DNA of 64,000 nucleotides from Alphaproteobacteria bacterium (GTDB taxonomy: Bacteria; Pseudomonadota; Alphaproteobacteria; UBA828): NCBI GenBank assembly GCA_965221125.1, contig CBDCRW010000001.1, positions 8,972 to 72,971 on the forward strand, in the 5' to 3' direction. Below are positions 1 through 64,000 of the stretch, one piece after another. Under the pieces are notes generated by a model. It had not been told where the DNA came from, did not search any database, and saw nothing but the letters and a program-made list of their open reading frames with translations. The position numbers and the translations under genes are program-made. Every line of letters begins with the position of its first letter. Position 1 is the first letter of the stretch.

Positions 1-1314
1 CAGCATGTCCTTGATCTCGCGGTCGTGGTAGAGGCGGCCTTCGGCGAGATCGACGGAGATCATCTGTCCGGGGCCGAGGCGCCCGCTTTCCACGATGTGC
101 TCCGGCGCGATGGGGACCATGCCGGCCTCGGAGCCCACGACCAGCATGTCGTTGTCGGTGACGCTGTAGCGCATGGGGCGGAGCCCGTTTCGGTCCATCC
201 CGGCCAGGATCCAGGCCCCGTCCGTCGCGGCCACCGCCGCCGGGCCGTCCCAGGGCTCCATCACGCAATTGCAGAAGTTGTAGAACGCCCGGTGGTGGGC
301 CGGCATGTCCTGCTTCTTGGACCAGGCGTCGGGGATCATTAGGCTGTACGCCGCAGGCACCGAGCGGCCGGCCCGCACCACGCCTTCGAGCACCGCGTCG
401 AGCGCCATCGAATCCGAGGCATCGGGCTCGATCAGCGGGAACAGCTCGTTGTTGTGGGGGCCGAAGACGTCGCTCGCGGCCCGCGTCTCGTGGCTCGCCA
501 TCCAGTTCTTGTTGCCGCGCACCGTGTTGATCTCGCCGTTGTGGGCGAGCATGCGGAAGGGCTGCGCGAGCCGCCAGGTGGGGAAGGTGTTGGTCGAGTA
601 GCGCTGGTGGAAGATCGCGAAGCGCGAGACGAAGCGCTCGTCCAGCAGGTCCGGGTAGAAGGCCGTGCACTGCTCGGCCAGGAACATCCCCTTGTAGATG
701 AGCGAGCGGGACGAGAGCGAGCAGATGTAGAAGCCGGTGATGTGGTGGTCGAGCACCTGCTTCTCGATGCGCCGGCGGATGACGTAGAGGTCGATCTCGA
801 ACTGGTCGTCACCGACGCCGCGCTCGTTCGCGACCATGACCTGCTCGATCTCCGGCCGGCTCGCGTTCGCCTTTTCGCCGATCACCGAGGAATCGATGGG
901 CACCTGGCGCCAGCCCTGGATGCCGTGGCCGAAGCGGAGGATCTCGGTCTCGACGATGCTGCGGCAGAGGTCCTGCGCGCCGAGGTCGGTCTTGGGCAGG
1001 AACACCATGCCGACGGCGAGCCGCCTGCCCTTGGTGCCCTGGCCCGTTGCCTCCACGTGCTCCCTGAAGAAGTCCTGCGGAATCTCGACGTGGATGCCGG
1101 CGCCGTCGCCGGTCATGCCGTCGGCGTCGACCGCGCCCCGGTGCCACACCGCCTTGAGCGCCGCGATGCCAGCCTCCACCACGTCGCGGCGCGGCGTGCC
1201 GTCGAGCGCGGCGATGAGGCCGACCCCGCAGGCATCGTGCTCGAACGCGGGATCGTACAGGCCGCCAGTCAGCCCGGCCGGCCCGGCGAGGGGAGGGCGC
1301 GCGCGTTCCCTCAT
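1..1314 (-). CDS. gltB: glutamate synthase large subunit, N-terminal part (gene runs off the left edge)
   Basis: My own translation of the minus strand from ATG 1314-1312 gives MRERARPPLAGPAGLTGGLYDPAFEHDACGVGLIAALDG...LKAVWHRGAVDADGMTGDGAGIHVEIPQDFF. The ACGVG Ntn-amidotransferase N-terminus is typical of GltB. It is absent from the ORF track because there is no stop inside the window. The start overlaps the gltD stop (ATGA, 1311-1314). Confidence 0.85.
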   Translation of the reverse strand, partial: MRERARPPLAGPAGLTGGLYDPAFEHDACGVGLIAALDGTPRRDVVEAGIAALKAVWHRGAVDADGMTGDGAGIHVEIPQDFFREHVEATGQGTKGRRLAVGMVFLPKTDLGAQDLCRSIVETEILRFGHGIQGWRQVPIDSSVIGEKANASRPEIEQVMVANERGVGDDQFEIDLYVIRRRIEKQVLDHHITGFYICSLSSRSLIYKGMFLAEQCTAFYPDLLDERFVSRFAIFHQRYSTNTFPTWRLAQPFRMLAHNGEINTVRGNKNWMASHETRAASDVFGPHNNELFPLIEPDASDSMALDAVLEGVVRAGRSVPAAYSLMIPDAWSKKQDMPAHHRAFYNFCNCVMEPWDGPAAVAATDGAWILAGMDRNGLRPMRYSVTDNDMLVVGSEAGMVPIAPEHIVESGRLGPGQMISVDLAEGRLYHDREIKDML

Positions 1315-2747
1315 GCTGCGGCCTTGCGCGCGGCGGCGCCTTCGCCCGCCTTCGCCTGGATGTAGCGGTGAATGGAGGCCGCAGCGTCGCGTCCGTCCTT
1401 GATCGCCCAGACCACCAGCGAGGCGCCGCGCACGATGTCGCCGATGGCGAAGACGCCGTCGAGGCTCGTCATCATGGTGCGCCAGTCGATGAGCAGCGTG
1501 CCCCAGCGGGTCGTCTCGAGCGCAGGCTCGCCGAACAGCGTGGGCAGGTCCTCGGGGTCGAAGCCGAGCGCCTTGATGAGCAGGTCGGCGTCGACGGAAT
1601 AGCTGGAGCCCGGAATCGGCTGGGGGGTCTGGCGGCCGCTCGCGTCGGCGACGCCCAGGTGAATGCGCACCGCGCGGACGCCCTCGACCAGGGTATCGCC
1701 GAGCACGGCCTCGGGCGACGAGAGCCAGACGAACTCGACGCCCTCCTCCTCCGCGTGCGTCACCTCCTGCATCGAGCCCGGCATGTTGGCGCGGTCGCGG
1801 CGGTAGAGGCAGCGGACCGAGCGCGCGCCCTGGCGCACCGCCGTGCGCACACAGTCCATCGCCGTGTCGCCGCCGCCGACCACGACGACGTCCTTGCCCT
1901 CGGCGTCGAGCGTGCCGTCGTCGAAGGCCGGCACGTCGTCGCCCAGGCCCTTGCGGTTGCTCGCTGTGAGGTAGTCCATCGCCTGGAAGATGTTGCCGAG
2001 GCCGATCCCCGGCACGCTCATGTCGCGCGCCTTGTAGGCGCCGGTCGCAACCACCAGCGCATCGTGCTCTGCGCGCAGCTCGGCGAGCGAGCAGTCGCGC
2101 CCGACCTCGACGTTGAGGTGCATGTGCACGCCGCCTTCGATGAGCAGGTCGGCCCGGCGCCGGACGATGGATTTGTCCAGCTTGAAGTTGGGGATCCCGT
2201 AGATCAGCAGGCCGCCGACCCGGTCGTAGCGGTCGTAGATGTGGACCCGATAGCCGAGGCGGCGCAGCTCCTCCGCAGCCGTCATCCCGCCGGGGCCTGC
2301 GCCGATGATGCCGACGGACTGCGGCCGCTCGGCCCTGGGCTCCGGCGGCTTGACCCAGCCGTTGCGGAACGCGGTATCGGTGATGTAGCGCTCCACCGCG
2401 CCGATGGTGACCGATTCGAAACCCTTCTCGATCACGCAGTTGCCTTCGCAGAGGCGGTCCTGCGGGCAGATGCGGCCGCAGATCTCCGGCATGTTGTTGG
2501 TCGCCGACGAGATCTCGTAGGCTTCCTCCAGCCGCCCCTCGGCCGTCAGCATCAGCCAGTCGGGGATGTTGTTCGAGACCGGGCAGTGAATCTGACAGAA
2601 GGGCACGCCGCACTGGGAGCAGCGGGCGGCCTGGTCGGCCGCCGCCTCGGGGCGGAAGTCGTCGTAGACCTCGCCCCAGTCGCGGCGGCGCAGCGCCGGC
2701 GCCCGCTTGTCCGGGTGCTTCTGCTCAAGCGTCACGAACTTGAGCAT
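1311..2747 (-). CDS. gltD: glutamate synthase small subunit (NADPH-dependent)
   Basis: ORF 1311..2861(-). The first 38 codons look like read-through, so the start is placed at ATG 2747 (MLKFVTLEQKHPDKRAP...). Cys clusters CSQCGVPFC, CPVSNNIPDW and CGRICPQDRLCEGNC are present, plus GAGPGG and VVGGGDTAMD dinucleotide-binding motifs. Confidence 0.9.
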   Translation of the reverse strand: MLKFVTLEQKHPDKRAPALRRRDWGEVYDDFRPEAAADQAARCSQCGVPFCQIHCPVSNNIPDWLMLTAEGRLEEAYEISSATNNMPEICGRICPQDRLCEGNCVIEKGFESVTIGAVERYITDTAFRNGWVKPPEPRAERPQSVGIIGAGPGGMTAAEELRRLGYRVHIYDRYDRVGGLLIYGIPNFKLDKSIVRRRADLLIEGGVHMHLNVEVGRDCSLAELRAEHDALVVATGAYKARDMSVPGIGLGNIFQAMDYLTASNRKGLGDDVPAFDDGTLDAEGKDVVVVGGGDTAMDCVRTAVRQGARSVRCLYRRDRANMPGSMQEVTHAEEEGVEFVWLSSPEAVLGDTLVEGVRAVRIHLGVADASGRQTPQPIPGSSYSVDADLLIKALGFDPEDLPTLFGEPALETTRWGTLLIDWRTMMTSLDGVFAIGDIVRGASLVVWAIKDGRDAAASIHRYIQAKAGEGAAARKAAA

Positions 2748-3070
2748 GTCCGTGCCCACGTGGCCTCTCCCTCTCGTCTCGCTGTCGAGGCGGGGCTGCC
2801 GCGGTCCCTCCGCCTGCGATTGCGCCCAGTATAGCCGCACGTCGTCATGCGCGCCATGCAATTCCGCGAAGATAAGACAGTATATCTGCCTGAAATGCGT
2901 CGATAGCGTCGCGGCGGCATTGGCCGTACCAATATCGAGCTGTCTGGAGCGCTTATATTAGGACCGAACTGCGACTATGCGGGAAGCGTCGTATTCTGTC
3001 CCTGATCCGCCCCGCGGTGGTATAAGCGCGACGGCGGCGAGTCGGCCGCCATCGAGTCGGCAGCGCGCCC

Positions 3071-3880
3071 GTGCCCTTCTTCCATATCGCCATCCTCACG
3101 ATCATCCAGGGCATCACCGAGTTCCTGCCGGTGAGCTCGTCCGGCCATCTCGTGCTGGTGCCTCTCGTCACCGGCTGGCAGGACCAGGGGTTGGTCATGG
3201 ACGTGGCGGTCCATGTCGGCACGCTCGCGGCGGTCCTGGTCTACTTCTCCGGCGATCTCTGGCGCATGGTCCTCGGCTGGCTCGGCGGGCGCTGGCGCAG
3301 GCGCGACCGCAAGCTGGGCAGGGCGCTCGGCTTCTATCTGGTCGTCTCCTCCGTTCCCGTGATCGCCGCCGGCGGGGTGCTCTACCTGATGGGGTACGCG
3401 GTGCTGCGCGACCCGGAGGTGGTCGCCTGGGCGACGGTCGGCTTCGGGGTCCTGCTCTACGTCTTCGATCGCATCGGGATGACCGTCCGGCGCGTGGAGC
3501 ACATGACGCTTGGCCACGCGTTCTTCATCGGCCTTGCCCAGGTGCTCGCGCTCATTCCCGGTGCGAGCCGCTCGGGAGTCAGCATGACCGCCGCCCGTTG
3601 GCTCGGTTACGAGCGGCCGGAGGCGGCGCGCTTCTCGATGCTCATGTCGATCCCGGTCATCGGGGCGAGCGGGACAGTGGCCGGCTACGAGGTGTGGAGC
3701 CGGGGCGACCCCGTCCTCACCGCGAGCGCGGCGCTCGCCGCAGCCCTCTCGTTCGTCGTGGCGCTGGTGGCAATCGCCCTGCTGCTGGCGCTGCTCCGGC
3801 GCGTGAGCTTCACGCCCTTCGTCATCTACCGCCTGGCTCTGGGCGGCGCGGTGCTCGTCTGGCTCTATTACCTGGCGTGA
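3071..3880 (+). CDS. uppP: undecaprenyl-diphosphate phosphatase
   Basis: GTG-start ORF. It has the signature GITEFLPVSSSGHLVL and a later PGASRSG motif, and is hydrophobic throughout. Confidence 0.9.
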   Translation: MPFFHIAILTIIQGITEFLPVSSSGHLVLVPLVTGWQDQGLVMDVAVHVGTLAAVLVYFSGDLWRMVLGWLGGRWRRRDRKLGRALGFYLVVSSVPVIAAGGVLYLMGYAVLRDPEVVAWATVGFGVLLYVFDRIGMTVRRVEHMTLGHAFFIGLAQVLALIPGASRSGVSMTAARWLGYERPEAARFSMLMSIPVIGASGTVAGYEVWSRGDPVLTASAALAAALSFVVALVAIALLLALLRRVSFTPFVIYRLALGGAVLVWLYYLA

Positions 3881-3884
3881 CGCT

Positions 3885-4886
3885 CTACGCTTCGGCGACC
3901 GGCGCCGACTGGCTGCTGCCGCGGCGGTGGTCCCGCAGGTAGGTCGGCAGGATGAGCTCCGCCGCCGTCGCCTCGACGCCGAGGTCGGCGAGGCCCGGCG
4001 CGTCCGGCGCGACCACGTTGTCGATCCTGAGCAGCGTCACCTGGTCCGGCGTGAGCGGCGGCACCGGCGCAAACTGCAGGAACTTCGCCATGATTGCCGC
4101 GGCGAAGAACGGCACCGGGGCCAGCAGCGGCTTGCGGCCGGTCTCGTGCGCGACCATCGCCATGAGATCGGCATAGCTGTAGACCGAGGGGCCGCCCAGC
4201 TCGTAGGTCTTGCCCTGCGCCGCCTCGCCGTCCAGCGCCCGCTTGGCGGCCTCGGCGATGTCGCCGACGAAGACCGGCTGGAAGCGCGTCGTGCCGGCGA
4301 CGAACTCGGGCGTAAGAAACAGCCCGTCCAGCTTCATCTTCGGCAGCCCGTCGAAGAACACGGGCAGGACGGGGACCAGCCGCACCATGGCGGCGAAGCG
4401 GTTGAAGAAATCGTCCTCGGGCCCGAACACGAGGCTCGGGCGGAAGATCGTGGCGGTGGGGAACGCGTCGCGGATCGCGGCCTCGCCGGCCGCCTTGGAG
4501 CGTGCGTAGGCCGAGGGCGAGGCCGCATCGGCGCCGATCGCCGAGACGTGCAGCAGGTGCGAGACGTCGGCCTCCGCCGCGGCCCGCGCGATGCGGTCGG
4601 CCGACGCCACGTGGACGGCATAGAAATTCTGCCGGCCGCGCTCGTAGAGGATGCCGGTAAGGTTGATGACCGCGTCCGCGCCGGCGACGGCACGGCGGAT
4701 CGAGGCTTCGTCCCGCACGTTGGCCTGGACCGGAACGACCTGGCCGACATCGCCGCAAGGGCGCAGGAAACCGGCAAGCTCCGGCCGCCGGGTCGCGACG
4801 CGGATGCCGTAGCCCTCCTGCGCCAGCCGCTGGACGATGTGGCGCCCGAGGAACCCGCTTCCACCGAAGATCGTGACGATTCGCAA
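3885..4886 (-). CDS. NAD(P)H-binding epimerase/dehydratase family protein (complex I NDUFA9-like)
   Basis: The N-terminal Rossmann motif is IFGGSGFLGRHIV. The length (333 aa) and overall pattern match the NmrA/NDUFA9-like SDR family. Confidence 0.7.
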   Translation of the reverse strand: MRIVTIFGGSGFLGRHIVQRLAQEGYGIRVATRRPELAGFLRPCGDVGQVVPVQANVRDEASIRRAVAGADAVINLTGILYERGRQNFYAVHVASADRIARAAAEADVSHLLHVSAIGADAASPSAYARSKAAGEAAIRDAFPTATIFRPSLVFGPEDDFFNRFAAMVRLVPVLPVFFDGLPKMKLDGLFLTPEFVAGTTRFQPVFVGDIAEAAKRALDGEAAQGKTYELGGPSVYSYADLMAMVAHETGRKPLLAPVPFFAAAIMAKFLQFAPVPPLTPDQVTLLRIDNVVAPDAPGLADLGVEATAAELILPTYLRDHRRGSSQSAPVAEA

Positions 4887-5011
4887 GACGGCCCCGCTCG
4901 ATCTCTGCTGCCGTTGATGCGCCCCGACTATTAGCGCGGATGTCTCACCGATGTCACGGCCTGCGTCGCAGGCGTTGACCCTGGCAAGAGTTCCGGGCTA
5001 GGCAGCACGCC

Positions 5012-5629
5012 ATGGCGCAGCATCTGCATCGCGGCGACCTGCCGCCGGGGCTCACCTTCGGCGACGCGGTGGCCATCGACACCGAGACGATGGGCCTCGA
5101 CCCCCATCGCGACCGGCTCTGCCTGGTCCAGCTCTCGCGCGGCGACGGCGACTGCCACCTGGTGCAGCTCCCGCCCGGCGAGCCCATCGATGCGCCGTGC
5201 CTGGCGGCGTTGCTGACCGACGAGACGGTGCTAAAAATCTTCCACTTCGCGCGCTTCGACGTTGCGGTGCTGGAGCACGCGCTCGGGCTTCGCTGCGGGC
5301 CGGTCTACTGCACGAAGATCGCCTCCCGGCTCTCGCGCACCTTCACCGACCGCCACGGCCTCAAGGACCTCTGCCGCGACCTGCTCGGCGTCGAGATTTC
5401 CAAGCAGCAGCAGTCGTCGGACTGGGGCACGGACACCCTCTCCAAGAGCCAGCTCGAGTATGCCGCCAACGACGTGCTCCACCTGCATGCGCTGAAGGAG
5501 AAGCTCGACGCGATGCTGGTGAGAGAGGGGCGGGCGGAACTCGCCCAGGCCTGCTTCGACTTCCTGCCCCACCGCGCCCGCCTGGATCTCGAAGGCTGGC
5601 CAGAGGTGGACATCTTCGCCCACGACTAG
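5012..5629 (+). CDS. short-form ribonuclease D-like 3'-5' exonuclease
   Basis: DEDD exonuclease motifs are present: AIDTETMGLD, LKIFHFARFD and YAANDVLHLHAL. The product is 205 aa. Confidence 0.7.
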   Translation: MAQHLHRGDLPPGLTFGDAVAIDTETMGLDPHRDRLCLVQLSRGDGDCHLVQLPPGEPIDAPCLAALLTDETVLKIFHFARFDVAVLEHALGLRCGPVYCTKIASRLSRTFTDRHGLKDLCRDLLGVEISKQQQSSDWGTDTLSKSQLEYAANDVLHLHALKEKLDAMLVREGRAELAQACFDFLPHRARLDLEGWPEVDIFAHD

Positions 5630-5669
5630 GGCGTTTCCGTTTTTCACGGAAACGCCCTCTCCCTTTTTT
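5629..5669 (+). terminator. Rho-independent terminator after the RNase D-like gene
   Basis: Perfect 11-bp stem GGGCGTTTCCG (5629-5639) / CGGAAACGCCC (5647-5657) with a 7-nt loop. It is followed by TCTCCCTTTTTT. Confidence 0.75.
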
Positions 5670-5784
5670 CGCTCACGGCAGCTGGCCTGCGGCCAGCGCC
5701 TCCGCGAGGGCGCCGCATTCGCGGCGGGCCGCGGTCGCGGCCTATCGCGCGTCCGCCAAAGTCGGACGCGCTCTCGGGCGGCGC

Positions 5785-6894
5785 CTAGCGTTCGCACGCG
5801 AACCCCTCGCCCGCGCGGCCGACGAGCCCCGCCTGCTCGATCCACACGCGTTCCTGTGCATCGTCGACCACCGTGCCGATCCGCTGGCACGCCTTGCCGT
5901 GCGCGCCGAGGATGGCGATGGCGCGGGCCTCGTGCGCCGGCGGCACGATGGCGCAGAAGCCGATGCCCATGTTGAAGACGCGGAACATCTCCGCGTCCGC
6001 GATGCCGCCTAGCCGCTGGATCGCCGAGAAAACCGGCGGCGCGTCGGGCAGCGCGTCAATGCGCATGCCCACCTGCGCCTCGATGCGGGTCAGGTTGAGG
6101 AAGCCGTCGCCGGTGATGTGGAGCAGCGCGCGCACCGGCACGTCACTTGCGAGCAGGTCCAGCGCCTCGCGGACGTAGATGTGCGTCGGCCGCAGCAGCG
6201 CCTCGCCCACGGTCTCGCCCAGGTCGTCGAGCCGGTCTCCCGCCCCGAGCCCCGCCGTCTCGAAGAAGACGCGCCGCGCGAGCGTGAGGCCGTTGCTGTG
6301 GATGCCGCTGCTGGCGATGCCGACGATGCTGTCGCCCGGGCGCACGTCGGCCCCGACATTGACGGCGTCGAGTTCGACGCGGCCCACGGCGGTCCCCGCC
6401 AGGTCGAAGCCCCGGTCCGGCACGGCGCCCTTGATGACGTCGCGCATCTCGGCGATCTCGCCGCCCGAGATCGAGACGCCCGCCAGCCGCGCGCCCTCGG
6501 CCAGGCCCTTGCCGAGGGCTTCCAGCATCCCCGGCTCCGCACGCTCGACGGCGATGTAGTCGACGAAGGTGACCGGGCGCGCGCCGACGCAGACGAGGTC
6601 GTTCACGTTCATCGCCACGCAGTCGATGCCGACGGTATCGAAGCGCCCCGTCATCTGCGCGATCAGCGCCTTGGTGCCGATGCCGTCGGTGCAGACGGCG
6701 ATGCCCATGCCGCCGAAATCGACGACGCTCGCGAAGTAGCCCGGCCTGCCCCTGATCGCGCCGAGCCCTTCGGCGCCCGCCGGCCATGTGGTGCGGATGT
6801 GGCGGACGAGCGCGGCCAGCCCCGCCTCGGCGGCGCCAAGATCGACGCCGGCGCTGCCGTAGTCCGTAGATGGGCGCTCCGGCGGCGCTGCCAT
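5785..6894 (-). CDS. AIR synthase (PurM)-related protein, probable paralogue
   Basis: PurM-superfamily motifs are present: TDGIGTKALIA, GIDCVAMNVNDL, SGGEIAEM, GIASSGIHSNG and LHITGDGF. It diverges from canonical PurM, and no purN lies adjacent. Confidence 0.6.
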   Translation of the reverse strand: MAAPPERPSTDYGSAGVDLGAAEAGLAALVRHIRTTWPAGAEGLGAIRGRPGYFASVVDFGGMGIAVCTDGIGTKALIAQMTGRFDTVGIDCVAMNVNDLVCVGARPVTFVDYIAVERAEPGMLEALGKGLAEGARLAGVSISGGEIAEMRDVIKGAVPDRGFDLAGTAVGRVELDAVNVGADVRPGDSIVGIASSGIHSNGLTLARRVFFETAGLGAGDRLDDLGETVGEALLRPTHIYVREALDLLASDVPVRALLHITGDGFLNLTRIEAQVGMRIDALPDAPPVFSAIQRLGGIADAEMFRVFNMGIGFCAIVPPAHEARAIAILGAHGKACQRIGTVVDDAQERVWIEQAGLVGRAGEGFACER

Positions 6895-7061
6895 GCCTCT
6901 CTCGTCCCTTCACCCACCACAGGCGGGCGCGAGCCTCGCCTATCGGCCGGCGGCCGGCAAGGATCGCGGCGCCTTCCGATCCACCGGGCCCGCCGCTATC
7001 ATCGCCGCCCATCATCGGCCGGGCGCCCGCCCGCCGGCAACATGCGACAGCGGGAGAAACC

Positions 7062-7547
7062 ATGAGCTCGAAGACCACCGCAACCCCCGAAAACGCCCTC
7101 TCCAAGCAAGAGATCGACGAGCGATTGGCGGCAGGCACGCTGGCGCGACTCGCGAGCTACCGCGAGGACGGGATGATTCACATGACGCCGATCTGGTTCG
7201 ACTGGAACGGCGAGGTGTTCCGGCTCACCCTCGGCGCGGGCCGCATCCACCTCAAGAACCTGGCGCGGGATTCGCGCGTCTCGATCCTGGTCGACCGCGA
7301 CCCCCGCGTGGACGAGGGCGCGCAAGGCCTCGCGGCCGGCGCGTGGGCGATCATGTGCCGGGGCCACGCCACGCTCTCGCAGGACGACGCGCTGATACGC
7401 GAGGTCACGGTCGCGGTGCTGAAGAAGGCGCTCGGGCCGGAGGATGCCGACAAGTATGCCGAGCCGGTGATGGCGGAGGGCCGCACCATCGTGACCATCA
7501 CGCCGCAGGACTGGCTGACCTGGGACTACAACAAGGCCGAGGATTAG
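7062..7547 (+). CDS. pyridoxamine 5'-phosphate oxidase family (split-barrel flavin-binding) protein
   Basis: ORF 6870..7547 trimmed to ATG 7062, which is preceded by GGGAGA. The sequence ARLASYREDGMIHMTPIWFDWNGEVFRLTLG...SILVD matches the PPOX-class pattern. Confidence 0.6.
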   Translation: MSSKTTATPENALSKQEIDERLAAGTLARLASYREDGMIHMTPIWFDWNGEVFRLTLGAGRIHLKNLARDSRVSILVDRDPRVDEGAQGLAAGAWAIMCRGHATLSQDDALIREVTVAVLKKALGPEDADKYAEPVMAEGRTIVTITPQDWLTWDYNKAED

Positions 7548-7577
7548 GGGGGTGTCAGTCCGCTTCCCCGGCGCGAT

Positions 7578-9989
7578 TTACTCCGCGCGCCTGCCGGCGC
7601 GACCGGCCTCGATCGCGGCGAGGATCGACTCGGGCTTCAGCGGTAGCGACGTGATCTCGACGCGGAAGGGCGCCAGCGCGTCGCATATCGCATTTGCGAG
7701 CGCGGCGGGTACGGGCCCCGGCCTGCCTTCGCCCACCGCGCGAACGCCCAGGGGATGGTCCGGACACGGCGTCGGCGCGTGGCTGACGGTCACGGTCGGG
7801 ACGTCGGCAGCGGAGGCGAGGCGATAGTTCTCGAAGTCCGCCGTCAACTGCTGGCCGTTCTCGTCGTAGAGGAACTCCTCGAACATGGCGTTCGACATGC
7901 CCTGCACGACGCCGCCCTGCACCTGGCCCTCGACGACGATGGGGTTGATCACCGTGCCGACGTCCTCGCAGGTGGCGTAGTCGAGGATGACGAAGCGCCC
8001 GGTCTCGATGTCGACCTCCACCTTGGCGGCCTGCGCGGTGAAGCAGATCATGGGCTTGGGCGCCTCGAAGTAGGCCGTGTGCTCCAGCCCCGGACTCTCG
8101 TCGGGCGGCAGGTTGACCGACCCCATGACGATGCGGTCGGCGAGCGCGGCGAATTCGCGGCGGACGTTGCCGTCCTTCTCGTAGACCACCGCGCCGCCCC
8201 GGAAGCTGAAGTCGTCGGGACTCGCGCCCTCCAGTCCGTGATCGTGAATCATGTAGCGCGCCATCTTGGCCTTGAGCGCGGCCGCCGCCTCGGCGATGGC
8301 GGCGACGGTGTAGGAGGCCCCGCGTGCGCCGACGGTGCCGGAGCTCAAGGGCGTGGTGTCGGTATCGCCGTGGCGCACGCTCACGTCGTCGGGGTGGATG
8401 CCGAAGGCGTCTGCGGCGACCTGCGCCATCGTGGTCTCGTGGCTCTGGCCCTGCGGCGCGTCGCCTTCGTGGATCGCGACCTTGCCGCGCGGATCGATGC
8501 GCATGGTGACGACGCCGTAGCCAGGCTGGTTCTCCAGCGGCACCAGCACGTCCGAGGGGATGCCGGAGAACTCGGCGCCGCAGGCGAAGCCGATGCCGAG
8601 GTAGTGCCCCTCCGCGCGGGCCTCCGCCTGCAGCGCGCGGAAGCCGGGGAGATCGACCGTGGCCAGCAGCGCGTCCCACGCCTTCACGTAGTCGCCGCTG
8701 TCGTGATGGACGCCGGTGACGCTGGTGAACGGGAAGTCGGCGATCAGGTTCCTGCGCTTGAGTTCGCTCGTCTCGAGGCCGAGCCTGCGCGCCAGCATGT
8801 CGAGGGCGCGTTCCAGCGCGAAGCGCGTGGGCAGCGCGCCGAACGAGCGCGACGGGCTCACGCACGTCTTGTTGGTGACGGCGCAGCGGAGCTTGATGTC
8901 GGCATGGCGGATCGCGTAGGCGTTCGGCAGCATGACCGAGCCGAGCGAGGGCATGACGAAGCCCCAGTAGACTCCCTGGCGCCCGTCGCCCACGTCGGCG
9001 ATGCCGCGATTGCGGAGCGCGAGGATGCGCCCCTCCCGGTCCGCCGCGATTTCAAGATCGTGGATCTGGTCGCGCTCCTGGCTCACCGTCATCAGGTGCT
9101 CCTCGCGCGTCTCGATCCAGCGCACCGGGCGCCCCAGCTTGCGCGCGAGATGACAGACCACGACGTGCTCGCGGTAGAACGGCGCCTTGACGCCGAAGCC
9201 GCCACCCTGATCGCGCGGCGCGATCACCCGGACCTGGGCGGTCGAAAGCTCCAGCAGGTCGGCGAGCGCGAGCCGCTCGATGTGCGGGCGCTGCGTCGTC
9301 AGGTGCAGGGTCAACCCGTCGGTATCGCTCCAGATCGCGAGCGCGCCACGGGTCTCGATGGGGCAGACGCCGCAGCGCTGGGTACGGAAGCGCTGCGCGA
9401 GCACCACGTCGGCCTCGGCGAACAGCGCCTCGACGGCGGCGTCGTTTGCGGCGATCGCCTCGTCGTCGGCGCCGCCGGTGTAGCTGGTGCCGAAAATCTC
9501 GTTGCTGCCCCAGTCGGCGTAGACGCGGGGCGCGTCGTCATGCAACGCGGCCTCGGCATCGGTGACGACGGGGAGCGGCGCGTAGTCGACGTCCACGGCG
9601 GCCGCCGCGTCCTCGGCTACGTACTTGTCGTCCGCCACGATGGCGGCGAGCGGCTCGCCATGCCAGTACGCCTCGTCCACCGCGAGCGGCCAGTACTGCC
9701 GGTAGTTGGCCGCGAAGGCGGGGATCAGGACTGGGATTTTCTGGCCCTGCATCTCCTTCGCGAGTTCGGCGCCTGTGATCGCGCCGACCACGCCCGGCAT
9801 CGCGAGCGCGGCTTCGAGGCTGATGTCCCTGATCTTCGCGTGCGCGTGGGTGGAGCGAACGAAGCAGAGATGCAGGCAATCGGGGACGCGGAGGTCGGCG
9901 AGGTACGCGCCCTGGCCGGTGAGCAGGCGCAGGTCCTCGCGCCGCTCCAGCGAGCGGCCGATCCAGCGGGTCTCGTCGGGCGCGTTCAC
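7578..9989 (-). CDS. xanthine dehydrogenase/CoxL-family molybdopterin-binding large subunit (locus 1)
   Basis: ORF 7578..10409 trimmed to GTG 9989, where VNAPDETRWIGRSLERREDLRLLTGQGAYLADL begins. This start overlaps the stop of the upstream FeS gene (GTGA). It has GGGFGVK and an atypical TNKTCVSPSRSFGALP loop. The product is 804 aa. Confidence 0.8.
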   Translation of the reverse strand: MNAPDETRWIGRSLERREDLRLLTGQGAYLADLRVPDCLHLCFVRSTHAHAKIRDISLEAALAMPGVVGAITGAELAKEMQGQKIPVLIPAFAANYRQYWPLAVDEAYWHGEPLAAIVADDKYVAEDAAAAVDVDYAPLPVVTDAEAALHDDAPRVYADWGSNEIFGTSYTGGADDEAIAANDAAVEALFAEADVVLAQRFRTQRCGVCPIETRGALAIWSDTDGLTLHLTTQRPHIERLALADLLELSTAQVRVIAPRDQGGGFGVKAPFYREHVVVCHLARKLGRPVRWIETREEHLMTVSQERDQIHDLEIAADREGRILALRNRGIADVGDGRQGVYWGFVMPSLGSVMLPNAYAIRHADIKLRCAVTNKTCVSPSRSFGALPTRFALERALDMLARRLGLETSELKRRNLIADFPFTSVTGVHHDSGDYVKAWDALLATVDLPGFRALQAEARAEGHYLGIGFACGAEFSGIPSDVLVPLENQPGYGVVTMRIDPRGKVAIHEGDAPQGQSHETTMAQVAADAFGIHPDDVSVRHGDTDTTPLSSGTVGARGASYTVAAIAEAAAALKAKMARYMIHDHGLEGASPDDFSFRGGAVVYEKDGNVRREFAALADRIVMGSVNLPPDESPGLEHTAYFEAPKPMICFTAQAAKVEVDIETGRFVILDYATCEDVGTVINPIVVEGQVQGGVVQGMSNAMFEEFLYDENGQQLTADFENYRLASAADVPTVTVSHAPTPCPDHPLGVRAVGEGRPGPVPAALANAICDALAPFRVEITSLPLKPESILAAIEAGRAGRRAE

Positions 9990-10501
9990 GGCGCGCCCTC
10001 GGTTTCGGCCGGCGGCGGCGCGGGCTTCAGCCCGTGGCGCATGGCGGAGGCGGCGAGGATGGCCTCGACGATGTGGCTGTAGCCGGTGCAGCGGCAGAGG
10101 TTGCCCACCAGCGCGCGGCGCACGTCCTCTTCGCTCGGGTTGATGTTCTCCTCCAGGAAGTCGACCGCGTTCATCAGGATCCCGCTCGTGCAGAAGCCGC
10201 ACTGCAGCGCGTGGTAGCGGCGGAACGTCTCCTGCAGGCGGTGCAGCTTGCCGCCCTGGGCGAGGCCCTCGACGGTGGTGATCTCCTTGCCGTCGGCCTG
10301 CACCGCGAGCTTCATGCATGATTTGTGGGCGCGGCCCTCGATCTGCACGGTGCAGGCGCCGCAGCGCCCTTCGTAGGAGCAGCCGATGTGCGTGCCGGTG
10401 AGGCCGCATTCGTCGCGGATGAAGTCGACGAGGAGGAGGCGGAGCGGCACGGTCCGCTCGTAGTCCTTGCCGTTGACGGTGACGCTGATCGTCTTCTGCA
10501 C
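9986..10501 (-). CDS. (2Fe-2S)-binding small subunit (CoxS-like, locus 1)
   Basis: Cys motifs are CSYEGRCGACTV, CGFCTSG and CRCTGY. The start is set at GTG 10501, preceded by GAGG (VQKTISVTVNGKDY...). Confidence 0.8.
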   Translation of the reverse strand: MQKTISVTVNGKDYERTVPLRLLLVDFIRDECGLTGTHIGCSYEGRCGACTVQIEGRAHKSCMKLAVQADGKEITTVEGLAQGGKLHRLQETFRRYHALQCGFCTSGILMNAVDFLEENINPSEEDVRRALVGNLCRCTGYSHIVEAILAASAMRHGLKPAPPPAETEGAP

Positions 10502-10505
10502 GGCC

Positions 10506-11387
10506 CTAGCCTCCCAGCGCGCGGGCGTGAGCCTCGGCCAGCACGTCGCGGCCAAGGGTGCGGATCAGCACCTTGCGGTAACGGGCGCTGGCGAGGTGGT
10601 CCGTCTGCGTCGGGGTCGCATCGGCCGCTGCGCTCGCCGCCTCGGCGAAGGCCGCGTCGGTGCCCGGCCGGCCGCGGAGCAGCTCACGCACGCCGTTGAA
10701 GCGCCGGGCGGTGGGCAGCACGCCGCCGACGCTGAAGCGGGCATCGGTGCAAATCCAGGCCTCGTCCACCTCGATCAAGGCGGCGATGCCGACGATCGGC
10801 AGTCCGTCCACCGTCGCACCGATTTTTTGGTAGGCGCTGCCGACTCCCTGGTGCTTCGACGACGGAAAATTGATCTCGATCAGCAGCTCGTCGTCCCTGA
10901 GCGCGGTCTCCAGCGGCCCGAGCAGGAATTCGTCGATGGGGACCACGCGCTCGCCACCGGCCAGCGAGGCAAGCACCAGCGTCGCATCGAGGCAGAGGCA
11001 GGCGTTCGGCATGCAGGAGGCGGCATCGTTCCAGCACAGGCTGCCGCCGATGGTGCCGGCGTTGCGCACCTGCCGGTCGCCCACGGTCGCCGCCGCGTCG
11101 CCCAGCGCCTGGAGGGCGCCGCGCAGGGCCGACGTCCCGGCCAGCTCGCGGTAGCGGGTGAGGGGGCGCAAAGTCACGCCGCGCGGGCCTCTGGCGAGCC
11201 CGCTCAGCTCCTCCACCTCGTTCAGGTCGATCAGCGCGCGGGGCGCCATCAGGCGCGCCTTCATCGCCTGCATCAGGCTCATGCCGCCGGCAATGAACGC
11301 CGCGTCGCCGCTCGCCTCGGCGCGGTGCTGCAGCGCCTCCTCGATGGTCCTGGGCGCGAAATAGGCCTCGATCGGCGCCGGATACAT
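10506..11387 (-). CDS. FAD-binding medium subunit (CoxM-like, locus 1)
   Basis: MYPAPIEAYFAPRTIEEAL...AFIAGGMSLMQAMK matches the molybdopterin-dehydrogenase FAD-binding domain pattern. The gene order is M-S-L. Confidence 0.8.
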   Translation of the reverse strand: MYPAPIEAYFAPRTIEEALQHRAEASGDAAFIAGGMSLMQAMKARLMAPRALIDLNEVEELSGLARGPRGVTLRPLTRYRELAGTSALRGALQALGDAAATVGDRQVRNAGTIGGSLCWNDAASCMPNACLCLDATLVLASLAGGERVVPIDEFLLGPLETALRDDELLIEINFPSSKHQGVGSAYQKIGATVDGLPIVGIAALIEVDEAWICTDARFSVGGVLPTARRFNGVRELLRGRPGTDAAFAEAASAAADATPTQTDHLASARYRKVLIRTLGRDVLAEAHARALGG

Positions 11388-11535
11388 GGTGCGCTCAGCC
11401 TATGCCGAATCCCGCGCGTCCGAAACGGCCCGGTGCAGCGCGCCCGTCAGGGTCGGCCGCGTTGCCCATTTGCGAACCGTCCCGGAGCCGGGCAGAATCG
11501 CGCCCGATCCGAATTCAAGAGGGAGGAAGACGACC

Positions 11536-12900
11536 ATGATCATCAAACGGCGCGGAACACGCAGAGAGGAAGGCGCACGCAAGCGGTTCCTCGAAAGCCG
11601 GCGGAACTTCATGAAGGGCGTGGGCCTCACCGGCTTCGGCGCCGCCGCCATGTCGAGCGGCCTGCTCGCCGACATCAACGACGGGGCCCGTGCCGAGGGC
11701 GACCCGATTCCGGTCGGCGGCTGCGTGCCGCTCACCGGCTGGGCCGCCGCCGACGGCCTCTCGTTCAAGAGCGGGCTCGAGCTCGCCTGCGAGGAAATCA
11801 ACATGATGGGCGGTATCCTCGGCCGGCCGCTCGCGCCCGTCTTCGAGGACAGCAAGGAGCAGGGCGCCGACAACATCATCCCGGCGATGCAGCGGCTGCT
11901 CGACCGCCATGAGGTCCACGCGATCATCAACGGCTACAACACCGGCGCTGTCACGGCGGAGTACGACACCATCGCCGATGCGGGCGTGCCCTACATCCAC
12001 CACAACACCGACATCGTGCATCACGAGACGGTGGGCAACGATCCCGAGACCTACTACAGCATCTTCATGGCCGACCCCGCCGAGTACTGGTACGGCGAGG
12101 GCTTCATGAAGTTCATCAGCGACCTCAACGACACCGGCAAGTGGCAAGCGCCCAACCGCAAGGTCGCCATCGTCACCGGCTCGCAGAACTACAGCGTGGT
12201 CATCGCCAACGCGATGCGCGATTCGGCCGCAAAGTACGGCTGGGAGATCAGCCTGTACGAGACCGTGGTGGTGCCGATCTCCGAGTGGGGGCCGACGCTG
12301 CAGAAGATCCGCAACGACCCGCCGGCGGCCATCGCGATCACCCACTGGGTTCCGCAGGATCTCGCGCAGTTCATGATGCAGTTCGTGCCCAACCCGACGC
12401 CAAGCCTGGTCTACATGCAGTACGGCCCGCTGCTCGCGGCCTTCCGGGAGATCGGCAAGGAGGCCACCAACGGCGTGCTCTTCGCCACCGTGGTCGGCGC
12501 GTTGCAGGACGATCTCGGCCAGGAGTATTTCAAGCGCTTCAACGCGGCGTTCGGCGAGAGCGCGAGCCCGCTCACCGGCTCCCAGCCCTACGATTCGTGC
12601 CACTACTGGGCGATCGCGTCGGCCCTCGCCGGCGGCACCGGCGCGCCCGGCGAGTTCGAGCAGAACGAGAAGGTCTGCGAGCGCATCCGCCGCATGATCT
12701 ATCGCGGCGTGCAGGGGGCGACCGCGTGGGTGCTGCCCTACCAGGCGGCGCGGACGTATCCGACCGAGACACCGGACCCCTCGCTCGGCATGCCGCACCA
12801 GTTCCTCCAGGTTCAGAACCACCTGGAGCAGGGCAAGCTGATCGCGCCGTCGCCCTACGAGACGGCGCAGTTCCAGTTGCCGCCGTGGATTGAAGCCTAA
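11536..12900 (+). CDS. HAAT-family (Leu/Ile/Val/amide/urea-type) ABC substrate-binding protein with Tat signal
   Basis: ATG 11536 is preceded by GGGAGGAAG. The twin-arginine motif SRRNFMKGV is followed by a hydrophobic stretch GLTGFGAAAMSSGLLA. The mature part fits a type I periplasmic binding fold (VPLTGWAAADG..., AIINGYNTG). Confidence 0.75.
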   Translation: MIIKRRGTRREEGARKRFLESRRNFMKGVGLTGFGAAAMSSGLLADINDGARAEGDPIPVGGCVPLTGWAAADGLSFKSGLELACEEINMMGGILGRPLAPVFEDSKEQGADNIIPAMQRLLDRHEVHAIINGYNTGAVTAEYDTIADAGVPYIHHNTDIVHHETVGNDPETYYSIFMADPAEYWYGEGFMKFISDLNDTGKWQAPNRKVAIVTGSQNYSVVIANAMRDSAAKYGWEISLYETVVVPISEWGPTLQKIRNDPPAAIAITHWVPQDLAQFMMQFVPNPTPSLVYMQYGPLLAAFREIGKEATNGVLFATVVGALQDDLGQEYFKRFNAAFGESASPLTGSQPYDSCHYWAIASALAGGTGAPGEFEQNEKVCERIRRMIYRGVQGATAWVLPYQAARTYPTETPDPSLGMPHQFLQVQNHLEQGKLIAPSPYETAQFQLPPWIEA

Positions 12901-12908
12901 GTCCCGTC

Positions 12909-13733
12909 ATGGAGCGAACGGCGACGGAGGCCTTGCTCTCCTGCCAGGGCGTCGACAAGTACTTCGGCGCCCTGGCCGCCGTTCGCGACATGACCTTCGA
13001 CGTCTTTCCCGGCGAGGCGCTCGGGATCGGCGGCCCCAACGGCGCCGGCAAGACGACGCTCTTCGACGTCATCTCGGGCCTCAACCCGGCGACCGCCGGC
13101 AGCATCACCTTCGACGGCAAGGTGATCACGCGGGCCACGCCCGACCGCACCTGCCAGCTCGGCATGGCGCGCACCTTTCAGCTCAACGCCGGCTTCGACA
13201 CGCTGACGGCGCGCGAGAACACGATGATCGCGGCCTACTTCGGCCGCCACAATCGGCTCATTCCGGGGCTGCGCTTCGACCGTGAAACCCAGAAGCTCGC
13301 CGATGAGGCGATGGACTTCGTGGGCCTCGAAGAGGTCGCGCACGAGCCGGTGCAGACGCTCCCCACATACTACCGCAAGCTCCTGATGGTGGCGGGCGCG
13401 CTCGCGACCCAGCCGAAGATGCTGCTGATGGACGAGCCGGTCGGCGGCCTCAACCCGCAGGAGATCGACGAGGTGATGGCCCTCGTCCGCCGGCTCAAGG
13501 AGCGCGGGCTCACCATCATGCTCATCGAGCACGTGATGCGCTTCCTGGTGCGGCTCTCGGACCGGGTGCTCATCATGCACCACGGCGAGAAGATTTTTGA
13601 GGGCTCGGCGACGGGCCTGGTTCACGACAAGACCGTGGTCGACGTCTACCTGGGCGAGGGCTCGTCGCGCCGCCTGCAGCACATGCTGGAGGACCAGCCC
13701 ACGCCCGGCGAGGGCGCCGCGAGCCCGCCATGA
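12909..13733 (+). CDS. ABC transporter ATP-binding protein (LivG-like)
   Basis: It has Walker A GPNGAGKTT and Walker B LLLMDEP. Its stop overlaps the next gene's start (ATGA). Confidence 0.85.
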   Translation: MERTATEALLSCQGVDKYFGALAAVRDMTFDVFPGEALGIGGPNGAGKTTLFDVISGLNPATAGSITFDGKVITRATPDRTCQLGMARTFQLNAGFDTLTARENTMIAAYFGRHNRLIPGLRFDRETQKLADEAMDFVGLEEVAHEPVQTLPTYYRKLLMVAGALATQPKMLLMDEPVGGLNPQEIDEVMALVRRLKERGLTIMLIEHVMRFLVRLSDRVLIMHHGEKIFEGSATGLVHDKTVVDVYLGEGSSRRLQHMLEDQPTPGEGAASPP

Positions 13734-14446
13734 GCGAGCCGCTCCTGGAGGTCGATTCGCTCGACGCCGGCTATCACGGCCAGCGGGTCCTGCGGGACGT
13801 CTCGTTCGCCGTGCCGGACGGCGGCCTCATCACCATCATCGGACCCAACGGCCACGGCAAGACGACGCTGCTGCGCGCGGTCTCCGGCCTGATCCACCCC
13901 ATGGCCGGCGAGATCCGCTTCGCCGGCAAGGCGATCGGCGGCGCGCGCGTGGACCGCATCGTGGCGCTCGGCATCGTCCACATCCCGCAGGGCGACATGA
14001 TCTTCTCGGAGATGACGGTGCGCGACAATCTGCTCATGGGCGCCTACCTGCCGGGGCCCTACCGCGTGCTCGATGCGAGCCTGAAGGAGGTCTACGCGCT
14101 GCTGCCCCGGCTCGAGGAGCGGGAAAGCCAGATCGCGTCGACGCTCTCCGGCGGCGAGCGGCGGATGCTCGCGATCGGCCGCGGCATGATGACCGGCGGG
14201 CGCATCCTCCTGATCGACGAGCCCTCGCTCGGCCTCGCCCCCATCGCCATCGACACCATCTACGGCCTGATCGGCGCGCTCAAGGAGGCGGGCCGGACGA
14301 TCCTGCTGGTGGAAGAGAACGCGAGCCGCGTCGCCGACCTCGCGGACCGCATCTACCTGCTCGACCACGGCGAGTTCGTCTGGCAGGGCACCGCCGCCGA
14401 GCTCGACCGGCACGACGAGATCGTCGAGACCTATCTCGGCGGCTGA
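13730..14446 (+). CDS. ABC transporter ATP-binding protein (LivF-like)
   Basis: It has Walker A GPNGHGKTT, the signature LSGGERRML and Walker B ILLIDEPS. Confidence 0.85.
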   Translation: MSEPLLEVDSLDAGYHGQRVLRDVSFAVPDGGLITIIGPNGHGKTTLLRAVSGLIHPMAGEIRFAGKAIGGARVDRIVALGIVHIPQGDMIFSEMTVRDNLLMGAYLPGPYRVLDASLKEVYALLPRLEERESQIASTLSGGERRMLAIGRGMMTGGRILLIDEPSLGLAPIAIDTIYGLIGALKEAGRTILLVEENASRVADLADRIYLLDHGEFVWQGTAAELDRHDEIVETYLGG

Positions 14447-14455
14447 GGCAGCGCG

Positions 14456-15334
14456 GTGGATACAGTCGTCCAGATCATCGTCAGCGGCCTCACGCTGGGC
14501 GCGATGTATGCCGCGAGCGCCATCGGCCTCTCGCTCGTCTGGGGGGCGATGGGCGTGCTCAACATGGCGCACGGCGCGCTGCTCACCATCGGCGGCTATG
14601 CCTCCTATTCCGCGGTGCTCCAGCTGGGGCTGCCCTGGTATCTCGGCCTGCCGGCGGCGATGGTCGTGAGCTTCGTGGTGGGCCTCGCCATCTACCACAT
14701 CATCTTCCGCTTCATGTACCGCCACCCGGCGTTCGAGACCAACGTCATCATCGCCACCGTGGGCCTCGCCATCTTCCTCGAGCAGGTGACGCTGCTCATC
14801 TACGGCGCCTATCCCTTCCCGCAGCCCTTCTCCATCGAGGAGGGCTTCTACGTCTCCAGCGTCTTCGTCCGCTTCCAGAACGTGCTGATCCTGATTCTCG
14901 CGGTGGTGACGATGCTGCTGGTGGCCGCGCTGCTCTCGCGCACGCGCATGGGCCGCGCCATCCGGGCTACGGCGCTCAACCGCGAGGCGGCGCAGCTCAT
15001 GGGGGTGAACGTCGGGCGCGTCTTCGCCCAGGTGATGGGGATTGCGGGCGTCGTGGCCGCGGTCTCCGGCGTCATGCTGAGCTCGATCACGACGCTCGCG
15101 CCGACCATGGGCTACGATCCCATGCTGAAGGCCTTCATCATCTGCGTGATCGCCGGGCTCGGCAACGTGCCGGGCGCGCTCATCGCGGCCTTCGTCCTCG
15201 GCCTGTTCGAGGCGGTGGTGCAGTTCGCCGTCGGCGTCCGCTTCGGCTTTCCGGCCCTGTTGGCGCTGGTCATCGTCGCTCTCATCTGGCGCCCCTACGG
15301 CGTGTTCGGTCGCCGCCAGGTGCGCCGCGTCTGA
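14456..15334 (+). CDS. branched-chain amino acid-type ABC permease (LivH-like)
   Basis: GTG start. The product is a polytopic hydrophobic protein beginning IVSGLTLGAMYAASAIGLSLVWG, the typical LivH N-terminus. Confidence 0.8.
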   Translation: MDTVVQIIVSGLTLGAMYAASAIGLSLVWGAMGVLNMAHGALLTIGGYASYSAVLQLGLPWYLGLPAAMVVSFVVGLAIYHIIFRFMYRHPAFETNVIIATVGLAIFLEQVTLLIYGAYPFPQPFSIEEGFYVSSVFVRFQNVLILILAVVTMLLVAALLSRTRMGRAIRATALNREAAQLMGVNVGRVFAQVMGIAGVVAAVSGVMLSSITTLAPTMGYDPMLKAFIICVIAGLGNVPGALIAAFVLGLFEAVVQFAVGVRFGFPALLALVIVALIWRPYGVFGRRQVRRV

Positions 15335-16398
15335 TGTTCGAGACCGGCCCCAACTGGCGGCGGGATGTCGCCTTCGGCGCGATCCTGGTCGCGGTGATGA
15401 TCGCGATCCCCTTCCTCGGGCCATCGCGCTATCTGATCGGGCAGCTCACGCTCTTCTTCCTCTGGGCGACCGTGGTCTCGCAGTGGAACCTGGTGTTCGG
15501 CGTCGGCGGCATCTTCTCGCTGGCGCAGATGGCGATCTTCGCCTTTGGCGGCTTCGCCACGGGCATGATGGGGCTCTATCTCGGCATCTCGCTGTGGATC
15601 GCGCTGCCGCTCGCCGGCATCGGCTCGATCCTGTTCAGCCTGCTGATTGGCCTCGCGTGCCTCAGGCTCCGGGGCCCCTACGTGGCGCTGCTGACGCTCG
15701 CCATCGCGCAGGTGATGTACTTGCTCATCATTACGGACACCGCCTGCTTCTACATGGAGGGTGTAACCTGCCGAAACTTCACCGGCGGCACGCGGGGGCT
15801 GTCCAAGTTCGGCGACTTCGGCTTCCGCGAGATGCTGGGCCGGCGCGAGTACCTGAAGGGCGACTACTACCTCTCGCTCTTCCTGCTCTCGCTGGCGCTG
15901 GTCTTCTCGTTCGTCATCATCCGCAGCCCTTTGGGTTTCGCCTTCCGCGCGCTCCGCGACAACCCGGAGTACGGTATCTCCCGCGGGCTCAACCGCTTCA
16001 AGTACCAGCTTCTCGTGTTCGCCATGTCGGCCTTCTTCACCGGGCTGGCCGGCGGCGTCTTCGCCGGGCACTTCCGGGTCATCGGCGCCAACGTCCTGTC
16101 GCTTCCCCTCCTTCTCTTCCTGATCTCGATGATGGTGGTCGGCGGGCTCGGACGCGCCTGGGGGCCGATCCTGGGCGCCGCGCTCGTCATGCTGGCGGAC
16201 GAGGGGATGAAGGACTTCGTCGAGATCAGGAACATGGGCTACGGTGCGCTCATCGTCGCCATCGTCGTGCTCCTGCCGCAAGGGGCCGCAGGCGGGCTGG
16301 AGCAGGTCTGGGGCTGGATCCTTCGCAGCCTGCGCCGATTGCGAGGCGCGCCCGGCCCGCCGGCAGCCGGCCGCGCCGGCGGCGGACGGCGCGAATGA
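15334..16398 (+). CDS. branched-chain amino acid-type ABC permease (LivM-like)
   Basis: Only the last 1065 nt of track ORF 13597..16398 are real. ATG 15334 overlaps the LivH-like stop (TGATG). The product is hydrophobic and carries QWNLVFGVGGIFSLAQMAIFAFGGF. Confidence 0.8.
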   Translation: MFETGPNWRRDVAFGAILVAVMIAIPFLGPSRYLIGQLTLFFLWATVVSQWNLVFGVGGIFSLAQMAIFAFGGFATGMMGLYLGISLWIALPLAGIGSILFSLLIGLACLRLRGPYVALLTLAIAQVMYLLIITDTACFYMEGVTCRNFTGGTRGLSKFGDFGFREMLGRREYLKGDYYLSLFLLSLALVFSFVIIRSPLGFAFRALRDNPEYGISRGLNRFKYQLLVFAMSAFFTGLAGGVFAGHFRVIGANVLSLPLLLFLISMMVVGGLGRAWGPILGAALVMLADEGMKDFVEIRNMGYGALIVAIVVLLPQGAAGGLEQVWGWILRSLRRLRGAPGPPAAGRAGGGRRE

Positions 16399-16450
16399 CG
16401 GCAGGCCGGGTTGCGCGGCTCGCCGGCGGCTGACCGGCCTTCACCGTCAC

Positions 16451-17449
16451 TCATTCACCTCCCCTGATCGCCGGGCGCCGGGCCTTGTTCCGGGCGAGCT
16501 TGTCCCAAGCGAGCTTGTCCCGGGCGAGGTGGCGGAACAGCTCCGCCTCGCGCTGTTGGAGCAGCGCCGCGCCGTCGCGCGCGCTCCAGTCATAGACGCC
16601 CCGGCCCGAGGGCAGGCCGCGATGGCCCGCATCGACCAGCGCGGTCACCGCCGAAGCGGGCTGGGAGCCCGTCTTCAAGTGCGGGATCAGGTACGCGCCG
16701 AAGGCGTGCAGCGTATCGAGGCCGCCCACGTCGGCCGACTCGATGGGCCCGGTGATGGCGAGACGCCGCCCGAGGGACGCCTTGACCACCGTGTCGATCG
16801 CCTCGGCCGACGCGGCTCCCTCCGCCCAGAGCGCCCAGGCCTCGCGCAGGATCGCGTACTGCAGCCGGTTGCCGATGAAGCCCGGCACCTCCTTATCGAC
16901 GATCACCGGCTCCTTCCCCGCTGCGCGCAGCACGTCGCAGAGCCAGGGCGCCACGTCCGGGTCGGTCTCCGGCCCGGCGCAGACCTCGACGAGGGGGATG
17001 AGCTGCGGCGGGTACCAGAAGTGCGCGGCGACCACACGCCCGCGGTGCGTGACGTTCGACACCAGCTCGCTCGCGGGCTGCCCGCTGCCCGAGGCGAAGA
17101 CGGCGGGCGGCGCGCAGATCGCGTCGAGCCGCCCGTAGACCTCGTCCTGCACGGCCCGGTCGGCCGGAACCGCCTCGAGGACGAGCTGCGCCTCCGCCGC
17201 GTCCTCGAGATCGGTCGAGGTGCGGATGCGGCCGAGCGCAGCGCCCGCCTCGGCTGCCGTGACGAGCCCGTGCGCCTCGAAGGCGGCGAGGCTCTTCGCG
17301 ATCTTCTCCATCGCCGCGGCGAGGCTCTCGTCGCGCCGGCCGATCATGACGACGCGGTGGCCCGCAGTCGCGACTATCTGGGCCATGCCGTGGCCGATGA
17401 GGCCGTTGCCCACGACGGCAACGGTGTCGAGCGTTGCAGGGACGGTCAT
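16451..17449 (-). CDS. 3-hydroxyacyl-CoA dehydrogenase family protein
   Basis: Track ORF trimmed to ATG 17449, preceded by AGGAGAGG. It has VAVVGNGLIGHGMA (NAD fold), PGFIGNRLQ and GRGVYDW motifs. The start overlaps the stop of the upstream 1238-aa gene (ATGA). Confidence 0.8.
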   Translation of the reverse strand: MTVPATLDTVAVVGNGLIGHGMAQIVATAGHRVVMIGRRDESLAAAMEKIAKSLAAFEAHGLVTAAEAGAALGRIRTSTDLEDAAEAQLVLEAVPADRAVQDEVYGRLDAICAPPAVFASGSGQPASELVSNVTHRGRVVAAHFWYPPQLIPLVEVCAGPETDPDVAPWLCDVLRAAGKEPVIVDKEVPGFIGNRLQYAILREAWALWAEGAASAEAIDTVVKASLGRRLAITGPIESADVGGLDTLHAFGAYLIPHLKTGSQPASAVTALVDAGHRGLPSGRGVYDWSARDGAALLQQREAELFRHLARDKLAWDKLARNKARRPAIRGGE

Positions 17450-20400
17450 CGACCTCTCCTTTCCGTGGCGTTGCCGCCGGCGAAGTACGCCAGCGCGAGC
17501 CGGGCGGCGTCCTGGCCTACGCGCTCGCCGATCAGACGGCCGGGGATGTCGTCGGCCGGCGGGTGGATACCGCCCCAGATGCGCGACAGGCTGCACTGGT
17601 CGGCGGCGTCGCGGTAGGTCGCCCATTGCAGGGTCATGTCGACCGAGGGCCCGCGCTCGAACACCAGAAAGTCGTTCGCCGGAACCGGGAAGGCGCTCAT
17701 GCCGCCGGGGAAGAAGGCATCGCCGGTGAGCGCGGTCAGCACCTCCGCCGCCGCCCTCGAATACGTGGAATGGCCGGAGACGTAGCCGGCGAAGGGCGGG
17801 GTGACGAAAGAGGGCCGCTGGTAGGGCCACCAGTTCTCGGCCAGGATCCAGCCGACGCCGGCCGCGTCGGTCGCGGGATCGTCGACGAAGTCCGGCCCGC
17901 GCCACGCGCGCACCTTGATCTTGCCGGCGTGCGCGCCGTCCTCGCCCGCCAGCGGGTCGCCGGGGCCGACCAGCTCGATGAGGCCGGGAGCAAGCGGGAT
18001 GCCGTCCGGCGACCATGAGGGCAGCGCCGGGTCGCTCGACTGGCCGCGCCCCGCCATGAACCTGAGCGCCGAGATCGGCCTGATGTAGTCGTACCAGCCC
18101 TTGATCGCCCACGAGGCGATGGCGGCGTCGTGCATCGCGCCGCCGAGCGCGAAGTAGGTCTTCACGTCCCATTCCAGCGGGTCGAGCACCAGCCCCGCGC
18201 CGCCCAGCCGCCTGACCAGCGCCGGATGGTCGCTCACCGCATTCAGGATCACGAACCAGTGGCCGGGCGGGGTCTCGGAATCCGGCCCGTCCGCCCAGAA
18301 CTCGGCGAGCACGCGGGTGTAGTCGCCGAGCCGCACGATCTGGGGCGCGTAGGGTGCGCCGGTGGCGGGATTGATCGCATGGCCGGGGCCGTGCGGGTCG
18401 CCGTCGTAGAAGGCAGGGTAGTCCTCCAGTCGGCGTGGCAAGGCCTGAATGTTGCCGATGCCCGACGGCGCGATGTCGATGAGCACGCCGTCATCGGGCG
18501 AGAGCGCGGCCGACCAGCGGGCGACCAGCGCGAAGCCCCACTTGTAGTGCTCGGCGTGCGGCCCCCGCAGCGTCGGCGGCGGGCCGGGGTCGTAGTAGAC
18601 GAGCCAGTCGGTGTTGTCCCGGCGATGGATCGCGAGGTCGTCCCCAGCGAGCGCGAAGGGCGTGACCAGGCCCCATTCCGGCGTCACGAACGCGGGAATG
18701 TCGTCCTCCAGGATGCCCGACTGGCCGACGAACACCGGCAAATCGAGGGGTTGCCAGCGGTCGGGGTCGACGAGTGCGGGATTGCCCGGTTCGGCGGGCT
18801 CCAGCGCCTCGTTGACCGGGCGATAGGCGAGGCTCGCGTAGTCGTCGGCCTCGTTCGATCCGTCCTCGAGACCGCGCGCGATGTAGAACCGCGCGATGCA
18901 GGCGCCGAGCGCCGCCGCCGGCTCGACAGCCTCGCCGCTGCCCGTATCGAAGCCGAGCGCGGCCATCAGCGTGTCCGCGTTGCGCAGCGTCGAGGCCGCG
19001 CCCGGCGATTTCTGAAAACGGTGGCGGACGAGGCGCCAGGCGGCGTGGCTGATCGCCTCTGCCTGCGCGTGTCTCAGGTCGCTGTCCGCCGGCGGGGCCG
19101 CGGCCGGGCAGGGGGCACCGCTCTCGCCGAAGTGGTACGGGGATGCCGCGTCCGACCACGCGGCCCAGGCGTCGTACATCGCGGCCGAGAGGTGGAAGAG
19201 GTTGCGGGCATGGACCGTGGGGCGGGCGAAGTCGTCGCGGATCGCCTGCAGCAGCACCTCCATCCAGCGCCGCGCCACGGAGGCCTCCGCCCGCGCCGGG
19301 CCGGGCAGGTAGTGGGCGAACACGCTCGCGGGCCCGGCCGGCATGGCGAAGGTCGTGACCGGCGCGCGCGCATCGGCGAAGGCGCCGCCGCCCTCGGCGC
19401 TCCAGTGGCTGAAGCGGTAGTGGCCGCGCGCCGGCTCGGCCCTGATGGCGGCGCTCTCGCCTGCGCCGTAATGGCCGGCGCCGGTGCCGCGCGCGACGCG
19501 CAGCAGATGACCTTCGGGCTCCGCCTGGTAGACGGTGATGCGCCGGTCGGCGGCGATGGTCCCGAGCCGGGTGACCTCGCTGCCTGGGCCGGGCCAGCGC
19601 ACCTCGACGGACTGCGCGGCTCGGTTGGAGCCCAGGCCGAAGTGCAGCGTCGCCGGCGCTTGGGAGAGGTAGGCGGTCCCGAGCCGCACCTCCTGCACTT
19701 GATCGCCCGATGCCGTCCGCACCGTGACCCGCGCGCCGACGGCGTCCGGGTTGGCGTGCCGGCCCGCGAGGTCGATGGCAAGCCAGTGGTGGCGCCGCTC
19801 GAAGACGTTGCGGTAGACGGTGGGCGCCGCGCCGTGGTTGGCGATGAGGATGTCCACCCGGCCGTCGCCGTCGTAGTCCGCGCAGACGACGCCCCGGCCC
19901 TGGCCGGTGTGCCGCCCGCCCAGTTCTGCCGCCCGTTCCGTGAAGGTGCCGTCGCCGCCCGCCATGAAGAGCCGCGACGGGTCCTCGGGGAACGCGGCGA
20001 TCTCCCGCTCCTCGCCGTCCGCCTCCTCGACGTACTCGCCGAACCAGCCGTTGGCGACAAACAAATCCTGGTGGCCGTCGTTGTCGAAGTCGGCGAGGCA
20101 GGTGCCCCAGCCGCCGTCACGCACGCCGGCCGCGTCCGTTGCGTCCTCGAACACGCCGTCGCCCCGATTGCGGTAGAGCCGGTTGCCCGTGGGGCCGAAG
20201 CGAGAGCCGCCGTCCGCGTCGTGGATGCTGGCGACGAACCAGTCCATGTCCCCGTCGAGGTCGTAGTCCCCCACCGCGGCGCCCATGCCGTTCTCGTCGG
20301 CGATGGCGTCGCCGGTGATGTCGGTGAAGCTACCGGCGTCGTTGCGCAGCACCTGGCTCGCGTCGAAGTCCCCTGCCAGCAGGATGTCGGGGTCGCCGTC

Positions 20401-21162
20401 GCCGTCGATGTCGGCGAAGGTCGGCGTGAAGGAGAACTCGCGCCTCTCGCCCGTGCGGGGGACCACACCGGGGCGGATCGGCACAAGGTGGCTCACGTCC
20501 TCGTAGCGGCCCTTGCCGTCGTTGCGCCAGAGATAGCGGGCGGGCGGCCTGATCCCGTTCCAGGGCAGGTTCCAGTGGGCGAGGAAGGGGTCGAGGTCGC
20601 CGTCGCCGTCATGGTCGGCGGCGGCCATCGAGTAGACGGAGCGGTCGCTTCCGCTGCCGAACGGGGCGGGCATTTCCGTGAATTGCCCGCTGCCGTCGTT
20701 GCGGAACGCCTGCGTTCCCTCCGCGTGGATCGAGAGGAAGTCCGGCACGCCGTCGTCGTCGAGGTCGATGAAGTAGCCGGCCCGGTCCATCGCCGCCGGC
20801 GCGATGCCGCCGTTCTCGCCGCTGCGGACGAAGCGGCGGCCGTTCCAGCTGAAGAGCCGGCCGGTCTCGCCCGCGCCGTGGGCGACGTAGAGCTCGGGCC
20901 AGCCGTCGCCGTCGATATCGGCAAGGGCGAGGCCGCCGCCCTCCCGGCCTCCCTCGCGCAATTCCGCAGCGTCTTCCTCGTCGCCCGTCTCGACGCGGTA
21001 GCTCAGGCCGACCGTCTCGGTCACGTCGACGAAGCCGGTGCGGGCATCCGTGGCCGGAGACTCCGGATCGGTGCCGCCGGCCGGCCCGGCTGCCGGCAAC
21101 AGGCCGATGAGGCAGGCAAGAACCGCCGAGACGCGCACGCCGTGCAAAGGGGATATCGCCAT
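17446..21162 (-). CDS. exported multidomain protein: FG-GAP/VCBS repeats + UnbV/ASPIC (CRTAC1-like), B-repeat-like linker, C-terminal PAP2/vanadium-haloperoxidase-like domain
   Basis: The signal-like N-terminus is VSAVLACLIGLLPAAG. Repeated DxDGDG FG-GAP calcium motifs include ADIDGDGWPELYV, DHDGDGDLD, DIDGDGDPDILL, DYDLDGDMD, DFDNDGHQDLFV and DYDGDGRVDILI. A UnbV_ASPIC-like block (GARVTVRTASGDQVQEVRLGTAYLSQ..LHFGLG) follows. The C-terminal roughly 610 aa carry all three PAP2/haloperoxidase motifs: KGWYDYIRP (KX6RP), VSGHS and SRIWGGIHPPAD (SRX5HX3D, nt 17549-17586). Confidence 0.75.
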   Translation of the reverse strand: MAISPLHGVRVSAVLACLIGLLPAAGPAGGTDPESPATDARTGFVDVTETVGLSYRVETGDEEDAAELREGGREGGGLALADIDGDGWPELYVAHGAGETGRLFSWNGRRFVRSGENGGIAPAAMDRAGYFIDLDDDGVPDFLSIHAEGTQAFRNDGSGQFTEMPAPFGSGSDRSVYSMAAADHDGDGDLDPFLAHWNLPWNGIRPPARYLWRNDGKGRYEDVSHLVPIRPGVVPRTGERREFSFTPTFADIDGDGDPDILLAGDFDASQVLRNDAGSFTDITGDAIADENGMGAAVGDYDLDGDMDWFVASIHDADGGSRFGPTGNRLYRNRGDGVFEDATDAAGVRDGGWGTCLADFDNDGHQDLFVANGWFGEYVEEADGEEREIAAFPEDPSRLFMAGGDGTFTERAAELGGRHTGQGRGVVCADYDGDGRVDILIANHGAAPTVYRNVFERRHHWLAIDLAGRHANPDAVGARVTVRTASGDQVQEVRLGTAYLSQAPATLHFGLGSNRAAQSVEVRWPGPGSEVTRLGTIAADRRITVYQAEPEGHLLRVARGTGAGHYGAGESAAIRAEPARGHYRFSHWSAEGGGAFADARAPVTTFAMPAGPASVFAHYLPGPARAEASVARRWMEVLLQAIRDDFARPTVHARNLFHLSAAMYDAWAAWSDAASPYHFGESGAPCPAAAPPADSDLRHAQAEAISHAAWRLVRHRFQKSPGAASTLRNADTLMAALGFDTGSGEAVEPAAALGACIARFYIARGLEDGSNEADDYASLAYRPVNEALEPAEPGNPALVDPDRWQPLDLPVFVGQSGILEDDIPAFVTPEWGLVTPFALAGDDLAIHRRDNTDWLVYYDPGPPPTLRGPHAEHYKWGFALVARWSAALSPDDGVLIDIAPSGIGNIQALPRRLEDYPAFYDGDPHGPGHAINPATGAPYAPQIVRLGDYTRVLAEFWADGPDSETPPGHWFVILNAVSDHPALVRRLGGAGLVLDPLEWDVKTYFALGGAMHDAAIASWAIKGWYDYIRPISALRFMAGRGQSSDPALPSWSPDGIPLAPGLIELVGPGDPLAGEDGAHAGKIKVRAWRGPDFVDDPATDAAGVGWILAENWWPYQRPSFVTPPFAGYVSGHSTYSRAAAEVLTALTGDAFFPGGMSAFPVPANDFLVFERGPSVDMTLQWATYRDAADQCSLSRIWGGIHPPADDIPGRLIGERVGQDAARLALAYFAGGNATERRGR

Positions 21163-21318
21163 CCTGCCGCCGCCGTCAGAGACTCGCCCGCTCTATTACC
21201 AAATCTCCGGCATCAACGAAGCAGGGCACGCCGCCGCTAGCGCGCGGTTGCCTCCCCGCGACGCTTGGTGAATTGTCCCCGCAACGCAACCGCCGGACGC
21301 ACGAAGGGGACTGAGCCT

Positions 21319-22407
21319 GTGCCGACAATCGACAAGCTGGAGATCGAACTGTTCCGCCTGCCGCTGCCGGTGCCGATGGGGGCCGCAGCCGCCGGCGTGA
21401 TGACCGCCTTCGACATGGTAACGGCGCGGATCACGGACAGCGACGGTGCAGCGGGCATGGGCTACACCGTGATGCACGAGGGCCAGGGCGGCCCCATCGC
21501 GGCGCTCTGCGACGGGACCTTCCGGCCGAGCGTCGAAGGCCGCGACCCGGACCTGATCGAGACCATCTGGCGGGACATCTACAGGCGCCACCACTATGCC
21601 GGCCGGGGCGGGCCCGTGGGCTTCGCGATGGCGGCGGTGGATGTCGCGCTCTGGGACCTCAAGGGCAACCGGCTCGGCACGCCGCTCTGGCGGCTGCTCG
21701 GCGGCGCGAATCCCTCGGTCAGGGCCTATGCCGGCAACATCGACCTGAACTTCCCCGTGGACAAGCTGCTGGACGGCGGCATGGCGAGCGTCGAGCAGGG
21801 CTTCCGCTCGGTCAAGATGCGGCTCGGCCGCCCGACCATCGCCGAGGACATCGCCCGCGTCGACGCCATGCGCACCCGTCTGCCCGACGACATCGAGCTG
21901 ATGGCGGACGCGAACGAGGCGTGGCGGGTGGACCAGGCGGCGCGCGCCATGACGCTGCTTGAGCCCTTCGACCTGGTCTGGCTTGAGGAACCCATCGCGC
22001 CCGACAACACCGCCGGCTACGCGCACCTGCGCTCGCTCGGCAAGGTGCCGCTTGCGGCGGGCGAGAACCACCACACGCTCGCCGAGTTCGCGGCGCTGAT
22101 CGCAGCCGGCGGCGTCGATTTCCCCGAGCCCGACCTCACCACCTGCGGCGGCATCACGCCCTTCATGAAGATCGCGCATCTCGCGGAAGCCCACGGCCTG
22201 CCGGTGATGAGCCACGGCGCGCACGACCTCCACATCCATCTGCTGGCGGCGGCCCCCAACGCGGCCTACCTGGAGTGGCATGCCTTCGGCACGGAGCGGT
22301 TCATGGCGGACCCGCTGACGGTGAAGGACGGCCATGCGCGCGCGCCGGACCGGCCGGGCCACGGCATCGCCTTCGACTGGCAGGCCCTCGCCGCCTACCG
22401 GCAATGA
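21319..22407 (+). CDS. mandelate racemase/muconate lactonizing enzyme (enolase superfamily) protein
   Basis: GTG 21319 follows AAGGGGA. The N-terminal capping-domain pattern is KLEIELFRLPLPVP...VTARITDSDGAAGMGYT. The metal-ligand region is LMADANEAW..LVWLEEP. Confidence 0.75.
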   Translation: MPTIDKLEIELFRLPLPVPMGAAAAGVMTAFDMVTARITDSDGAAGMGYTVMHEGQGGPIAALCDGTFRPSVEGRDPDLIETIWRDIYRRHHYAGRGGPVGFAMAAVDVALWDLKGNRLGTPLWRLLGGANPSVRAYAGNIDLNFPVDKLLDGGMASVEQGFRSVKMRLGRPTIAEDIARVDAMRTRLPDDIELMADANEAWRVDQAARAMTLLEPFDLVWLEEPIAPDNTAGYAHLRSLGKVPLAAGENHHTLAEFAALIAAGGVDFPEPDLTTCGGITPFMKIAHLAEAHGLPVMSHGAHDLHIHLLAAAPNAAYLEWHAFGTERFMADPLTVKDGHARAPDRPGHGIAFDWQALAAYRQ

Positions 22408-22449
22408 CGGCAATAGAGTGATGGGTTGTGGGTTCGGGGCGAGGTCGTC

Positions 22450-23661
22450 ATGCGTGGCAGTGAGGACAAGCCGCTTCCGCGCCTTGCCAACCGGGCCGCC
22501 AGAAAACTGTTCCTGGAGCGTCACGGTCTGGGGCGGCCGCCGCAGGGAGAAGATCTCACGGGGCTGATCGAGCGGCTGGGCTTCGTCCAGATCGACAGCA
22601 TCGCGACGGTCGAGCGCGCCCACCACATGATCCTGGCCTCCCGGCGCAGGAGCTACCGTCCGCAACAGCTCGACGATCTGCTGGAACGCCGGCGCAAGCT
22701 GTTCGAGCATTGGACCCACGATGCGTCGGTCATCCCCATGTCGTTCTATCCCTATTGGCGGCTGCGCTTCCGCCGCGACGCCGACATGCTGCGCGCGCGC
22801 TGGCGGAAGTGGCGCGGGGCAGGGTTCGAGGAGCGCTTCGACGAGGTGCTGGAGCGTATCCGCGACGGCGGTCCCGTCATGGCGCGCGAATTCGGCGCCG
22901 GCCGGCGGCGCGACGCAGCCGCCTGGTGGGACTGGAATCCGTCGAAGACGGCGCTTGAATTCCTCTGGCGCACCGGCGCGCTCGCCATCGACCGGCGCGA
23001 GGGCTTCCAGAAGGTTTTTGAGCTGGCCGACCGCGTCATCCCGGCCTCCGTCCGCGCCGCCGTGCCGGACGAGCGGGAGACGCTGGACTGGGCCTGCGCG
23101 AGCGCTCTCGACCGGCTCGGCTTCGCCTCCGCACGGGAGATCGCGGCCTTCTGGGACACGGCGTCCCTCGACGAGGCGCGCTCCTGGTGCGCCGCCCGCG
23201 ACGCCGGCGAGCTAGTCGAGGTGGCGGTGGAAGGCGCGCGGCCCGGCGAGGTCCGCCATCTCTTCGCGCGCCCGGACGCATGCGAGCAGGCCGAACGGGC
23301 GCCGGAGCCGCCCGCCCGTGTGCGCGTGCTCAGCCCCTTCGACCCGCTGCTGCGCGACCGCAAGCGCGCCGAATGGCTGTTCGGCTTCCGCTATCGCATC
23401 GAGATCTACGTGGCGGAGAAGAAGCGCGAATACGGCTACTACGTCTTCCCGCTGCTGGAGGGCGACCGGCTGATCGGGCGCATCGACATGCGCCGGCGCG
23501 AGGGCCGCCTCTGCGTGCGCGCGCTCTGGCCCGAGCGGGGCGTGCGCCTCGGCAAGGGACGGCTCGCGCGCATCGGGCGCGAACTCGACCGCATCGCCCG
23601 CTTCTGCGGCTGCGACGGCCCGGCGTTCGAGAACGGATGGATCAGGGAGAGCCGGGAGTAG
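22450..23661 (+). CDS. winged-helix DNA glycosylase-like protein (YcaQ/AlkZ family, DUF1006)
   Basis: RKLFLERHGL....LIERLGFVQIDSIATVERAHHMILASRR...LFEHWTHDASVIP is the characteristic N-terminal pattern of this family. Confidence 0.65.
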   Translation: MRGSEDKPLPRLANRAARKLFLERHGLGRPPQGEDLTGLIERLGFVQIDSIATVERAHHMILASRRRSYRPQQLDDLLERRRKLFEHWTHDASVIPMSFYPYWRLRFRRDADMLRARWRKWRGAGFEERFDEVLERIRDGGPVMAREFGAGRRRDAAAWWDWNPSKTALEFLWRTGALAIDRREGFQKVFELADRVIPASVRAAVPDERETLDWACASALDRLGFASAREIAAFWDTASLDEARSWCAARDAGELVEVAVEGARPGEVRHLFARPDACEQAERAPEPPARVRVLSPFDPLLRDRKRAEWLFGFRYRIEIYVAEKKREYGYYVFPLLEGDRLIGRIDMRRREGRLCVRALWPERGVRLGKGRLARIGRELDRIARFCGCDGPAFENGWIRESRE

Positions 23662-23804
23662 CGCGGGCCGGCGGAGCTTCTACGAAGCCCGGTGCATGGC
23701 CGCGCGAGGCCTGACCGCCACGAACGCGGCCTTTCGCCGCAACCGCCCCTCGACCCGAAGGACACGACACGGCCGCGCGGAGAGCCCGCGCAGGCGCGGC
23801 AGAG

Positions 23805-24473
23805 TCAGCCCTGCGTGAAGGCGTCGCCGTCGAAGCGCTCGCGCGTGGCGATCTCCTCCACCAGGCGGCGCCTCAGCCTGGTGAGCTGCTTCACCGGGCG
23901 GCCGAAGGGCATGACCGCGCAGACGGCGTGATCCTCCGGTATGTTGAGCAGCGACTTGATTTCGGGCTCGTGGGCCACGGGCAGCGTCGTGATCGTGCCG
24001 CCGAACCCGTTCTGCCGGGCCGCCAGCAGCAGGCTCCAGGCGAAGGGATAGATCGAGGCGCCGCCGATCACGCCGACGCGGTCGAGGTACTGGTCGGTCG
24101 CGGCGACGACCTTGAGGTCGACGCAGACGACCAGCACCACGGAGGACTTGATCAACGGCTCGGTCAGCATGGCCGGCGCCGGGGTCGCCTCGATCTGTTC
24201 GTCCGTGAGCTTGGTCGGAACCCACGCGCTCCAGGGGCTCTCGCCGGCGTCGATCTGCGCGCGGTAGCGCTTCGCCACCGGCACCGTCAGGTCGGAAAGC
24301 CGCTGCCTCGTCGCCATGTCGCGCACGATGATGACCCGGTTGCCCTGGCGGTTGCCGCCGCTCGGCGAGAAGCGGGCGTTCTCGATCATCTCGTAGATCA
24401 CCTCGTCGGGCAGGTGATCGTCAGTAAAATCGCGGCAGGCGAAAGTCGTGCGCATGGCCTCGTAAAGTTCCAT
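23805..24473 (-). CDS. nitroreductase family protein
   Basis: ATG 24473 is preceded by GAGGA. MELYEAMRTTFACRDFTDDHLPDEVIYEMIENARFSPSGGNRQ is the typical nitroreductase N-terminus. Confidence 0.75.
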   Translation of the reverse strand: MELYEAMRTTFACRDFTDDHLPDEVIYEMIENARFSPSGGNRQGNRVIIVRDMATRQRLSDLTVPVAKRYRAQIDAGESPWSAWVPTKLTDEQIEATPAPAMLTEPLIKSSVVLVVCVDLKVVAATDQYLDRVGVIGGASIYPFAWSLLLAARQNGFGGTITTLPVAHEPEIKSLLNIPEDHAVCAVMPFGRPVKQLTRLRRRLVEEIATRERFDGDAFTQG

Positions 24474-24592
24474 CGATTCGTCCTCTCGGCGTTCAGCTAG
24501 GTCTCGGGCGCCCACGGAAATCGCCCCGGCGCGCGGCGGGACGCGGGCGGCCGCACCATATCACGCCTGCCGCGACGGCGAGCGCTTCAGCT

Positions 24593-25576
24593 TCAGGCGG
24601 CTGGGTTGCCGTTCAGCGCGTTCATTTCCCGCGCCCGGAAGCATGCGACCTGGCGCCCGGGCAGCAGCTCCTCCGCGTCCGGGTAGGCGTCGTTGCAGTC
24701 GCCGACGGCCCAGGGGCAGCGGCCGTGGAGGTGGCACCCCGGCGGCAGGTCGATGGGGCTCGGGATTTCGCCGCTGAGCAAGAAGCGCGAAAGCTGCTCG
24801 CTCGGATCGGGGTACAGCACCGAGGAGAGCAGCGCCCGGCTGTACGGGTGGAGCGGCTGTTCGAACAGCGCGTCCGAATCGCCGCGCTCCACGATCTTGC
24901 CGAGATACATGATCGCCACGCGATGGCAGACGCGGCGCACCGCCGTCAGGTCGTGCGAGATCAGGAGGTAGGAGAGCGCCAGGTCCTCCTGCAGATCCGT
25001 CAGCAGGTCGAGGATCTCCGCCCGCACGGAGACGTCGAGCGCCGACGTGGGCTCGTCCAGCACCACGAGCTCGGGCTGCGTCGCGATGGCGCGGGCGATG
25101 CCGATGCGCTGCTGCTCGCCGGCGCTGAACTGGTGGGGATACTTGTCCATCGAATCGGCGCCGAGGCGCACCATCTCGAGCACTTCGGCCACCCGCTCGT
25201 GACGCTGCGCCGGGGTCATGTCGCTGCCGAGGAGGATCGGCTCCTCCACGATCTTCCGGATCCGCATGCGCGGGTTGAGCGAGTCGTAGGGCTCCTGGAA
25301 GACCATCTGCACGCGCGGGCGGAGCGCACGAAGCTGGTCGGCCGACATGGTATCGACCTGCGCGCCGTCGAAGGTGATCCGGCCCTCGGTCGGCTCGATC
25401 AGGCGCAGGATGCAGCGCCCCACCGTGGTCTTGCCGGAGCCGCTCTCGCCGACCAGGGCCAGCGTCTCGCCCCGGTCGATGTGGAACGAGACATCGTTGA
25501 TCGCCTTGACGGTCCGCCGGCGGCCCACCGGGAAATGCTTCACGAGGTTGGAGACCTCGAGCAGGCGTTCCGCCAT
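24593..25576 (-). CDS. peptide ABC transporter ATP-binding protein (DppF/OppF-like)
   Basis: It has Walker A GESGSGKTT, the signature FSAGEQQR, Walker B LVVLDEPTSALD and a C-terminal Cys/His-rich oligopeptide-type tail. Confidence 0.85.
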   Translation of the reverse strand: MAERLLEVSNLVKHFPVGRRRTVKAINDVSFHIDRGETLALVGESGSGKTTVGRCILRLIEPTEGRITFDGAQVDTMSADQLRALRPRVQMVFQEPYDSLNPRMRIRKIVEEPILLGSDMTPAQRHERVAEVLEMVRLGADSMDKYPHQFSAGEQQRIGIARAIATQPELVVLDEPTSALDVSVRAEILDLLTDLQEDLALSYLLISHDLTAVRRVCHRVAIMYLGKIVERGDSDALFEQPLHPYSRALLSSVLYPDPSEQLSRFLLSGEIPSPIDLPPGCHLHGRCPWAVGDCNDAYPDAEELLPGRQVACFRAREMNALNGNPAA

Positions 25577-26556
25577 CAGGCCTGCACCTCGCCCCGCGCC
25601 ACCTCGCCGCGCCGGAAACAGCGCGCGGCGTGGCCGTCGTCGACCGGCTCCAGCGCCGGCGCAGACTGCTCGCAGTCCGCGATCGCCACGGGGCAGCGCG
25701 GCGCATAAGCGCAGCCTTGCGTCGCGGCGGACCGCGCCTCCACGGTCGCAGCGGCGGCACGCCGGTCATCCCGCGCCGCGCGCGCGGCCCGCAGCAGGTG
25801 ACGGCTGTAGGGATGGGCGGCGGCGCCGTAGAACACCTCGGTCTCGCCGACCTCGACGATCTGGCCGGCATACATCACCGCCACGCGCTGGCAGTAGTGG
25901 GCGACCACGCCCATGTCGCGCGAGACCAGCATCAACGACGAGCCGAATTCGTGAACCAGTTCCGCCATCAGGTCCAGGATCTGGCGGGCGATGGTCACGT
26001 CGAGCCCTGCCGTCGGCTCGTCCGCCAACAGCAGCTTGGGCGAATGGCTCAGCGCCATGGCGATGACGACGCGCTGGCACATGCCGCCGGAAAGCTCGTG
26101 CGGGTAGGCGCGGACGCGCAGGTGCGGGTCCGGAATCCCCACCGATTCGAGCGCTTCCACGGCAAGCTCCAGCGCCTCCTTGCGGGTGATCTTGCGGTGC
26201 GCGCGGATGCCGTGCGCCAACTGCTCGCCGACGCGGACGAGGGGGTTGAGCTGCTTGCGGGGCTCCGGCGAGGTGAGCGCGATCTTGACGCCGCGAATCT
26301 GCCGCAGCTCCTCCTCCTGCTTGGCGAGCAGGTCTTCGCCGTCGAAGCGGATGCTCCCTCGCTGCACCGTCCAGGGCTCCTGCAGCAGATTGAGGATGGT
26401 GCGCACGAGGACCGTCTTGCCGGCGCCGGATTCGCCTACGATGCCGATGGATTCGCCCGGCTGCACGTTCAGGTCGACGCCATTGAGCACGGGAACCGAC
26501 CCCGACTCCTTGTCGAAGGAAACCCTGACGTCGTCGACGGCAAGCAACGGCTCCAC
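25576..26556 (-). CDS. peptide ABC transporter ATP-binding protein (DppD/OppD-like)
   Basis: It has Walker A GESGAGKT, the signature LSGGMCQR and Walker B LLLADEPTAGLD. Confidence 0.85.
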   Translation of the reverse strand: MEPLLAVDDVRVSFDKESGSVPVLNGVDLNVQPGESIGIVGESGAGKTVLVRTILNLLQEPWTVQRGSIRFDGEDLLAKQEEELRQIRGVKIALTSPEPRKQLNPLVRVGEQLAHGIRAHRKITRKEALELAVEALESVGIPDPHLRVRAYPHELSGGMCQRVVIAMALSHSPKLLLADEPTAGLDVTIARQILDLMAELVHEFGSSLMLVSRDMGVVAHYCQRVAVMYAGQIVEVGETEVFYGAAAHPYSRHLLRAARAARDDRRAAAATVEARSAATQGCAYAPRCPVAIADCEQSAPALEPVDDGHAARCFRRGEVARGEVQA

Positions 26557-26559
26557 CGA

Positions 26560-27471
26560 TCACCTCCTGTTGACGGGGTCCATGTAGTCGCGGATGCCGT
26601 CGCCCACCAGCGCGTAGCCCAGCACCGTGATGCCGAGCGCGAGCCCAGGGAACAACGCCGTCCACCACTGGCCCGTCATCATGTTGGGCGCGCCGATGGA
26701 GATCATCGAGCCCCATTCCGGCGTCGGCTTCGGCACGCCGGCGCCGACGAAGCTCAGCGCTGCCGTCAGCAGGATGGCGAAGCCGATGCCGGGCGAGACG
26801 TTGGCGAGCGCGGGCCCGAGCGCATTGGGCATCACGTGCACGAAGGCGATCCGCGCTTCCTTGTTGCCGGCACACCGCGCCGCCTCGATGAAGGGGCGCT
26901 CCCGTACCTGAAAGACCGCACCCCGTGTCACGCGCAGGAAGTAGGGAATGTTGAGGAAGGCGAGGGCCACGATCACGTTCTCGGTCCCCGGCCCCCGGAA
27001 CCCCACCAGAGCAAGCGCGAATATGAACACCGGGAAGGCCTGCAGGATGTCCGCGCCCCGCATGATCGCCTCGCTGGCGACCCGCGGGATGCCGCGTGCG
27101 CCGGCGTAGAAGCCCGAGACCACGCCCAAGAGCACACCGCCCACGAACGCGATCACCGTGGCCGAGAGCGCGATCGCGAGATCGATGCGGGGCGCCGAGA
27201 TGACGCGCGAGAAGACGTCCATCCCGGAAACGTCGGTGCCCATCCAGTGATCCCCCGAGGGCGGCTGGAGGCCCGCGCCGGGCAGGGCGCGTTCGGGGTG
27301 GTAGGGCGCGATGTAGGGGCCGCAGATGGCGAGGAACACGGTGGCGACGACGACGCAGAGCCCGAAGATGAAGCCCGGCCGACGCCTGGCGAAGGCGAGG
27401 AAGTTGCGGAACTCCGCCGCCGCCGCTTCCTTGCGCGACTGTGGGCCGCCGCTGTCGATGAGCGTCGTCAT
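26560..27471 (-). CDS. peptide ABC transporter permease (DppC/OppC-like)
   Basis: Polytopic membrane protein in the conserved position downstream of the DppB-like gene. Confidence 0.8.
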   Translation of the reverse strand: MTTLIDSGGPQSRKEAAAAEFRNFLAFARRRPGFIFGLCVVVATVFLAICGPYIAPYHPERALPGAGLQPPSGDHWMGTDVSGMDVFSRVISAPRIDLAIALSATVIAFVGGVLLGVVSGFYAGARGIPRVASEAIMRGADILQAFPVFIFALALVGFRGPGTENVIVALAFLNIPYFLRVTRGAVFQVRERPFIEAARCAGNKEARIAFVHVMPNALGPALANVSPGIGFAILLTAALSFVGAGVPKPTPEWGSMISIGAPNMMTGQWWTALFPGLALGITVLGYALVGDGIRDYMDPVNRR

Positions 27472-28482
27472 CTACGTCTTGATCCGCGGGTCGATCACGA
27501 AATAGGCGAGATCGACCAGCAGGAACACCAGCAGGGTGAAGACCGCAGCCAGCAGCACGAAGGCCTGCAGCGGTGCATAGTCCGAGCTGATCACCGATTC
27601 CACGGCGTACTGTCCGAGCCCGCCCCAGGCGAACACCGTCTCCACCAGCACCGCGCCGCCGAGCAGGAACCAGAAGACGATGCCGACCACCGTCACCACG
27701 GGAGGCAGCGCGTTCCGCACCGCGTAGCGCAGCTGGATCGAGCGCTTGAAGCCCATGGCCCGCGCATGCTGCACGAAGTCGGAGTTCATCATCTCCTCGA
27801 CCATGGTGCGCGTGTTCTTGATGATCAGCGTCATGTAGACGAGGGTCAGCGTCGCCACCGGCAATATCAGGTGTAGCACCGCGGACTTGAACGCCTCCCA
27901 GTGGCCGCCGAGCAGCGCATCGAGCGCAATGGCGCCGGTGATGCGTGGCGGCGTCGAGACGATGGGATCGAGCTGGCCGATGGGCCCCGGCAGGATGCCG
28001 GTCAACGAGAAGAACACGAAGATCAGAATCAGCCCGAGCCAGAAGTCGGGGATCGACCCCGCCAGCATGCCGTATCCGAACAGCACCCGATCCGCGATGC
28101 CTCGCTTCTTGACCGCCGTGTAGATGCCGATGGGGATGCCGAGTGCCACGGAGATGAAGCCCGTGAGAAGGACCAGCTCCAGCGTTGCGGGCAGGCGCTG
28201 CTTGATGTCCTCGATCACCGGCTGGGACGTGCGCCAGGAGTGGCCGAAATCGCCCTGCAGCACGTTCGTCACGTAGCGCGCGTACTGGTCGTAGAGAGGC
28301 TGGTCGAGCCCCATGGTGGAGCGCAGCTCCTCGATGCGCTCCTCGGTTGCGAACTGCCCGGCCATGAGGAAGGCGGGATCGCCCGGCAGCAGCCGGACCA
28401 GGAAGAAGACGATGACCGAGACGACGAACAGCTGCGGGACGAGAAAGATCAGGCGCCGGCCTGCGTACTTTACGAACCGCAT
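27472..28482 (-). CDS. peptide ABC transporter permease (DppB/OppB-like)
   Basis: MRFVKYAGRRLIFLVPQLFVVSVIVFFLVRLLPGDPA is the canonical DppB N-terminus. Confidence 0.85.
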   Translation of the reverse strand: MRFVKYAGRRLIFLVPQLFVVSVIVFFLVRLLPGDPAFLMAGQFATEERIEELRSTMGLDQPLYDQYARYVTNVLQGDFGHSWRTSQPVIEDIKQRLPATLELVLLTGFISVALGIPIGIYTAVKKRGIADRVLFGYGMLAGSIPDFWLGLILIFVFFSLTGILPGPIGQLDPIVSTPPRITGAIALDALLGGHWEAFKSAVLHLILPVATLTLVYMTLIIKNTRTMVEEMMNSDFVQHARAMGFKRSIQLRYAVRNALPPVVTVVGIVFWFLLGGAVLVETVFAWGGLGQYAVESVISSDYAPLQAFVLLAAVFTLLVFLLVDLAYFVIDPRIKT

Positions 28483-28514
28483 GTCGTCTCACACGAAGCG
28501 GGTGGCGGTTCCGC

Positions 28515-29570
28515 CTACTCCGCAGCCTCGATCAACGGCTCGATCCGTCTCGACGGGCCGAGGTGCTTGAACTGGCCGAAGTGCTGCGCCGCCAGATGGG
28601 TCAGCTCGCCGGTCAGCGTCGTGTATTCGCCCGCCGGCAGCGCATCCAGCGGGAAGCCCAGGAACGCACCCCAGGAGCGCTCCTGCAGCAGCTGGTCGCC
28701 GTACTCCGGCTCCTCGCCACAAGGCCAGCCGTAGGCGTACCAGAAGACGCCGTCCACCGGGTCGACGATCTCCGCGCTCACCGTGCCCCAGGCGGGCTCC
28801 GCGGGATCGAAGGCCGGCTTGTGCAGGGTGCCGTGGTTGCACACGGAGAAGCCGTGGCCGGCGAGCATCGTGTTCTCGCCGGGGAACTTCTCCTTGTGCT
28901 CGTGGTCGCACAGGAAGTCCCGCATGGCGCCGAGGTCGATCTGGCCGTCGACCGCAGAGATGCGGGCGTTGGCGCTCTCGTAGCGCGAGATGTTGGAGGT
29001 GGTCGGCACGTCGAGCCCGTATGCCGCGACGCCGTCCGCCGCCTGCATGGAGACCCAGCAGTTGACGTTGACCATGGCACCGCCCGCGCCGCGCGTGCGC
29101 CGGTCCGTCACCTCGATGTTGCGGCGCCCGATCTCGACCTGAGCGAGCTCGCCCGTCCGGTCGGCGATGAGCGCGAGGCCGCCCATGTCGCGGGGCGATT
29201 CTTCCAGGATCGCGAGCGCGTCGCCGACGCTTGTCCCCTCGCGCATCACGCGGCGCCACAGGTCGTGCGGCTTGAGCGCGCCGTCCGGCGGCGTGTTCTC
29301 CGGCCGCTCGAAGGCGAGCGCCCAGGTGAAGCCGAGCCCCTTCTCGTTGAGCCCGCGGGTCGGCGCGCCGCTCACCGAATCCCTGTAGTCGGCGGCCGAG
29401 CCGTTCGCCTCCAGAGGCGCGAGATCGGTGCCGACGAAGGCGTAGCCGCCCGCTTCCCGCTCGACGATCACCCGCGTGCGGATGTCGTAGGGATCGTCGC
29501 TCACACTGCCGAAATAGACCTTGCTGCCGCCCAGCACGCTGGCGCCGGTCGCACCGATGTTCGTGCACAT
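28515..29570 (-). CDS. N-terminal-nucleophile cysteine hydrolase (C45/C59/C69-like; family not resolved)
   Basis: The product starts Met-Cys-Thr (MCTNIGATGASVLGGSKVYFGSVSDDP). This resembles the CT.I....AS..GS....G...D N-terminus of Cys-Ntn dipeptidases/acylases. It is 351 aa and is embedded in the Dpp-type operon. Confidence 0.55.
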   Translation of the reverse strand: MCTNIGATGASVLGGSKVYFGSVSDDPYDIRTRVIVEREAGGYAFVGTDLAPLEANGSAADYRDSVSGAPTRGLNEKGLGFTWALAFERPENTPPDGALKPHDLWRRVMREGTSVGDALAILEESPRDMGGLALIADRTGELAQVEIGRRNIEVTDRRTRGAGGAMVNVNCWVSMQAADGVAAYGLDVPTTSNISRYESANARISAVDGQIDLGAMRDFLCDHEHKEKFPGENTMLAGHGFSVCNHGTLHKPAFDPAEPAWGTVSAEIVDPVDGVFWYAYGWPCGEEPEYGDQLLQERSWGAFLGFPLDALPAGEYTTLTGELTHLAAQHFGQFKHLGPSRRIEPLIEAAE

Positions 29571-29647
29571 GTCAAGCCTCCCCGGTTGCGGGCGGGCGAG
29601 GCGCCACTCTCGCGCCTCGCCCCGGTACCGCTAGTGGGATCGCACCC

Positions 29648-31255
29648 TCAACGGTTGATGTACATGAAGCGGATCTGGTTGTCCGGCGTCCACAGGAAGC
29701 CCTTCAGATCCTTCTTGGCCGCGATGGTCCAATCGAACCACGCGACCTGGATCCAGGGCACCTCCTCGGCCGCGATCTGCTGCAGCTCGCTCGTGATGGC
29801 CTCGCGCTCGGGCGAATCCATCATCCGCATGACCTGCTCGAGCAGATCGTTGTAGTGCGGGTTGTTGTAGTTAGTGGCGTTGATGAAGTTGTCCGGCCCG
29901 TTGCCGAGATAGACCCAGCTCGAGTAGCCCGGATCGCCGCTCCAAGGCCATTGCTCGTTCACGGCGAAGGCCTGCAGCGCCTTCTTGCCGTACTGCTGCT
30001 CGGTGAAGACCGCCACGGGCATGGCCTGCAGCGCGACGTTGACGCCGATCTGCTCCCAGCTGCTCTTGACCAGGATCGCCATCTCCTCGGCCTCCTTCTG
30101 GGAGGCGTTGTAGCTGAGCTTGACGTCGAAGCCGTCCGGGAAGCCCGCCTCGGCCAGCAGCGCCTTGGCCTTTTCGAGGTCGTACTCGTAGTTGTAGGTG
30201 ACCTCGAAGCCGGCGTAGATGTCCGGCACCGTGCTGCGCATGCGCCGGGCGTTGCCGTAATAGACCTTCTCGATGATGTCCTCGTACGGCGTGGCCCAGG
30301 CCATGGCCTGGCGCACCTTGACGTTGTCGAATGGCGGCTTGTCGACGCCGAGCCCGACGTAGAGCTGCTTGTTGGCCGCGGCGCGCACCACTTGCAGGTT
30401 CTCGTCGCCTTCGACCTGCTGCAGCTCACGCTCGTTCAGGCCCCAGGCGATGTCGATCTGTCCCGCCTTTAGCAGCGCGAGCCGCGCGCTCGATTCCGGC
30501 ACGGCCTTGAGGATCACGCGATCGAAGTGAGGCTTGTGGCCGGTCCAGTTCGGATTGGTCACGAGCACCGTCTCGACGCCCGGCACCACCTTCTCGACGT
30601 GATAGGGGCCGAAGCCGGCCGAGTGCGTCCGGGACCATTCCAGTGCCCACGGATCCTCCTCGGTGGCGTTCGCCTTCATCTCCGTCGAATCGAAGGGGCC
30701 GCCGTAGTAGTTCTGCGCGAGGATCTTGAAGAAGATCGGCGTCGTGCCGCGCAGGTTGACCCGCACCTTGTGCGTATCCAGGATCTCGATGCTTTCCGCA
30801 CCGTTGATGCCGATGACGTCGCCGATGAACTTGCCGACGCCCTTGACCGCGAAGCGCCGCGCCCAGGCCCACTTGTAGTCTTCGGCCGTGAACTCGTTGC
30901 CGGCGTAGCTCTTCATTCCCTTCTTGAGATTGATCGTGACGCTCGTGCCGTCCTCGCTCGTCTCCCAGGATTCGGCAACGAGGCCGACCACGCCGCGATC
31001 GTCGGTGGACCTCAGATCGACCGTGTCCGCCGACTTGTCGGGCTGTTCGATGATCTTGTAGAGGAACAGATCGCCGCCGTGGATGTTGGCCATCATCATC
31101 TCGCCTTCGGCGCTGAGCGCCTGATCGCCGTCGAGCGAGGCGGGCGTGTTGGCGATCGCCATGACGAGTGTTTCGGCCTTCGCCACGCCGGCCGCGAAGG
31201 TCACGGCGACGGCGGCGGCAAGGCCGAACTTTGCCAAGCGCGTGAAGCTGAGCAT
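29648..31255 (-). CDS. family 5 (DppA/OppA-type) ABC substrate-binding protein
   Basis: Track ORF 29648..32041 trimmed to ATG 31255 (MLSFTRLAKFGLAAAVAVTFAAGVAKAETLV, a Sec signal). The body is typical of the family (WTGHKPHFDRVILKAVPE..., NYNNPHYNDLL). Confidence 0.85.
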   Translation of the reverse strand: MLSFTRLAKFGLAAAVAVTFAAGVAKAETLVMAIANTPASLDGDQALSAEGEMMMANIHGGDLFLYKIIEQPDKSADTVDLRSTDDRGVVGLVAESWETSEDGTSVTINLKKGMKSYAGNEFTAEDYKWAWARRFAVKGVGKFIGDVIGINGAESIEILDTHKVRVNLRGTTPIFFKILAQNYYGGPFDSTEMKANATEEDPWALEWSRTHSAGFGPYHVEKVVPGVETVLVTNPNWTGHKPHFDRVILKAVPESSARLALLKAGQIDIAWGLNERELQQVEGDENLQVVRAAANKQLYVGLGVDKPPFDNVKVRQAMAWATPYEDIIEKVYYGNARRMRSTVPDIYAGFEVTYNYEYDLEKAKALLAEAGFPDGFDVKLSYNASQKEAEEMAILVKSSWEQIGVNVALQAMPVAVFTEQQYGKKALQAFAVNEQWPWSGDPGYSSWVYLGNGPDNFINATNYNNPHYNDLLEQVMRMMDSPEREAITSELQQIAAEEVPWIQVAWFDWTIAAKKDLKGFLWTPDNQIRFMYINR

Positions 31256-31498
31256 GAGATCCCCCCTGCGTTTCTCGTTGCGGGCGCTCTCGCCAGGGAG
31301 CGTTCGCGACCCTGGCCCTCCGCGTGCGCTAAAGCCTAAGCGCCGGTCAAACGACGAGGTCCCGCTGCGGACTTTGCCGCCTGGCCTGCTCCGGCCCCGG
31401 CGCGGGGAGGGACGGCACCCTGCGTGCCATCGTGAGGGAGCGCGAAGCGGCTGGCAACGGTAAAGTGGCCGGACCGGAACGACAGCGTGGAGGGCACC

Positions 31499-32170
31499 AT
31501 GCCCGAGCTCCTGCCGCCGCAACTGGTCGTCAACTGCCGCATGATGTTCCTGAGCTACCTGCCGGCGGAGCCCGCGGCCATCGACGCGGCGCTGCCTGCC
31601 GATCTCGGCCTCACGCCCGTGGAGAGCCGCGCCGCCGTCCTCGTCCACTACGTGGTTGACCGGGACGAGCAGACTTCCGGCTTCGGCGCGTACTCGCTCA
31701 GCTACATCTGTTTCGACGTCGTCGGCCACGACGCCGACGCGGAGACGCCGGGGCGCTGGTTCAGCCACTACTTCATCTCCTCGCCCCGCGTGCGCGACTA
31801 CGCCATCGAGCGCGGCATCCCGGCGAGCGACGGCGTGACGACACTGGAGTTCGAGGGCAACACCCTGGTCGCGACGGCCACGGTCGACGGGCGGCCGTTG
31901 ATCCGCTCCCGCGCGCGGACGACCGGCGAGGTCGGCGAGATCACCGGCGGTCAACTGATGGTGCTGTCGGCGCTCGACGGGCGGGTGATGCGCAACCGCC
32001 ATGCGGTCATCATGGAGCGCGCCAGGGAGTTCGAGATGCAATCAATCTCGTTCCTCGACCCGGATCACCCGATCCACCCCTTCCGCCCCAGGGAGCCACT
32101 GGAGCTGGTCTTCGGCTTCCACGCGCCGCGCGCGTCGTTCTGCTACCCCGGCGGCATCGAGGCCGGCTAG
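31499..32170 (+). CDS. hypothetical protein, tentatively acetoacetate-decarboxylase-like fold; contains no lysine
   Basis: ATG 31499 is preceded by GGAGG. The N-terminus (PPQLVVNCRMMFLSYLPAEPAAIDAALPADL) is reminiscent of ADC-family N-termini, but the match is weak. It is transcribed divergently from the peptide operon. Confidence 0.3.
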   Translation: MPELLPPQLVVNCRMMFLSYLPAEPAAIDAALPADLGLTPVESRAAVLVHYVVDRDEQTSGFGAYSLSYICFDVVGHDADAETPGRWFSHYFISSPRVRDYAIERGIPASDGVTTLEFEGNTLVATATVDGRPLIRSRARTTGEVGEITGGQLMVLSALDGRVMRNRHAVIMERAREFEMQSISFLDPDHPIHPFRPREPLELVFGFHAPRASFCYPGGIEAG

Positions 32171-32214
32171 CCGGATCGGATTCGTGTCAAGGGTCCGGCA
32201 CAGGAGGCCATGCC

Positions 32215-33031
32215 ATGCCGATGCTGGAACGCCCCGAGGGGGCCATCCACTACGACGTCTGCGACATCGTGCCGCCTTGGGTGGAGCCGCGCGAGACCAT
32301 CCTGTTTCTCCACGGCCTCGCCATCGATTCCGACATCTGGGTCACCTGGCTGCCTGCCCTGGTTGACCGCTACCGGATCGTCCGCATGGGACCTGCGCGG
32401 CTTCGGCCGCTCGTTCGTCCCGGCGGCGGGCGAGGCCTGGACGATGGAGGCGCTGGCCGGCGACGTTCGCGACGTGCTCGCCGCGCTGGACACCGAGCGG
32501 GTGCACTTCGTCGGCGAATCGACGGGCGGCACGGTCGGCCTGCAGCTTGCAGCGCACCATCCGGAGAGCCTGCTGACACTCACCATGGTCACGGCGGCGC
32601 ACCGGGGCGGCACCATCGGCAGATCGCGGGCGCTGAGAGACGACGTGGGCGCGCTGGGGATGGACGCGTGGTCGGCGAAGCTCATGCCGCTCCGCTTTCC
32701 CGCTGGCTGCCTGAGCCCCGCCATGGAGCGCTGGTTCCACGACACGCAGCGCGCCGCCGCGCCTCACGCCTGCGTCGATCTCGTGGACATGCTGGTGCAG
32801 GTCGACCTCACCGATGCGCTCGGCGACATCCACGTGCCGACCCTCCTCATCGCGCCCGACGACAGCCCCTTCGTCTCGCTGGAGGCGCAGGTCGAGCGGC
32901 TACGCGCCATGCCCGACTGCGAGATGCACGTCGTCGCCGGCGCCCGCCACGGCGTCGCGCATTCGCACGGGCCGGAATGCGCCGCCGCTCTCAGACGGTT
33001 CCTCGAGCGGCGGCGCCCGTTGCCCGATTAG
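32215..33031 (+). pseudogene. alpha/beta-fold hydrolase interrupted by a +1 G frameshift near 32388-32390
   Basis: Frame of 32215 reads MPMLERPEGAIHYDVCDIVPPWVEPRETILFLHGLAIDSDIWVTWLPALVDRYRIVRM. Frame of 32210 continues DLRGFGRSFVP...HFVGESTGGTVGL (nucleophile elbow GxSxG) ...HGVAHSH. Removing one G from ATGGGAC restores the classic VRMDLRGFGRS junction. Confidence 0.75.
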
Positions 33032-33741
33032 CCCGTCGGCCGGGCGCCGAAGATCGCCGTGCCGATGCGGACGTGGGTGGCGCTGAGCGCGATCGCGGCC
33101 CGGTAATCCGCCGACATGCCCATGCTGAGGCAGTCGAGCCCGTGGCGCGCTGCAAGCTCCCGCACCAGCGAAAAATGCGGGGCGGGCTCCTCGGCCGCCG
33201 GCGGAATGCACATGAGCCCGACCACGGGCAGCCCCAGATCGTCCCTGCAGTGCGCGACCAGCGCATCCAGGTCTTCGGGCAGCACGCCGGCTTTTTGGGG
33301 CTCGGCGCCGGTATTGACCTGGATGAAGCAATCCGGGCGGCGCCCCTGACGCTCCATCTCGCGCACGAGCGCGTCCGCCAGCTTGGGCCGGTCGATCGCG
33401 TGGATGGCGTCGGCGATCGCCACGGCATCGCGGACCTTGTTGGTTTGCAGCGCGCCGATGTAATGGAGAGCCGCGCCGGGCCAGTCGCTGCGGAGCGCGA
33501 GCCACTTCTCTGTCGCCTCCTGCACCCTGTTCTCGCCGAAGGCGGCGTGACCGGCGGCGAGCGCAGGCAGGATCCGGCTTGCGGGGTGTCCCTTGCAGAC
33601 CGCGATCAGCGTAATCTCGGCCGCGTCGCGACCCGCGTCACGCGCGGCTTCCTGGACCTCGGCCGCGACGGCGGCGAGATTGGCGGCGACATCGACGGCG
33701 GGTTGGCCGTCCGTGCAAGGGGCAGAGGCAGTGTTCGCCAT
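33028..33741 (-). CDS. yggS: YggS-family pyridoxal-phosphate homeostasis protein
   Basis: Trimmed to ATG 33741. It has FGENRVQE, HYIGALQTNK and LSMGMSADY motifs. Confidence 0.85.
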   Translation of the reverse strand: MANTASAPCTDGQPAVDVAANLAAVAAEVQEAARDAGRDAAEITLIAVCKGHPASRILPALAAGHAAFGENRVQEATEKWLALRSDWPGAALHYIGALQTNKVRDAVAIADAIHAIDRPKLADALVREMERQGRRPDCFIQVNTGAEPQKAGVLPEDLDALVAHCRDDLGLPVVGLMCIPPAAEEPAPHFSLVRELAARHGLDCLSMGMSADYRAAIALSATHVRIGTAIFGARPTG

Positions 33742-33763
33742 GGGAACCTGAGCAGAGCGAGCG

Positions 33764-34384
33764 ATGGGAACGCTAGCAGAGGCGGCGACGCGCCTCAAAC
33801 AGGCAGCCGGCAGCGCCTTGCCTGCGCTCGTGCTCATGACGGACGAAGCGCGCCTCGCCGATCCGCTGCCTGCGGCCCGCGCGCTGCCGCCGGGGAGCGC
33901 CGTCATCCTGCGCCACTACGGCGCGGCAGAGCGCGCGTCGCTCGCCCGCAGCCTCGCCGCCATCGCGCGCCGGCGGGGCCTCGTCCTTCTGGTGGGCGAA
34001 GACCCCGCGCTCGCGCGGCGCGTCGGCGCTCACGGGATCCATCTGCCGGAGCGCGCCATCGGGCGCGCCGGCACCGTCCGCTGGCAGCGGGACTGGCGGA
34101 TCACCGCCGCCGCCCATTCCCCCGCGGCGCTGCGCCTGGCCGCGGCCGCCGGCGCCGATGCGGCTCTGCTCTCTCCGGTCTTCGCCACGGCGAGCCACCC
34201 GCGCGCACGCGCCCTCGGCCCGCACCGCTTCGCGGCGCTCGTGCGGCACGCGCCGATTCCGGTCTACGCCCTCGGCGGCATCGACCGCGGCCGCGCGCAC
34301 CTTTTGCGGGGGAGCGGCGTCGTGGGGATCGCCGGAATCGGCGGGCTTATCCCAGAGGGCCCGCCCCGCCTTCCAGAGGGATGA
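33764..34384 (+). CDS. thiamine-phosphate synthase family protein (ThiE-like)
   Basis: GIHLPE, LSPVFAT.SHP and PVYALGGI motifs fit the TMP-synthase TIM barrel. The 3' end overlaps the moeA 3' end by 38 nt. Confidence 0.6.
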   Translation: MGTLAEAATRLKQAAGSALPALVLMTDEARLADPLPAARALPPGSAVILRHYGAAERASLARSLAAIARRRGLVLLVGEDPALARRVGAHGIHLPERAIGRAGTVRWQRDWRITAAAHSPAALRLAAAAGADAALLSPVFATASHPRARALGPHRFAALVRHAPIPVYALGGIDRGRAHLLRGSGVVGIAGIGGLIPEGPPRLPEG

Positions 34385-35567
34385 TCTCCACCTCCGCCCC
34401 GCGGGCCGCCGCCGGCGCGTGGGGCGGGCGGACGACGAGGCACTGCGCCTTCACGAGCAGCGACAGCATCGAGCTGTCCTGCTTGGCGAACGGCGTCGCG
34501 ATCAGCGTGCCGTTCTCGTCGCGGCCGAGCGTCGCGCGCAGATAATCCTGCCGCTCGTCGTTCTCGCCCACGTCGGCACCGAGGCTCGCCCGCTGCGCGA
34601 GCGGCCGGGCGTCTTCGTCCGCGCCGAGCATCCGCGCCATCGCGGGCCTGAGAAAGACCAGCGCGCAGACCAGCGACGAAACCGGGTTGCCGGGCAGGCC
34701 CAGCAGCCGGGTGCCGCCGACGCTGCCGAACATGAGCGGCTTGCCGGGCCGCATGGCGATCTTCCAGAAATCGAGGGCAAGCCCTTCGTCCTTGAGCGCG
34801 TCCCGAATCAGGTCGTGCTCGCCCACCGAGGCGCCGCCGGTGGTGACCAGCAGGTCCGCGCCGTCCGCGCCGGCGGCGTGGCGCACGAGAGACTCCGGGT
34901 CGTCGCGGGCGATGCCGAGGTCGATCGCCTCGCCGCCGCACCCTTCCACCACCGCCCGGAGCGCATGCGTGTTCGAGCTCACGATCTGGCTCTCGCCCAG
35001 CGGCTCGCCCGGCATCACGATCTCGTCGCCCGTGGCAAGCAGCGCGATACGTGGCCTGCGCCTCACCGTGAGCCACGGCTGGTTCATCGCCGCTGCGAGA
35101 CCGATGGCGCGCGCATCCAGGCGCCTTCCCGCCGGGACGCCCACCTCGCCTGCGCGAAAGTCGAGGCCGGCGGGGCGGATGTAGCGGCCGGCGCGTGCGC
35201 CCGCGCATACGGTGATCGCCTCGCCGTTGGCGCTCACGTTTTCCTGAATGACGATGGTATCGGCGCCCTCCGGCACCGGCGCGCCGGTGAAGATGCGCAC
35301 CGTCTCGCCGGGGCCGACCGTGCCCTCAAAGCGTGCGCCGGCCGGCACGCTGCCGATCTGGCGCAAGGTGACGGGCACCGCCGCCACGTCGGCAGCCCGC
35401 GCCGCGTAGCCGTCCATGGCCGAAACGTCGAAGGGCGGCTGCGTCAGGCGAGCCACGACATCCGCCGCCAGCACGCGGCCGTGCGCCGCAGCGAGCGGCA
35501 CGGTCTCCGCCGGCAGCGGCGAGAAGGCGGCGGTGATGCGGGTCACCGCGTCTGCGACCGGAATCAT
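34347..35567 (-). CDS. moeA: molybdopterin molybdotransferase
   Basis: It has PPFDVSAMDGYA, LLVTTGGASVGEHD and GLPGNPVSS motifs. Confidence 0.88.
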   Translation of the reverse strand: MIPVADAVTRITAAFSPLPAETVPLAAAHGRVLAADVVARLTQPPFDVSAMDGYAARAADVAAVPVTLRQIGSVPAGARFEGTVGPGETVRIFTGAPVPEGADTIVIQENVSANGEAITVCAGARAGRYIRPAGLDFRAGEVGVPAGRRLDARAIGLAAAMNQPWLTVRRRPRIALLATGDEIVMPGEPLGESQIVSSNTHALRAVVEGCGGEAIDLGIARDDPESLVRHAAGADGADLLVTTGGASVGEHDLIRDALKDEGLALDFWKIAMRPGKPLMFGSVGGTRLLGLPGNPVSSLVCALVFLRPAMARMLGADEDARPLAQRASLGADVGENDERQDYLRATLGRDENGTLIATPFAKQDSSMLSLLVKAQCLVVRPPHAPAAARGAEVEIIPLEGGAGPLG

Positions 35568-35570
35568 CGC

Positions 35571-36047
35571 TCAGGGCGCCTGGAATTCGCCCGACTTGCC
35601 GCCCGCCTTGTGGGTGAGCCGCACGTCGGTGATGCGCATGCCGCGATCGGCCGCCTTGCACATGTCGTAGACGGTGAGCGCCGCCACGCTCGCTGCGGTC
35701 AGCGCCTCCATCTCGACCCCGGTGCGCCCCGTGAGGCGGCAGCTCGCTTCGATGTCGACGGCGCCTTCTGCCTCGTCGCAGGCGAGCGTCACGTCGATCG
35801 CCGTCAGCGCCAGCGGATGGCAGAGCGGAATCAGGTCGGCGGTGCGCTTGGCCGCCATGACGCCGGCAAGCCGGGCGACGCCGAGCACATCGCCCTTCGC
35901 GACGCCCCCTTGCTGGATCAGGCGCGCGGTCTCGGGCTTCATCAGCACGCGCGCCCGCGCCGTCGCCCGGCGCTCGGTAGACTCTTTCTCCGTCACGTCC
36001 ACCATGCGCGCCTTGCCCTCGGCGTCGACGTGGGTGAGCCGCGCCAC
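35571..36047 (-). CDS. moaC: cyclic pyranopterin monophosphate synthase
   Basis: [18 protein letters not shown] and LIPLCHPL motifs are present. The product is 158 aa. Confidence 0.9.
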
Positions 36048-36050
36048 CGC

Positions 36051-36869
36051 TCAGCCCTCCGCCGCCCGGGCGGCAGGCACGGGCGCGAGCAGCGCCGCCG
36101 TCGCCGCCGCGACATCCGGCTGACGCATCAGGGATTCGCCGACCAGGAAGCGGTGCACGCCGCGCGCCGTCATGCGGGCGATGTCTCCGGGGCCGTGCAG
36201 GCCGCTCTCGCAGACGATGGGCGGGCCGCCCGCCGCCAGCGGCGCCAGGCGCTCGGTGGTCGCGAGATCGACCTCGAGGGTCTTCAGGTTGCGGTTGTTG
36301 ATGCCGAGCAGCGACGCATCGAGGCGCAGCGCCCGCTTGAGCTCGGGCTCGTCGTGGACCTCCACCAGGGTGTCCATGCCGAGCGCCCCCGCGGCCGCCG
36401 CAAGCTCGGCGGCCTGGTCGTCCTCCAGCGCCGCCATGATGAGCAGGATGCAGTCGGCTCCCAGCGCGCGCGCCTCCGTCACCTGGTAGGGGTCGAGCAT
36501 GAAGTCCTTGCGCAGCACGGGGAGCCCTACCGCCTCCCGCGCTTCCACGAGGTAGCGGTCCTCGCCCTGGAAGTAGGGCTTGTCAGTCAGCACGGAGAGA
36601 CACGCCGCACCGCCGGCGGCGTAGGCGGCAGCCAGCGCCGCCGGCTCGAAGTCGGCGCGGATCAGGCCCTTGCTGGGCGAGGCCTTCTTGAGTTCGGCGA
36701 TGAGCGCGGGCCGGCCGCTGCCGGCGATTTTGTCGAGCGCCGCGGCGAAGCCGCGCGGCGCCTCGGCCGCCTGCGCCCGCTCCGCCAGCGCTGCCTGCGA
36801 GACGGCTCTCTTGCGCTCGGCGACGTGATGCCGCTTGTCGTCGCAGATCCTGGCGAGGACGTCGCTCAT
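36051..36869 (-). CDS. trpC: indole-3-glycerol phosphate synthase
   Basis: [17 protein letters not shown] and NNRNLKT motifs are present. Confidence 0.9.
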
Positions 36870-37924
36870 CGGCCGGCGGCGCTCCCCGCCTCGGCCGGCG
36901 CGGCGCGGCCGCTGATCTCGACCAGGCGGTCGAGCGTGGCCTGCGCCTTGCCACTGTCGACCGCCTCGGCGGCAACGTCGACGCCTTCCCTCAGGTCGCC
37001 GGCGCGCCCGGCGACGATGAGCGCCGCGGCGGCATTGAGCAGCACGATGTCGCGCGCCGGACCGGGCGTGCCTTCGAGGATAGCGCGGACGATACCGGCG
37101 TTTTCCGCCGCGTCGCCGCCCTTGAGGTCCTCGGACGCGGCGCGCGGCAGGCCGGCGTCCTCCGGCGCGACCGCGAAGCGGCGGATGGTGCCGCCGTCCA
37201 ACTCGACGACGGCGGACGGACCCGTGGTGGTCAGCTCGTCAGTGCCGTCGTTGCCGTGAACGACCCAGACGCGCTCGGAGCCGAGATTGCGCAGCACCTC
37301 CGCCATGGGCTGCGCCCACTTGGAGTCGAACACGCCGATCACCTGGCGCCTGGCGTCGGCCGGGTTCGAGAGCGGTCCCAGCAGGTTGAACACGGTGCGC
37401 GTGCCGAGCTCGACGCGGGTGGGCCCCACGTGGCGCATGGCGCCGTGATGCCGGGGCGCCATGAGGAAGCCGATCCCGGCCTCCCACAACGCCTCGCGCA
37501 CCAGCGCCATGTCCGCGTCGATGGTGACGCCGAGGGCGGCCAGCAGGTCAGCCGAGCCCGAGCGCGAGGAGAGCGCGCGGTTGCCGTGCTTGGCGACGGG
37601 CACGCCGCAGCCGGCGGCCACGAGCGCCGCGGCGGTCGAGATGTTGAAGGTGCCCTTGGCGTCGCCGCCGGTGCCGCAGGTGTCGATGGTTCCCTCGGGC
37701 GCGTCGATCCTGAGCGCGCGGGCGCGCATCGCCTGCGCGCCGCCGGTGATCTCGTCGACCGTCTCGCCCCGCACGCGAAGCGCCATGAGGAAGCCGCCCA
37801 TCTGGGACGGCGTGGCCTCGCCCGCCATCATCGCGTCGAAGGCGGCCCGCGATTCCTCGACCGTGAGCGCCGCGCCGCTCGCGACGCGCCCGATGAGCGC
37901 CTTGAAATCGGTCGAGTGCGTCAT
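36866..37924 (-). CDS. trpD: anthranilate phosphoribosyltransferase
   Basis: Trimmed to ATG 37924. It has [27 protein letters not shown] and KHGNRA motifs. Its stop overlaps the trpC start (ATGA). Confidence 0.9.
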
Positions 37925-38220
37925 GGAGGTCGGGTGTCCGCTCGCCTGCGCGCCCGCCCCGGGCCTTGCCGCCCGTCCGGTGCGCACCGATTTATAGCCG
38001 GTTCTCGACGAAACGCCATGCGTGGCAATGCCTCGTTCAACGATCGTGTCCAGGCCGCGTGCCGAACAACGTTGTGGACGCGGTGGGCATGCGCCCGCAT
38101 CACCACATGAATGCCCGTGACATCCCGTTCGTTCTCAATCCAAATGTGGGAACTAATGAGGGTCTGATCGTGGTGAGTTCAGCGTTTTCGTATTTGAAAC
38201 AGTATTTTATCGAAGGGAGG

Positions 38221-38313
38221 TGGCGGAGGGAGTGGGATTCGAACCCACGGTACGGCTTGTCACCGTACAACGGTTTAGCAAACCGCCGCCTTCGACCACT
38301 CGGCCATCCCTCC
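38221..38313 (-). tRNA. tRNA-Ser (anticodon GCU)
   Basis: The reverse complement folds by hand into a cloverleaf with these parts. Acceptor stem GGAGGGA/TCCCTCC. D arm GCC-GAGTGGTCGAA-GGC. Anticodon stem GCGGT/ACCGT with loop TTGCTAA. Long variable arm GTACGG-TGACAAG-CCGTAC. T arm GTGGG-TTCGAAT-CCCAC. Discriminator G and an encoded CCA. Confidence 0.93.
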
Positions 38314-38398
38314 AGCGGCGCCCCGTGCCGGCCGCGTCACGCTCTTTTAGAGAGCCGGCCGGAACGCTGTCAACAACGGGGCGCGGCGCCCGCGGCGC

Positions 38399-38797
38399 CT
38401 ATTCCGGCGCCTCCTCGCCCGCGAACTTCCAGTAGGTGTCCTTGGTGACCACCTGGCCCGCGTCGTTCAGCTCCCAGACGTCGATGCCGAGCCAGTTGAT
38501 CTCGTTGCCGTTGCTCTCGGTGCCGGTGACGGTCCACTCGGAACAGCCCCGGTTGCCGCTCACCCAGTGGCTGCGAATGTGCCAGTACATGTCGGGAATG
38601 GTGCGGAAGCGCCTGTGCGCCATGGCGCGAATCTCGTCCAGTCCGCGCGCGCGTCCGCCCTCCGGCGGCACGCCCCGCGAGAGCAGCCAGGAGGACTCCT
38701 CGGCGAAGTGGCGGACGATGCCCTCCACGTCGTGGCGGTTGTAGGCGTCGCAGACTTCGGTAATGACCGCGAGGTTGCGGCGTTCGCTGTCGTTCAT
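38399..38797 (-). CDS. SnoaL-like / NTF2-fold protein
   Basis: The product is 132 aa. NLAVITEVCDAYNRHDVEGIVRHFAEES...W...G matches the SnoaL-like polyketide-cyclase-fold pattern. Confidence 0.6.
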   Translation of the reverse strand: MNDSERRNLAVITEVCDAYNRHDVEGIVRHFAEESSWLLSRGVPPEGGRARGLDEIRAMAHRRFRTIPDMYWHIRSHWVSGNRGCSEWTVTGTESNGNEINWLGIDVWELNDAGQVVTKDTYWKFAGEEAPE

Positions 38798-38851
38798 TCC
38801 GTCTCCCTCATTGGGCGGTGGCGCCGGCGGCGGCCGGCCGGGAACGATGGG

Positions 38852-40189
38852 TCATCCGTCTGGCGCGGCGTCCAGCAGATGGCCGTGGTGGGTCAGGAAC
38901 TCGTCGACGGCCTCGATCAGGCCGTCGCAGTCGGCTTGGCCGATGGCGAGACAGGGCGCCATGTAGCCGCGCCGGGCGGTAAAGAAACCCTTGTCGATCA
39001 GGTCGAGGTGCAGGAGCTGGCGGAGCCGTGCGTCCCTCGGCCGGAGGTCGCGGATCGAGCGGATCGGCTCGCGCTGCAGGTGCATGGTCAGGATCGAGCC
39101 GAGGCCGGTGACCTGGAACGACGCGCCGTGACGGGCGGCCAGGCCGTTGAGGGCGTCGCGCAGCGCATCGCCGGTCTCGTTGAGCGCGATCTGCACCGGC
39201 GGCGTGAAGACCTTCTCCAGGCCGGCGGCGCCGGCGATCAGCATGAACACGTTGTTGTTGAAGGTGCCGTGGTGAACGATGGAATCGGGCCTGGAGGGGT
39301 CGTAGATCTTCAGGATCTCCGCCGGGCCGCCGAGCGCGCCGCAGGAGAAGCCGCCGCCGATGTATTTTCCGAGCGTGGTCAGGTCGGGGACGATGCCGAG
39401 CTGCGCCTGGCGCCCGCCGGGTGCCACCCGCGAGGTCATCACCTCGTCGAAGATGAGCAGCACGCCGTGGGCGCTGCAGGCCTCGCGCAAGGCGCCGAGG
39501 AACGCGGCCGAGGCCGGGATCGCCCCGGAGGCACCTTGCAGCGGCTCGACCAGGACGGCGGCGAGGCGGTGCGCGTTCTCCCGGATCAGGCGGCGTGCTT
39601 CGTCCGGGTCGTTGTAGGGAGCCATCACGAAGGGGAAGGGCACGGCGATGGGCGACGGCTCGGTGCCGAAGTAGATGGTGCCGCCGTGGTAGGCGCCCTC
39701 GAACACCATGATCGAGTCCTTGCCGCTCACCGCGCGGGCCGTGACCATGGCCAGCATGTTGCCCTCGGTGCCGGAGGTGGTGAACCGCACCTGCTCGACG
39801 GAGGGGAAGCGCTCGCAGACCAAAGCCGCGAGCCGGGCCTCGTAGGGGCTCGCCGAGCCATAGGAAATCCCGGACTCCAGCGTCGCCTGCACCGCCTCGC
39901 GGATCACCGGGTGCGAGTGGCCGTAGAGGCCGGCGGAGAAGTCGCCCACGAAATCGGTGTAGGTGTGGCCGTCGACATCGGTCAGCGTCGCGCCGGCCGC
40001 CTTCTCGATGGCGAGCGGGAAGGGCGGGTAGAACATGCCGGTCCGCGTGTTGCCGCCGGGCATGCTCTCGCGCGCGCGCTCGTACTGCGCCCGGCTGCCG
40101 GGATTGGCGCTCTCGTAGCGCGCCGTCACCTCGCCGACCGCACTCTGCAGGTCGAGATTCCGGCCGGCTTCGTCGGGCCTCGTTGCCAT
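38852..40189 (-). CDS. class III (GSA aminomutase-like) PLP-dependent aminotransferase
   Basis: Track ORF trimmed to ATG 40189. It has SGTEGNMLAM, LIFDEVMTSR and the PLP-lysine block DLTTLGKYIGGG. Confidence 0.8.
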   Translation of the reverse strand: MATRPDEAGRNLDLQSAVGEVTARYESANPGSRAQYERARESMPGGNTRTGMFYPPFPLAIEKAAGATLTDVDGHTYTDFVGDFSAGLYGHSHPVIREAVQATLESGISYGSASPYEARLAALVCERFPSVEQVRFTTSGTEGNMLAMVTARAVSGKDSIMVFEGAYHGGTIYFGTEPSPIAVPFPFVMAPYNDPDEARRLIRENAHRLAAVLVEPLQGASGAIPASAAFLGALREACSAHGVLLIFDEVMTSRVAPGGRQAQLGIVPDLTTLGKYIGGGFSCGALGGPAEILKIYDPSRPDSIVHHGTFNNNVFMLIAGAAGLEKVFTPPVQIALNETGDALRDALNGLAARHGASFQVTGLGSILTMHLQREPIRSIRDLRPRDARLRQLLHLDLIDKGFFTARRGYMAPCLAIGQADCDGLIEAVDEFLTHHGHLLDAAPDG

Positions 40190-40393
40190 GGCGCGCCTCG
40201 TCGTCGCTTGCGCGGCGGACGATACTCGCACCGCCTGCGGCGCGGCAAGGTCGGTCCTCCTCGCGGGCCATGCCGGCGCGGATATGCGGGTGTGATCCGC
40301 CCGCCTCTGCGCTACGATGCGGCCCGCGCGCCGGTGGGTTATGCCATGTGCCGGGCGCATGGGGGGATTTTCAACGGACGGAGGACGGCGTCC

Positions 40394-41209
40394 ATGCCAG
40401 AGTTGCTTCGGCCCGGCTCGATCGACGAGGCGGCCGCTCTGATCGCGCGACATGGCGCTGCGGCGGCGGTGCTCGCCGGCGGCACCAGCCTGGTGCGCGA
40501 GACCTATCCGTCGGACGGGGGCTACCTGATCGGGGTGGACCGCCTCGGCCTCGACAAGGTGGTCGCGCGCGACGGCGGCTGGTCGATCGGCGCCGCGGTT
40601 CCGCTCAGCGTGCTGCGCGAGGCCGTGCCGATTGCGGCGCTCCAGGCCGCGACACGCGAGATCGGCGGGCCTGCGGTGCAGAACATGGCGACGGTGGGCG
40701 GCAACCTCTTCGCCCGCGCGCCCTTCGGCGATCTTGCGCCGGCGCTGCTCGCCCTCGGCGCGCGCCTGGTGTTCGCGGCGGCCGACGGCGAGGCGATGCA
40801 GTCCATCGACGACTTCTACGCGGGCTGGTCCGACGGCGCACCGCCCGCTGCGGGCCTGCTCACACGGATCGAGATCGACGCGCCAACTGGTTCCGCCGCC
40901 TACATGAAGTGCGCGAGGCGGCGCTATTCGACGCCAGCCGTGGTCACGGTCGCCGCCAGCGTGGAGACGGACGGCGGCACGGTGAGCGCGGCCCGGATCG
41001 CGCTCAGCGGCGCGAGCGCGCACCCCTTCCGCTGCGCAGGCGCGGAGCAGGCGGTGATCGGCTCCAGCCTCGACGAGGCGGCGGTAACGGCGGCGGCCGA
41101 AGCGGCCGAGGGCGCGGTCGCGCCGCAGACCGACGCGGTCGCGAGCGAATGGTATCGCCGGCGCATGACGGGCGTCCTCGTCCGCCGGGTGCTGGCGGCG
41201 CTCGACTGA
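40394..41209 (+). CDS. FAD-binding subunit of a molybdenum hydroxylase (locus 2)
   Basis: Only the last 816 nt of track ORF 38567..41209 are real. ATG 40394 is preceded by GGAGGA. AVLAGGTSLV and NMATVGGNL motifs are present. Confidence 0.8.
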   Translation: MPELLRPGSIDEAAALIARHGAAAAVLAGGTSLVRETYPSDGGYLIGVDRLGLDKVVARDGGWSIGAAVPLSVLREAVPIAALQAATREIGGPAVQNMATVGGNLFARAPFGDLAPALLALGARLVFAAADGEAMQSIDDFYAGWSDGAPPAAGLLTRIEIDAPTGSAAYMKCARRRYSTPAVVTVAASVETDGGTVSAARIALSGASAHPFRCAGAEQAVIGSSLDEAAVTAAAEAAEGAVAPQTDAVASEWYRRRMTGVLVRRVLAALD

Positions 41210-41231
41210 CGACGTTGAACGGGAGGCAGAG

Positions 41232-41723
41232 ATGGACGACAAGCTGATACGCCTCACGGTCAACGGCCGTGACGAGGCCGTGGTGATCCGGCCGCTGGCG
41301 ACGCTGCAGGACGTGCTGCGCGACAACCTGGAGCTGACTGCGGTCAAGAGCGGCTGCGGCCAGGGCGGCTGCGGCAGCTGCTCGGTGCTGGTGGACGGGG
41401 AGCTTCGCCTCTCCTGCCTCACGCTCGCCGAGCGGGTCGAGGGGGCCGAGGTCACCACGCTGGAGGGCCTGAACGCCACCAACGCGATCGTGCCGCTGCA
41501 GCAGGCCTTCGTCGAGAACTACGCGGCGCAGTGCGGCTACTGCACCGCCGGCATGGTGATGGCGGCCAAGGCGCTGCTCGACCGCAATCCGTCGCCGAGC
41601 CGCGACGAGATCGTGGAAGGGCTCTCGGGCAATCTCTGCCGCTGCACCGGGTTCGCGCCCATCGTCCGTGCCGTGCAGCAGGCCGCAGCGGCGCTCTCGG
41701 ATAGCGGGGAGGAGGCGAGCTAA
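41232..41723 (+). CDS. (2Fe-2S)-binding subunit (locus 2)
   Basis: Cys motifs are CGQGGCGSCSV, CGYCTAG and CRCTGF. Confidence 0.85.
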   Translation: MDDKLIRLTVNGRDEAVVIRPLATLQDVLRDNLELTAVKSGCGQGGCGSCSVLVDGELRLSCLTLAERVEGAEVTTLEGLNATNAIVPLQQAFVENYAAQCGYCTAGMVMAAKALLDRNPSPSRDEIVEGLSGNLCRCTGFAPIVRAVQQAAAALSDSGEEAS

Positions 41724-43069
41724 TGTCGATGAAGGAACTCGGCGTCGTCGGCCGGAACGTCGGCCAGCGAGACCTCGAAAGCCACGCGCGCGGCCAGACG
41801 ACCTACTACGAGGACGTCCACTACCCGCGCATGCTGCATCTCAAGATGCACCGGAGCGCGGAACCACATGCCCGGATCGTGAGCGTGGATACCAGCGCGG
41901 CGGAGGCCAGCCCTGGCGTCGTCTGCGTGCTCACCCACGAGGACCTGCCGGGCAAGAAGGTGTGGAACGGCCTTGCCGCCGTCGGCGTCGGGCCGGAGGA
42001 CGAGCCGATCCTCGCCTTCGACAAGGTGCGCTGGCGGGGCGAGCCCATCGTCGCCGTGCTGGGCGAGAGCGCCGAGGCCGCGCGCGCCGGCGCGGCCAAG
42101 GTGAAGGTGGACTACGATCCGCTCCCCGGCGTGTTCGACGTGGAAGAGGCGATCGCGGGCGCAGCACCTGCGCTGACCGCCCACTGGCCGAACAACCACT
42201 ACATCTACCCGGACGACCACGGCGCCGCGCAGATCCGCTTCGGCGACGTGGAGCAGGGATTTGCCGAGGCCGACCACATCGTCGAGGACAAGTACCAGAC
42301 CAGCCCCATCGAGCAGGCACCGATGGAGACCAACGGCTGCATTGCCAAGCCGGGCGGCGACGGGCGCATCACGGTGCACACCAACACGCAGGCGGTGCAC
42401 TTCGCCCGCGACAACACCGCCGCCATCCTGGGGCTTGCGCCGGGCAAGCTGCGCTTCCTCGGCGGCACGGTGGGCGGCGGCTTCGGCGGCAAGGTGGACG
42501 TGGCGGTGGAGCCGATCTCGGTGCTGGCCGCCATGCGGACCGGGCGCCCGGTCAAGTTCAAGTACACGCGGGAAGAGGAGATGCAGGTTTCCTCGACCCG
42601 CTCCGCCTGGCGCCTCTACATCAAGGACGGCGTGATGAACGACGGGCGCATCGTCGCCCGCAAGATCACCTCCTACCAGGATTCGGGCGCCTACCTGCGC
42701 TTCAGCTCCTACGGCTCGATGAAGCACGCGGGCCACATGCCGGGGCCCTACACGATCCCCAACGTCTGGGTCGACGCGCGGGTGGTCTTCACCAACCGGC
42801 CGCCGTCGAGCGCGATGCGGGGCTTCGGCGTCATGGCCGCCTCCTTCGCCATCGAGCTGCAGATGGACAAGGTGGCCAAGACCATCGGCATGGACCCGTG
42901 GCAGCTCCGGCTGCTCAACGCCTACCGCAACGGCGACATGCGCGCGCACCGCAAGGTGAACGAGGACGCCGCGATGGTCGAGACCATCCAAGCGGCGGCG
43001 CGCATGGCCGGCCACGCGCTGCCGGCGGAGTACCAAGCGATGACCTCCTGGGACAGAAAGGCAAGCTGA
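41723..43069 (+). CDS. molybdopterin-binding subunit, N-terminal half (locus 2, NdhL-like)
   Basis: The product is 448 aa. It has the GVVGRNVGQRDLESHARGQTTYYEDV hammerhead start, GGGFGGK and the TNRPPSSAMRGFG loop. TAATG coupling to the FeS gene; it ends at a TGATG junction with the next gene. Confidence 0.8.
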   Translation: MSMKELGVVGRNVGQRDLESHARGQTTYYEDVHYPRMLHLKMHRSAEPHARIVSVDTSAAEASPGVVCVLTHEDLPGKKVWNGLAAVGVGPEDEPILAFDKVRWRGEPIVAVLGESAEAARAGAAKVKVDYDPLPGVFDVEEAIAGAAPALTAHWPNNHYIYPDDHGAAQIRFGDVEQGFAEADHIVEDKYQTSPIEQAPMETNGCIAKPGGDGRITVHTNTQAVHFARDNTAAILGLAPGKLRFLGGTVGGGFGGKVDVAVEPISVLAAMRTGRPVKFKYTREEEMQVSSTRSAWRLYIKDGVMNDGRIVARKITSYQDSGAYLRFSSYGSMKHAGHMPGPYTIPNVWVDARVVFTNRPPSSAMRGFGVMAASFAIELQMDKVAKTIGMDPWQLRLLNAYRNGDMRAHRKVNEDAAMVETIQAAARMAGHALPAEYQAMTSWDRKAS

Positions 43070-44082
43070 TGGCCAAGGTAAGGGGCACCGGCTTCGCGGC
43101 CGTGAACTATCCGACGGGGATGCACCTGGGCGGCGATCCCACCCAGTCGCTGATCCACATGACGCCGGCCGGCGACTTCGTCGTCACCATGGCGAGCGTC
43201 GATCTCGGCCAGGGCCTGCGCACCGTGCTGGCGCAGATCGCGGCCGAGACCCTCGGCGTCCCCTACGAGAGCATCGTGGTGGAGACCGCCGATACCGACA
43301 CCGGCCCGCATTGCACCGGCACCTTCGCGAGCCGCACCACGCACCGCGCCGGCAACGCCGTGGTGATGGCGGCGCAGGAAGCGCGCAAGGCCATGCTCGA
43401 GGTGGCGGGCGAGCTGCTGGAGGCAAGCCCGGAGGACCTCGAGACCGACGGCGGGGGCAACATCCACATCAAGGGCGTGGCGGAGAAGGCGGTCTCGGTC
43501 GGCGAGGTCGCCGGCGCCGCCCACTTCGCCCACGGCAAGACCATTGCGGGACGCGGTGCCTACCTCAAGCCGCCGAGCCCGATGGACCCGGAGACCGGCG
43601 CGTGCGACCCGGATTCGACGCAGGCCCATGCCTGCACCGTGGTCGAGGTCGAGGTCGATACCGAGACCGGGATGGTCGAGGTGATCGACATGAAGAGCGT
43701 CTACGAGGTGGGCCAGCAGGTGAACCCGGACCTAGTGAAGGGCCAGATCGTGGGCGGCTCCTGGATGGGCATAGGCCACGCGCTCTACGAGACCACCGCG
43801 CCCGGCTACCCGGCGATCGACCCCGCGCCGGTGGATTTCCAGAACTACCTGCAGCCCGGCGCGTCGGAGATGCCCGAGGTCGACTGCGAGGTGCTGGAGT
43901 ACCCGGCCGAGAGCGGCCCCTACGGCGGCAAGGGCGTGGGCGAGATGGTGACCAACGGGCCGATCCCGGCCATCGTGAACGCCATCAACAACGCGCTCGA
44001 CGTGCGCATCACCGAGATCCCGGTGACGCCCGAGGTCGTGCTTCGCGCCCTCGACGAGAAGAGGACGCAGGCGGCCTCCTGA
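43069..44082 (+). CDS. molybdopterin-binding subunit, C-terminal half (locus 2, NdhM-like)
   Basis: The product is 337 aa. It starts MAKVRGTGFAAVNYPTG and carries DLGQGLRTVLAQIAAETLGVP..VETADTD plus GKGVGEMV near the C-terminus. These are the C-terminal modules normally fused to the previous ORF. Confidence 0.8.
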   Translation: MAKVRGTGFAAVNYPTGMHLGGDPTQSLIHMTPAGDFVVTMASVDLGQGLRTVLAQIAAETLGVPYESIVVETADTDTGPHCTGTFASRTTHRAGNAVVMAAQEARKAMLEVAGELLEASPEDLETDGGGNIHIKGVAEKAVSVGEVAGAAHFAHGKTIAGRGAYLKPPSPMDPETGACDPDSTQAHACTVVEVEVDTETGMVEVIDMKSVYEVGQQVNPDLVKGQIVGGSWMGIGHALYETTAPGYPAIDPAPVDFQNYLQPGASEMPEVDCEVLEYPAESGPYGGKGVGEMVTNGPIPAIVNAINNALDVRITEIPVTPEVVLRALDEKRTQAAS

Positions 44083-44200
44083 CCGGCCCTGTGCGGCCCG
44101 GGGGGCCGGGTCGTGCGTATGGCGGCCTGAAGCCGCTTCGCTGGAGCCCGTCCGTACCTGACGGACGTGCGACGCGGCGGCGCTGGGCGGGTATGAGGGC

Positions 44201-44947
44201 ATGGTCAGCCTGAAGCTCGAATCGGTCACGGTCGACTTCTCCGTCTACAACGCCAGCACGCGCTCGCTGAAGAACCGCTTGCTGCATCGCGGCACGGGCG
44301 GGCGCATCGCGCAGGGCGCCGGCAGCCGGCTGGTGGTGCGTGCGCTGGAAGACGTGAGCCTCGCGTTCGAGCACGGCGACCGGGTAGGCCTGGTCGGCCC
44401 CAACGGCGCCGGCAAGACGACCCTGCTGCGCGTGCTCGCGGGCGCCTACGAACCCGCGCGCGGACGCGTCTACCGGCACGGAAGGACCGCGTCGCTGCTC
44501 AGCGGCTCGCTCGGCATCAACGCGGACGCGACGGGCTACGAGAACATCGTGACACGGGGGCTCTTTCTCGGCCTGCGGCCGGAGCAGGTGCGCGCGCGCA
44601 TGGACGAGATTGCGGCGTTCACGGAGCTTGGCGACTACCTGGCGATGCCGGTGCACACCTACTCGACGGGCATGCGGCTGCGGCTCGCCTTTGCGGTGTG
44701 CACCTGCTTCGAGCCCGAGATCCTGCTGATGGACGAGTGGCTGGGCATGGGCGACCGGGCCTTCATCGAGAAGGCGAAGCGGCGGATGGAAGAATTCGTG
44801 GACCGTGCCGGGATCCTCGTGCTCGCATCGCAACACGCGGGCCTCCTTGCGCGGGTCTGCAGCACAGGGGTCCTGCTCGACGCGGGTCGGGTCAAGGCGC
44901 GCGGGCCGATCGACGAGGTCCTGCGGGAGTACGGGCAGGCTGCTTAG
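44201..44947 (+). CDS. polysaccharide-export-type ABC ATPase (KpsT/Wzt/TagH-like), no adjacent permease
   Basis: It has Walker A GPNGAGKTT, the signature YSTGMRLRLAFA and Walker B ILLMDEW. The product is 248 aa with no C-terminal carbohydrate-binding extension. Confidence 0.7.
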   Translation: MVSLKLESVTVDFSVYNASTRSLKNRLLHRGTGGRIAQGAGSRLVVRALEDVSLAFEHGDRVGLVGPNGAGKTTLLRVLAGAYEPARGRVYRHGRTASLLSGSLGINADATGYENIVTRGLFLGLRPEQVRARMDEIAAFTELGDYLAMPVHTYSTGMRLRLAFAVCTCFEPEILLMDEWLGMGDRAFIEKAKRRMEEFVDRAGILVLASQHAGLLARVCSTGVLLDAGRVKARGPIDEVLREYGQAA

Positions 44948-45030
44948 GTTCAGCCGTCGCCAGTCGCGCGGCACCATCAAGATAACTTGCGCGCCTGACC
45001 ACCAACAACGAATGCTCAAGCGAATAACGT

Positions 45031-47106
45031 ATGTTGCTCCATGCCTGTATACGGCTACAATGGAGCGATGGCGTCGGCTTCCCGATAGCGTTTGTCTTCG
45101 CACTCATAATTCCAGAGATAAGTTGGAATATGATCCACGTAATTGACGACGGGTTGTTTGCCCTTATATCGCCCGTACTTGTCCACTATTCGCTTGCAAT
45201 ACGCCGCGTCATATTTGGGACAATCAGGTTGGTGGTGAGGAAGCTCAGAAGGGCAACGAGGCAGCTCAAGAAACGAGTGAGACGGCTCGGAAGGCAGACG
45301 AGGCGGCTCAAGAGGACAGTAGGGAAGCTCAAGACGCTAGCGGGGCAACTCAGAAGGCTGTCGAGGCAGATCAAGAAACGGGCGAGACAGCCTAGAAAGC
45401 CGGCGAGGCAGCTCAATAGAGTAGCGCGGAAGATTGGGAAGCTGGCGAGACATCTCGTAAGGCTGGCGAGGCGGCTCAGAAGGCGAGTGAGGCGGTTCAG
45501 AAGGGTAGCAGGAAAACTCAAGAGGCTGGTGAGACAGCTCAGAAGGCAGGTAAAGCGGTTTAGACGTGCAGCGCGAAAGCTCAAGAGGATGGTAAGGAAA
45601 TTCAAGAGCGCAGTACGGCAATTCAGAAGGGTCGTGAGGCAACTTAGAAGGGCGGCGACGCGTCGTACGAGAAGGGTAAAGGGGTTTGGACGCACGGGAT
45701 ACAGGCTGGCCCGTTCTCGCGTTTCTTGGCGGATAGCGACCGGACATCTCACATCCGTTCTGCTCAGACGTTCAGACCCTGAGACCAGGCGATTGTCCAC
45801 GAAAATACGGCACGCGAACGGGAATCTGTCCACGCGAATGCTCTTTCTTCTGGGCGATTTCAGGGCGGCGATGGATCAGGCGCTGAGCGACCTCGAATCG
45901 TGCCCCGACGACGCAGAGGCACGCATGCTCGTCGTCGGCTGCGCGATCGAGCTGGGCGATCTCGAATGCGCCCGACGGTATCTGAATCGGCTGGATGCAG
46001 GGTCTACGCCCGCCTATCTCAGGGAACAACTGCCGTTCTTCCGGTACACGCTCGCCAGAGAAAATGGGCCGGACGGCCCGGTGCAGGCAATCCGGCATCT
46101 TGACGACCTGTATCTGGCCATGGGCTGCCAACCCATTCGCCTGAATCCGGCAGGCATCCACGATCCATTCGATTCGCTTGCGCCCGTTGCGGCGATGAAA
46201 CCGCGTTGCCGGGATGGCTATCCGCCTCTATGCGATGGGCCGCTCGTCTCGGTCGTCATGACCGCCTACAACGTCGAGCATCTGGTGAAGACGTCGGTCA
46301 TGTCCGTTCTGAACCAGAATTATCGCAACCTGGAGCTGATCGTCGTGGACGACTGCAGCACCGATGGCACGCTGGAAACGCTTCGTCTCCTGGAGGAAGA
46401 GGACGAGCGCATGCAGGTTATCGCCAAGGACACGAACGACGGGACGTACGTCAGCAAGAACCTTGGCATGCTTCGGGCCCGCGGAGAGTTCATGGCGTTT
46501 CAGGACAGCGACGACTGGTCGCATCCCGACAGGCTCGGAAAGAGCATCGCCGTCCTGGCGTCGGAGCCGGAGACCGTTGCGCTTACGACCAACTGGGTGC
46601 GCATGACGACCGAGGGTGACCTTATCCTGAAAGGCACGAACCGCTACGCATACAAATCGTGCATTTCCCTCGTGTTCCGCAGGAAGGAGGTGCTGCACCG
46701 CTCGGGCTTCTTCGATTCCGTTCGCGCCGGGGCCGATACCGAGTTCGAGGTCAGGAACGGCATCCTGTTCGGCGAACACAGGGTGGCGACGTATGCGTGG
46801 CCGCTGGCCTTTGGCCGCGTGCGCCCTGAATCGATTACCGCCGACGCCGAATACGGACTGGCGCGGTACGGAGGCAAGCCAATCCGGGAGGAATACCGGA
46901 AGGCTTGCCGAAAATGGCACGAGGAAATCCGCCGCGGCCGTGATGGCTACATGCCGTTTCCTCTTCGCGAAAGACCGTTCGACGCCCCCGGCAAGCTCCT
47001 GACCGCGAACGGGACGCCGATGCCCAGCGAGCTGATCCGGGAGCATCCTGGGTGGATGCGGCCTCATTCTTCAGAGAGGCCAACACGGAGCTCGGCCGCT
47101 CGCTGA
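45031..47106 (+). CDS. family 2 glycosyltransferase with TPR-like region and an N-terminal Arg/Lys heptad-repeat extension (true start uncertain)
   Basis: The GT2 core is VSVVMTAYNVEHLVKTSVMSVLNQNYRNLELIVVDDCSTDGT...FQDSDDWSHPDRL. A TPR-like helix pair lies upstream. The same frame is open back through the 21-bp repeat array to ATG 45031, with two hydrophobic segments at the extreme N-terminus. The GT2 part is confident; the N-terminal 270 aa are not. Confidence 0.6.
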   Translation: MLLHACIRLQWSDGVGFPIAFVFALIIPEISWNMIHVIDDGLFALISPVLVHYSLAIRRVIFGTIRLVVRKLRRATRQLKKRVRRLGRQTRRLKRTVGKLKTLAGQLRRLSRQIKKRARQPRKPARQLNRVARKIGKLARHLVRLARRLRRRVRRFRRVAGKLKRLVRQLRRQVKRFRRAARKLKRMVRKFKSAVRQFRRVVRQLRRAATRRTRRVKGFGRTGYRLARSRVSWRIATGHLTSVLLRRSDPETRRLSTKIRHANGNLSTRMLFLLGDFRAAMDQALSDLESCPDDAEARMLVVGCAIELGDLECARRYLNRLDAGSTPAYLREQLPFFRYTLARENGPDGPVQAIRHLDDLYLAMGCQPIRLNPAGIHDPFDSLAPVAAMKPRCRDGYPPLCDGPLVSVVMTAYNVEHLVKTSVMSVLNQNYRNLELIVVDDCSTDGTLETLRLLEEEDERMQVIAKDTNDGTYVSKNLGMLRARGEFMAFQDSDDWSHPDRLGKSIAVLASEPETVALTTNWVRMTTEGDLILKGTNRYAYKSCISLVFRRKEVLHRSGFFDSVRAGADTEFEVRNGILFGEHRVATYAWPLAFGRVRPESITADAEYGLARYGGKPIREEYRKACRKWHEEIRRGRDGYMPFPLRERPFDAPGKLLTANGTPMPSELIREHPGWMRPHSSERPTRSSAAR
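45238..45700. repeat. tandem array of about 20-22 imperfect 21-bp units
   Basis: Head-to-tail units with consensus near AGG CAG CTC AGA AGG SNG GYG, aligned by hand unit by unit. There are no spacers between units. Confidence 0.9.
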
Positions 47107-47197
47107 TGGCCGAGGCGCGCTTGCGGTCCCGGACGCTCCGGTGCCTTGATCCGGTGGCGCCGGCGCTGGACGGCGATCGGCCGGCAGCGGCGGGGTG

Positions 47198-48958
47198 CTA
47201 TGCCTCGCTCTCACCCGCTGGCGCCGTCACGCGGATCGTCACGATGTCGGCGCCGTGGTACTGCTGATGGCGGACGGAGGACGCGAGCCGGCGCAACAGC
47301 CGCAGCGAGACCTCCTGCTCGGCCGAGACCTCGCCGGGCTGGTCGCCGAGCAGCGACAGGCGATCCTGGATATTGCCCTCGCGCGAGGCGACGACGAACT
47401 CGAGAACGGCGCCATCGCCCTCTCGGTAGGCCACCAGGCGCAGGCGGCGCTCCTCCTTCTCCTCTTTCGCGTCCTCCTGCTGCAAGAGCGTCAGCAGCGC
47501 CTCTTCGCAGACGGCGTCGAGGCGGGCGGTCATCGCCTCGTCCCAGCCGCTGCGGGTGGCGAAGGCGGCGAGAAAGTCCCTGATCTCGGGCAGGATCGAG
47601 TGATCGAAGGGCGCCTCGATGCGGCTGCGGCGGGGCCTCGTCAGCTCCACGAAGGCGGTCATCAGGATGGCCGTGAGACCGCCGGCCGTGACCCCGTTGC
47701 GCAGGAGGCCGCCCGCGAATTCCGCGACGTGCTCGGGAAACACCAGGTCGTTCTGGAAGCCGACGCCGATCCAGAACGAGACGCCGACGATCAGCCCCTT
47801 GCGGTAGTCGATGCCGTCCTGGATGGCGATCCTCATGCCGATCACGAAGAGCGTCGCCAGCAGCACGCCGAGATAGGCGGCGATCACCGGCCCCGGTATC
47901 GCCAGCACCAGCGCCAGCAGCTTGGGCAGGAACGCCACCGCGAAGAAGACCGCCCCGCAGGCGACGCCGACGCTGCGGGCGCCCACGCCGGTGAGCTCGG
48001 TCACCGATGCGCCCACGGTGGTGGCGGTGTTCGGCGTCGTGCCCACGAGGCCGGAGAGCACGTTGCCGAGCGTATCCACGGTGACCGCCCCCTGGACCGC
48101 GCGAAAATCCACCGCCCGCGGCCTGCGCCACGAGACCCGCTGGATCGCGACGGCGCCGCTGATGGAGCGGATCGTGGCGATCACCGCCACCAGGAGGAAG
48201 GCCGGAAGCAGCGCCCAGAACGACGGCCCGAAGTCGACATCGAAGCCCGCCCACTCGCCCGCCGGCACGCCGACCCAGGGTGCGTCCACCACGCGGCCCG
48301 CGTCGTAGAGGCCGAATGCGGCGGCGACGCCCGTGCCGGCGACGACGCCGATGACCGGCGCCCAGAGGCGGAGCGCGCCCGACGCCTTGAGCGCGATGGC
48401 AGCAAGCACGAGCACCACCGCTAACGCGCTCAACGGCGCCGCCAAAGCGGGGGTCCCCTCCGGCACCGCAGCCAGGAGCTTGAAGACGGCCGGCATCACA
48501 GTGACCGGAATCAGCATGATCACGGTGCCCGAGACCGTCGGCGTCAGGATCCGCTGGAAGAGCGCGAGACGAACGGAAATCAGGAACGGAACGAGGGAGG
48601 AGATGATGACCAGCGTGGCCAGCAAGGCCGGGCCGCCGGCCGCGACCGCATTGATGCAGACCGCGATGAAGGCCCCGGAGGCGCCCATGATGAGCACGTG
48701 GCCAGAGCCGATCCGCCCGGTGCGGAGCGATTGCAGCGCCGTGGTCAGGCCGCAGATCGCAACCGTGCCGAACACCGCCCACGAGAGGTAGTCCTCGCTC
48801 GCGCCGGCGGCACGCATCACGATGGTGGGCACCAGGATGATGCCGGCGATGGTGAGCACGGCGATCTGAACGCCGAGCCCGAAGGCGAGCGCGGCCGGCG
48901 GCCTCTCGTCCGGCTGGTAGCGGAGGCCGGTGCGGCCCCCGGACCCGTTCGCGCTCAT
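47198..48958 (-). CDS. NCS2-family nucleobase (xanthine/uracil-type) permease with about 146-aa C-terminal soluble domain
   Basis: Trimmed to ATG 48958. The core is polytopic, with TTPNTATTVGASVTELTGV (an NCS2 signature-like block). The hydrophilic tail lies at nt 47201-47638. Confidence 0.7.
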   Translation of the reverse strand: MSANGSGGRTGLRYQPDERPPAALAFGLGVQIAVLTIAGIILVPTIVMRAAGASEDYLSWAVFGTVAICGLTTALQSLRTGRIGSGHVLIMGASGAFIAVCINAVAAGGPALLATLVIISSLVPFLISVRLALFQRILTPTVSGTVIMLIPVTVMPAVFKLLAAVPEGTPALAAPLSALAVVLVLAAIALKASGALRLWAPVIGVVAGTGVAAAFGLYDAGRVVDAPWVGVPAGEWAGFDVDFGPSFWALLPAFLLVAVIATIRSISGAVAIQRVSWRRPRAVDFRAVQGAVTVDTLGNVLSGLVGTTPNTATTVGASVTELTGVGARSVGVACGAVFFAVAFLPKLLALVLAIPGPVIAAYLGVLLATLFVIGMRIAIQDGIDYRKGLIVGVSFWIGVGFQNDLVFPEHVAEFAGGLLRNGVTAGGLTAILMTAFVELTRPRRSRIEAPFDHSILPEIRDFLAAFATRSGWDEAMTARLDAVCEEALLTLLQQEDAKEEKEERRLRLVAYREGDGAVLEFVVASREGNIQDRLSLLGDQPGEVSAEQEVSLRLLRRLASSVRHQQYHGADIVTIRVTAPAGESEA

Positions 48959-49263
48959 GCTGAAGCTCGCCGACCTCGCTGGTCTCTGCCGTCCGCACGC
49001 ATCATTGGGGCTTCGATGGCCGCTGTCGACCCGTTCCTCTCCAACCTCGATACCGGACATCGGCGGTGGTAGCCGCAGCGCCGGCGGCATCCCCAGGGAA
49101 TTCCTCGCCTCGGGGGGACTCGTTGGCCTTGACGCCGGTGGCTAGCCGAGTGGTCCGCGAATCCCCCGAAGCCGACTCCCACGATCGCGAAATAGCGCGT
49201 ATTGATAGATCGACTTCAACACCAACACTGGCCGCTCGAGCGGCCGCCAACGGGAGATGGACC

Positions 49264-49794
49264 ATGAGCGACGAGTTGCGCACCCTGATCGCCGAAACGC
49301 AGGAGGCCTTCCGCACCGACCCGGCGGAGGCGCAAGCAACCTTCGAATCCGTGTCGTCCCTGGGCGAGGGCTTCCGCTCCGAGGTGGCGCTCCGCGACCA
49401 CCGTCTGGTGGTGGACGAGCCGGAGAGCCTGGGCGGCACTGACACGGGGCCGAACCCGGTGGAGCTGATCCTGGCCGCGCTCGGCACCTGCCAGGAGATC
49501 ACGTACCGCGCCTATGCCGCCGCCCTCGGCATCCCGCTGGAGCATGTCTCGGTGACGCTGGAGGGCGACATCGACCTGCGGGGCTTCTTCGCCGTCGACG
49601 AGTCCGTCAGGCCGGGCTACCAGGGCCTGCGCGGCACGGTGCGCGTCGTCTCGTCGGCGGACGAGGAGACGCTGGCAACGCTCCAGCAGGCGGTCAACGC
49701 GCACTGCCCGGTGCTCGACATCGTCTCCAACCCGGTGCCGGTCGAGCTCACCCTGGAGAAGGCGGAGAGCGCCAGCGCCGAAGCAGCGGAATAG
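49264..49794 (+). CDS. OsmC/Ohr-family protein
   Basis: ATG 49264 follows GGGAGA. GGTDTGPNPVELILAALGTCQ and NAHCPV motifs are present. Confidence 0.8.
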   Translation: MSDELRTLIAETQEAFRTDPAEAQATFESVSSLGEGFRSEVALRDHRLVVDEPESLGGTDTGPNPVELILAALGTCQEITYRAYAAALGIPLEHVSVTLEGDIDLRGFFAVDESVRPGYQGLRGTVRVVSSADEETLATLQQAVNAHCPVLDIVSNPVPVELTLEKAESASAEAAE

Positions 49795-49876
49795 GGTGCG
49801 GGGACAGACATTGCGCCATGCCTCGGCTAAGCTGGGCGCAGTCAGGACACGCATCTAGACTCAAGGGAGACTCTCC

Positions 49877-50860
49877 ATGAAACGACTGATCGTCGCCGCG
49901 CTCGCGGCGGCAGGCATCGCCGTGGGCGGCATGGCCCAGGCGGAGGACTTCACGCCGGCCGTCGTCTTCGACATGGGCGGCAAGTTCGACAAATCGTTCA
50001 ACGAGGCCGCGTTCAACGGCGCCGAGAAGTTCAAGGCGGACACCGGCGTGCAGTACCGCGAGTTCGAGGTCACCAACCCGTCGATGCGCGAGCAGGCGCT
50101 CCGCAACATGGCGCGGCGCGGCGCGCAGGTGGTGGTGGCCATGGGCTTCGCCCAGGCGGCGGCGGTCGAGACCGTGGCGCAGGAGTTCCCCGAGACCAAG
50201 TTCACGCTCATCGACATGGTGGTGGACCTGCCCAACGTGCAGTCCGTGATCTTCAAGGAGCACGAGGGCTCCTTCCTCGTCGGCATGGCGGCCGCGATGG
50301 CGTCGCAGACCGGCAAGGTGGGCTTCGTCGGCGGCATGGACATCCCGCTCATCCGCAAGTTCGCGCTGGGCTACGTCGAGGGCGCGAAGCACGTCAATCC
50401 CGACATCGAGATCTTCCAGAACATGACCGGGACGACGCCGGCCGCCTGGAACGACCCGACCAAGGGCGGCGAGCTCGCGCGCAGCCAGTTCGACCGGGGC
50501 GCGGACGTGGTCTACGCCGCCGCCGGCGGCACCGGCATCGGCGTCTACCAGGCCGCGAAGGACGCCGGCAAGCTCGCCATCGGCGTGGACAGCAACCAGA
50601 ACTACATCCACCCCGGCACGATGCTGACCTCGATGATCAAGCGCGTGGACGTGGCGGTCTACGAATCCTTCAAGGCCGCCCAGGACGGCACCTGGCAGGG
50701 CGGCATCCAGGTGCTTGGCCTCGCCGAGGACGGCGTCGGCTGGGCGGTCGACGAGCACAACCGCAGCCTCGTCTCGGACGAGATGGAGGCCGCGGTCGAG
50801 CAGGCGCGCGAGGACATCATCGCCGGCACCATCCAGGTGACCGACTACATGGCGCAGTAG
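49877..50860 (+). CDS. BMP-family (nucleoside/purine-type) ABC substrate-binding protein
   Basis: It has a Sec signal MKRLIVAALAAAGIAVGGMAQA, then VVFDMGGKFDKSFNEAA and GVDSNQ motifs typical of the Med/PnrA family. Confidence 0.8.
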   Translation: MKRLIVAALAAAGIAVGGMAQAEDFTPAVVFDMGGKFDKSFNEAAFNGAEKFKADTGVQYREFEVTNPSMREQALRNMARRGAQVVVAMGFAQAAAVETVAQEFPETKFTLIDMVVDLPNVQSVIFKEHEGSFLVGMAAAMASQTGKVGFVGGMDIPLIRKFALGYVEGAKHVNPDIEIFQNMTGTTPAAWNDPTKGGELARSQFDRGADVVYAAAGGTGIGVYQAAKDAGKLAIGVDSNQNYIHPGTMLTSMIKRVDVAVYESFKAAQDGTWQGGIQVLGLAEDGVGWAVDEHNRSLVSDEMEAAVEQAREDIIAGTIQVTDYMAQ

Positions 50861-50903
50861 CGCGCGGGCGCCGGCCCAGGCCGGCCAGCGAGGCGCAAGC
50901 CCC

Positions 50904-52505
50904 GTGACGGGGGAGGAACACCGGGGGGCTGCGGCAGAGCGCGGCCCCTCGGGCGGGCCCAGTGTGCCCGCGCTCGAGGTCGCCGGCATCCAGAAGTGGT
51001 TCGGCTCGGTGCACGCGAACGACGACGTGTCGGTCGCGGTGGCGCCGGGCACGATCCACGGCATCATCGGCGAGAACGGCGCCGGCAAGTCGACGCTGAT
51101 GAGCATCGTCTACGGCTACTACCAGGCCGACGGCGGCGAGATCAGGGTGGGCGGCGAGGCGGTCACCATCAAGGGGCCCGAGGACGCCATCGGCCACGGC
51201 ATCGGCATGGTCCACCAGCACTTCATGCTCGTGGACACCTTCACCGTGCTGGAGAACGTGGTGCTCGGCGTCGAGAAGGGCTACCTGCTGCGCTCCACGC
51301 TCGCCGAGGCCAGGCGGGAGCTGGAGCGGCTGGAGCGCGAGTACGGGCTCGACGTCGACCCCGACGCCATCGTGGGCTCGCTGCCCGTCGGCCTGCAGCA
51401 ACGCGTCGAGATCCTGAAGGCGCTCTACCGCGGCGCCGACATCCTGATCCTGGACGAGCCGACGGGCGTGCTCACGCCGCAGGAGGTCGACGACCTCTTC
51501 CGTATCCTCCGCGCGCTCCGCGACCAGGGCCGCACCATCGTCCTCATCACCCACAAGCTGCGCGAGATCATGGCGCTCACCGACCGGGTCACCGTGATGC
51601 GCGCGGGCCGCGTGGTCGATCACGTGGCGACGGCGGAAACCGACCGCGCCCAGCTCGCCGCGATGATGGTGGGGCGCAGCGTGCTGCTGCGCGTGGACAA
51701 GGACGAGGCCGCGCCGGGGGACGCCCTGCTGCAGGTGGAGAACCTCGCGGTGCGGGATCGCGGCGGCGTGCTGCGCGTGCACGACGTGAGCTTCGCCGTC
51801 CACGCCGGTGAGATCGTGGGCATCGCCGGCGTGGCAGGCAACGGCCAGTCGGAACTGCTGGAGGCGCTGGCCGGCACGCTTGGCCGCGAGCGCGGCAGCA
51901 TCGCCATCGGCGGGGCGCCTGCGCCCGCCGGCGGCCGCGCCGAAGCCGCACGCGCCATGCGCCGGCGCGGGCTCGGCCACGTGCCGGAGGACCGCCAGCG
52001 CATGGGGCTGGTAACCGCCTTCGACGCCTCCGAGAGCGGCATCCTCGGCTACCACCGCGAGCAGCGCTACAACCCGCGCATGCTCATGAGCCGGGGCGCG
52101 GTCACGGACGCCGTGGGGAGCACGATGGAGGACTTCGACGTGCGCCCGCCGCTGCCCCACCTGCGCACGGCGAATTTCTCCGGCGGCAACCAGCAGAAGA
52201 TCGTGGTCGGCCGCGAGATGGGCCGCAGCCCCGACGTGCTGCTGGTGGGCCAGCCCACGCGCGGCGTCGATATCGGCGCCATCGAGTTCATCCACCGCAA
52301 GCTCGTGGCCATGCGCGATGCGGGCAAGGCGATCCTGCTGGTCTCGGTCGAGCTCGACGAGATCATGTCGCTCTCGGACCGCATCCTGGTGATGTTCGAC
52401 GGCGCCATCGTGGGCGAGGTGGCGCAGGCGGACGCGGACGAGCGCACGCTCGGCCTGATGATGGCCGGCGAGAGCGCGGACGGCGCGGAGGCCGCCGGGG
52501 CGTGA
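50904..52505 (+). CDS. ABC transporter ATP-binding protein, duplicated ATPase (RbsA/nucleoside type)
   Basis: There are two nucleotide-binding halves. The first has Walker A GENGAGKST and Walker B ILILDEPT. The second has GVAGNGQSEL, FSGGNQQK and VGQPTRGVD. The GTG start is tentative. Confidence 0.8.
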   Translation: MTGEEHRGAAAERGPSGGPSVPALEVAGIQKWFGSVHANDDVSVAVAPGTIHGIIGENGAGKSTLMSIVYGYYQADGGEIRVGGEAVTIKGPEDAIGHGIGMVHQHFMLVDTFTVLENVVLGVEKGYLLRSTLAEARRELERLEREYGLDVDPDAIVGSLPVGLQQRVEILKALYRGADILILDEPTGVLTPQEVDDLFRILRALRDQGRTIVLITHKLREIMALTDRVTVMRAGRVVDHVATAETDRAQLAAMMVGRSVLLRVDKDEAAPGDALLQVENLAVRDRGGVLRVHDVSFAVHAGEIVGIAGVAGNGQSELLEALAGTLGRERGSIAIGGAPAPAGGRAEAARAMRRRGLGHVPEDRQRMGLVTAFDASESGILGYHREQRYNPRMLMSRGAVTDAVGSTMEDFDVRPPLPHLRTANFSGGNQQKIVVGREMGRSPDVLLVGQPTRGVDIGAIEFIHRKLVAMRDAGKAILLVSVELDEIMSLSDRILVMFDGAIVGEVAQADADERTLGLMMAGESADGAEAAGA

Positions 52506-53617
52506 AGGGCTTCGGCGGGCCGACGCAAGCGCCCGGCTGGGTCACCCACGGGCTGGTCCCGCTCATCAACCTCGGGCTCGCGCTGCTCATCGCCGGCATC
52601 ATCATCGCGCTCATCGGCGAGAACCCGTTCGAGGCGCTCAGGCTGCTCGTCCTCGGCGCGGTGGGGTATCCGGAGGCGATCGGTTACACGCTCTACTACA
52701 CCACCAACTTCGTCTTCACCGGGCTCGCCGTCGCCATCGCCTTCCACTGCGGCCTTTTCAACATCGGCGGCGAGGGCCAGGCCTATCTCGGCGGCCTCGG
52801 CGCGGGCCTGATCGGGCTCTACCTCGGCCACTGGCCGGCGTTCGTGGCGATCCCGCTCGCCATCGCCTGCGCCATGGCCTTCGGCGCCTTCTGGGCCTTC
52901 ATCCCCGGCTGGCTGCAGGCGAAGCGCGGCAGCCACATCGTCATCACGACGATCATGTTCAACTTCCTGGCCGCCGCGCTGATGACCTATCTGCTGGTCG
53001 AGATCTTCATCAAGCCGGGCCAGCAGGCGGCGGAGAGCCGCACCTTCGAGACTGGCGTGTGGCTGCCCTTCGTCCACGACGTCTTCGCGGCCTTCGGCGC
53101 CAACATCGGCCGCTCCTCGCTCAACCTGAGCATCGTGGTCGCCGCCGCCTGCCTCGTGGCGTTCTGGTTCTTCGTCTGGCGCACGCGCTGGGGCTACGAG
53201 ATCCGCGCCGTCGGCCACAACGAATCGGCGGCGGTCTACGGCGGCATTTCGCCGGCGCGCTCGATCATGCTGGCGATGGCGATCTCCGGCGGCCTCGCCG
53301 GCCTCGTCGGCGTCAACGAGATCATCGGCGTCCACCACCGGCTGCTGCTCGAGTTCACGGCGGGCTACGGCTTCGTCGGCATCGCGGTGGCGCTGATGGG
53401 CCGCAACCACCCGGTGGGCATCGTGCTGGCTGCGCTGCTCTTCGGCGTGCTCTACCAGGGCGGCTCGGAACTGGCCTTCGACATGCCCAACGTGACGCGC
53501 GACATGGTGGTCGTCCTGCAAGGGCTGGTGATCCTCTTCTCCGGCGCGCTGGAGCACATGTTCCGCGGGCGGATCGAGCGCCTGTTCGCGCGCCGCGCGC
53601 GGGCGGTGGCGGCGTAA
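52502..53617 (+). CDS. ABC transporter permease (nucleoside/sugar type)
   Basis: Polytopic membrane protein carrying FNIGGEGQ. GTGA overlap with the ATPase gene. Confidence 0.8.
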   Translation: MKGFGGPTQAPGWVTHGLVPLINLGLALLIAGIIIALIGENPFEALRLLVLGAVGYPEAIGYTLYYTTNFVFTGLAVAIAFHCGLFNIGGEGQAYLGGLGAGLIGLYLGHWPAFVAIPLAIACAMAFGAFWAFIPGWLQAKRGSHIVITTIMFNFLAAALMTYLLVEIFIKPGQQAAESRTFETGVWLPFVHDVFAAFGANIGRSSLNLSIVVAAACLVAFWFFVWRTRWGYEIRAVGHNESAAVYGGISPARSIMLAMAISGGLAGLVGVNEIIGVHHRLLLEFTAGYGFVGIAVALMGRNHPVGIVLAALLFGVLYQGGSELAFDMPNVTRDMVVVLQGLVILFSGALEHMFRGRIERLFARRARAVAA

Positions 53618-53634
53618 GGGGGGGCGGGGCCGCC

Positions 53635-54606
53635 ATGGAAGCCGTGACCTGGTTCGTGCTCGTGATCGACGCGACGCTCCGCGTCTCCACGCCGCTGATC
53701 CTCGCCGCCTTCGCCGGCATGTTCGCCGAGCGCTCCGGCGTGGTCGACATCGGGCTCGAAGGCAAGATGCTGGGCGCGGCCTTCGCCGCCGCCGCGGCCG
53801 CCTACGTCAGCGGCTCGGCCTGGGTCGGCCTGCTCGCAGGCATCGGCACCTCCGTGGCGCTCGCCATGGTGCACGCCTTCGCCTGCGTCACCCACCGGGG
53901 CGACCAGGTGGTCTCCGGCATGGCGCTCAACATCCTGGTGGCGGGGCTCGGCCCCGTGCTTTCGCTCGCCTGGTTCGGCCAAGGCGGGCACTCGCCGCTG
54001 GTGGGCGATACGGCGCGCTTCCGCCCGATCCACTTCCCCTTCGCCGACCGGCTGAGCGACGTGCCCTTCCTCGCCCAGATCTATTCGGAAATCGTGAGCG
54101 GCCACAACCTGATCGTCTACCTCGCGCTCGGCATGGTGCCGCTGGCCGCGTGGTTCATCTACAAGACCCGCTTCGGGCTGAGGCTCCGCGCCGTCGGCGA
54201 GGCGCCGGCGGCGGTGGACACGGCCGGCATCTCGGTCGCCGGCATGCGCTATCGGGCGATGATCGTCTGCGGCATTCTGTGCGGCGTCGCCGGCACCTCG
54301 ATCTCCATCGCCCAGAACGCGCTCTTCGTGCGCGACATGACGGCGGGCATGGGCTACCTCGCGCTGGCCGCGCTCATCTTCGGCAAGTGGCGCCCGGTGC
54401 CGACGCTCTTCGCCTGCTTCCTCTTCGCCTTCGCCGACGCGGTGCAGGCGCGGCTGCAGGGCGTGGACATCCCCGGCGTCGGCGTGATTCCGGTGCAGGC
54501 GATCCAGGCGCTGCCCTACCTGCTCACGGTGCTGCTGCTCGCGGGCTTCGTCGGCAAGGCGGTGCCGCCCAAGGCAAGCGGCGTGCCCTACGTGAAGGAG
54601 CGGTAA
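53635..54606 (+). CDS. ABC transporter permease (nucleoside/sugar type)
   Basis: ATG 53635 lies inside track ORF 53059..54606. It has the FAERSGVVDIGLEGKM motif and is polytopic. Confidence 0.8.
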   Translation: MEAVTWFVLVIDATLRVSTPLILAAFAGMFAERSGVVDIGLEGKMLGAAFAAAAAAYVSGSAWVGLLAGIGTSVALAMVHAFACVTHRGDQVVSGMALNILVAGLGPVLSLAWFGQGGHSPLVGDTARFRPIHFPFADRLSDVPFLAQIYSEIVSGHNLIVYLALGMVPLAAWFIYKTRFGLRLRAVGEAPAAVDTAGISVAGMRYRAMIVCGILCGVAGTSISIAQNALFVRDMTAGMGYLALAALIFGKWRPVPTLFACFLFAFADAVQARLQGVDIPGVGVIPVQAIQALPYLLTVLLLAGFVGKAVPPKASGVPYVKER

Positions 54607-54667
54607 CCCGCATTCCTCACCAAGATTACGCAGACCGTAACCCTGGTGAGAAATGCGGGCCAGACCG

Positions 54668-55291
54668 TCAACCGAAGTCGGGCATCGTCGCGACGGCGCT
54701 CTCGCGTTGGTCGATGGCGGCGTGCCAGCGGGCGATGTTGGCGCGGGGCGCGAGCAGGTCCGCGCCCTCCGGCGTCATCTGCAGGTAGTGCAGCACGGGC
54801 AGCACCATGTAGTCGGCAATGGACGCGTCGTCGCCGGCGAAGTGCGCCTGGCCCTCCAGCGCGCCGTCGAGCGCATTGAGCGCCTTGTCGGACTTGGGCA
54901 CGCTGCTCGCGACCAGCGCCTCGTCGGGCTCGCCGCCCTGCGCGGGCACGATCAGGCGCTGCAGCACGATGTCGATCGCCGGCCGGTAGAGGTACTGGAT
55001 GAAGACCGACGTCCACTGCCAGCAGCGGGCGTTGGCGAGCGGATCGGCCGGCTGCAGGGGCGGGCCGTCGAACGCATGGTCGATGTAGTTGCAGATCGCC
55101 ACCGATTCGTACATGCGCACGTCGCCGTGGGTCATGGCCGGCACCGAGCCCCAGGGCTGCATCGCCTTCTGCTCGTCCGACTGCGGCGCCAGCGGGTCGA
55201 GCTCGTAGGGCACGCCCTTCTCCCTGCACGCCATGCGGCAGGTGCGGACATAGGTGCTGAGCGGTATGCCGTGGATAATCAGCGTCGCCAT
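54668..55291 (-). CDS. glutathione S-transferase family protein
   Basis: Trimmed to ATG 55291. MATLIIHGIPLSTYVRTCRMA, PAMTHGDVRMYESVAICNYI (thioredoxin-like GST N-domain) and an alpha-helical C-domain are present. Confidence 0.75.
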   Translation of the reverse strand: MATLIIHGIPLSTYVRTCRMACREKGVPYELDPLAPQSDEQKAMQPWGSVPAMTHGDVRMYESVAICNYIDHAFDGPPLQPADPLANARCWQWTSVFIQYLYRPAIDIVLQRLIVPAQGGEPDEALVASSVPKSDKALNALDGALEGQAHFAGDDASIADYMVLPVLHYLQMTPEGADLLAPRANIARWHAAIDQRESAVATMPDFG

Positions 55292-55473
55292 CGTTCTCTC
55301 CCCTGGACTGGCGCCGGCAGGCCCCGCCTGCCTCGATCGAGCGCTTATCTTGCACATCCTGGCCCCGGCTGCACCGGGAACGCATGGGGATCGCGAAGCG
55401 GGGGAGCGTTGTTCGCCCACCGGGCGCTGACTATGCTCACGGCGGGAGTGAGGCGGAGCTCGGGGGGCGCGGC

Positions 55474-57726
55474 ATGCTGACGATCACCGGCTATTCCGAC
55501 CGGATCAGCGTCCGGCCGGGCGAGACCGTCAAGTTCATGGTCAACTGCGAGCATCCGACCTACCAGGCGGACATCGTGCGCCTGATCTGCGCCGACGCGA
55601 CGCCGGCCGGGCCGGGGTTCAAGGAGAAGCTGGTCCGCTCGTCCGTGAGCAAGCGGCGCAAGGGGCGCCCGCAGGCGATCCACGCGGGCTCCTACGCGCT
55701 GGTGGAGAGCCGGCCGCTGCTGGAGACGCTTGGCAGCTTCACCGTCCAAGCGATGATCTGGCCGACCACGCCGGCCAAGGGTGCGCAGGGCATCGTGACC
55801 AAGTGGGATCGGCGCGGCCCGAAGGGTTTTGCGCTGATGATCGACGACGCGGGCTCGGTCGCGCTCCGCCTCGGCATGGCGGACGGGACGGTGGAGACGG
55901 TCTCGGTCGGCAAGCCGCTGCTGGAGCGCCACTGGTATCTCGCGGCCGCGAGCTACGACGCCGGGACGGGCCGCGTCACTGTCCACCAGGAGCCGCTGCT
56001 GCCGTATGCGCGGGTGAACGACGGCGGCACGGCGAAGCGCACGCTGGGGCCGGCCGCCGCCAACAGCGCTGCGCCCATCGTCATGGCCGGCGTCTTCAGG
56101 CGGCGGCAGAAGGGGCGGACGCTGGTGGACGGCCTCTACAACGGCAAGATCGATTCGCCCCGGCTGGTGGGCCGCGCGCTCGACCGGCTGGAGATCGAGC
56201 GCATGAGGAACGAGGCCATGCCGGCCTCCATCGCGCCGGACGTCCTCTGCGCCTGGGATTTCTCGCGCGACATCACGTCGATCAGGATCTCCGATCGCTC
56301 CCCGCACCACGTCGACGGCGAGATCGTCAACCTGCCGGCGCGCGGCATGACCGGCTGGAATTACTCGGGCGAGGAGATGTGCTGGCGCCACGCCCGGCAC
56401 GAGTACGGCGCCATCCACTTCCACGACGACGACCTCTACGACGCGGGCTGGGAGGTCGACTTCGAATGGCAGGTCCCGGCGCGGGTGGCGAGCGGGGTCT
56501 ACGCCGCGCGGCTGCGGGCCAGGGGCGCCGAGGAATACGTGCCCTTCGTGGTGCTGCCGGCGCCCGGCAAGGCGGCGCGCATCGCCTTCCTGCTGCCGAC
56601 GGTCGAGTACATGGCCTACGCCAACGAGCACATGGCCTTCGACGGAGCGCTCGGCGAGCTGCTCACCGGCCAGCTGCCGACGCTCAATCCCAACCAGCTC
56701 TTCCTCAACGAGCACCGCGAGTACGGCGCCTCGCTCTACGACACCCATTCGGACGGCAGCGGCATCTGCTACTCGTCGCGGCTGCGCCCCATCCTCAACA
56801 TGCGGCCGAAGGTTGAGACGCCCTGGGCCTGCGTCGGCGAGGACGCGACCAACGCGCGCGAGTTCATCCTCGACATGTACGTGGAGGACTGGCTCACGCA
56901 CTACGGCTTCGAGCATGACGTCATCACCGACGAGGACGTGCACCGCGAGGGCATCGACCTGCTCAAGCTTTACAACGTGCTGATCACCGGCGGCCACCCG
57001 GAGTACTACTCCAAGGCCATGCGCGATGCCGTCCACGGCTTCACGCAGCAGGGCGGCCGGCTGATGTACCTCGGCGGCAACGGCTTCTACTGGCGCGTCG
57101 CCATGCACGAGGAGCTGCCGGGCGTGATCGAGGTGCGCCGCTGCGAGGCCGCGATCCGCACCTGGGAGGCGGACCCCGGCGAGTACTATCACAGCTTCAC
57201 CGGCGAATACGGCGGCATCTGGCGCCACCAGGGGGACTTCGCGCCGCAGCGGCTCACCGGCGTCGGCTTCGTCGCCGAAGGGTTCGACAAGTCGTCGTAC
57301 TACCGGCGCATGCCCGGCAGCTTCGACCCCCGCGCGCGCTTCATCTTCGAGGGCATCGGCGAGGACGAGCTGATCGGCGACTTCGGCTATCACGGCGATG
57401 GCGCGGCCGGCAACGAGCTGGACGGCACGGACCCGCGGCTCGGCACGCCCCCGCACGCGCTCCTCCTCGCGCGCTCGGAGAACCACACCGACCTCTACAT
57501 CGTGGTGAACGAGGAGGTGCTGGTGAACCACTCCGGCCTCGGCGGCACCGAGCACGAGAAGGTCAAGGCCGACATGGTGTTCTACGAGACGCCGAACGGC
57601 GGCGCGGTCTTCTCGGTGGGCTCGATCTGCTATCCCGCGAGCCTGCCGTGGAACGGCTACGACAACAACATCGCGAAGCTCACGACCAACGTGCTCCGCC
57701 GCTTCGCCGACCCCGAACCGTTCTGA
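55474..57726 (+). CDS. N,N-dimethylformamidase large-subunit-like protein (LamG-like + DMFase beta C-terminal domain)
   Basis: Trimmed to ATG 55474 (MLTITGYSDRISVRPGETVKFMV). The LamG-like block is FTVQAMIWPT...GIVTKW...GFALMIDD...HWYLAAASYD...YNGKIDSPRL. The C-terminal block is LLPTVEYMAYANEH...LITGGHPEYYS...GGRLMYLGGNGFYWR. Confidence 0.65.
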   Translation: MLTITGYSDRISVRPGETVKFMVNCEHPTYQADIVRLICADATPAGPGFKEKLVRSSVSKRRKGRPQAIHAGSYALVESRPLLETLGSFTVQAMIWPTTPAKGAQGIVTKWDRRGPKGFALMIDDAGSVALRLGMADGTVETVSVGKPLLERHWYLAAASYDAGTGRVTVHQEPLLPYARVNDGGTAKRTLGPAAANSAAPIVMAGVFRRRQKGRTLVDGLYNGKIDSPRLVGRALDRLEIERMRNEAMPASIAPDVLCAWDFSRDITSIRISDRSPHHVDGEIVNLPARGMTGWNYSGEEMCWRHARHEYGAIHFHDDDLYDAGWEVDFEWQVPARVASGVYAARLRARGAEEYVPFVVLPAPGKAARIAFLLPTVEYMAYANEHMAFDGALGELLTGQLPTLNPNQLFLNEHREYGASLYDTHSDGSGICYSSRLRPILNMRPKVETPWACVGEDATNAREFILDMYVEDWLTHYGFEHDVITDEDVHREGIDLLKLYNVLITGGHPEYYSKAMRDAVHGFTQQGGRLMYLGGNGFYWRVAMHEELPGVIEVRRCEAAIRTWEADPGEYYHSFTGEYGGIWRHQGDFAPQRLTGVGFVAEGFDKSSYYRRMPGSFDPRARFIFEGIGEDELIGDFGYHGDGAAGNELDGTDPRLGTPPHALLLARSENHTDLYIVVNEEVLVNHSGLGGTEHEKVKADMVFYETPNGGAVFSVGSICYPASLPWNGYDNNIAKLTTNVLRRFADPEPF

Positions 57727-57737
57727 GGACCGCCATC

Positions 57738-58271
57738 ATGCCGGGCTATGTGATCGCCGATGTGACCGTGACCGATCCGGAGACCTACGCCGATTACCGG
57801 GCGTTGACGCCGGGCTCGATCGCGGCCTTCGACGGGCGCTTCTTGGTCAGGGGCGGCGAGCACGAGGTGATCGCCGGCGGCTGGACGCCGGGCCGGCTGG
57901 TGCTGGTTGAGTTCGACAGCCTGGCGCGGGCTGCGGCCTGGTACGATTCGCCGGCCTACGTGGAGGCGCGGGCGATCCGCCAGCGCGCGTCCACCGGCAC
58001 CATGGTCATGGCGGAGGGAGACAGAGCGGCGAAGGGCGAGGGCTGCGTCTACGCCATCGTGCGTCACGGGAGCGATGGCTCCGGCCTCGGCCTCGCGCAA
58101 AGCGGGCGCGTCCTGGTCTCGGCGCGCACGCCGGAGATCAAGGAGGGGGTGTGGAGCGGCGCGCGCCTGTCCGTGCTCGAGTTCGACGACCGCGCGGCCG
58201 CGGCGGCCTGGCGCGCGGCGACGGACCTCGGGCAGTCGGGCAGCGAGGCGGTTCTGGTCGAGGGCGCCTGA
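57738..58271 (+). CDS. DUF1330 domain protein (one clear copy plus a degenerate second copy)
   Basis: MPGYVIADVTVTDPETYADYR...RFLVRGGEHEVIAGGW.PGRLVLVEFDSLARAAAWYDSPAY is a canonical DUF1330 domain. The second half repeats the ...LSVLEFDDRAAAAAW pattern. Confidence 0.65.
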   Translation: MPGYVIADVTVTDPETYADYRALTPGSIAAFDGRFLVRGGEHEVIAGGWTPGRLVLVEFDSLARAAAWYDSPAYVEARAIRQRASTGTMVMAEGDRAAKGEGCVYAIVRHGSDGSGLGLAQSGRVLVSARTPEIKEGVWSGARLSVLEFDDRAAAAAWRAATDLGQSGSEAVLVEGA

Positions 58272-58287
58272 GCCGGCTTAGGCCCGC

Positions 58288-59505
58288 TTAGGCCGGCGCG
58301 GCGACGATGCCGCGGTCGTGCAATGCCCCGATGGCGCCGTCGCCGAGGCCCAGGACCTCCGCGAGAATCTCGTCCGTATGCTGGCCGAGCCGCGGCCCCG
58401 GCCTGACAGCCTCGCGCGGGGCGGCGGCGAAGTCCAGCGGCGAGCCCGGCGTGAGCATAGGCCCGATCCCCGGCTGATCGATCCGCTGGAACAGCGGGTT
58501 CGCGGTCGAGCAGAAGGGGTCTTCCTCCACCATCTGCGTGTGGGTGCGGAAGGGGCCCCAGAGCACGCCGGCCTCCGTCAGGCGGGCGCCGACCTCCTCC
58601 AGGCTCAACGCCGCGAACCAGGGCTTGAGCGCGGCGCGGAGCTGCTCCCGCACCTTCCAGCGGTCGGCCTCGTCGGCGAGGTTGACGCCGTGCTCCGACT
58701 CGATCGCCTTGAAGGCGTCCGTGAGCCCGCTGGCCTGGCCCAGCGCCTTCACATGGCGCGGCGTCACCACCACCAGCATCACGCGGCGGCCGTCCCGCGT
58801 CGCGAAGTCGCCGCCGAAGGTGCCGTACATGTCGTTGCCGATGCGCGGCCGCTCGGCACCGTTGATCTCGACATCGCCGATGTAACCGAGCGAGCCGGTG
58901 ATGTGATAGGCCACGTCGGCGAGGCTGAGCCGTATCTCCTGCCCTTCTCCCGTACGACTGCGGTGGCGCTCGGCCGCGAGCAGGCCGACGGCGGCGGTGA
59001 GCCCGCAGGTCAGATCCCAGCCGGGCAGGACGTTGTTGATCGGCTCGTCCAGGTCCGCCGGCCCGGTGACGAAGGGCCAGCCCATGCGCGCGTTCACCGT
59101 GTAGTCGACCGCGACCGTGCCGTCCGGGTTGCCGATGATGCGGAGCATGATGAGGTCGGCGCGGCGCGCGCTCAGCGTCTCGTAGGAGAGCCAGTCGCCG
59201 ACCCCCAGATTGGTGAGGAAGATGCCGGCCTCGGGCCCCGGCGCGGTGATGAGGGCGGCCACCAGCTCGCGCCCTTCCGCCTCGCGCAGGTTGACGGCGA
59301 AGGAGCGCTTGCCCTTGTTCATGCCGGCCCAGTAGATGCTCTCGTTCTCGGGCGTGACCGGCCAGCGGCGATAGTCGAGGCCGCCGCCGAGGGGGTCGAA
59401 GCGGATCACGTCCGCCCCCATCTGGGCGAGGGTCATGCCGCCGAGCGGCGCGGCCACGAAGGCCGAGCCCTCGACCACGCGCAAGCCCTTGAGGATACCG
59501 TTCAC
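58288..59505 (-). CDS. family III CoA-transferase (CaiB/BaiF-like)
   Basis: GLRVVEGSAFVAAPLGGMTLAQMGADVIRFDP and NKGKRS motifs are present. The product is 405 aa. Confidence 0.8.
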   Translation of the reverse strand: MNGILKGLRVVEGSAFVAAPLGGMTLAQMGADVIRFDPLGGGLDYRRWPVTPENESIYWAGMNKGKRSFAVNLREAEGRELVAALITAPGPEAGIFLTNLGVGDWLSYETLSARRADLIMLRIIGNPDGTVAVDYTVNARMGWPFVTGPADLDEPINNVLPGWDLTCGLTAAVGLLAAERHRSRTGEGQEIRLSLADVAYHITGSLGYIGDVEINGAERPRIGNDMYGTFGGDFATRDGRRVMLVVVTPRHVKALGQASGLTDAFKAIESEHGVNLADEADRWKVREQLRAALKPWFAALSLEEVGARLTEAGVLWGPFRTHTQMVEEDPFCSTANPLFQRIDQPGIGPMLTPGSPLDFAAAPREAVRPGPRLGQHTDEILAEVLGLGDGAIGALHDRGIVAAPA

Positions 59506-59592
59506 GGCCGCGCCTCCTCGTTCCTACCGCTCCGCCCCGGTGTCGGGGCGGCCGGCGGTGCGCGCGCTGTGTAGTCGCCATTCAGGCGGCGA

Positions 59593-62500
59593 TCAACCGT
59601 CGCTTTCGCTGGGCTGCAGGCGGGGCGCGCGGTCGTCGTCGACGGAGCGCTCTCCCGCATCCGGCGCACGGCCGAAGAACGCGGCGATATCGCGCTGGAT
59701 GGCGATCAGGCAGGGCACGAGGATCAGCACGATCGGCGTCACGCCGAGCAGGCCGAAGACGATGGTGACCGCCATCGGCTTCAGGAACTGCGCCTGCAGG
59801 CTGGTCTCGAAGAGCAGCGGGGTCAGGCCGAAGATGGTGGTGACCGAGGTCAGGATTACGGCGCGCAGGCGATCCCGCGCGCCGCCGACGATGGCCTCGT
59901 GCAGCGGCTCGCCGGCCGTGAGGCGGTCCTGCATCGCGCGCACCAGGATGATCGAATCGTTGACCACGATGCCGGAGAGCCCGAGGAGGGCCACCATGCT
60001 GAGCACCGTGAGGTCGTAGCCCAGGAGGAAGTGCCCGGCGACGGCGCCCACCGCGCCGAAGGGGATCACGGCCATGACCGCGACGGGCCGCCAGTAGCTG
60101 GCGAAGACCCAGGCGAGGATCAGATAGATCGCGATCAGGCCGACCATGGCGCCGGTCTGCATGTCGCCGAGCGTCCTCGCCTGCTCCTCGGCCTTGCCGC
60201 GCAGCAGGATGCCGACGCCATGTTTCGCGGCCACCTGCGGCAGCTCCTCGATCTCGAGCGCGCCGAGGACTTCGTCCGTCGTGGTGATCGATTCGTCGAT
60301 CTCGCCCGTGACCGCGACCATGCGCTGGCCGTCCTCGCGGCGGATGCGGGCGAAGCCGGCCTTCTCGTCGAAGCTCACCACTTCGGCGAGCGGCACCTCG
60401 ACGCCTGCGGGGCTGCGCACGTAGCCGCGCCGCAGGTCGGCTTCGGTCAGCCCGTCGTGTGGCAGACGCACACGGATGGCGACTTCCTCGTCGCCCCGCG
60501 CGAAGCGCTTGGCGATGACGCCCTCGAACGCGGCGCGCACCTGCCCGGCGGCGCTCTCGGTGGTGAAGCCGAGGGCGCGGCCGCGCGGGCTCACGGTGAG
60601 GATCGTCTCCCGCTTGCCGTAGGGCGTGTCGTCCTCGATGTCGCTCACGCCGGGGAAGCGGCCGAGCAGCGTGCGGACATCGGCCGCCGCCGCCTTGAGC
60701 GCGCGGACGTCGTCGCCCGTGACGCGGATGTCGATCTCGCGGCCGGGCGGCCCGGCCTGGCGCTCGAGGATCGTCATGGTCTCGAGGCCGGGCATGGGGC
60801 GGACGCGGCTGCGCCATTCCTCGATCAGCGTCTGGGTGCGGATGGCGCGCTGATCGGCGGGCCTCAGCTCCACCCGCATGGCGCCGATGTGATCGCCGGT
60901 GCCGAGGAAGAACTCGTTGGGGCGGCCCGCAGGCTTGCCGATCTGACCGAGGCTCATGGCCACGAGGCCGCCGGCGCCGCCGGTCAGCTCCGCCTCGGCC
61001 TCGTTGAGCGCGCGCTCCAGCTCGCGCACCATGGCGACGGCGGTCTCGCGCTTGGTGCCTTCCACGAAGGTGACGTTGGCGAGCACCGAGTCCGATTCCG
61101 GCGAGGGGAAAAAGACGAAGTTCACGCGCCCGCCCGCGATCAGGCCCACGAAGACAAGGAGGAGCCCGATCGCGATGCTCATGGTGAGGTAGCGCCAGGC
61201 GACGCAGCCGCTCACGATGCGCGCGAACGGCCCGTCGCGGAAGGCGTTGAAGCGCGGGTTGAACCAGCGCGCGAAGCGGTTCTCGGCCTGCGGATCGCTC
61301 TTCAGCGCGACGCGCAGGTGACCGGGCAGGATCAGGAAGCACTCGATCAGGCTCGCGATGAGGACGCAGATGATCACCAGCGGGATCGCGCGGATGATCT
61401 GGCCGATCAGGTCCGACACCATGAGCAGCGGCAGGAAGGCCGCGATGGTGGTGAGCGTCGCCGCCATGACCGGCGCCAGCATTCGCTGCGCGCCGCGCTC
61501 GGCCGCGCCCACGGCGCCGGCGCCGGCCGCACGGTGCGTGACCGCGTGCTCGCCCACCACGATGGCGTCGTCCACGATGATGCCGACCGCCATGATGAGC
61601 CCGAACAGGCTCACCATGTTGATGGACTGGCCAGCGAGCATCATCACGCCGATGGTGGCGAGCAGCGAGACCGGGATCCCCACCGTGACCCAGAAGGCCA
61701 CCCGTGCGCTCAGGAAGACGAAGAGGACGATGACGACGAGCGCGAGCCCGCTCAGGCCGTTGCGGAGCAGCATGTTGATGCGGTCGTCGATGAGCTCCGC
61801 CGCATCGTCGTAGTGCTCGACCACCAGCGTCGGCGGCAGCGTCGGCTTCAGCTCGGCGATGAAGGTGTCGAGGATATCCGCCTGCTCCAGCGCGTCGGAG
61901 GTGGGCGCACGGCGGACCTGCAGCTCGATGGCGGGGTAGCCGGCCCGGAACGCGACCGCGTCCCGCTCGTTGAACCGGTCGCTGATCGCCGCGATGTCCT
62001 GGAGGTGGACCTTGGCGCCGTCTTGGCGCGCGATGACCTCGACCTGGCCGATCTCCTCGGCCGTTCGCGCGAGGCCGAAGCTGCGGATCTGCTTGTTGGT
62101 GCCGGCGGGCACGATGCCGGAGGGCAGGTCGACCGAGCTCTTGCCGATTCTTGCGGCGATGTCGCCGAGGGTGAGGTCGAGCTGTCTCAAGTGCCCTTCG
62201 CCGACCTCGACCCAGATCTCCTCGCGCCGGCTGCCGAACAGATCGACCTTGTCGACGCCGGCGGACAGCAGCCGCTCGCGAATGTCCTTGGCGTGGGCGC
62301 GGAGCGCGGCCTCGGAGAAGGGCCCTGAGATGACGACGTTGCCGATGCCCTCGTAGGTGTAGATGCGGGCCACCACCGGCTTCTCGGCGTTCTCCGGCAG
62401 CGTCTCGACCCGGTCCACGGCGTTCTCGACGTTGGCGAGCGCGGTATCGAGATCCGTCCCCGGCTGGAATTCGATGACGATGGAGCCGACGCCTTCGACC

Positions 62501-62766
62501 GACTGCGAGACGACGCGCTTGACGCCGTCGAGGAAGCGGACTTCCGGCTCGATCGCGGCGACGACGTTGGCGTCGACGTCCTCGGCGCTGGCGCCGGGCC
62601 AGGTCACGCTCACCGAGATCCAGTCGATGCCGAAGGTCGGAAAGAACTGGGTGTTCATGCGCATGAGCCCGAGCGCGCCGAACAGGATCATGAGCACCAT
62701 CAGCAGGTTGGCGGCCGTGCGATGACGCGCGAAGAACGCGATCAGGCCGCGACCGGGGCGGGTCAT
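59593..62766 (-). CDS. RND-family efflux transporter permease (AcrB-like)
   Basis: The product is 1057 aa. It has the IAFFARHRTAANLLMVLMILFG N-terminus, two large periplasmic loops and 12-TM periodicity. Confidence 0.88.
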   Translation of the reverse strand: MTRPGRGLIAFFARHRTAANLLMVLMILFGALGLMRMNTQFFPTFGIDWISVSVTWPGASAEDVDANVVAAIEPEVRFLDGVKRVVSQSVEGVGSIVIEFQPGTDLDTALANVENAVDRVETLPENAEKPVVARIYTYEGIGNVVISGPFSEAALRAHAKDIRERLLSAGVDKVDLFGSRREEIWVEVGEGHLRQLDLTLGDIAARIGKSSVDLPSGIVPAGTNKQIRSFGLARTAEEIGQVEVIARQDGAKVHLQDIAAISDRFNERDAVAFRAGYPAIELQVRRAPTSDALEQADILDTFIAELKPTLPPTLVVEHYDDAAELIDDRINMLLRNGLSGLALVVIVLFVFLSARVAFWVTVGIPVSLLATIGVMMLAGQSINMVSLFGLIMAVGIIVDDAIVVGEHAVTHRAAGAGAVGAAERGAQRMLAPVMAATLTTIAAFLPLLMVSDLIGQIIRAIPLVIICVLIASLIECFLILPGHLRVALKSDPQAENRFARWFNPRFNAFRDGPFARIVSGCVAWRYLTMSIAIGLLLVFVGLIAGGRVNFVFFPSPESDSVLANVTFVEGTKRETAVAMVRELERALNEAEAELTGGAGGLVAMSLGQIGKPAGRPNEFFLGTGDHIGAMRVELRPADQRAIRTQTLIEEWRSRVRPMPGLETMTILERQAGPPGREIDIRVTGDDVRALKAAAADVRTLLGRFPGVSDIEDDTPYGKRETILTVSPRGRALGFTTESAAGQVRAAFEGVIAKRFARGDEEVAIRVRLPHDGLTEADLRRGYVRSPAGVEVPLAEVVSFDEKAGFARIRREDGQRMVAVTGEIDESITTTDEVLGALEIEELPQVAAKHGVGILLRGKAEEQARTLGDMQTGAMVGLIAIYLILAWVFASYWRPVAVMAVIPFGAVGAVAGHFLLGYDLTVLSMVALLGLSGIVVNDSIILVRAMQDRLTAGEPLHEAIVGGARDRLRAVILTSVTTIFGLTPLLFETSLQAQFLKPMAVTIVFGLLGVTPIVLILVPCLIAIQRDIAAFFGRAPDAGERSVDDDRAPRLQPSESDG

Positions 62767-62767
62767 C

Positions 62768-64000
62768 TCACCTCACCTGCACCTTGACGCCGGGTCCGAT
62801 CTCGGGGAAGCGGGTGGTGGCGACGCGCTCGCCGTCGGCGATCCCGCCCGAGACCACCACGTCGTTGCCGACACGCGCCAGCAGCGCCACAGGGCGGGGC
62901 TCGAGCCGGCCCTCGACCACGGCGTAGACCGTGTCGCCCCCCACCAGCGCCGTCTCCGGCAGCCGCGCCGCGGCCCGGTACACACGGTCCGGGATGCGAA
63001 CCTCGACGAAGGCGCCGGGACGCAGCGGCACGCGTGCGCCCGCGTCCTCGATCCGCGCATAGACCCGCACACCGCCGCTCGCCGCGTCCACCTCGCCGTC
63101 GGCCCGCTGGATCACCGCACGGAAGGGGAAGTTGCGCTCGCCCGCACGCCACGTCACCTCTACGGGCCGGCCGCGCAGACCGGTGGGAGAGGAGACGAGC
63201 CGGCCATAGTCCCCGTCGCTGAGCTGGATGCGGATGTCGAGGCGCGCCTGGTCCAGCAGACGCACGACACGGTCGTTCACGCCGAGCCGCTTGCCCAATG
63301 CCGCCGAGACGTCCGTCAGGTAGCCGTCGAAGGGCGCGATCAGCCGCGTGTTCTCGAGGTCGCGCTCCGCCCGCTCCAGCGCCACTCTGCTCCGCGCGAT
63401 CACCGCATCCTGGCGCGCGAGCCGCGCCCGCAGGCCCGCCGCACGCCGCTCCGTCGCCGCCACCGCCCGCGCCCGCTCGCTGCGCCGCACCAGCGCGTCG
63501 TCGACCGTCTTCTGCGCCGCCGTCCCCTTGGCGAGAAGCGCCTCGCGCCGCGCAAGCTCGCGCTCCGCCAGCGCAAGCTGGGTGCGGTCCTCCGCCAGGC
63601 CCGACTCCTCCGCCCCGAGCTCGGCCCCGGTCTCCGCCAGCTGCGCCCGCGCCTCCGCGAGCGCTGCCTCCGCCTCCGTCACCGCAGCGCGGTACTCGAA
63701 GGGGTCGATCTCCACCAGCAAGTCGCCGGCGCGGACCGTGCCGCCGTTCACGAAGTTCTCGCCCACCGCCACGACAGGGCCGGCGACCAGCGCGCGCAGC
63801 TCCACGTCGCGCTGCGCCACCACCTCGCCGTAGGCCGAGATGGAGGGCTGGACGTCCAGGATCGCCACCGTCGCCGCAGCGATGGGGCGCGCGCGTTCCT
63901 CGAACCCCGTGCGCTCGATCTCGGGCTTCGTCGCACGCAGGTAGCCGACCGCCAGCACCGCACACACCAGCGTCAGCAGCGGAAGCGCGATCTTCAGAAA
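62768..64000 (-). CDS. RND efflux periplasmic adaptor (membrane fusion protein), 5' end probably beyond the window
   Basis: It has a lipoyl/hairpin architecture, with a coiled-coil hairpin (AAVTEAEAALAEARAQLAE...ALAERELARREAL). The frame stays open to nt 64000 (FLKIALPLLTLVCAVLAVGYL, a membrane anchor). Confidence 0.8.
   Translation of the reverse strand, partial: FLKIALPLLTLVCAVLAVGYLRATKPEIERTGFEERARPIAAATVAILDVQPSISAYGEVVAQRDVELRALVAGPVVAVGENFVNGGTVRAGDLLVEIDPFEYRAAVTEAEAALAEARAQLAETGAELGAEESGLAEDRTQLALAERELARREALLAKGTAAQKTVDDALVRRSERARAVAATERRAAGLRARLARQDAVIARSRVALERAERDLENTRLIAPFDGYLTDVSAALGKRLGVNDRVVRLLDQARLDIRIQLSDGDYGRLVSSPTGLRGRPVEVTWRAGERNFPFRAVIQRADGEVDAASGGVRVYARIEDAGARVPLRPGAFVEVRIPDRVYRAAARLPETALVGGDTVYAVVEGRLEPRPVALLARVGNDVVVSGGIADGERVATTRFPEIGPGVKVQVR

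What the first reader, a model, noticed from the sequence alone, without database searches (positions are those of the whole stretch)
45238..45700. About 20 tandem 21-bp repeats encode an acid-free, roughly half Arg/Lys heptad array in frame with a TPR-GT2 glycosyltransferase
Seen directly: from 45238 the DNA is a head-to-tail array of imperfect 21-bp units (consensus near AGG CAG CTC AGA AGG SNG GYG). In the frame that runs without a stop into the TPR-like and GT2 domains, each unit is one heptad. The heptads read RKLRRAT RQLKKRV RRLGRQT RRLKRTV GKLKTLA GQLRRLS RQIKKRA RQPRKPA RQLNRVA RKIGKLA RHLVRLA RRLRRRV RRFRRVA GKLKRLV RQLRRQV KRFRRAA RKLKRMV RKFKSAV RQFRRVV RQLRRAA. Hydrophobic residues sit at positions 3 (L/I/F) and 7 (V/A), which is the 3-4 spacing of a coiled-coil a/d core. 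By my hand count 65 of these 140 residues are Arg/Lys and none is Asp/Glu. A coiled coil whose solvent-exposed positions are all basic or neutral should be unstable unless a polyanion neutralises it (acidic polysaccharide, phospholipid, nucleic acid or polyphosphate). Established knowledge: in ABC-transporter-dependent glycan pathways, coiled coils act as chain-length molecular rulers (WbdD of E. coli O9a, WbbB of Klebsiella/Raoultella). Inference: this gene directly follows a KpsT/Wzt-like ATPase. Because every heptad is also a 21-bp DNA repeat, slipped-strand gain or loss would change the rod length by whole heptads without breaking frame or register. That would make it a potentially evolvable stalk or ruler. 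I do not recognise this array from any described family.
Basis: partly seen in the sequence, partly recalled or inferred. Interest (0 to 1): 0.8.

Follow-up and report, generated by a model that had tools for sequence, protein, structure and literature searches.

The report
Variable polybasic helical arm on glycosyltransferase
A sugar-polymer enzyme in an uncultured alphaproteobacterium carries a 140-residue N-terminal helix that is almost half arginine/lysine, has no acidic residues, is built from twenty 21-bp DNA repeats, and changes length by whole repeats between close relatives; it most likely tethers the enzyme to the membrane, but this has not been tested.

Summary
From 45238 there are 20 degenerate 21-bp units, encoding 140 residues with 65 Arg/Lys and no Asp/Glu. 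They lie in frame with a GT2 domain most similar to the GT2 domain of Pasteurella heparosan synthase PmHS2.

Seven related loci (75-95% identical enzyme) carry the array. Six keep it fully in frame, and only this frame lacks stops in the six aligned loci. Length differs by exactly 1, 1, 6 and 9 units; one relative differs by 72 nt.

Two corrections apply. ATG 45031 is not conserved and the 68 hydrophobic residues show no coding signal. An invariant GTG at 45235 is the likely start. Gene callers start relatives at 45838, but the linker upstream is conserved in homologs down to about 43% identity.

More distant homologs have only 1-4 basic heptads. Other lineages expanded the arm independently with 63-, 66- and 111-bp units, some with 3.6-3.7-residue periodicity.

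My best reading is a polybasic amphipathic arm that binds membrane or another anionic surface. The coiled-coil ruler idea is neither supported nor excluded. The repeats are too degenerate for rapid slippage.

The parts
44201..44947 (+). Wzt/TagH/KpsT-type ABC transporter ATPase of 248 aa, without a C-terminal carbohydrate-binding domain. It is the conserved upstream neighbour of the glycosyltransferase.
   Evidence: Pfam ABC_tran scores 2e-21. NCBIfam galactan-export Wzt/RfbE scores 3e-84 (282 bits, below the 400-bit cut-off) and TagH scores 1e-42. The ATPase is adjacent to the GT2 gene in L001, L002, L005/L071, L065, L066, L068 and L070. Its GC3 is 0.91, like the host genes.
44948..45234 (+). 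Low-GC (about 51%) leader between the ATPase and the array. It includes the non-conserved ATG at 45031 and the 68-codon hydrophobic ORF extension, which is probably not translated.
   Evidence: The GC profile shows the low-GC stretch. The ATG is ACG in L001 and L066, and the frame is interrupted by a stop in L065. pN/pS in this frame is about 0.83, no better than in the other frames. L068 and L072 have unrelated sequence here.
45224..45237 (+). Invariant TCAGG, then six bases, then GTG. This is the proposed weak Shine-Dalgarno sequence and GTG start codon (45235-45237).
   Evidence: These bases are invariant in all six aligned loci while the flanking bases vary (alignment A2). L068 and L072 carry an ATG eight codons upstream at the equivalent position. 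No experiment supports this start.
45238..45657 (+). Array of 20 units of 21 bp, encoding 20 basic heptads (consensus RQLRRLA). It has 65 of 140 Arg/Lys and no Asp/Glu. 35 of its 47 Arg codons are AGA or AGG.
   Evidence: It is the only frame without stops in the six aligned loci. Simulated neutral drift from the consensus unit gives about 3.7 stops, about 3.4 Asp/Glu and about 40 Arg/Lys. None of 20000 simulations reached 65 Arg/Lys, and the joint probability of no stop and no Asp/Glu was 0.0005. AlphaFold2 predicts helices at residues 2-50 and 57-140 with pLDDT about 80, with a break at the RQPRKPA unit.
45658..45837 (+). Two degenerate basic units followed by a conserved linker (GRTGYRLARSRVSWRIATGHLTSVLLRRSDPETRRLSTKIRHANGNLSTR). 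It lies upstream of the Met that gene callers use as the start.
   Evidence: The linker aligns in homologs down to about 43% identity. Its pN/pS is 0.37 in this frame, against 0.46-2.2 in the other frames. AlphaFold2 confidence is low here, with pLDDT 34-67.
45838..46236 (+). Helical, TPR-like region that begins at MLFLLGDF. This is the start that gene callers chose in the close relatives.
   Evidence: Pfam TPR_19 scores E 0.004, below its cut-off. AlphaFold2 predicts helices at residues 200-295 with pLDDT above 90. Distant homologs carry a true TPR region of about 900 aa at this position.
46237..47106 (+). GT2 (GT-A fold) catalytic domain, C-terminal tail and stop codon.
   Evidence: Pfam PF00535 scores 1.8e-27 over residues 407-524. 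A sequence search of the PDB gives PmHS2 (8vh7) at 2e-33 and the K4CP second domain at 3e-14. Foldseek gives PmHS2 8viw at E 1.7e-24 with 29% identity over 260 columns and rmsd 3.0. GC3 is 0.76 against 0.91-0.94 in the neighbouring genes.

Best explanation
The array is translated and forms the extreme N-terminus of a GT2 glycosyltransferase of about 623 aa, with the probable start at GTG 45235. It folds as a long, strongly amphipathic, polycationic alpha-helical arm with net charge +65.

This arm is a lineage-specific tandem-repeat expansion. The ancestral form, seen in more distant members of this GT2 clade, is a short basic amphipathic N-terminal helix of 1-4 heptads (Met, then xSIARxxRRxAR, then LGRTG).

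The most likely job of the arm is to hold this otherwise soluble, PmHS2-like enzyme on an anionic surface. [quoted passage not shown] Binding would use a Leu/Val/Ala/Phe stripe flanked by Arg and Lys.

Length changes arise by gain and loss of whole repeat units, through unequal recombination or microhomology-mediated events. They occur on an evolutionary timescale.

Shown by the data: the repeat, its frame, its protein-level constraint, unit-wise length variation, independent expansions in other lineages, and the identity of the catalytic domain.
Inferred: the start codon, the helical state in vivo, the binding partner, and any effect of arm length.
For: Translation:
- All seven close relatives (L001, L002, L065, L066, L067, L068, L072) carry the array in the GT2 frame, and six of them keep it fully in frame.
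- The +1 frame is the only one without stops in the six aligned loci.
- The linker between the array and Met 45838 is conserved in homologs down to about 43% identity and has pN/pS 0.37.
- L068 and L072 have an ATG at the 5' edge of the array, and the window clade has an invariant GTG there.

Protein-level constraint:
- With the observed divergence between units, neutral drift would give about 40 Arg/Lys, about 3.4 Asp/Glu and about 3.7 stops. The observed values are 65, 0 and 0.

Ancestral short arm:
- P0010, P0012, P0013, P0014, P0019, P0022, P0122 and the L068 paralog start with 1-4 basic heptads.

Recurrent expansion:
- Units of 21 bp (window clade), 63 bp (L068), 66 bp (L072) and 111 bp at 99% identity (L069) are all in frame and all basic.

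Amphipathicity:
- The local hydrophobic moment is 0.69-0.84 in every lineage, with 33-46% Arg/Lys and 0-2 Asp/Glu.
- The periodicity is 103 degrees in the window clade but 97-100 degrees (3.6-3.7 residues per turn, giving a straight stripe) in L069, L072 and the short forms. This fits an in-plane surface helix better than a canonical heptad coiled coil.

Structure prediction:
- AlphaFold2 predicts long helices but no confident packing. The N-terminal fragment alone has pTM 0.31 and Foldseek finds no hit for it.

Precedents:
- Peripheral bacterial glycosyltransferases are known to be tethered by amphipathic helices: MG517 (PMC6506492) and TagA (PMC6493773), both listed.
- WbdD has a membrane-associated amphipathic helix (PMC11231755).
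Against: - There is no experimental evidence of translation, start site, localisation or lipid binding.
- In the window clade the periodicity is exactly 3.5. On a straight helix the hydrophobic stripe would therefore wind about 400 degrees over 140 residues. The whole arm could lie flat on a membrane only if it is overwound, curved, or broken at its Gly/Pro units. This periodicity is what a left-handed coiled coil would show.
- An anchor needs only 2-4 heptads, so membrane tethering alone does not explain why 12-21 heptads are kept.
- pN/pS within the array is only weakly below 1 (0.66) and does not clearly beat the other frames.
- L002 has a 1-nt insertion in unit 1.
- Gene callers uniformly skip the array.
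Confidence: 0.42

Rival explanations
1. Coiled-coil stalk or molecular ruler. The heptad array oligomerises or forms a hairpin, with its charge neutralised by a polyanion. It holds the GT2 domain at a set distance from the membrane or from partner enzymes, so that the number of heptads sets polysaccharide chain length. In one variant the GT2 domain itself is the chain terminator at the far end of the coil.
For: - The register is perfectly coherent at 3.5 residues per turn over 140 residues in the window clade.
- Most length differences between relatives are whole heptads.
- A Wzt-type ATPase is adjacent.
- Known ruler systems are marked by a long coiled coil, and one terminator (ORF7 of serotype O4) combines a glycosyltransferase, a TPR-like bundle and a coiled coil (PMC11231755).
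- L068 and L070 hold tandem paralogs with different arm lengths.
- The array weakly matches designed antiparallel coiled coils in the PDB.
Against: - No separate terminator module (methyltransferase, kinase or GT99-type domain) lies beyond the array, whereas the described rulers pair a terminating enzyme with polymerising GT modules across the coil.
- The Wzt lacks a carbohydrate-binding domain and no permease or polymerase gene is nearby.
- With +65 net charge and basic e positions, self-association is electrostatically unfavourable.
- AlphaFold2 gives no confident packing.
- Sister lineages have 22-aa and 37-aa units and 97-99 degree periodicity, and L065 differs by a non-heptad 24 aa.
Confidence: 0.18
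2. Product or polyanion tether. The polycationic arm binds the growing acidic polysaccharide (the GT2 domain resembles the PmHS2, K4CP and TuaG enzymes of uronic-acid polymer synthesis), or polyphosphate or nucleic acid. This would raise processivity or localise the enzyme.
For: - The closest catalytic relatives make uronic-acid polymers: the GT2 domain of PmHS2, the second domain of K4CP, and TuaG as the top NCBIfam hit.
- Asp and Glu are strictly excluded and Arg/Lys are retained.
Against: - A conserved hydrophobic stripe (L/F/I at position 3, V/A at position 7) is not needed for purely electrostatic binding to a hydrophilic polyanion.
- The donor sugar and the product are unknown.
- No UDP-glucose dehydrogenase gene or other sugar gene lies in the window locus.
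Confidence: 0.12
3. The array acts mainly at the level of mRNA or translation, or is a tolerated expansion with no function of its own. Here the run of rare AGA/AGG codons and the purine-rich leader would throttle or regulate expression, and the peptide would be incidental.
For: - 35 of 47 Arg codons in the array are AGA or AGG, which make up 0-16% of Arg codons in host genes.
- pN/pS in the array is only 0.66.
- The long form is restricted to one clade, and paralogs and homologs function with 1-4 heptads.
- A possible leader stem lies over the putative start, but only one base pair covaries.
Against: - Arg/Lys content, absence of Asp/Glu and hydrophobic positions 3 and 7 are kept far beyond neutral expectation.
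- Independent expansions with different DNA units all give basic amphipathic helices.
- The frame is preserved in six of seven relatives.
Confidence: 0.13
4. The array is not translated. The gene starts at ATG 45838 as annotated in the relatives, and the repeat is a non-coding leader or a DNA-level element. Alternatively, one of the open minus-strand frames (45186-45833 or 45337-45747) is the real gene.
For: - Gene callers start P0001 and P0003-P0005 at the equivalent Met.
- No strong Shine-Dalgarno sequence precedes GTG 45235.
- Two minus-strand frames are open across the array in the window.
Against: - The linker upstream of 45838 is conserved as protein in homologs down to about 43% identity and has pN/pS 0.37.
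- The minus-strand frames and the other plus-strand frames acquire 7-121 stops across the relatives, while the GT2 frame acquires none.
- The minus-strand ORF has no Pfam match.
- Rfam and promoter scans find nothing.
Confidence: 0.07

Closest known systems
WbdD (E. coli O9a / K. pneumoniae O3) and WbbB (K. pneumoniae O12 / Raoultella) coiled-coil molecular rulers
   Same: Both are long heptad-based helical extensions on cytoplasmic enzymes of ABC-transporter-dependent glycan assembly. WbdD also carries a membrane-associated amphipathic helix (PMC11231755).
   Different: In the known rulers the coil separates a terminating enzyme (methyltransferase/kinase or a Kdo transferase) from the polymerising GT modules. 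Those coils have ordinary mixed charge and oligomerise. Here the array is the extreme N-terminus with no separate module beyond it. It carries +65 net charge and no acidic residues. Oligomerisation is unsupported, the Wzt lacks a carbohydrate-binding domain, and sister lineages do not keep a heptad period.
Pasteurella multocida heparosan synthase PmHS2 (GT2 domain) and E. coli K4 chondroitin polymerase K4CP (second domain)
   Same: These are the best sequence and fold matches to the catalytic domain: PmHS2 at 2e-33, Foldseek 1.7e-24 with 29% identity over 260 columns, and K4CP at 3e-14. They are peripheral, cytoplasmic-face enzymes of ABC-transporter-dependent capsule pathways (PMC12834895).
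   Different: The window protein has a single GT domain and no second transferase domain. It has a TPR-like helical region and the polybasic repeat arm, which PmHS2 and K4CP lack. Its donor sugar and product are unknown.
Amphipathic-helix membrane anchors of peripheral bacterial glycosyltransferases (for example Mycoplasma MG517 and S. aureus TagA)
   Same: These are short basic amphipathic helices that tether a soluble GT fold to anionic membranes (PMC6506492 and PMC6493773, listed). The ancestral 1-4-heptad arm of this clade looks like such an anchor.
   Different: Known anchors are about 15-25 residues long, are usually C-terminal, and are not repeat arrays. Here the arm has been amplified to 87-157 residues by tandem duplication and is copy-number polymorphic.
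In-frame tandem-repeat (VNTR) helical proteins with variable length, such as streptococcal M proteins and the Yersinia YscP needle-length ruler (recalled from general knowledge, not checked here)
   Same: In both, the DNA repeat unit is a multiple of 3, and unit gain or loss changes the length of a helical segment without breaking the frame.
   Different: Those are surface or secreted proteins with mixed charge. This array sits on a cytoplasmic enzyme, is entirely basic, and its units are degenerate (59% identity, longest exact repeat 13 bp).

Membership tests
Glycosyltransferase family 2 (GT-A fold, Pfam PF00535) | A match to the family profile above the curated cut-off, and a GT-A fold with a DxD-type motif | tested here: met
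   PF00535 scores 96.8 bits against a cut-off of 23.3. The DSDD motif is invariant in the alignment. AlphaFold2 pLDDT exceeds 95 in the domain, and Foldseek matches GT2 structures.
PmHS2/K4CP-type uronic-acid-polymer synthases | Bifunctional enzyme with two transferase domains, and demonstrated UDP-GlcA transfer | tested here: not met
   Only one GT domain is present, and nothing matches the GlcNAc- or GalNAc-transferase half. Donor specificity cannot be tested with these tools. The protein is a relative of one domain, not a member of the synthase family.
Coiled-coil molecular-ruler terminators (WbdD / WbbB / ORF7-O4 / ORF6-O7 type) | [quoted passage not shown] | tested here: inconclusive
   No methyltransferase, kinase or Kdo-transferase module is found by Pfam or NCBIfam, and nothing lies N-terminal to the array. 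The GT2 domain itself could be a terminator, which cannot be judged from sequence.
Coiled-coil molecular-ruler terminators (WbdD / WbbB type) | The coil forms a stable oligomer, and its length sets glycan chain length | not testable with these tools
   Only monomer AlphaFold2 was available. It gives helices without confident packing (pTM 0.31, no Foldseek hit). Biophysical measurements and heptad-series mutants are needed.
Coiled-coil molecular-ruler systems | Heptad periodicity conserved across orthologous arms | tested here: not met
   The window, L067 and L068 arms peak near 103 degrees. The L069 arm (37-aa unit) peaks at 97.4 degrees, the L072 arm (22-aa unit) at 99.2 degrees, and the short forms at 98-100 degrees. 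L065 differs from the window by 24 aa.
Tetratricopeptide repeat (TPR) proteins | A match to a TPR profile above the curated cut-off | tested here: inconclusive
   TPR_19 scores 17.9 bits against a cut-off of 25, E 0.004. The region is predicted to be helical, and distant homologs carry real TPR arrays at the same position.
Wzt/KpsT/TagH glycan-export ABC ATPases (the upstream neighbour) | ABC ATPase with a best match to the Wzt/TagH models, partnered with a Wzm/KpsM permease | tested here: inconclusive
   ABC_tran is met. The Wzt/RfbE model scores 282 bits, below its equivalog cut-off of 400. No permease gene is adjacent in the window, L001 or L071.
Phase-variable simple-sequence contingency loci | Near-identical short repeats that allow frequent slipped-strand mispairing | tested here: not met
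   Mean pairwise unit identity is 59% and the longest exact repeat is 13 bp. Single-unit differences accompany 5-8% protein divergence.

The most novel reading that the evidence does not exclude
The arm is an electrostatic ruler or scaffold whose length is set by the number of repeats. In this reading the polycationic amphipathic helix folds or bundles only when neutralised by an anionic partner, either the acidic polysaccharide product or an anionic lipid surface. The number of units then sets how far from the membrane the GT2 domain acts, or on how long a chain it acts. The GT2 domain might be a chain terminator. Paralogs with short and long arms in one locus (L068, L070) would act at different positions along the growing polymer. 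This would be a new way of controlling chain length in ABC-transporter-dependent glycan synthesis, without the classical terminator-plus-coiled-coil protein.
Probability: 0.1. Interest if true: 0.8.

Novelty: new variant of a known kind. Interest (0 to 1): 0.55.

Why it matters
If the arm is functional, it shows a simple evolutionary route for tuning an enzyme. In-frame tandem duplication of a short membrane-anchor helix could change how strongly a polysaccharide-making enzyme is tethered to the membrane or to its anionic product, or how far from the membrane it sits. This has happened independently at least three or four times in one GT2 clade.

The arm would also be an unusual protein object: about 21 nm of helix with +65 charge and no acidic residue. 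It could be useful for studying polyanion-induced folding or the binding of very long amphipathic helices to membranes.

There is a practical annotation point as well. Automatic gene callers truncate every close relative at an internal Met, so this feature is invisible in protein databases. Homology-based annotation of this family misses about 200 N-terminal residues.

Tried and rejected
- **Minus-strand ORFs across the array (45186-45833 and 45337-45747).** They are open in the window but acquire stops in relatives and have no Pfam match. Rejected.
- **ATG 45031 and the hydrophobic 68-aa N-terminus.** The ATG is not conserved and the stretch shows no coding signature. Rejected as part of the protein.
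- **Rfam search at permissive E-value over 44800-45900.** It returned only a chance lncRNA hit at E 0.45.
- **Sigma-70 promoter and terminator scan.** It found nothing on the + strand.
- **RNAalifold on the conserved leader.** It proposes a stem over the putative start, but only 1 covarying pair supports it. Not pursued further.
- **First genome-collection scan with the single protein.** It found nothing. The profile scan found only relatives at 60% identity or less, in unnamed alphaproteobacterial MAGs, so the organism could not be named.
- **HMMER search of 1.84 billion representatives with the N-terminal 201 aa.** It gave 53 weak hits. Most were unrelated heptad or coiled-coil repeats, and one was a truncated family member. 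No family exists for the array.
- **Foldseek with the arm-only model.** It gave no hits, so hairpin and extended geometry could not be told apart.
- **pN/pS within the array.** It does not discriminate between frames. I used stop-codon counts and a drift simulation instead.
- **Search for a Wzm/KpsM permease next to the ATPase.** None was found in the window, L001 or L071.


Full report
**1. Checking the observation**

The window sequence from 45238 to 45657 is an uninterrupted series of twenty 21-bp units. Two further degenerate units follow, up to 45699.
- The consensus unit is AGGCAGCTCAGAAGGCTGGCG, which translates to RQLRRLA.
- Units are 72% identical to the consensus on average and 59% identical to each other.
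- Identity at lag 21 is 0.564. Mononucleotide shuffles give 0.29 +/- 0.022 and codon shuffles give 0.33 +/- 0.023, and no shuffle in 2000 reached the observed value.
- A 63-bp (three-heptad) super-period is also visible.
- Tandem Repeats Finder reports period 21 with 10.1 copies, and period 63 with 2.1 copies.

There are 47 Arg and 18 Lys, which is 65 of 140 residues, and no Asp or Glu. Position 3 is L/F/I in 19 of 20 units and position 7 is A/V in 17 of 20. The frame continues without a stop into a GT2 domain. The longest exact repeat within the array is 13 bp. An assembly artefact is therefore unlikely, and so is rapid slipped-strand slippage.

**2. Is the array translated, and from where?**

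The genome is about 70% G+C with GC3 of 0.91-0.94 in neighbouring genes. The glycosyltransferase gene is atypical, with GC3 0.76 in its core and 0.67 in the array. The 287 bp upstream of the array are only about 51% G+C.

A protein search found close homologs at 83-95% identity. All were called as proteins of 411-427 aa, most of them starting at the Met equivalent to ATG 45838. The gene callers therefore skipped the array.

I fetched the DNA of these and other relatives: L001, L002, L065, L066, L067, L068 and L072.
- In every one, the GT2 frame remains open upstream through a basic heptad array.
- Across the six aligned loci, the GT2 frame is the only one of six frames with no stop. The other frames accumulate 7-121 stops summed over the pairwise comparisons.
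- The 60-residue linker between the array and Met 45838 (GRTGYRLARSRVSWRI...NGNLSTR) aligns with the called N-termini of homologs down to about 43% identity.
- The linker has pN/pS of 0.37 in this frame, against 0.46-2.2 in the other frames.

Translation starting at 45838 is therefore unlikely.

- ATG 45031 is ACG in L001 and L066.
- The frame is cut by a stop in L065.
- L068 and L072 have unrelated sequence in this region.
- pN/pS for the hydrophobic 68 codons is about 0.83, no better than in non-coding frames.

At the 5' edge of the array, TCAGG-N6-GTG (45224-45237) is invariant in all six aligned loci. L068 and L072 carry an ATG eight codons upstream of the equivalent position. I therefore propose GTG 45235 as the start. 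This gives a 623-aa protein whose N-terminus is the array itself. The start codon is an inference, because the Shine-Dalgarno sequence is weak.

**3. Is there constraint at the protein level?**

pN/pS inside the array is only 0.66 and does not single out one frame. I therefore simulated neutral drift of each unit away from the consensus, using the observed number of changes per unit. The simulation yields about 3.7 stops, about 3.4 Asp/Glu and about 40 Arg/Lys. The observed values are 0, 0 and 65. None of 20000 simulations reached 65 Arg/Lys, and the joint probability of no stop and no acidic residue was 0.0005. The basic, acid-free, amphipathic pattern is therefore being maintained.

**4. Length variation among relatives**

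I measured the distance from the conserved GTG to the conserved Met in each locus.

| Locus | GTG to Met (nt) | Difference from the window |
|---|---|---|
| window | 603 | reference |
| L001 | 582 | 1 unit shorter |
| L066 | 624 | 1 unit longer |
| L067 | 414 | 9 units shorter |
| L065 | 531 | 72 nt shorter, in frame but not a whole number of heptads |
| L002 | 478 | 6 units shorter, plus one extra G |

The window, L001 and L066 differ by two clean 21-bp indels. In L002 the extra G lies in a G-run within unit 1 and shifts the frame. Judging by the contig name, L002 comes from a long-read assembly, so I suspect a homopolymer error, but I cannot verify this.

The units are degenerate, and single-unit differences accompany 5-8% protein divergence. 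This is slow evolutionary change, not phase variation.

**5. The wider family**

More distant members (45-70% identity) begin with a Met followed by only 1-4 basic heptads and then the same linker. Examples are P0010, P0012-P0014, P0019, P0022, P0122 and the first of two tandem paralogs in L068.

Other lineages expanded the arm independently, using different repeat units:
- L069 (P0006) has a 111-bp unit in 3.1 copies at 99% identity.
- L072 has a 66-bp unit in 2.4-3.1 copies.
- L068 has a 63-bp unit plus a 21-bp unit.

All these arms are 33-46% Arg/Lys with 0-2 acidic residues and are strongly amphipathic, with local hydrophobic moments of 0.69-0.84. Their periodicity differs, however. It is 103 degrees (3.5 residues per turn) in the window, L067 and L068, but 97.4 degrees in L069, 99.2 degrees in L072, and 98-100 degrees in the short forms. 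What the family conserves is a basic amphipathic helix, not a heptad register.

Relatives at 50% identity or less replace the arm with about 900 residues of TPR-rich sequence, and they lack the adjacent ATPase.

A HMMER scan of 1.84 billion representative proteins with the arm plus linker found only 53 weak hits, nearly all unrelated repeat proteins. Pfam and NCBIfam have no model for the arm.

**6. The catalytic domain and the gene neighbourhood**

The C-terminal domain is GT2 (PF00535, E 1.8e-27). Its best solved relative by sequence and by predicted fold is the GT2 domain of Pasteurella heparosan synthase PmHS2. The sequence match scores 2e-33, and Foldseek scores 1.7e-24 with 29% identity over 260 columns. 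The second domain of chondroitin polymerase K4CP follows, and the best NCBIfam hit is TuaG. This hints at synthesis of a uronic-acid polymer but does not show it.

The upstream gene is a 248-aa Wzt/TagH/KpsT-type ATPase without a carbohydrate-binding domain. It is adjacent in all relatives at 59% identity or more where enough flanking DNA is available. No permease gene is next to it. In the window, L001 and L066 the gene pair sits inside a purine-catabolism locus, between xanthine-dehydrogenase-like genes and an NCS2 permease. In L071 the pair lies within a sugar-nucleotide and polysaccharide locus.

**7. Structure prediction**

AlphaFold2 on the 623-aa protein gives mean pLDDT 84.9 and pTM 0.71. 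It models the array as helices at residues 2-50 and 57-140 with pLDDT about 80, broken at the RQPRKPA unit. A low-confidence linker follows, then a confident helical region and the GT-A domain. The arm modelled alone gives pLDDT 70 and pTM 0.31, and Foldseek finds no match for it. The prediction is therefore long helices without confident packing.

**8. Mechanism**

My best-supported reading has confidence of about 0.4. [quoted passage not shown]

Precedents exist. Peripheral glycosyltransferases are known to be anchored by amphipathic helices (MG517, PMC6506492; TagA, PMC6493773). WbdD has a membrane-associated amphipathic helix (PMC11231755).

Three lines of evidence favour this reading:
- The ancestral form of the arm is short.
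- The property conserved across the family is amphipathicity rather than heptad register.
- Several lineages have a 3.6-3.7 periodicity, which gives a straight hydrophobic stripe.

Two points count against it:
- An anchor needs only a few turns of helix.
- In the window clade the exact 3.5 periodicity would wind the hydrophobic stripe about 400 degrees around a straight helix, which is what a left-handed coiled coil would show.

The coiled-coil ruler reading (about 0.18) therefore remains open. It lacks several features of the known systems: no separate terminator module lies beyond the coil, the Wzt has no carbohydrate-binding domain, and there is no evidence of oligomerisation. The +65 charge also makes self-association difficult.

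The other rivals are as follows:
- A tether for an acidic product or another polyanion (about 0.12).
- An effect mainly at the translational level, through 35 rare AGA/AGG codons, or a merely tolerated expansion (about 0.13).
- Non-translation of the array (about 0.07).

**9. Novelty and verdict**

The array is conserved, in frame, under compositional constraint and variable by whole units. Similar arms were generated independently in sister lineages, and the feature is invisible in current gene calls.

Its kind is known: an amphipathic anchor helix, and an in-frame tandem-repeat helical segment. The combination is not described in any family I could find. That combination is an acid-free, roughly half-basic arm of 87-157 residues on a PmHS2-like GT2. 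I rate it a new variant of a known kind, with moderate interest of 0.55.

Noticed in passing
window 44201-47106; also L001, L002, L065, L066, L068, L070, L071: There is a sharp, consistent step in codon composition at the junction between the ATPase and the GT2 gene in every locus. ATPase GC3 is 0.76-0.93 and GT2 GC3 is 0.61-0.81 (0.91 against 0.76 in the window). This resembles the pattern of conserved transporter genes next to horizontally exchanged serotype-specific genes in capsule loci.
   Followed up: partly
window 41169-49090; L001; L066; L071 7900-10000: The Wzt-type ATPase has no adjacent permease. The ATPase-GT2 pair is inserted in a purine-catabolism locus, between xanthine-dehydrogenase-like subunits and an NCS2 xanthine permease. 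In L071 the pair lies in a sugar-nucleotide locus, and the N-terminus of that ATPase appears, by eye, to carry a DegT-like fragment; this was not tested.
   Followed up: partly
L002 about 5540 (unit 1 of the array): A single extra G in a G-run (AAGGGGC against AAGGGC) shifts the frame at the first repeat unit. Without it the array is exactly 6 units shorter than in the window. It could be a long-read homopolymer error or a real inactivating or switching mutation.
   Followed up: partly
window 45238-45657 in the +1-shifted frame; L002 5322-6413; L001 4989-5579: Shifted by one base, the same repeat encodes an acidic heptad (roughly EAAQKxG), the charge mirror of the basic arm. This frame contains stops in the window and in other loci, so it is probably just a curiosity.
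   Followed up: partly
window 45115-45237 and the equivalent regions of L001, L002, L065, L066, L067: A leader of about 110 bp directly upstream of the putative GTG is well conserved and low in G+C. RNAalifold proposes a stem pairing 45183-45196 with 45225-45237, which would cover the putative Shine-Dalgarno sequence and start codon. Only one base pair covaries.
   Followed up: partly
L068 1229-4284; L070 772-5206: Two loci hold tandem GT2 paralogs with arms of different length. L068 has one paralog with 1-2 heptads and one with about 13. L070 has one with about 4 and one with about 7. This may mean that arm length is specialised for each enzyme.
   Followed up: no
L065 4586-7269; L069 4009-6922; L071 15006-20793: Mobile elements lie next to the GT2 gene in several relatives: DDE transposases, two group II intron reverse transcriptases and IS copies. 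This is consistent with horizontal movement of the module.
   Followed up: no
P0001, P0003-P0005 and many homologs of 381-392 aa: Automatic gene calls for this family systematically start at the internal Met of MLFxxGDF. They omit the conserved linker and any basic arm, so database proteins are truncated by 60-270 residues at the N-terminus.
   Followed up: yes
window 45238-45657: 35 of the 47 Arg codons in the array are AGA or AGG, often as adjacent AGA-AGG pairs. These codons account for 0-16% of Arg codons in the neighbouring host genes, so the array could be a strong translational bottleneck.
   Followed up: partly
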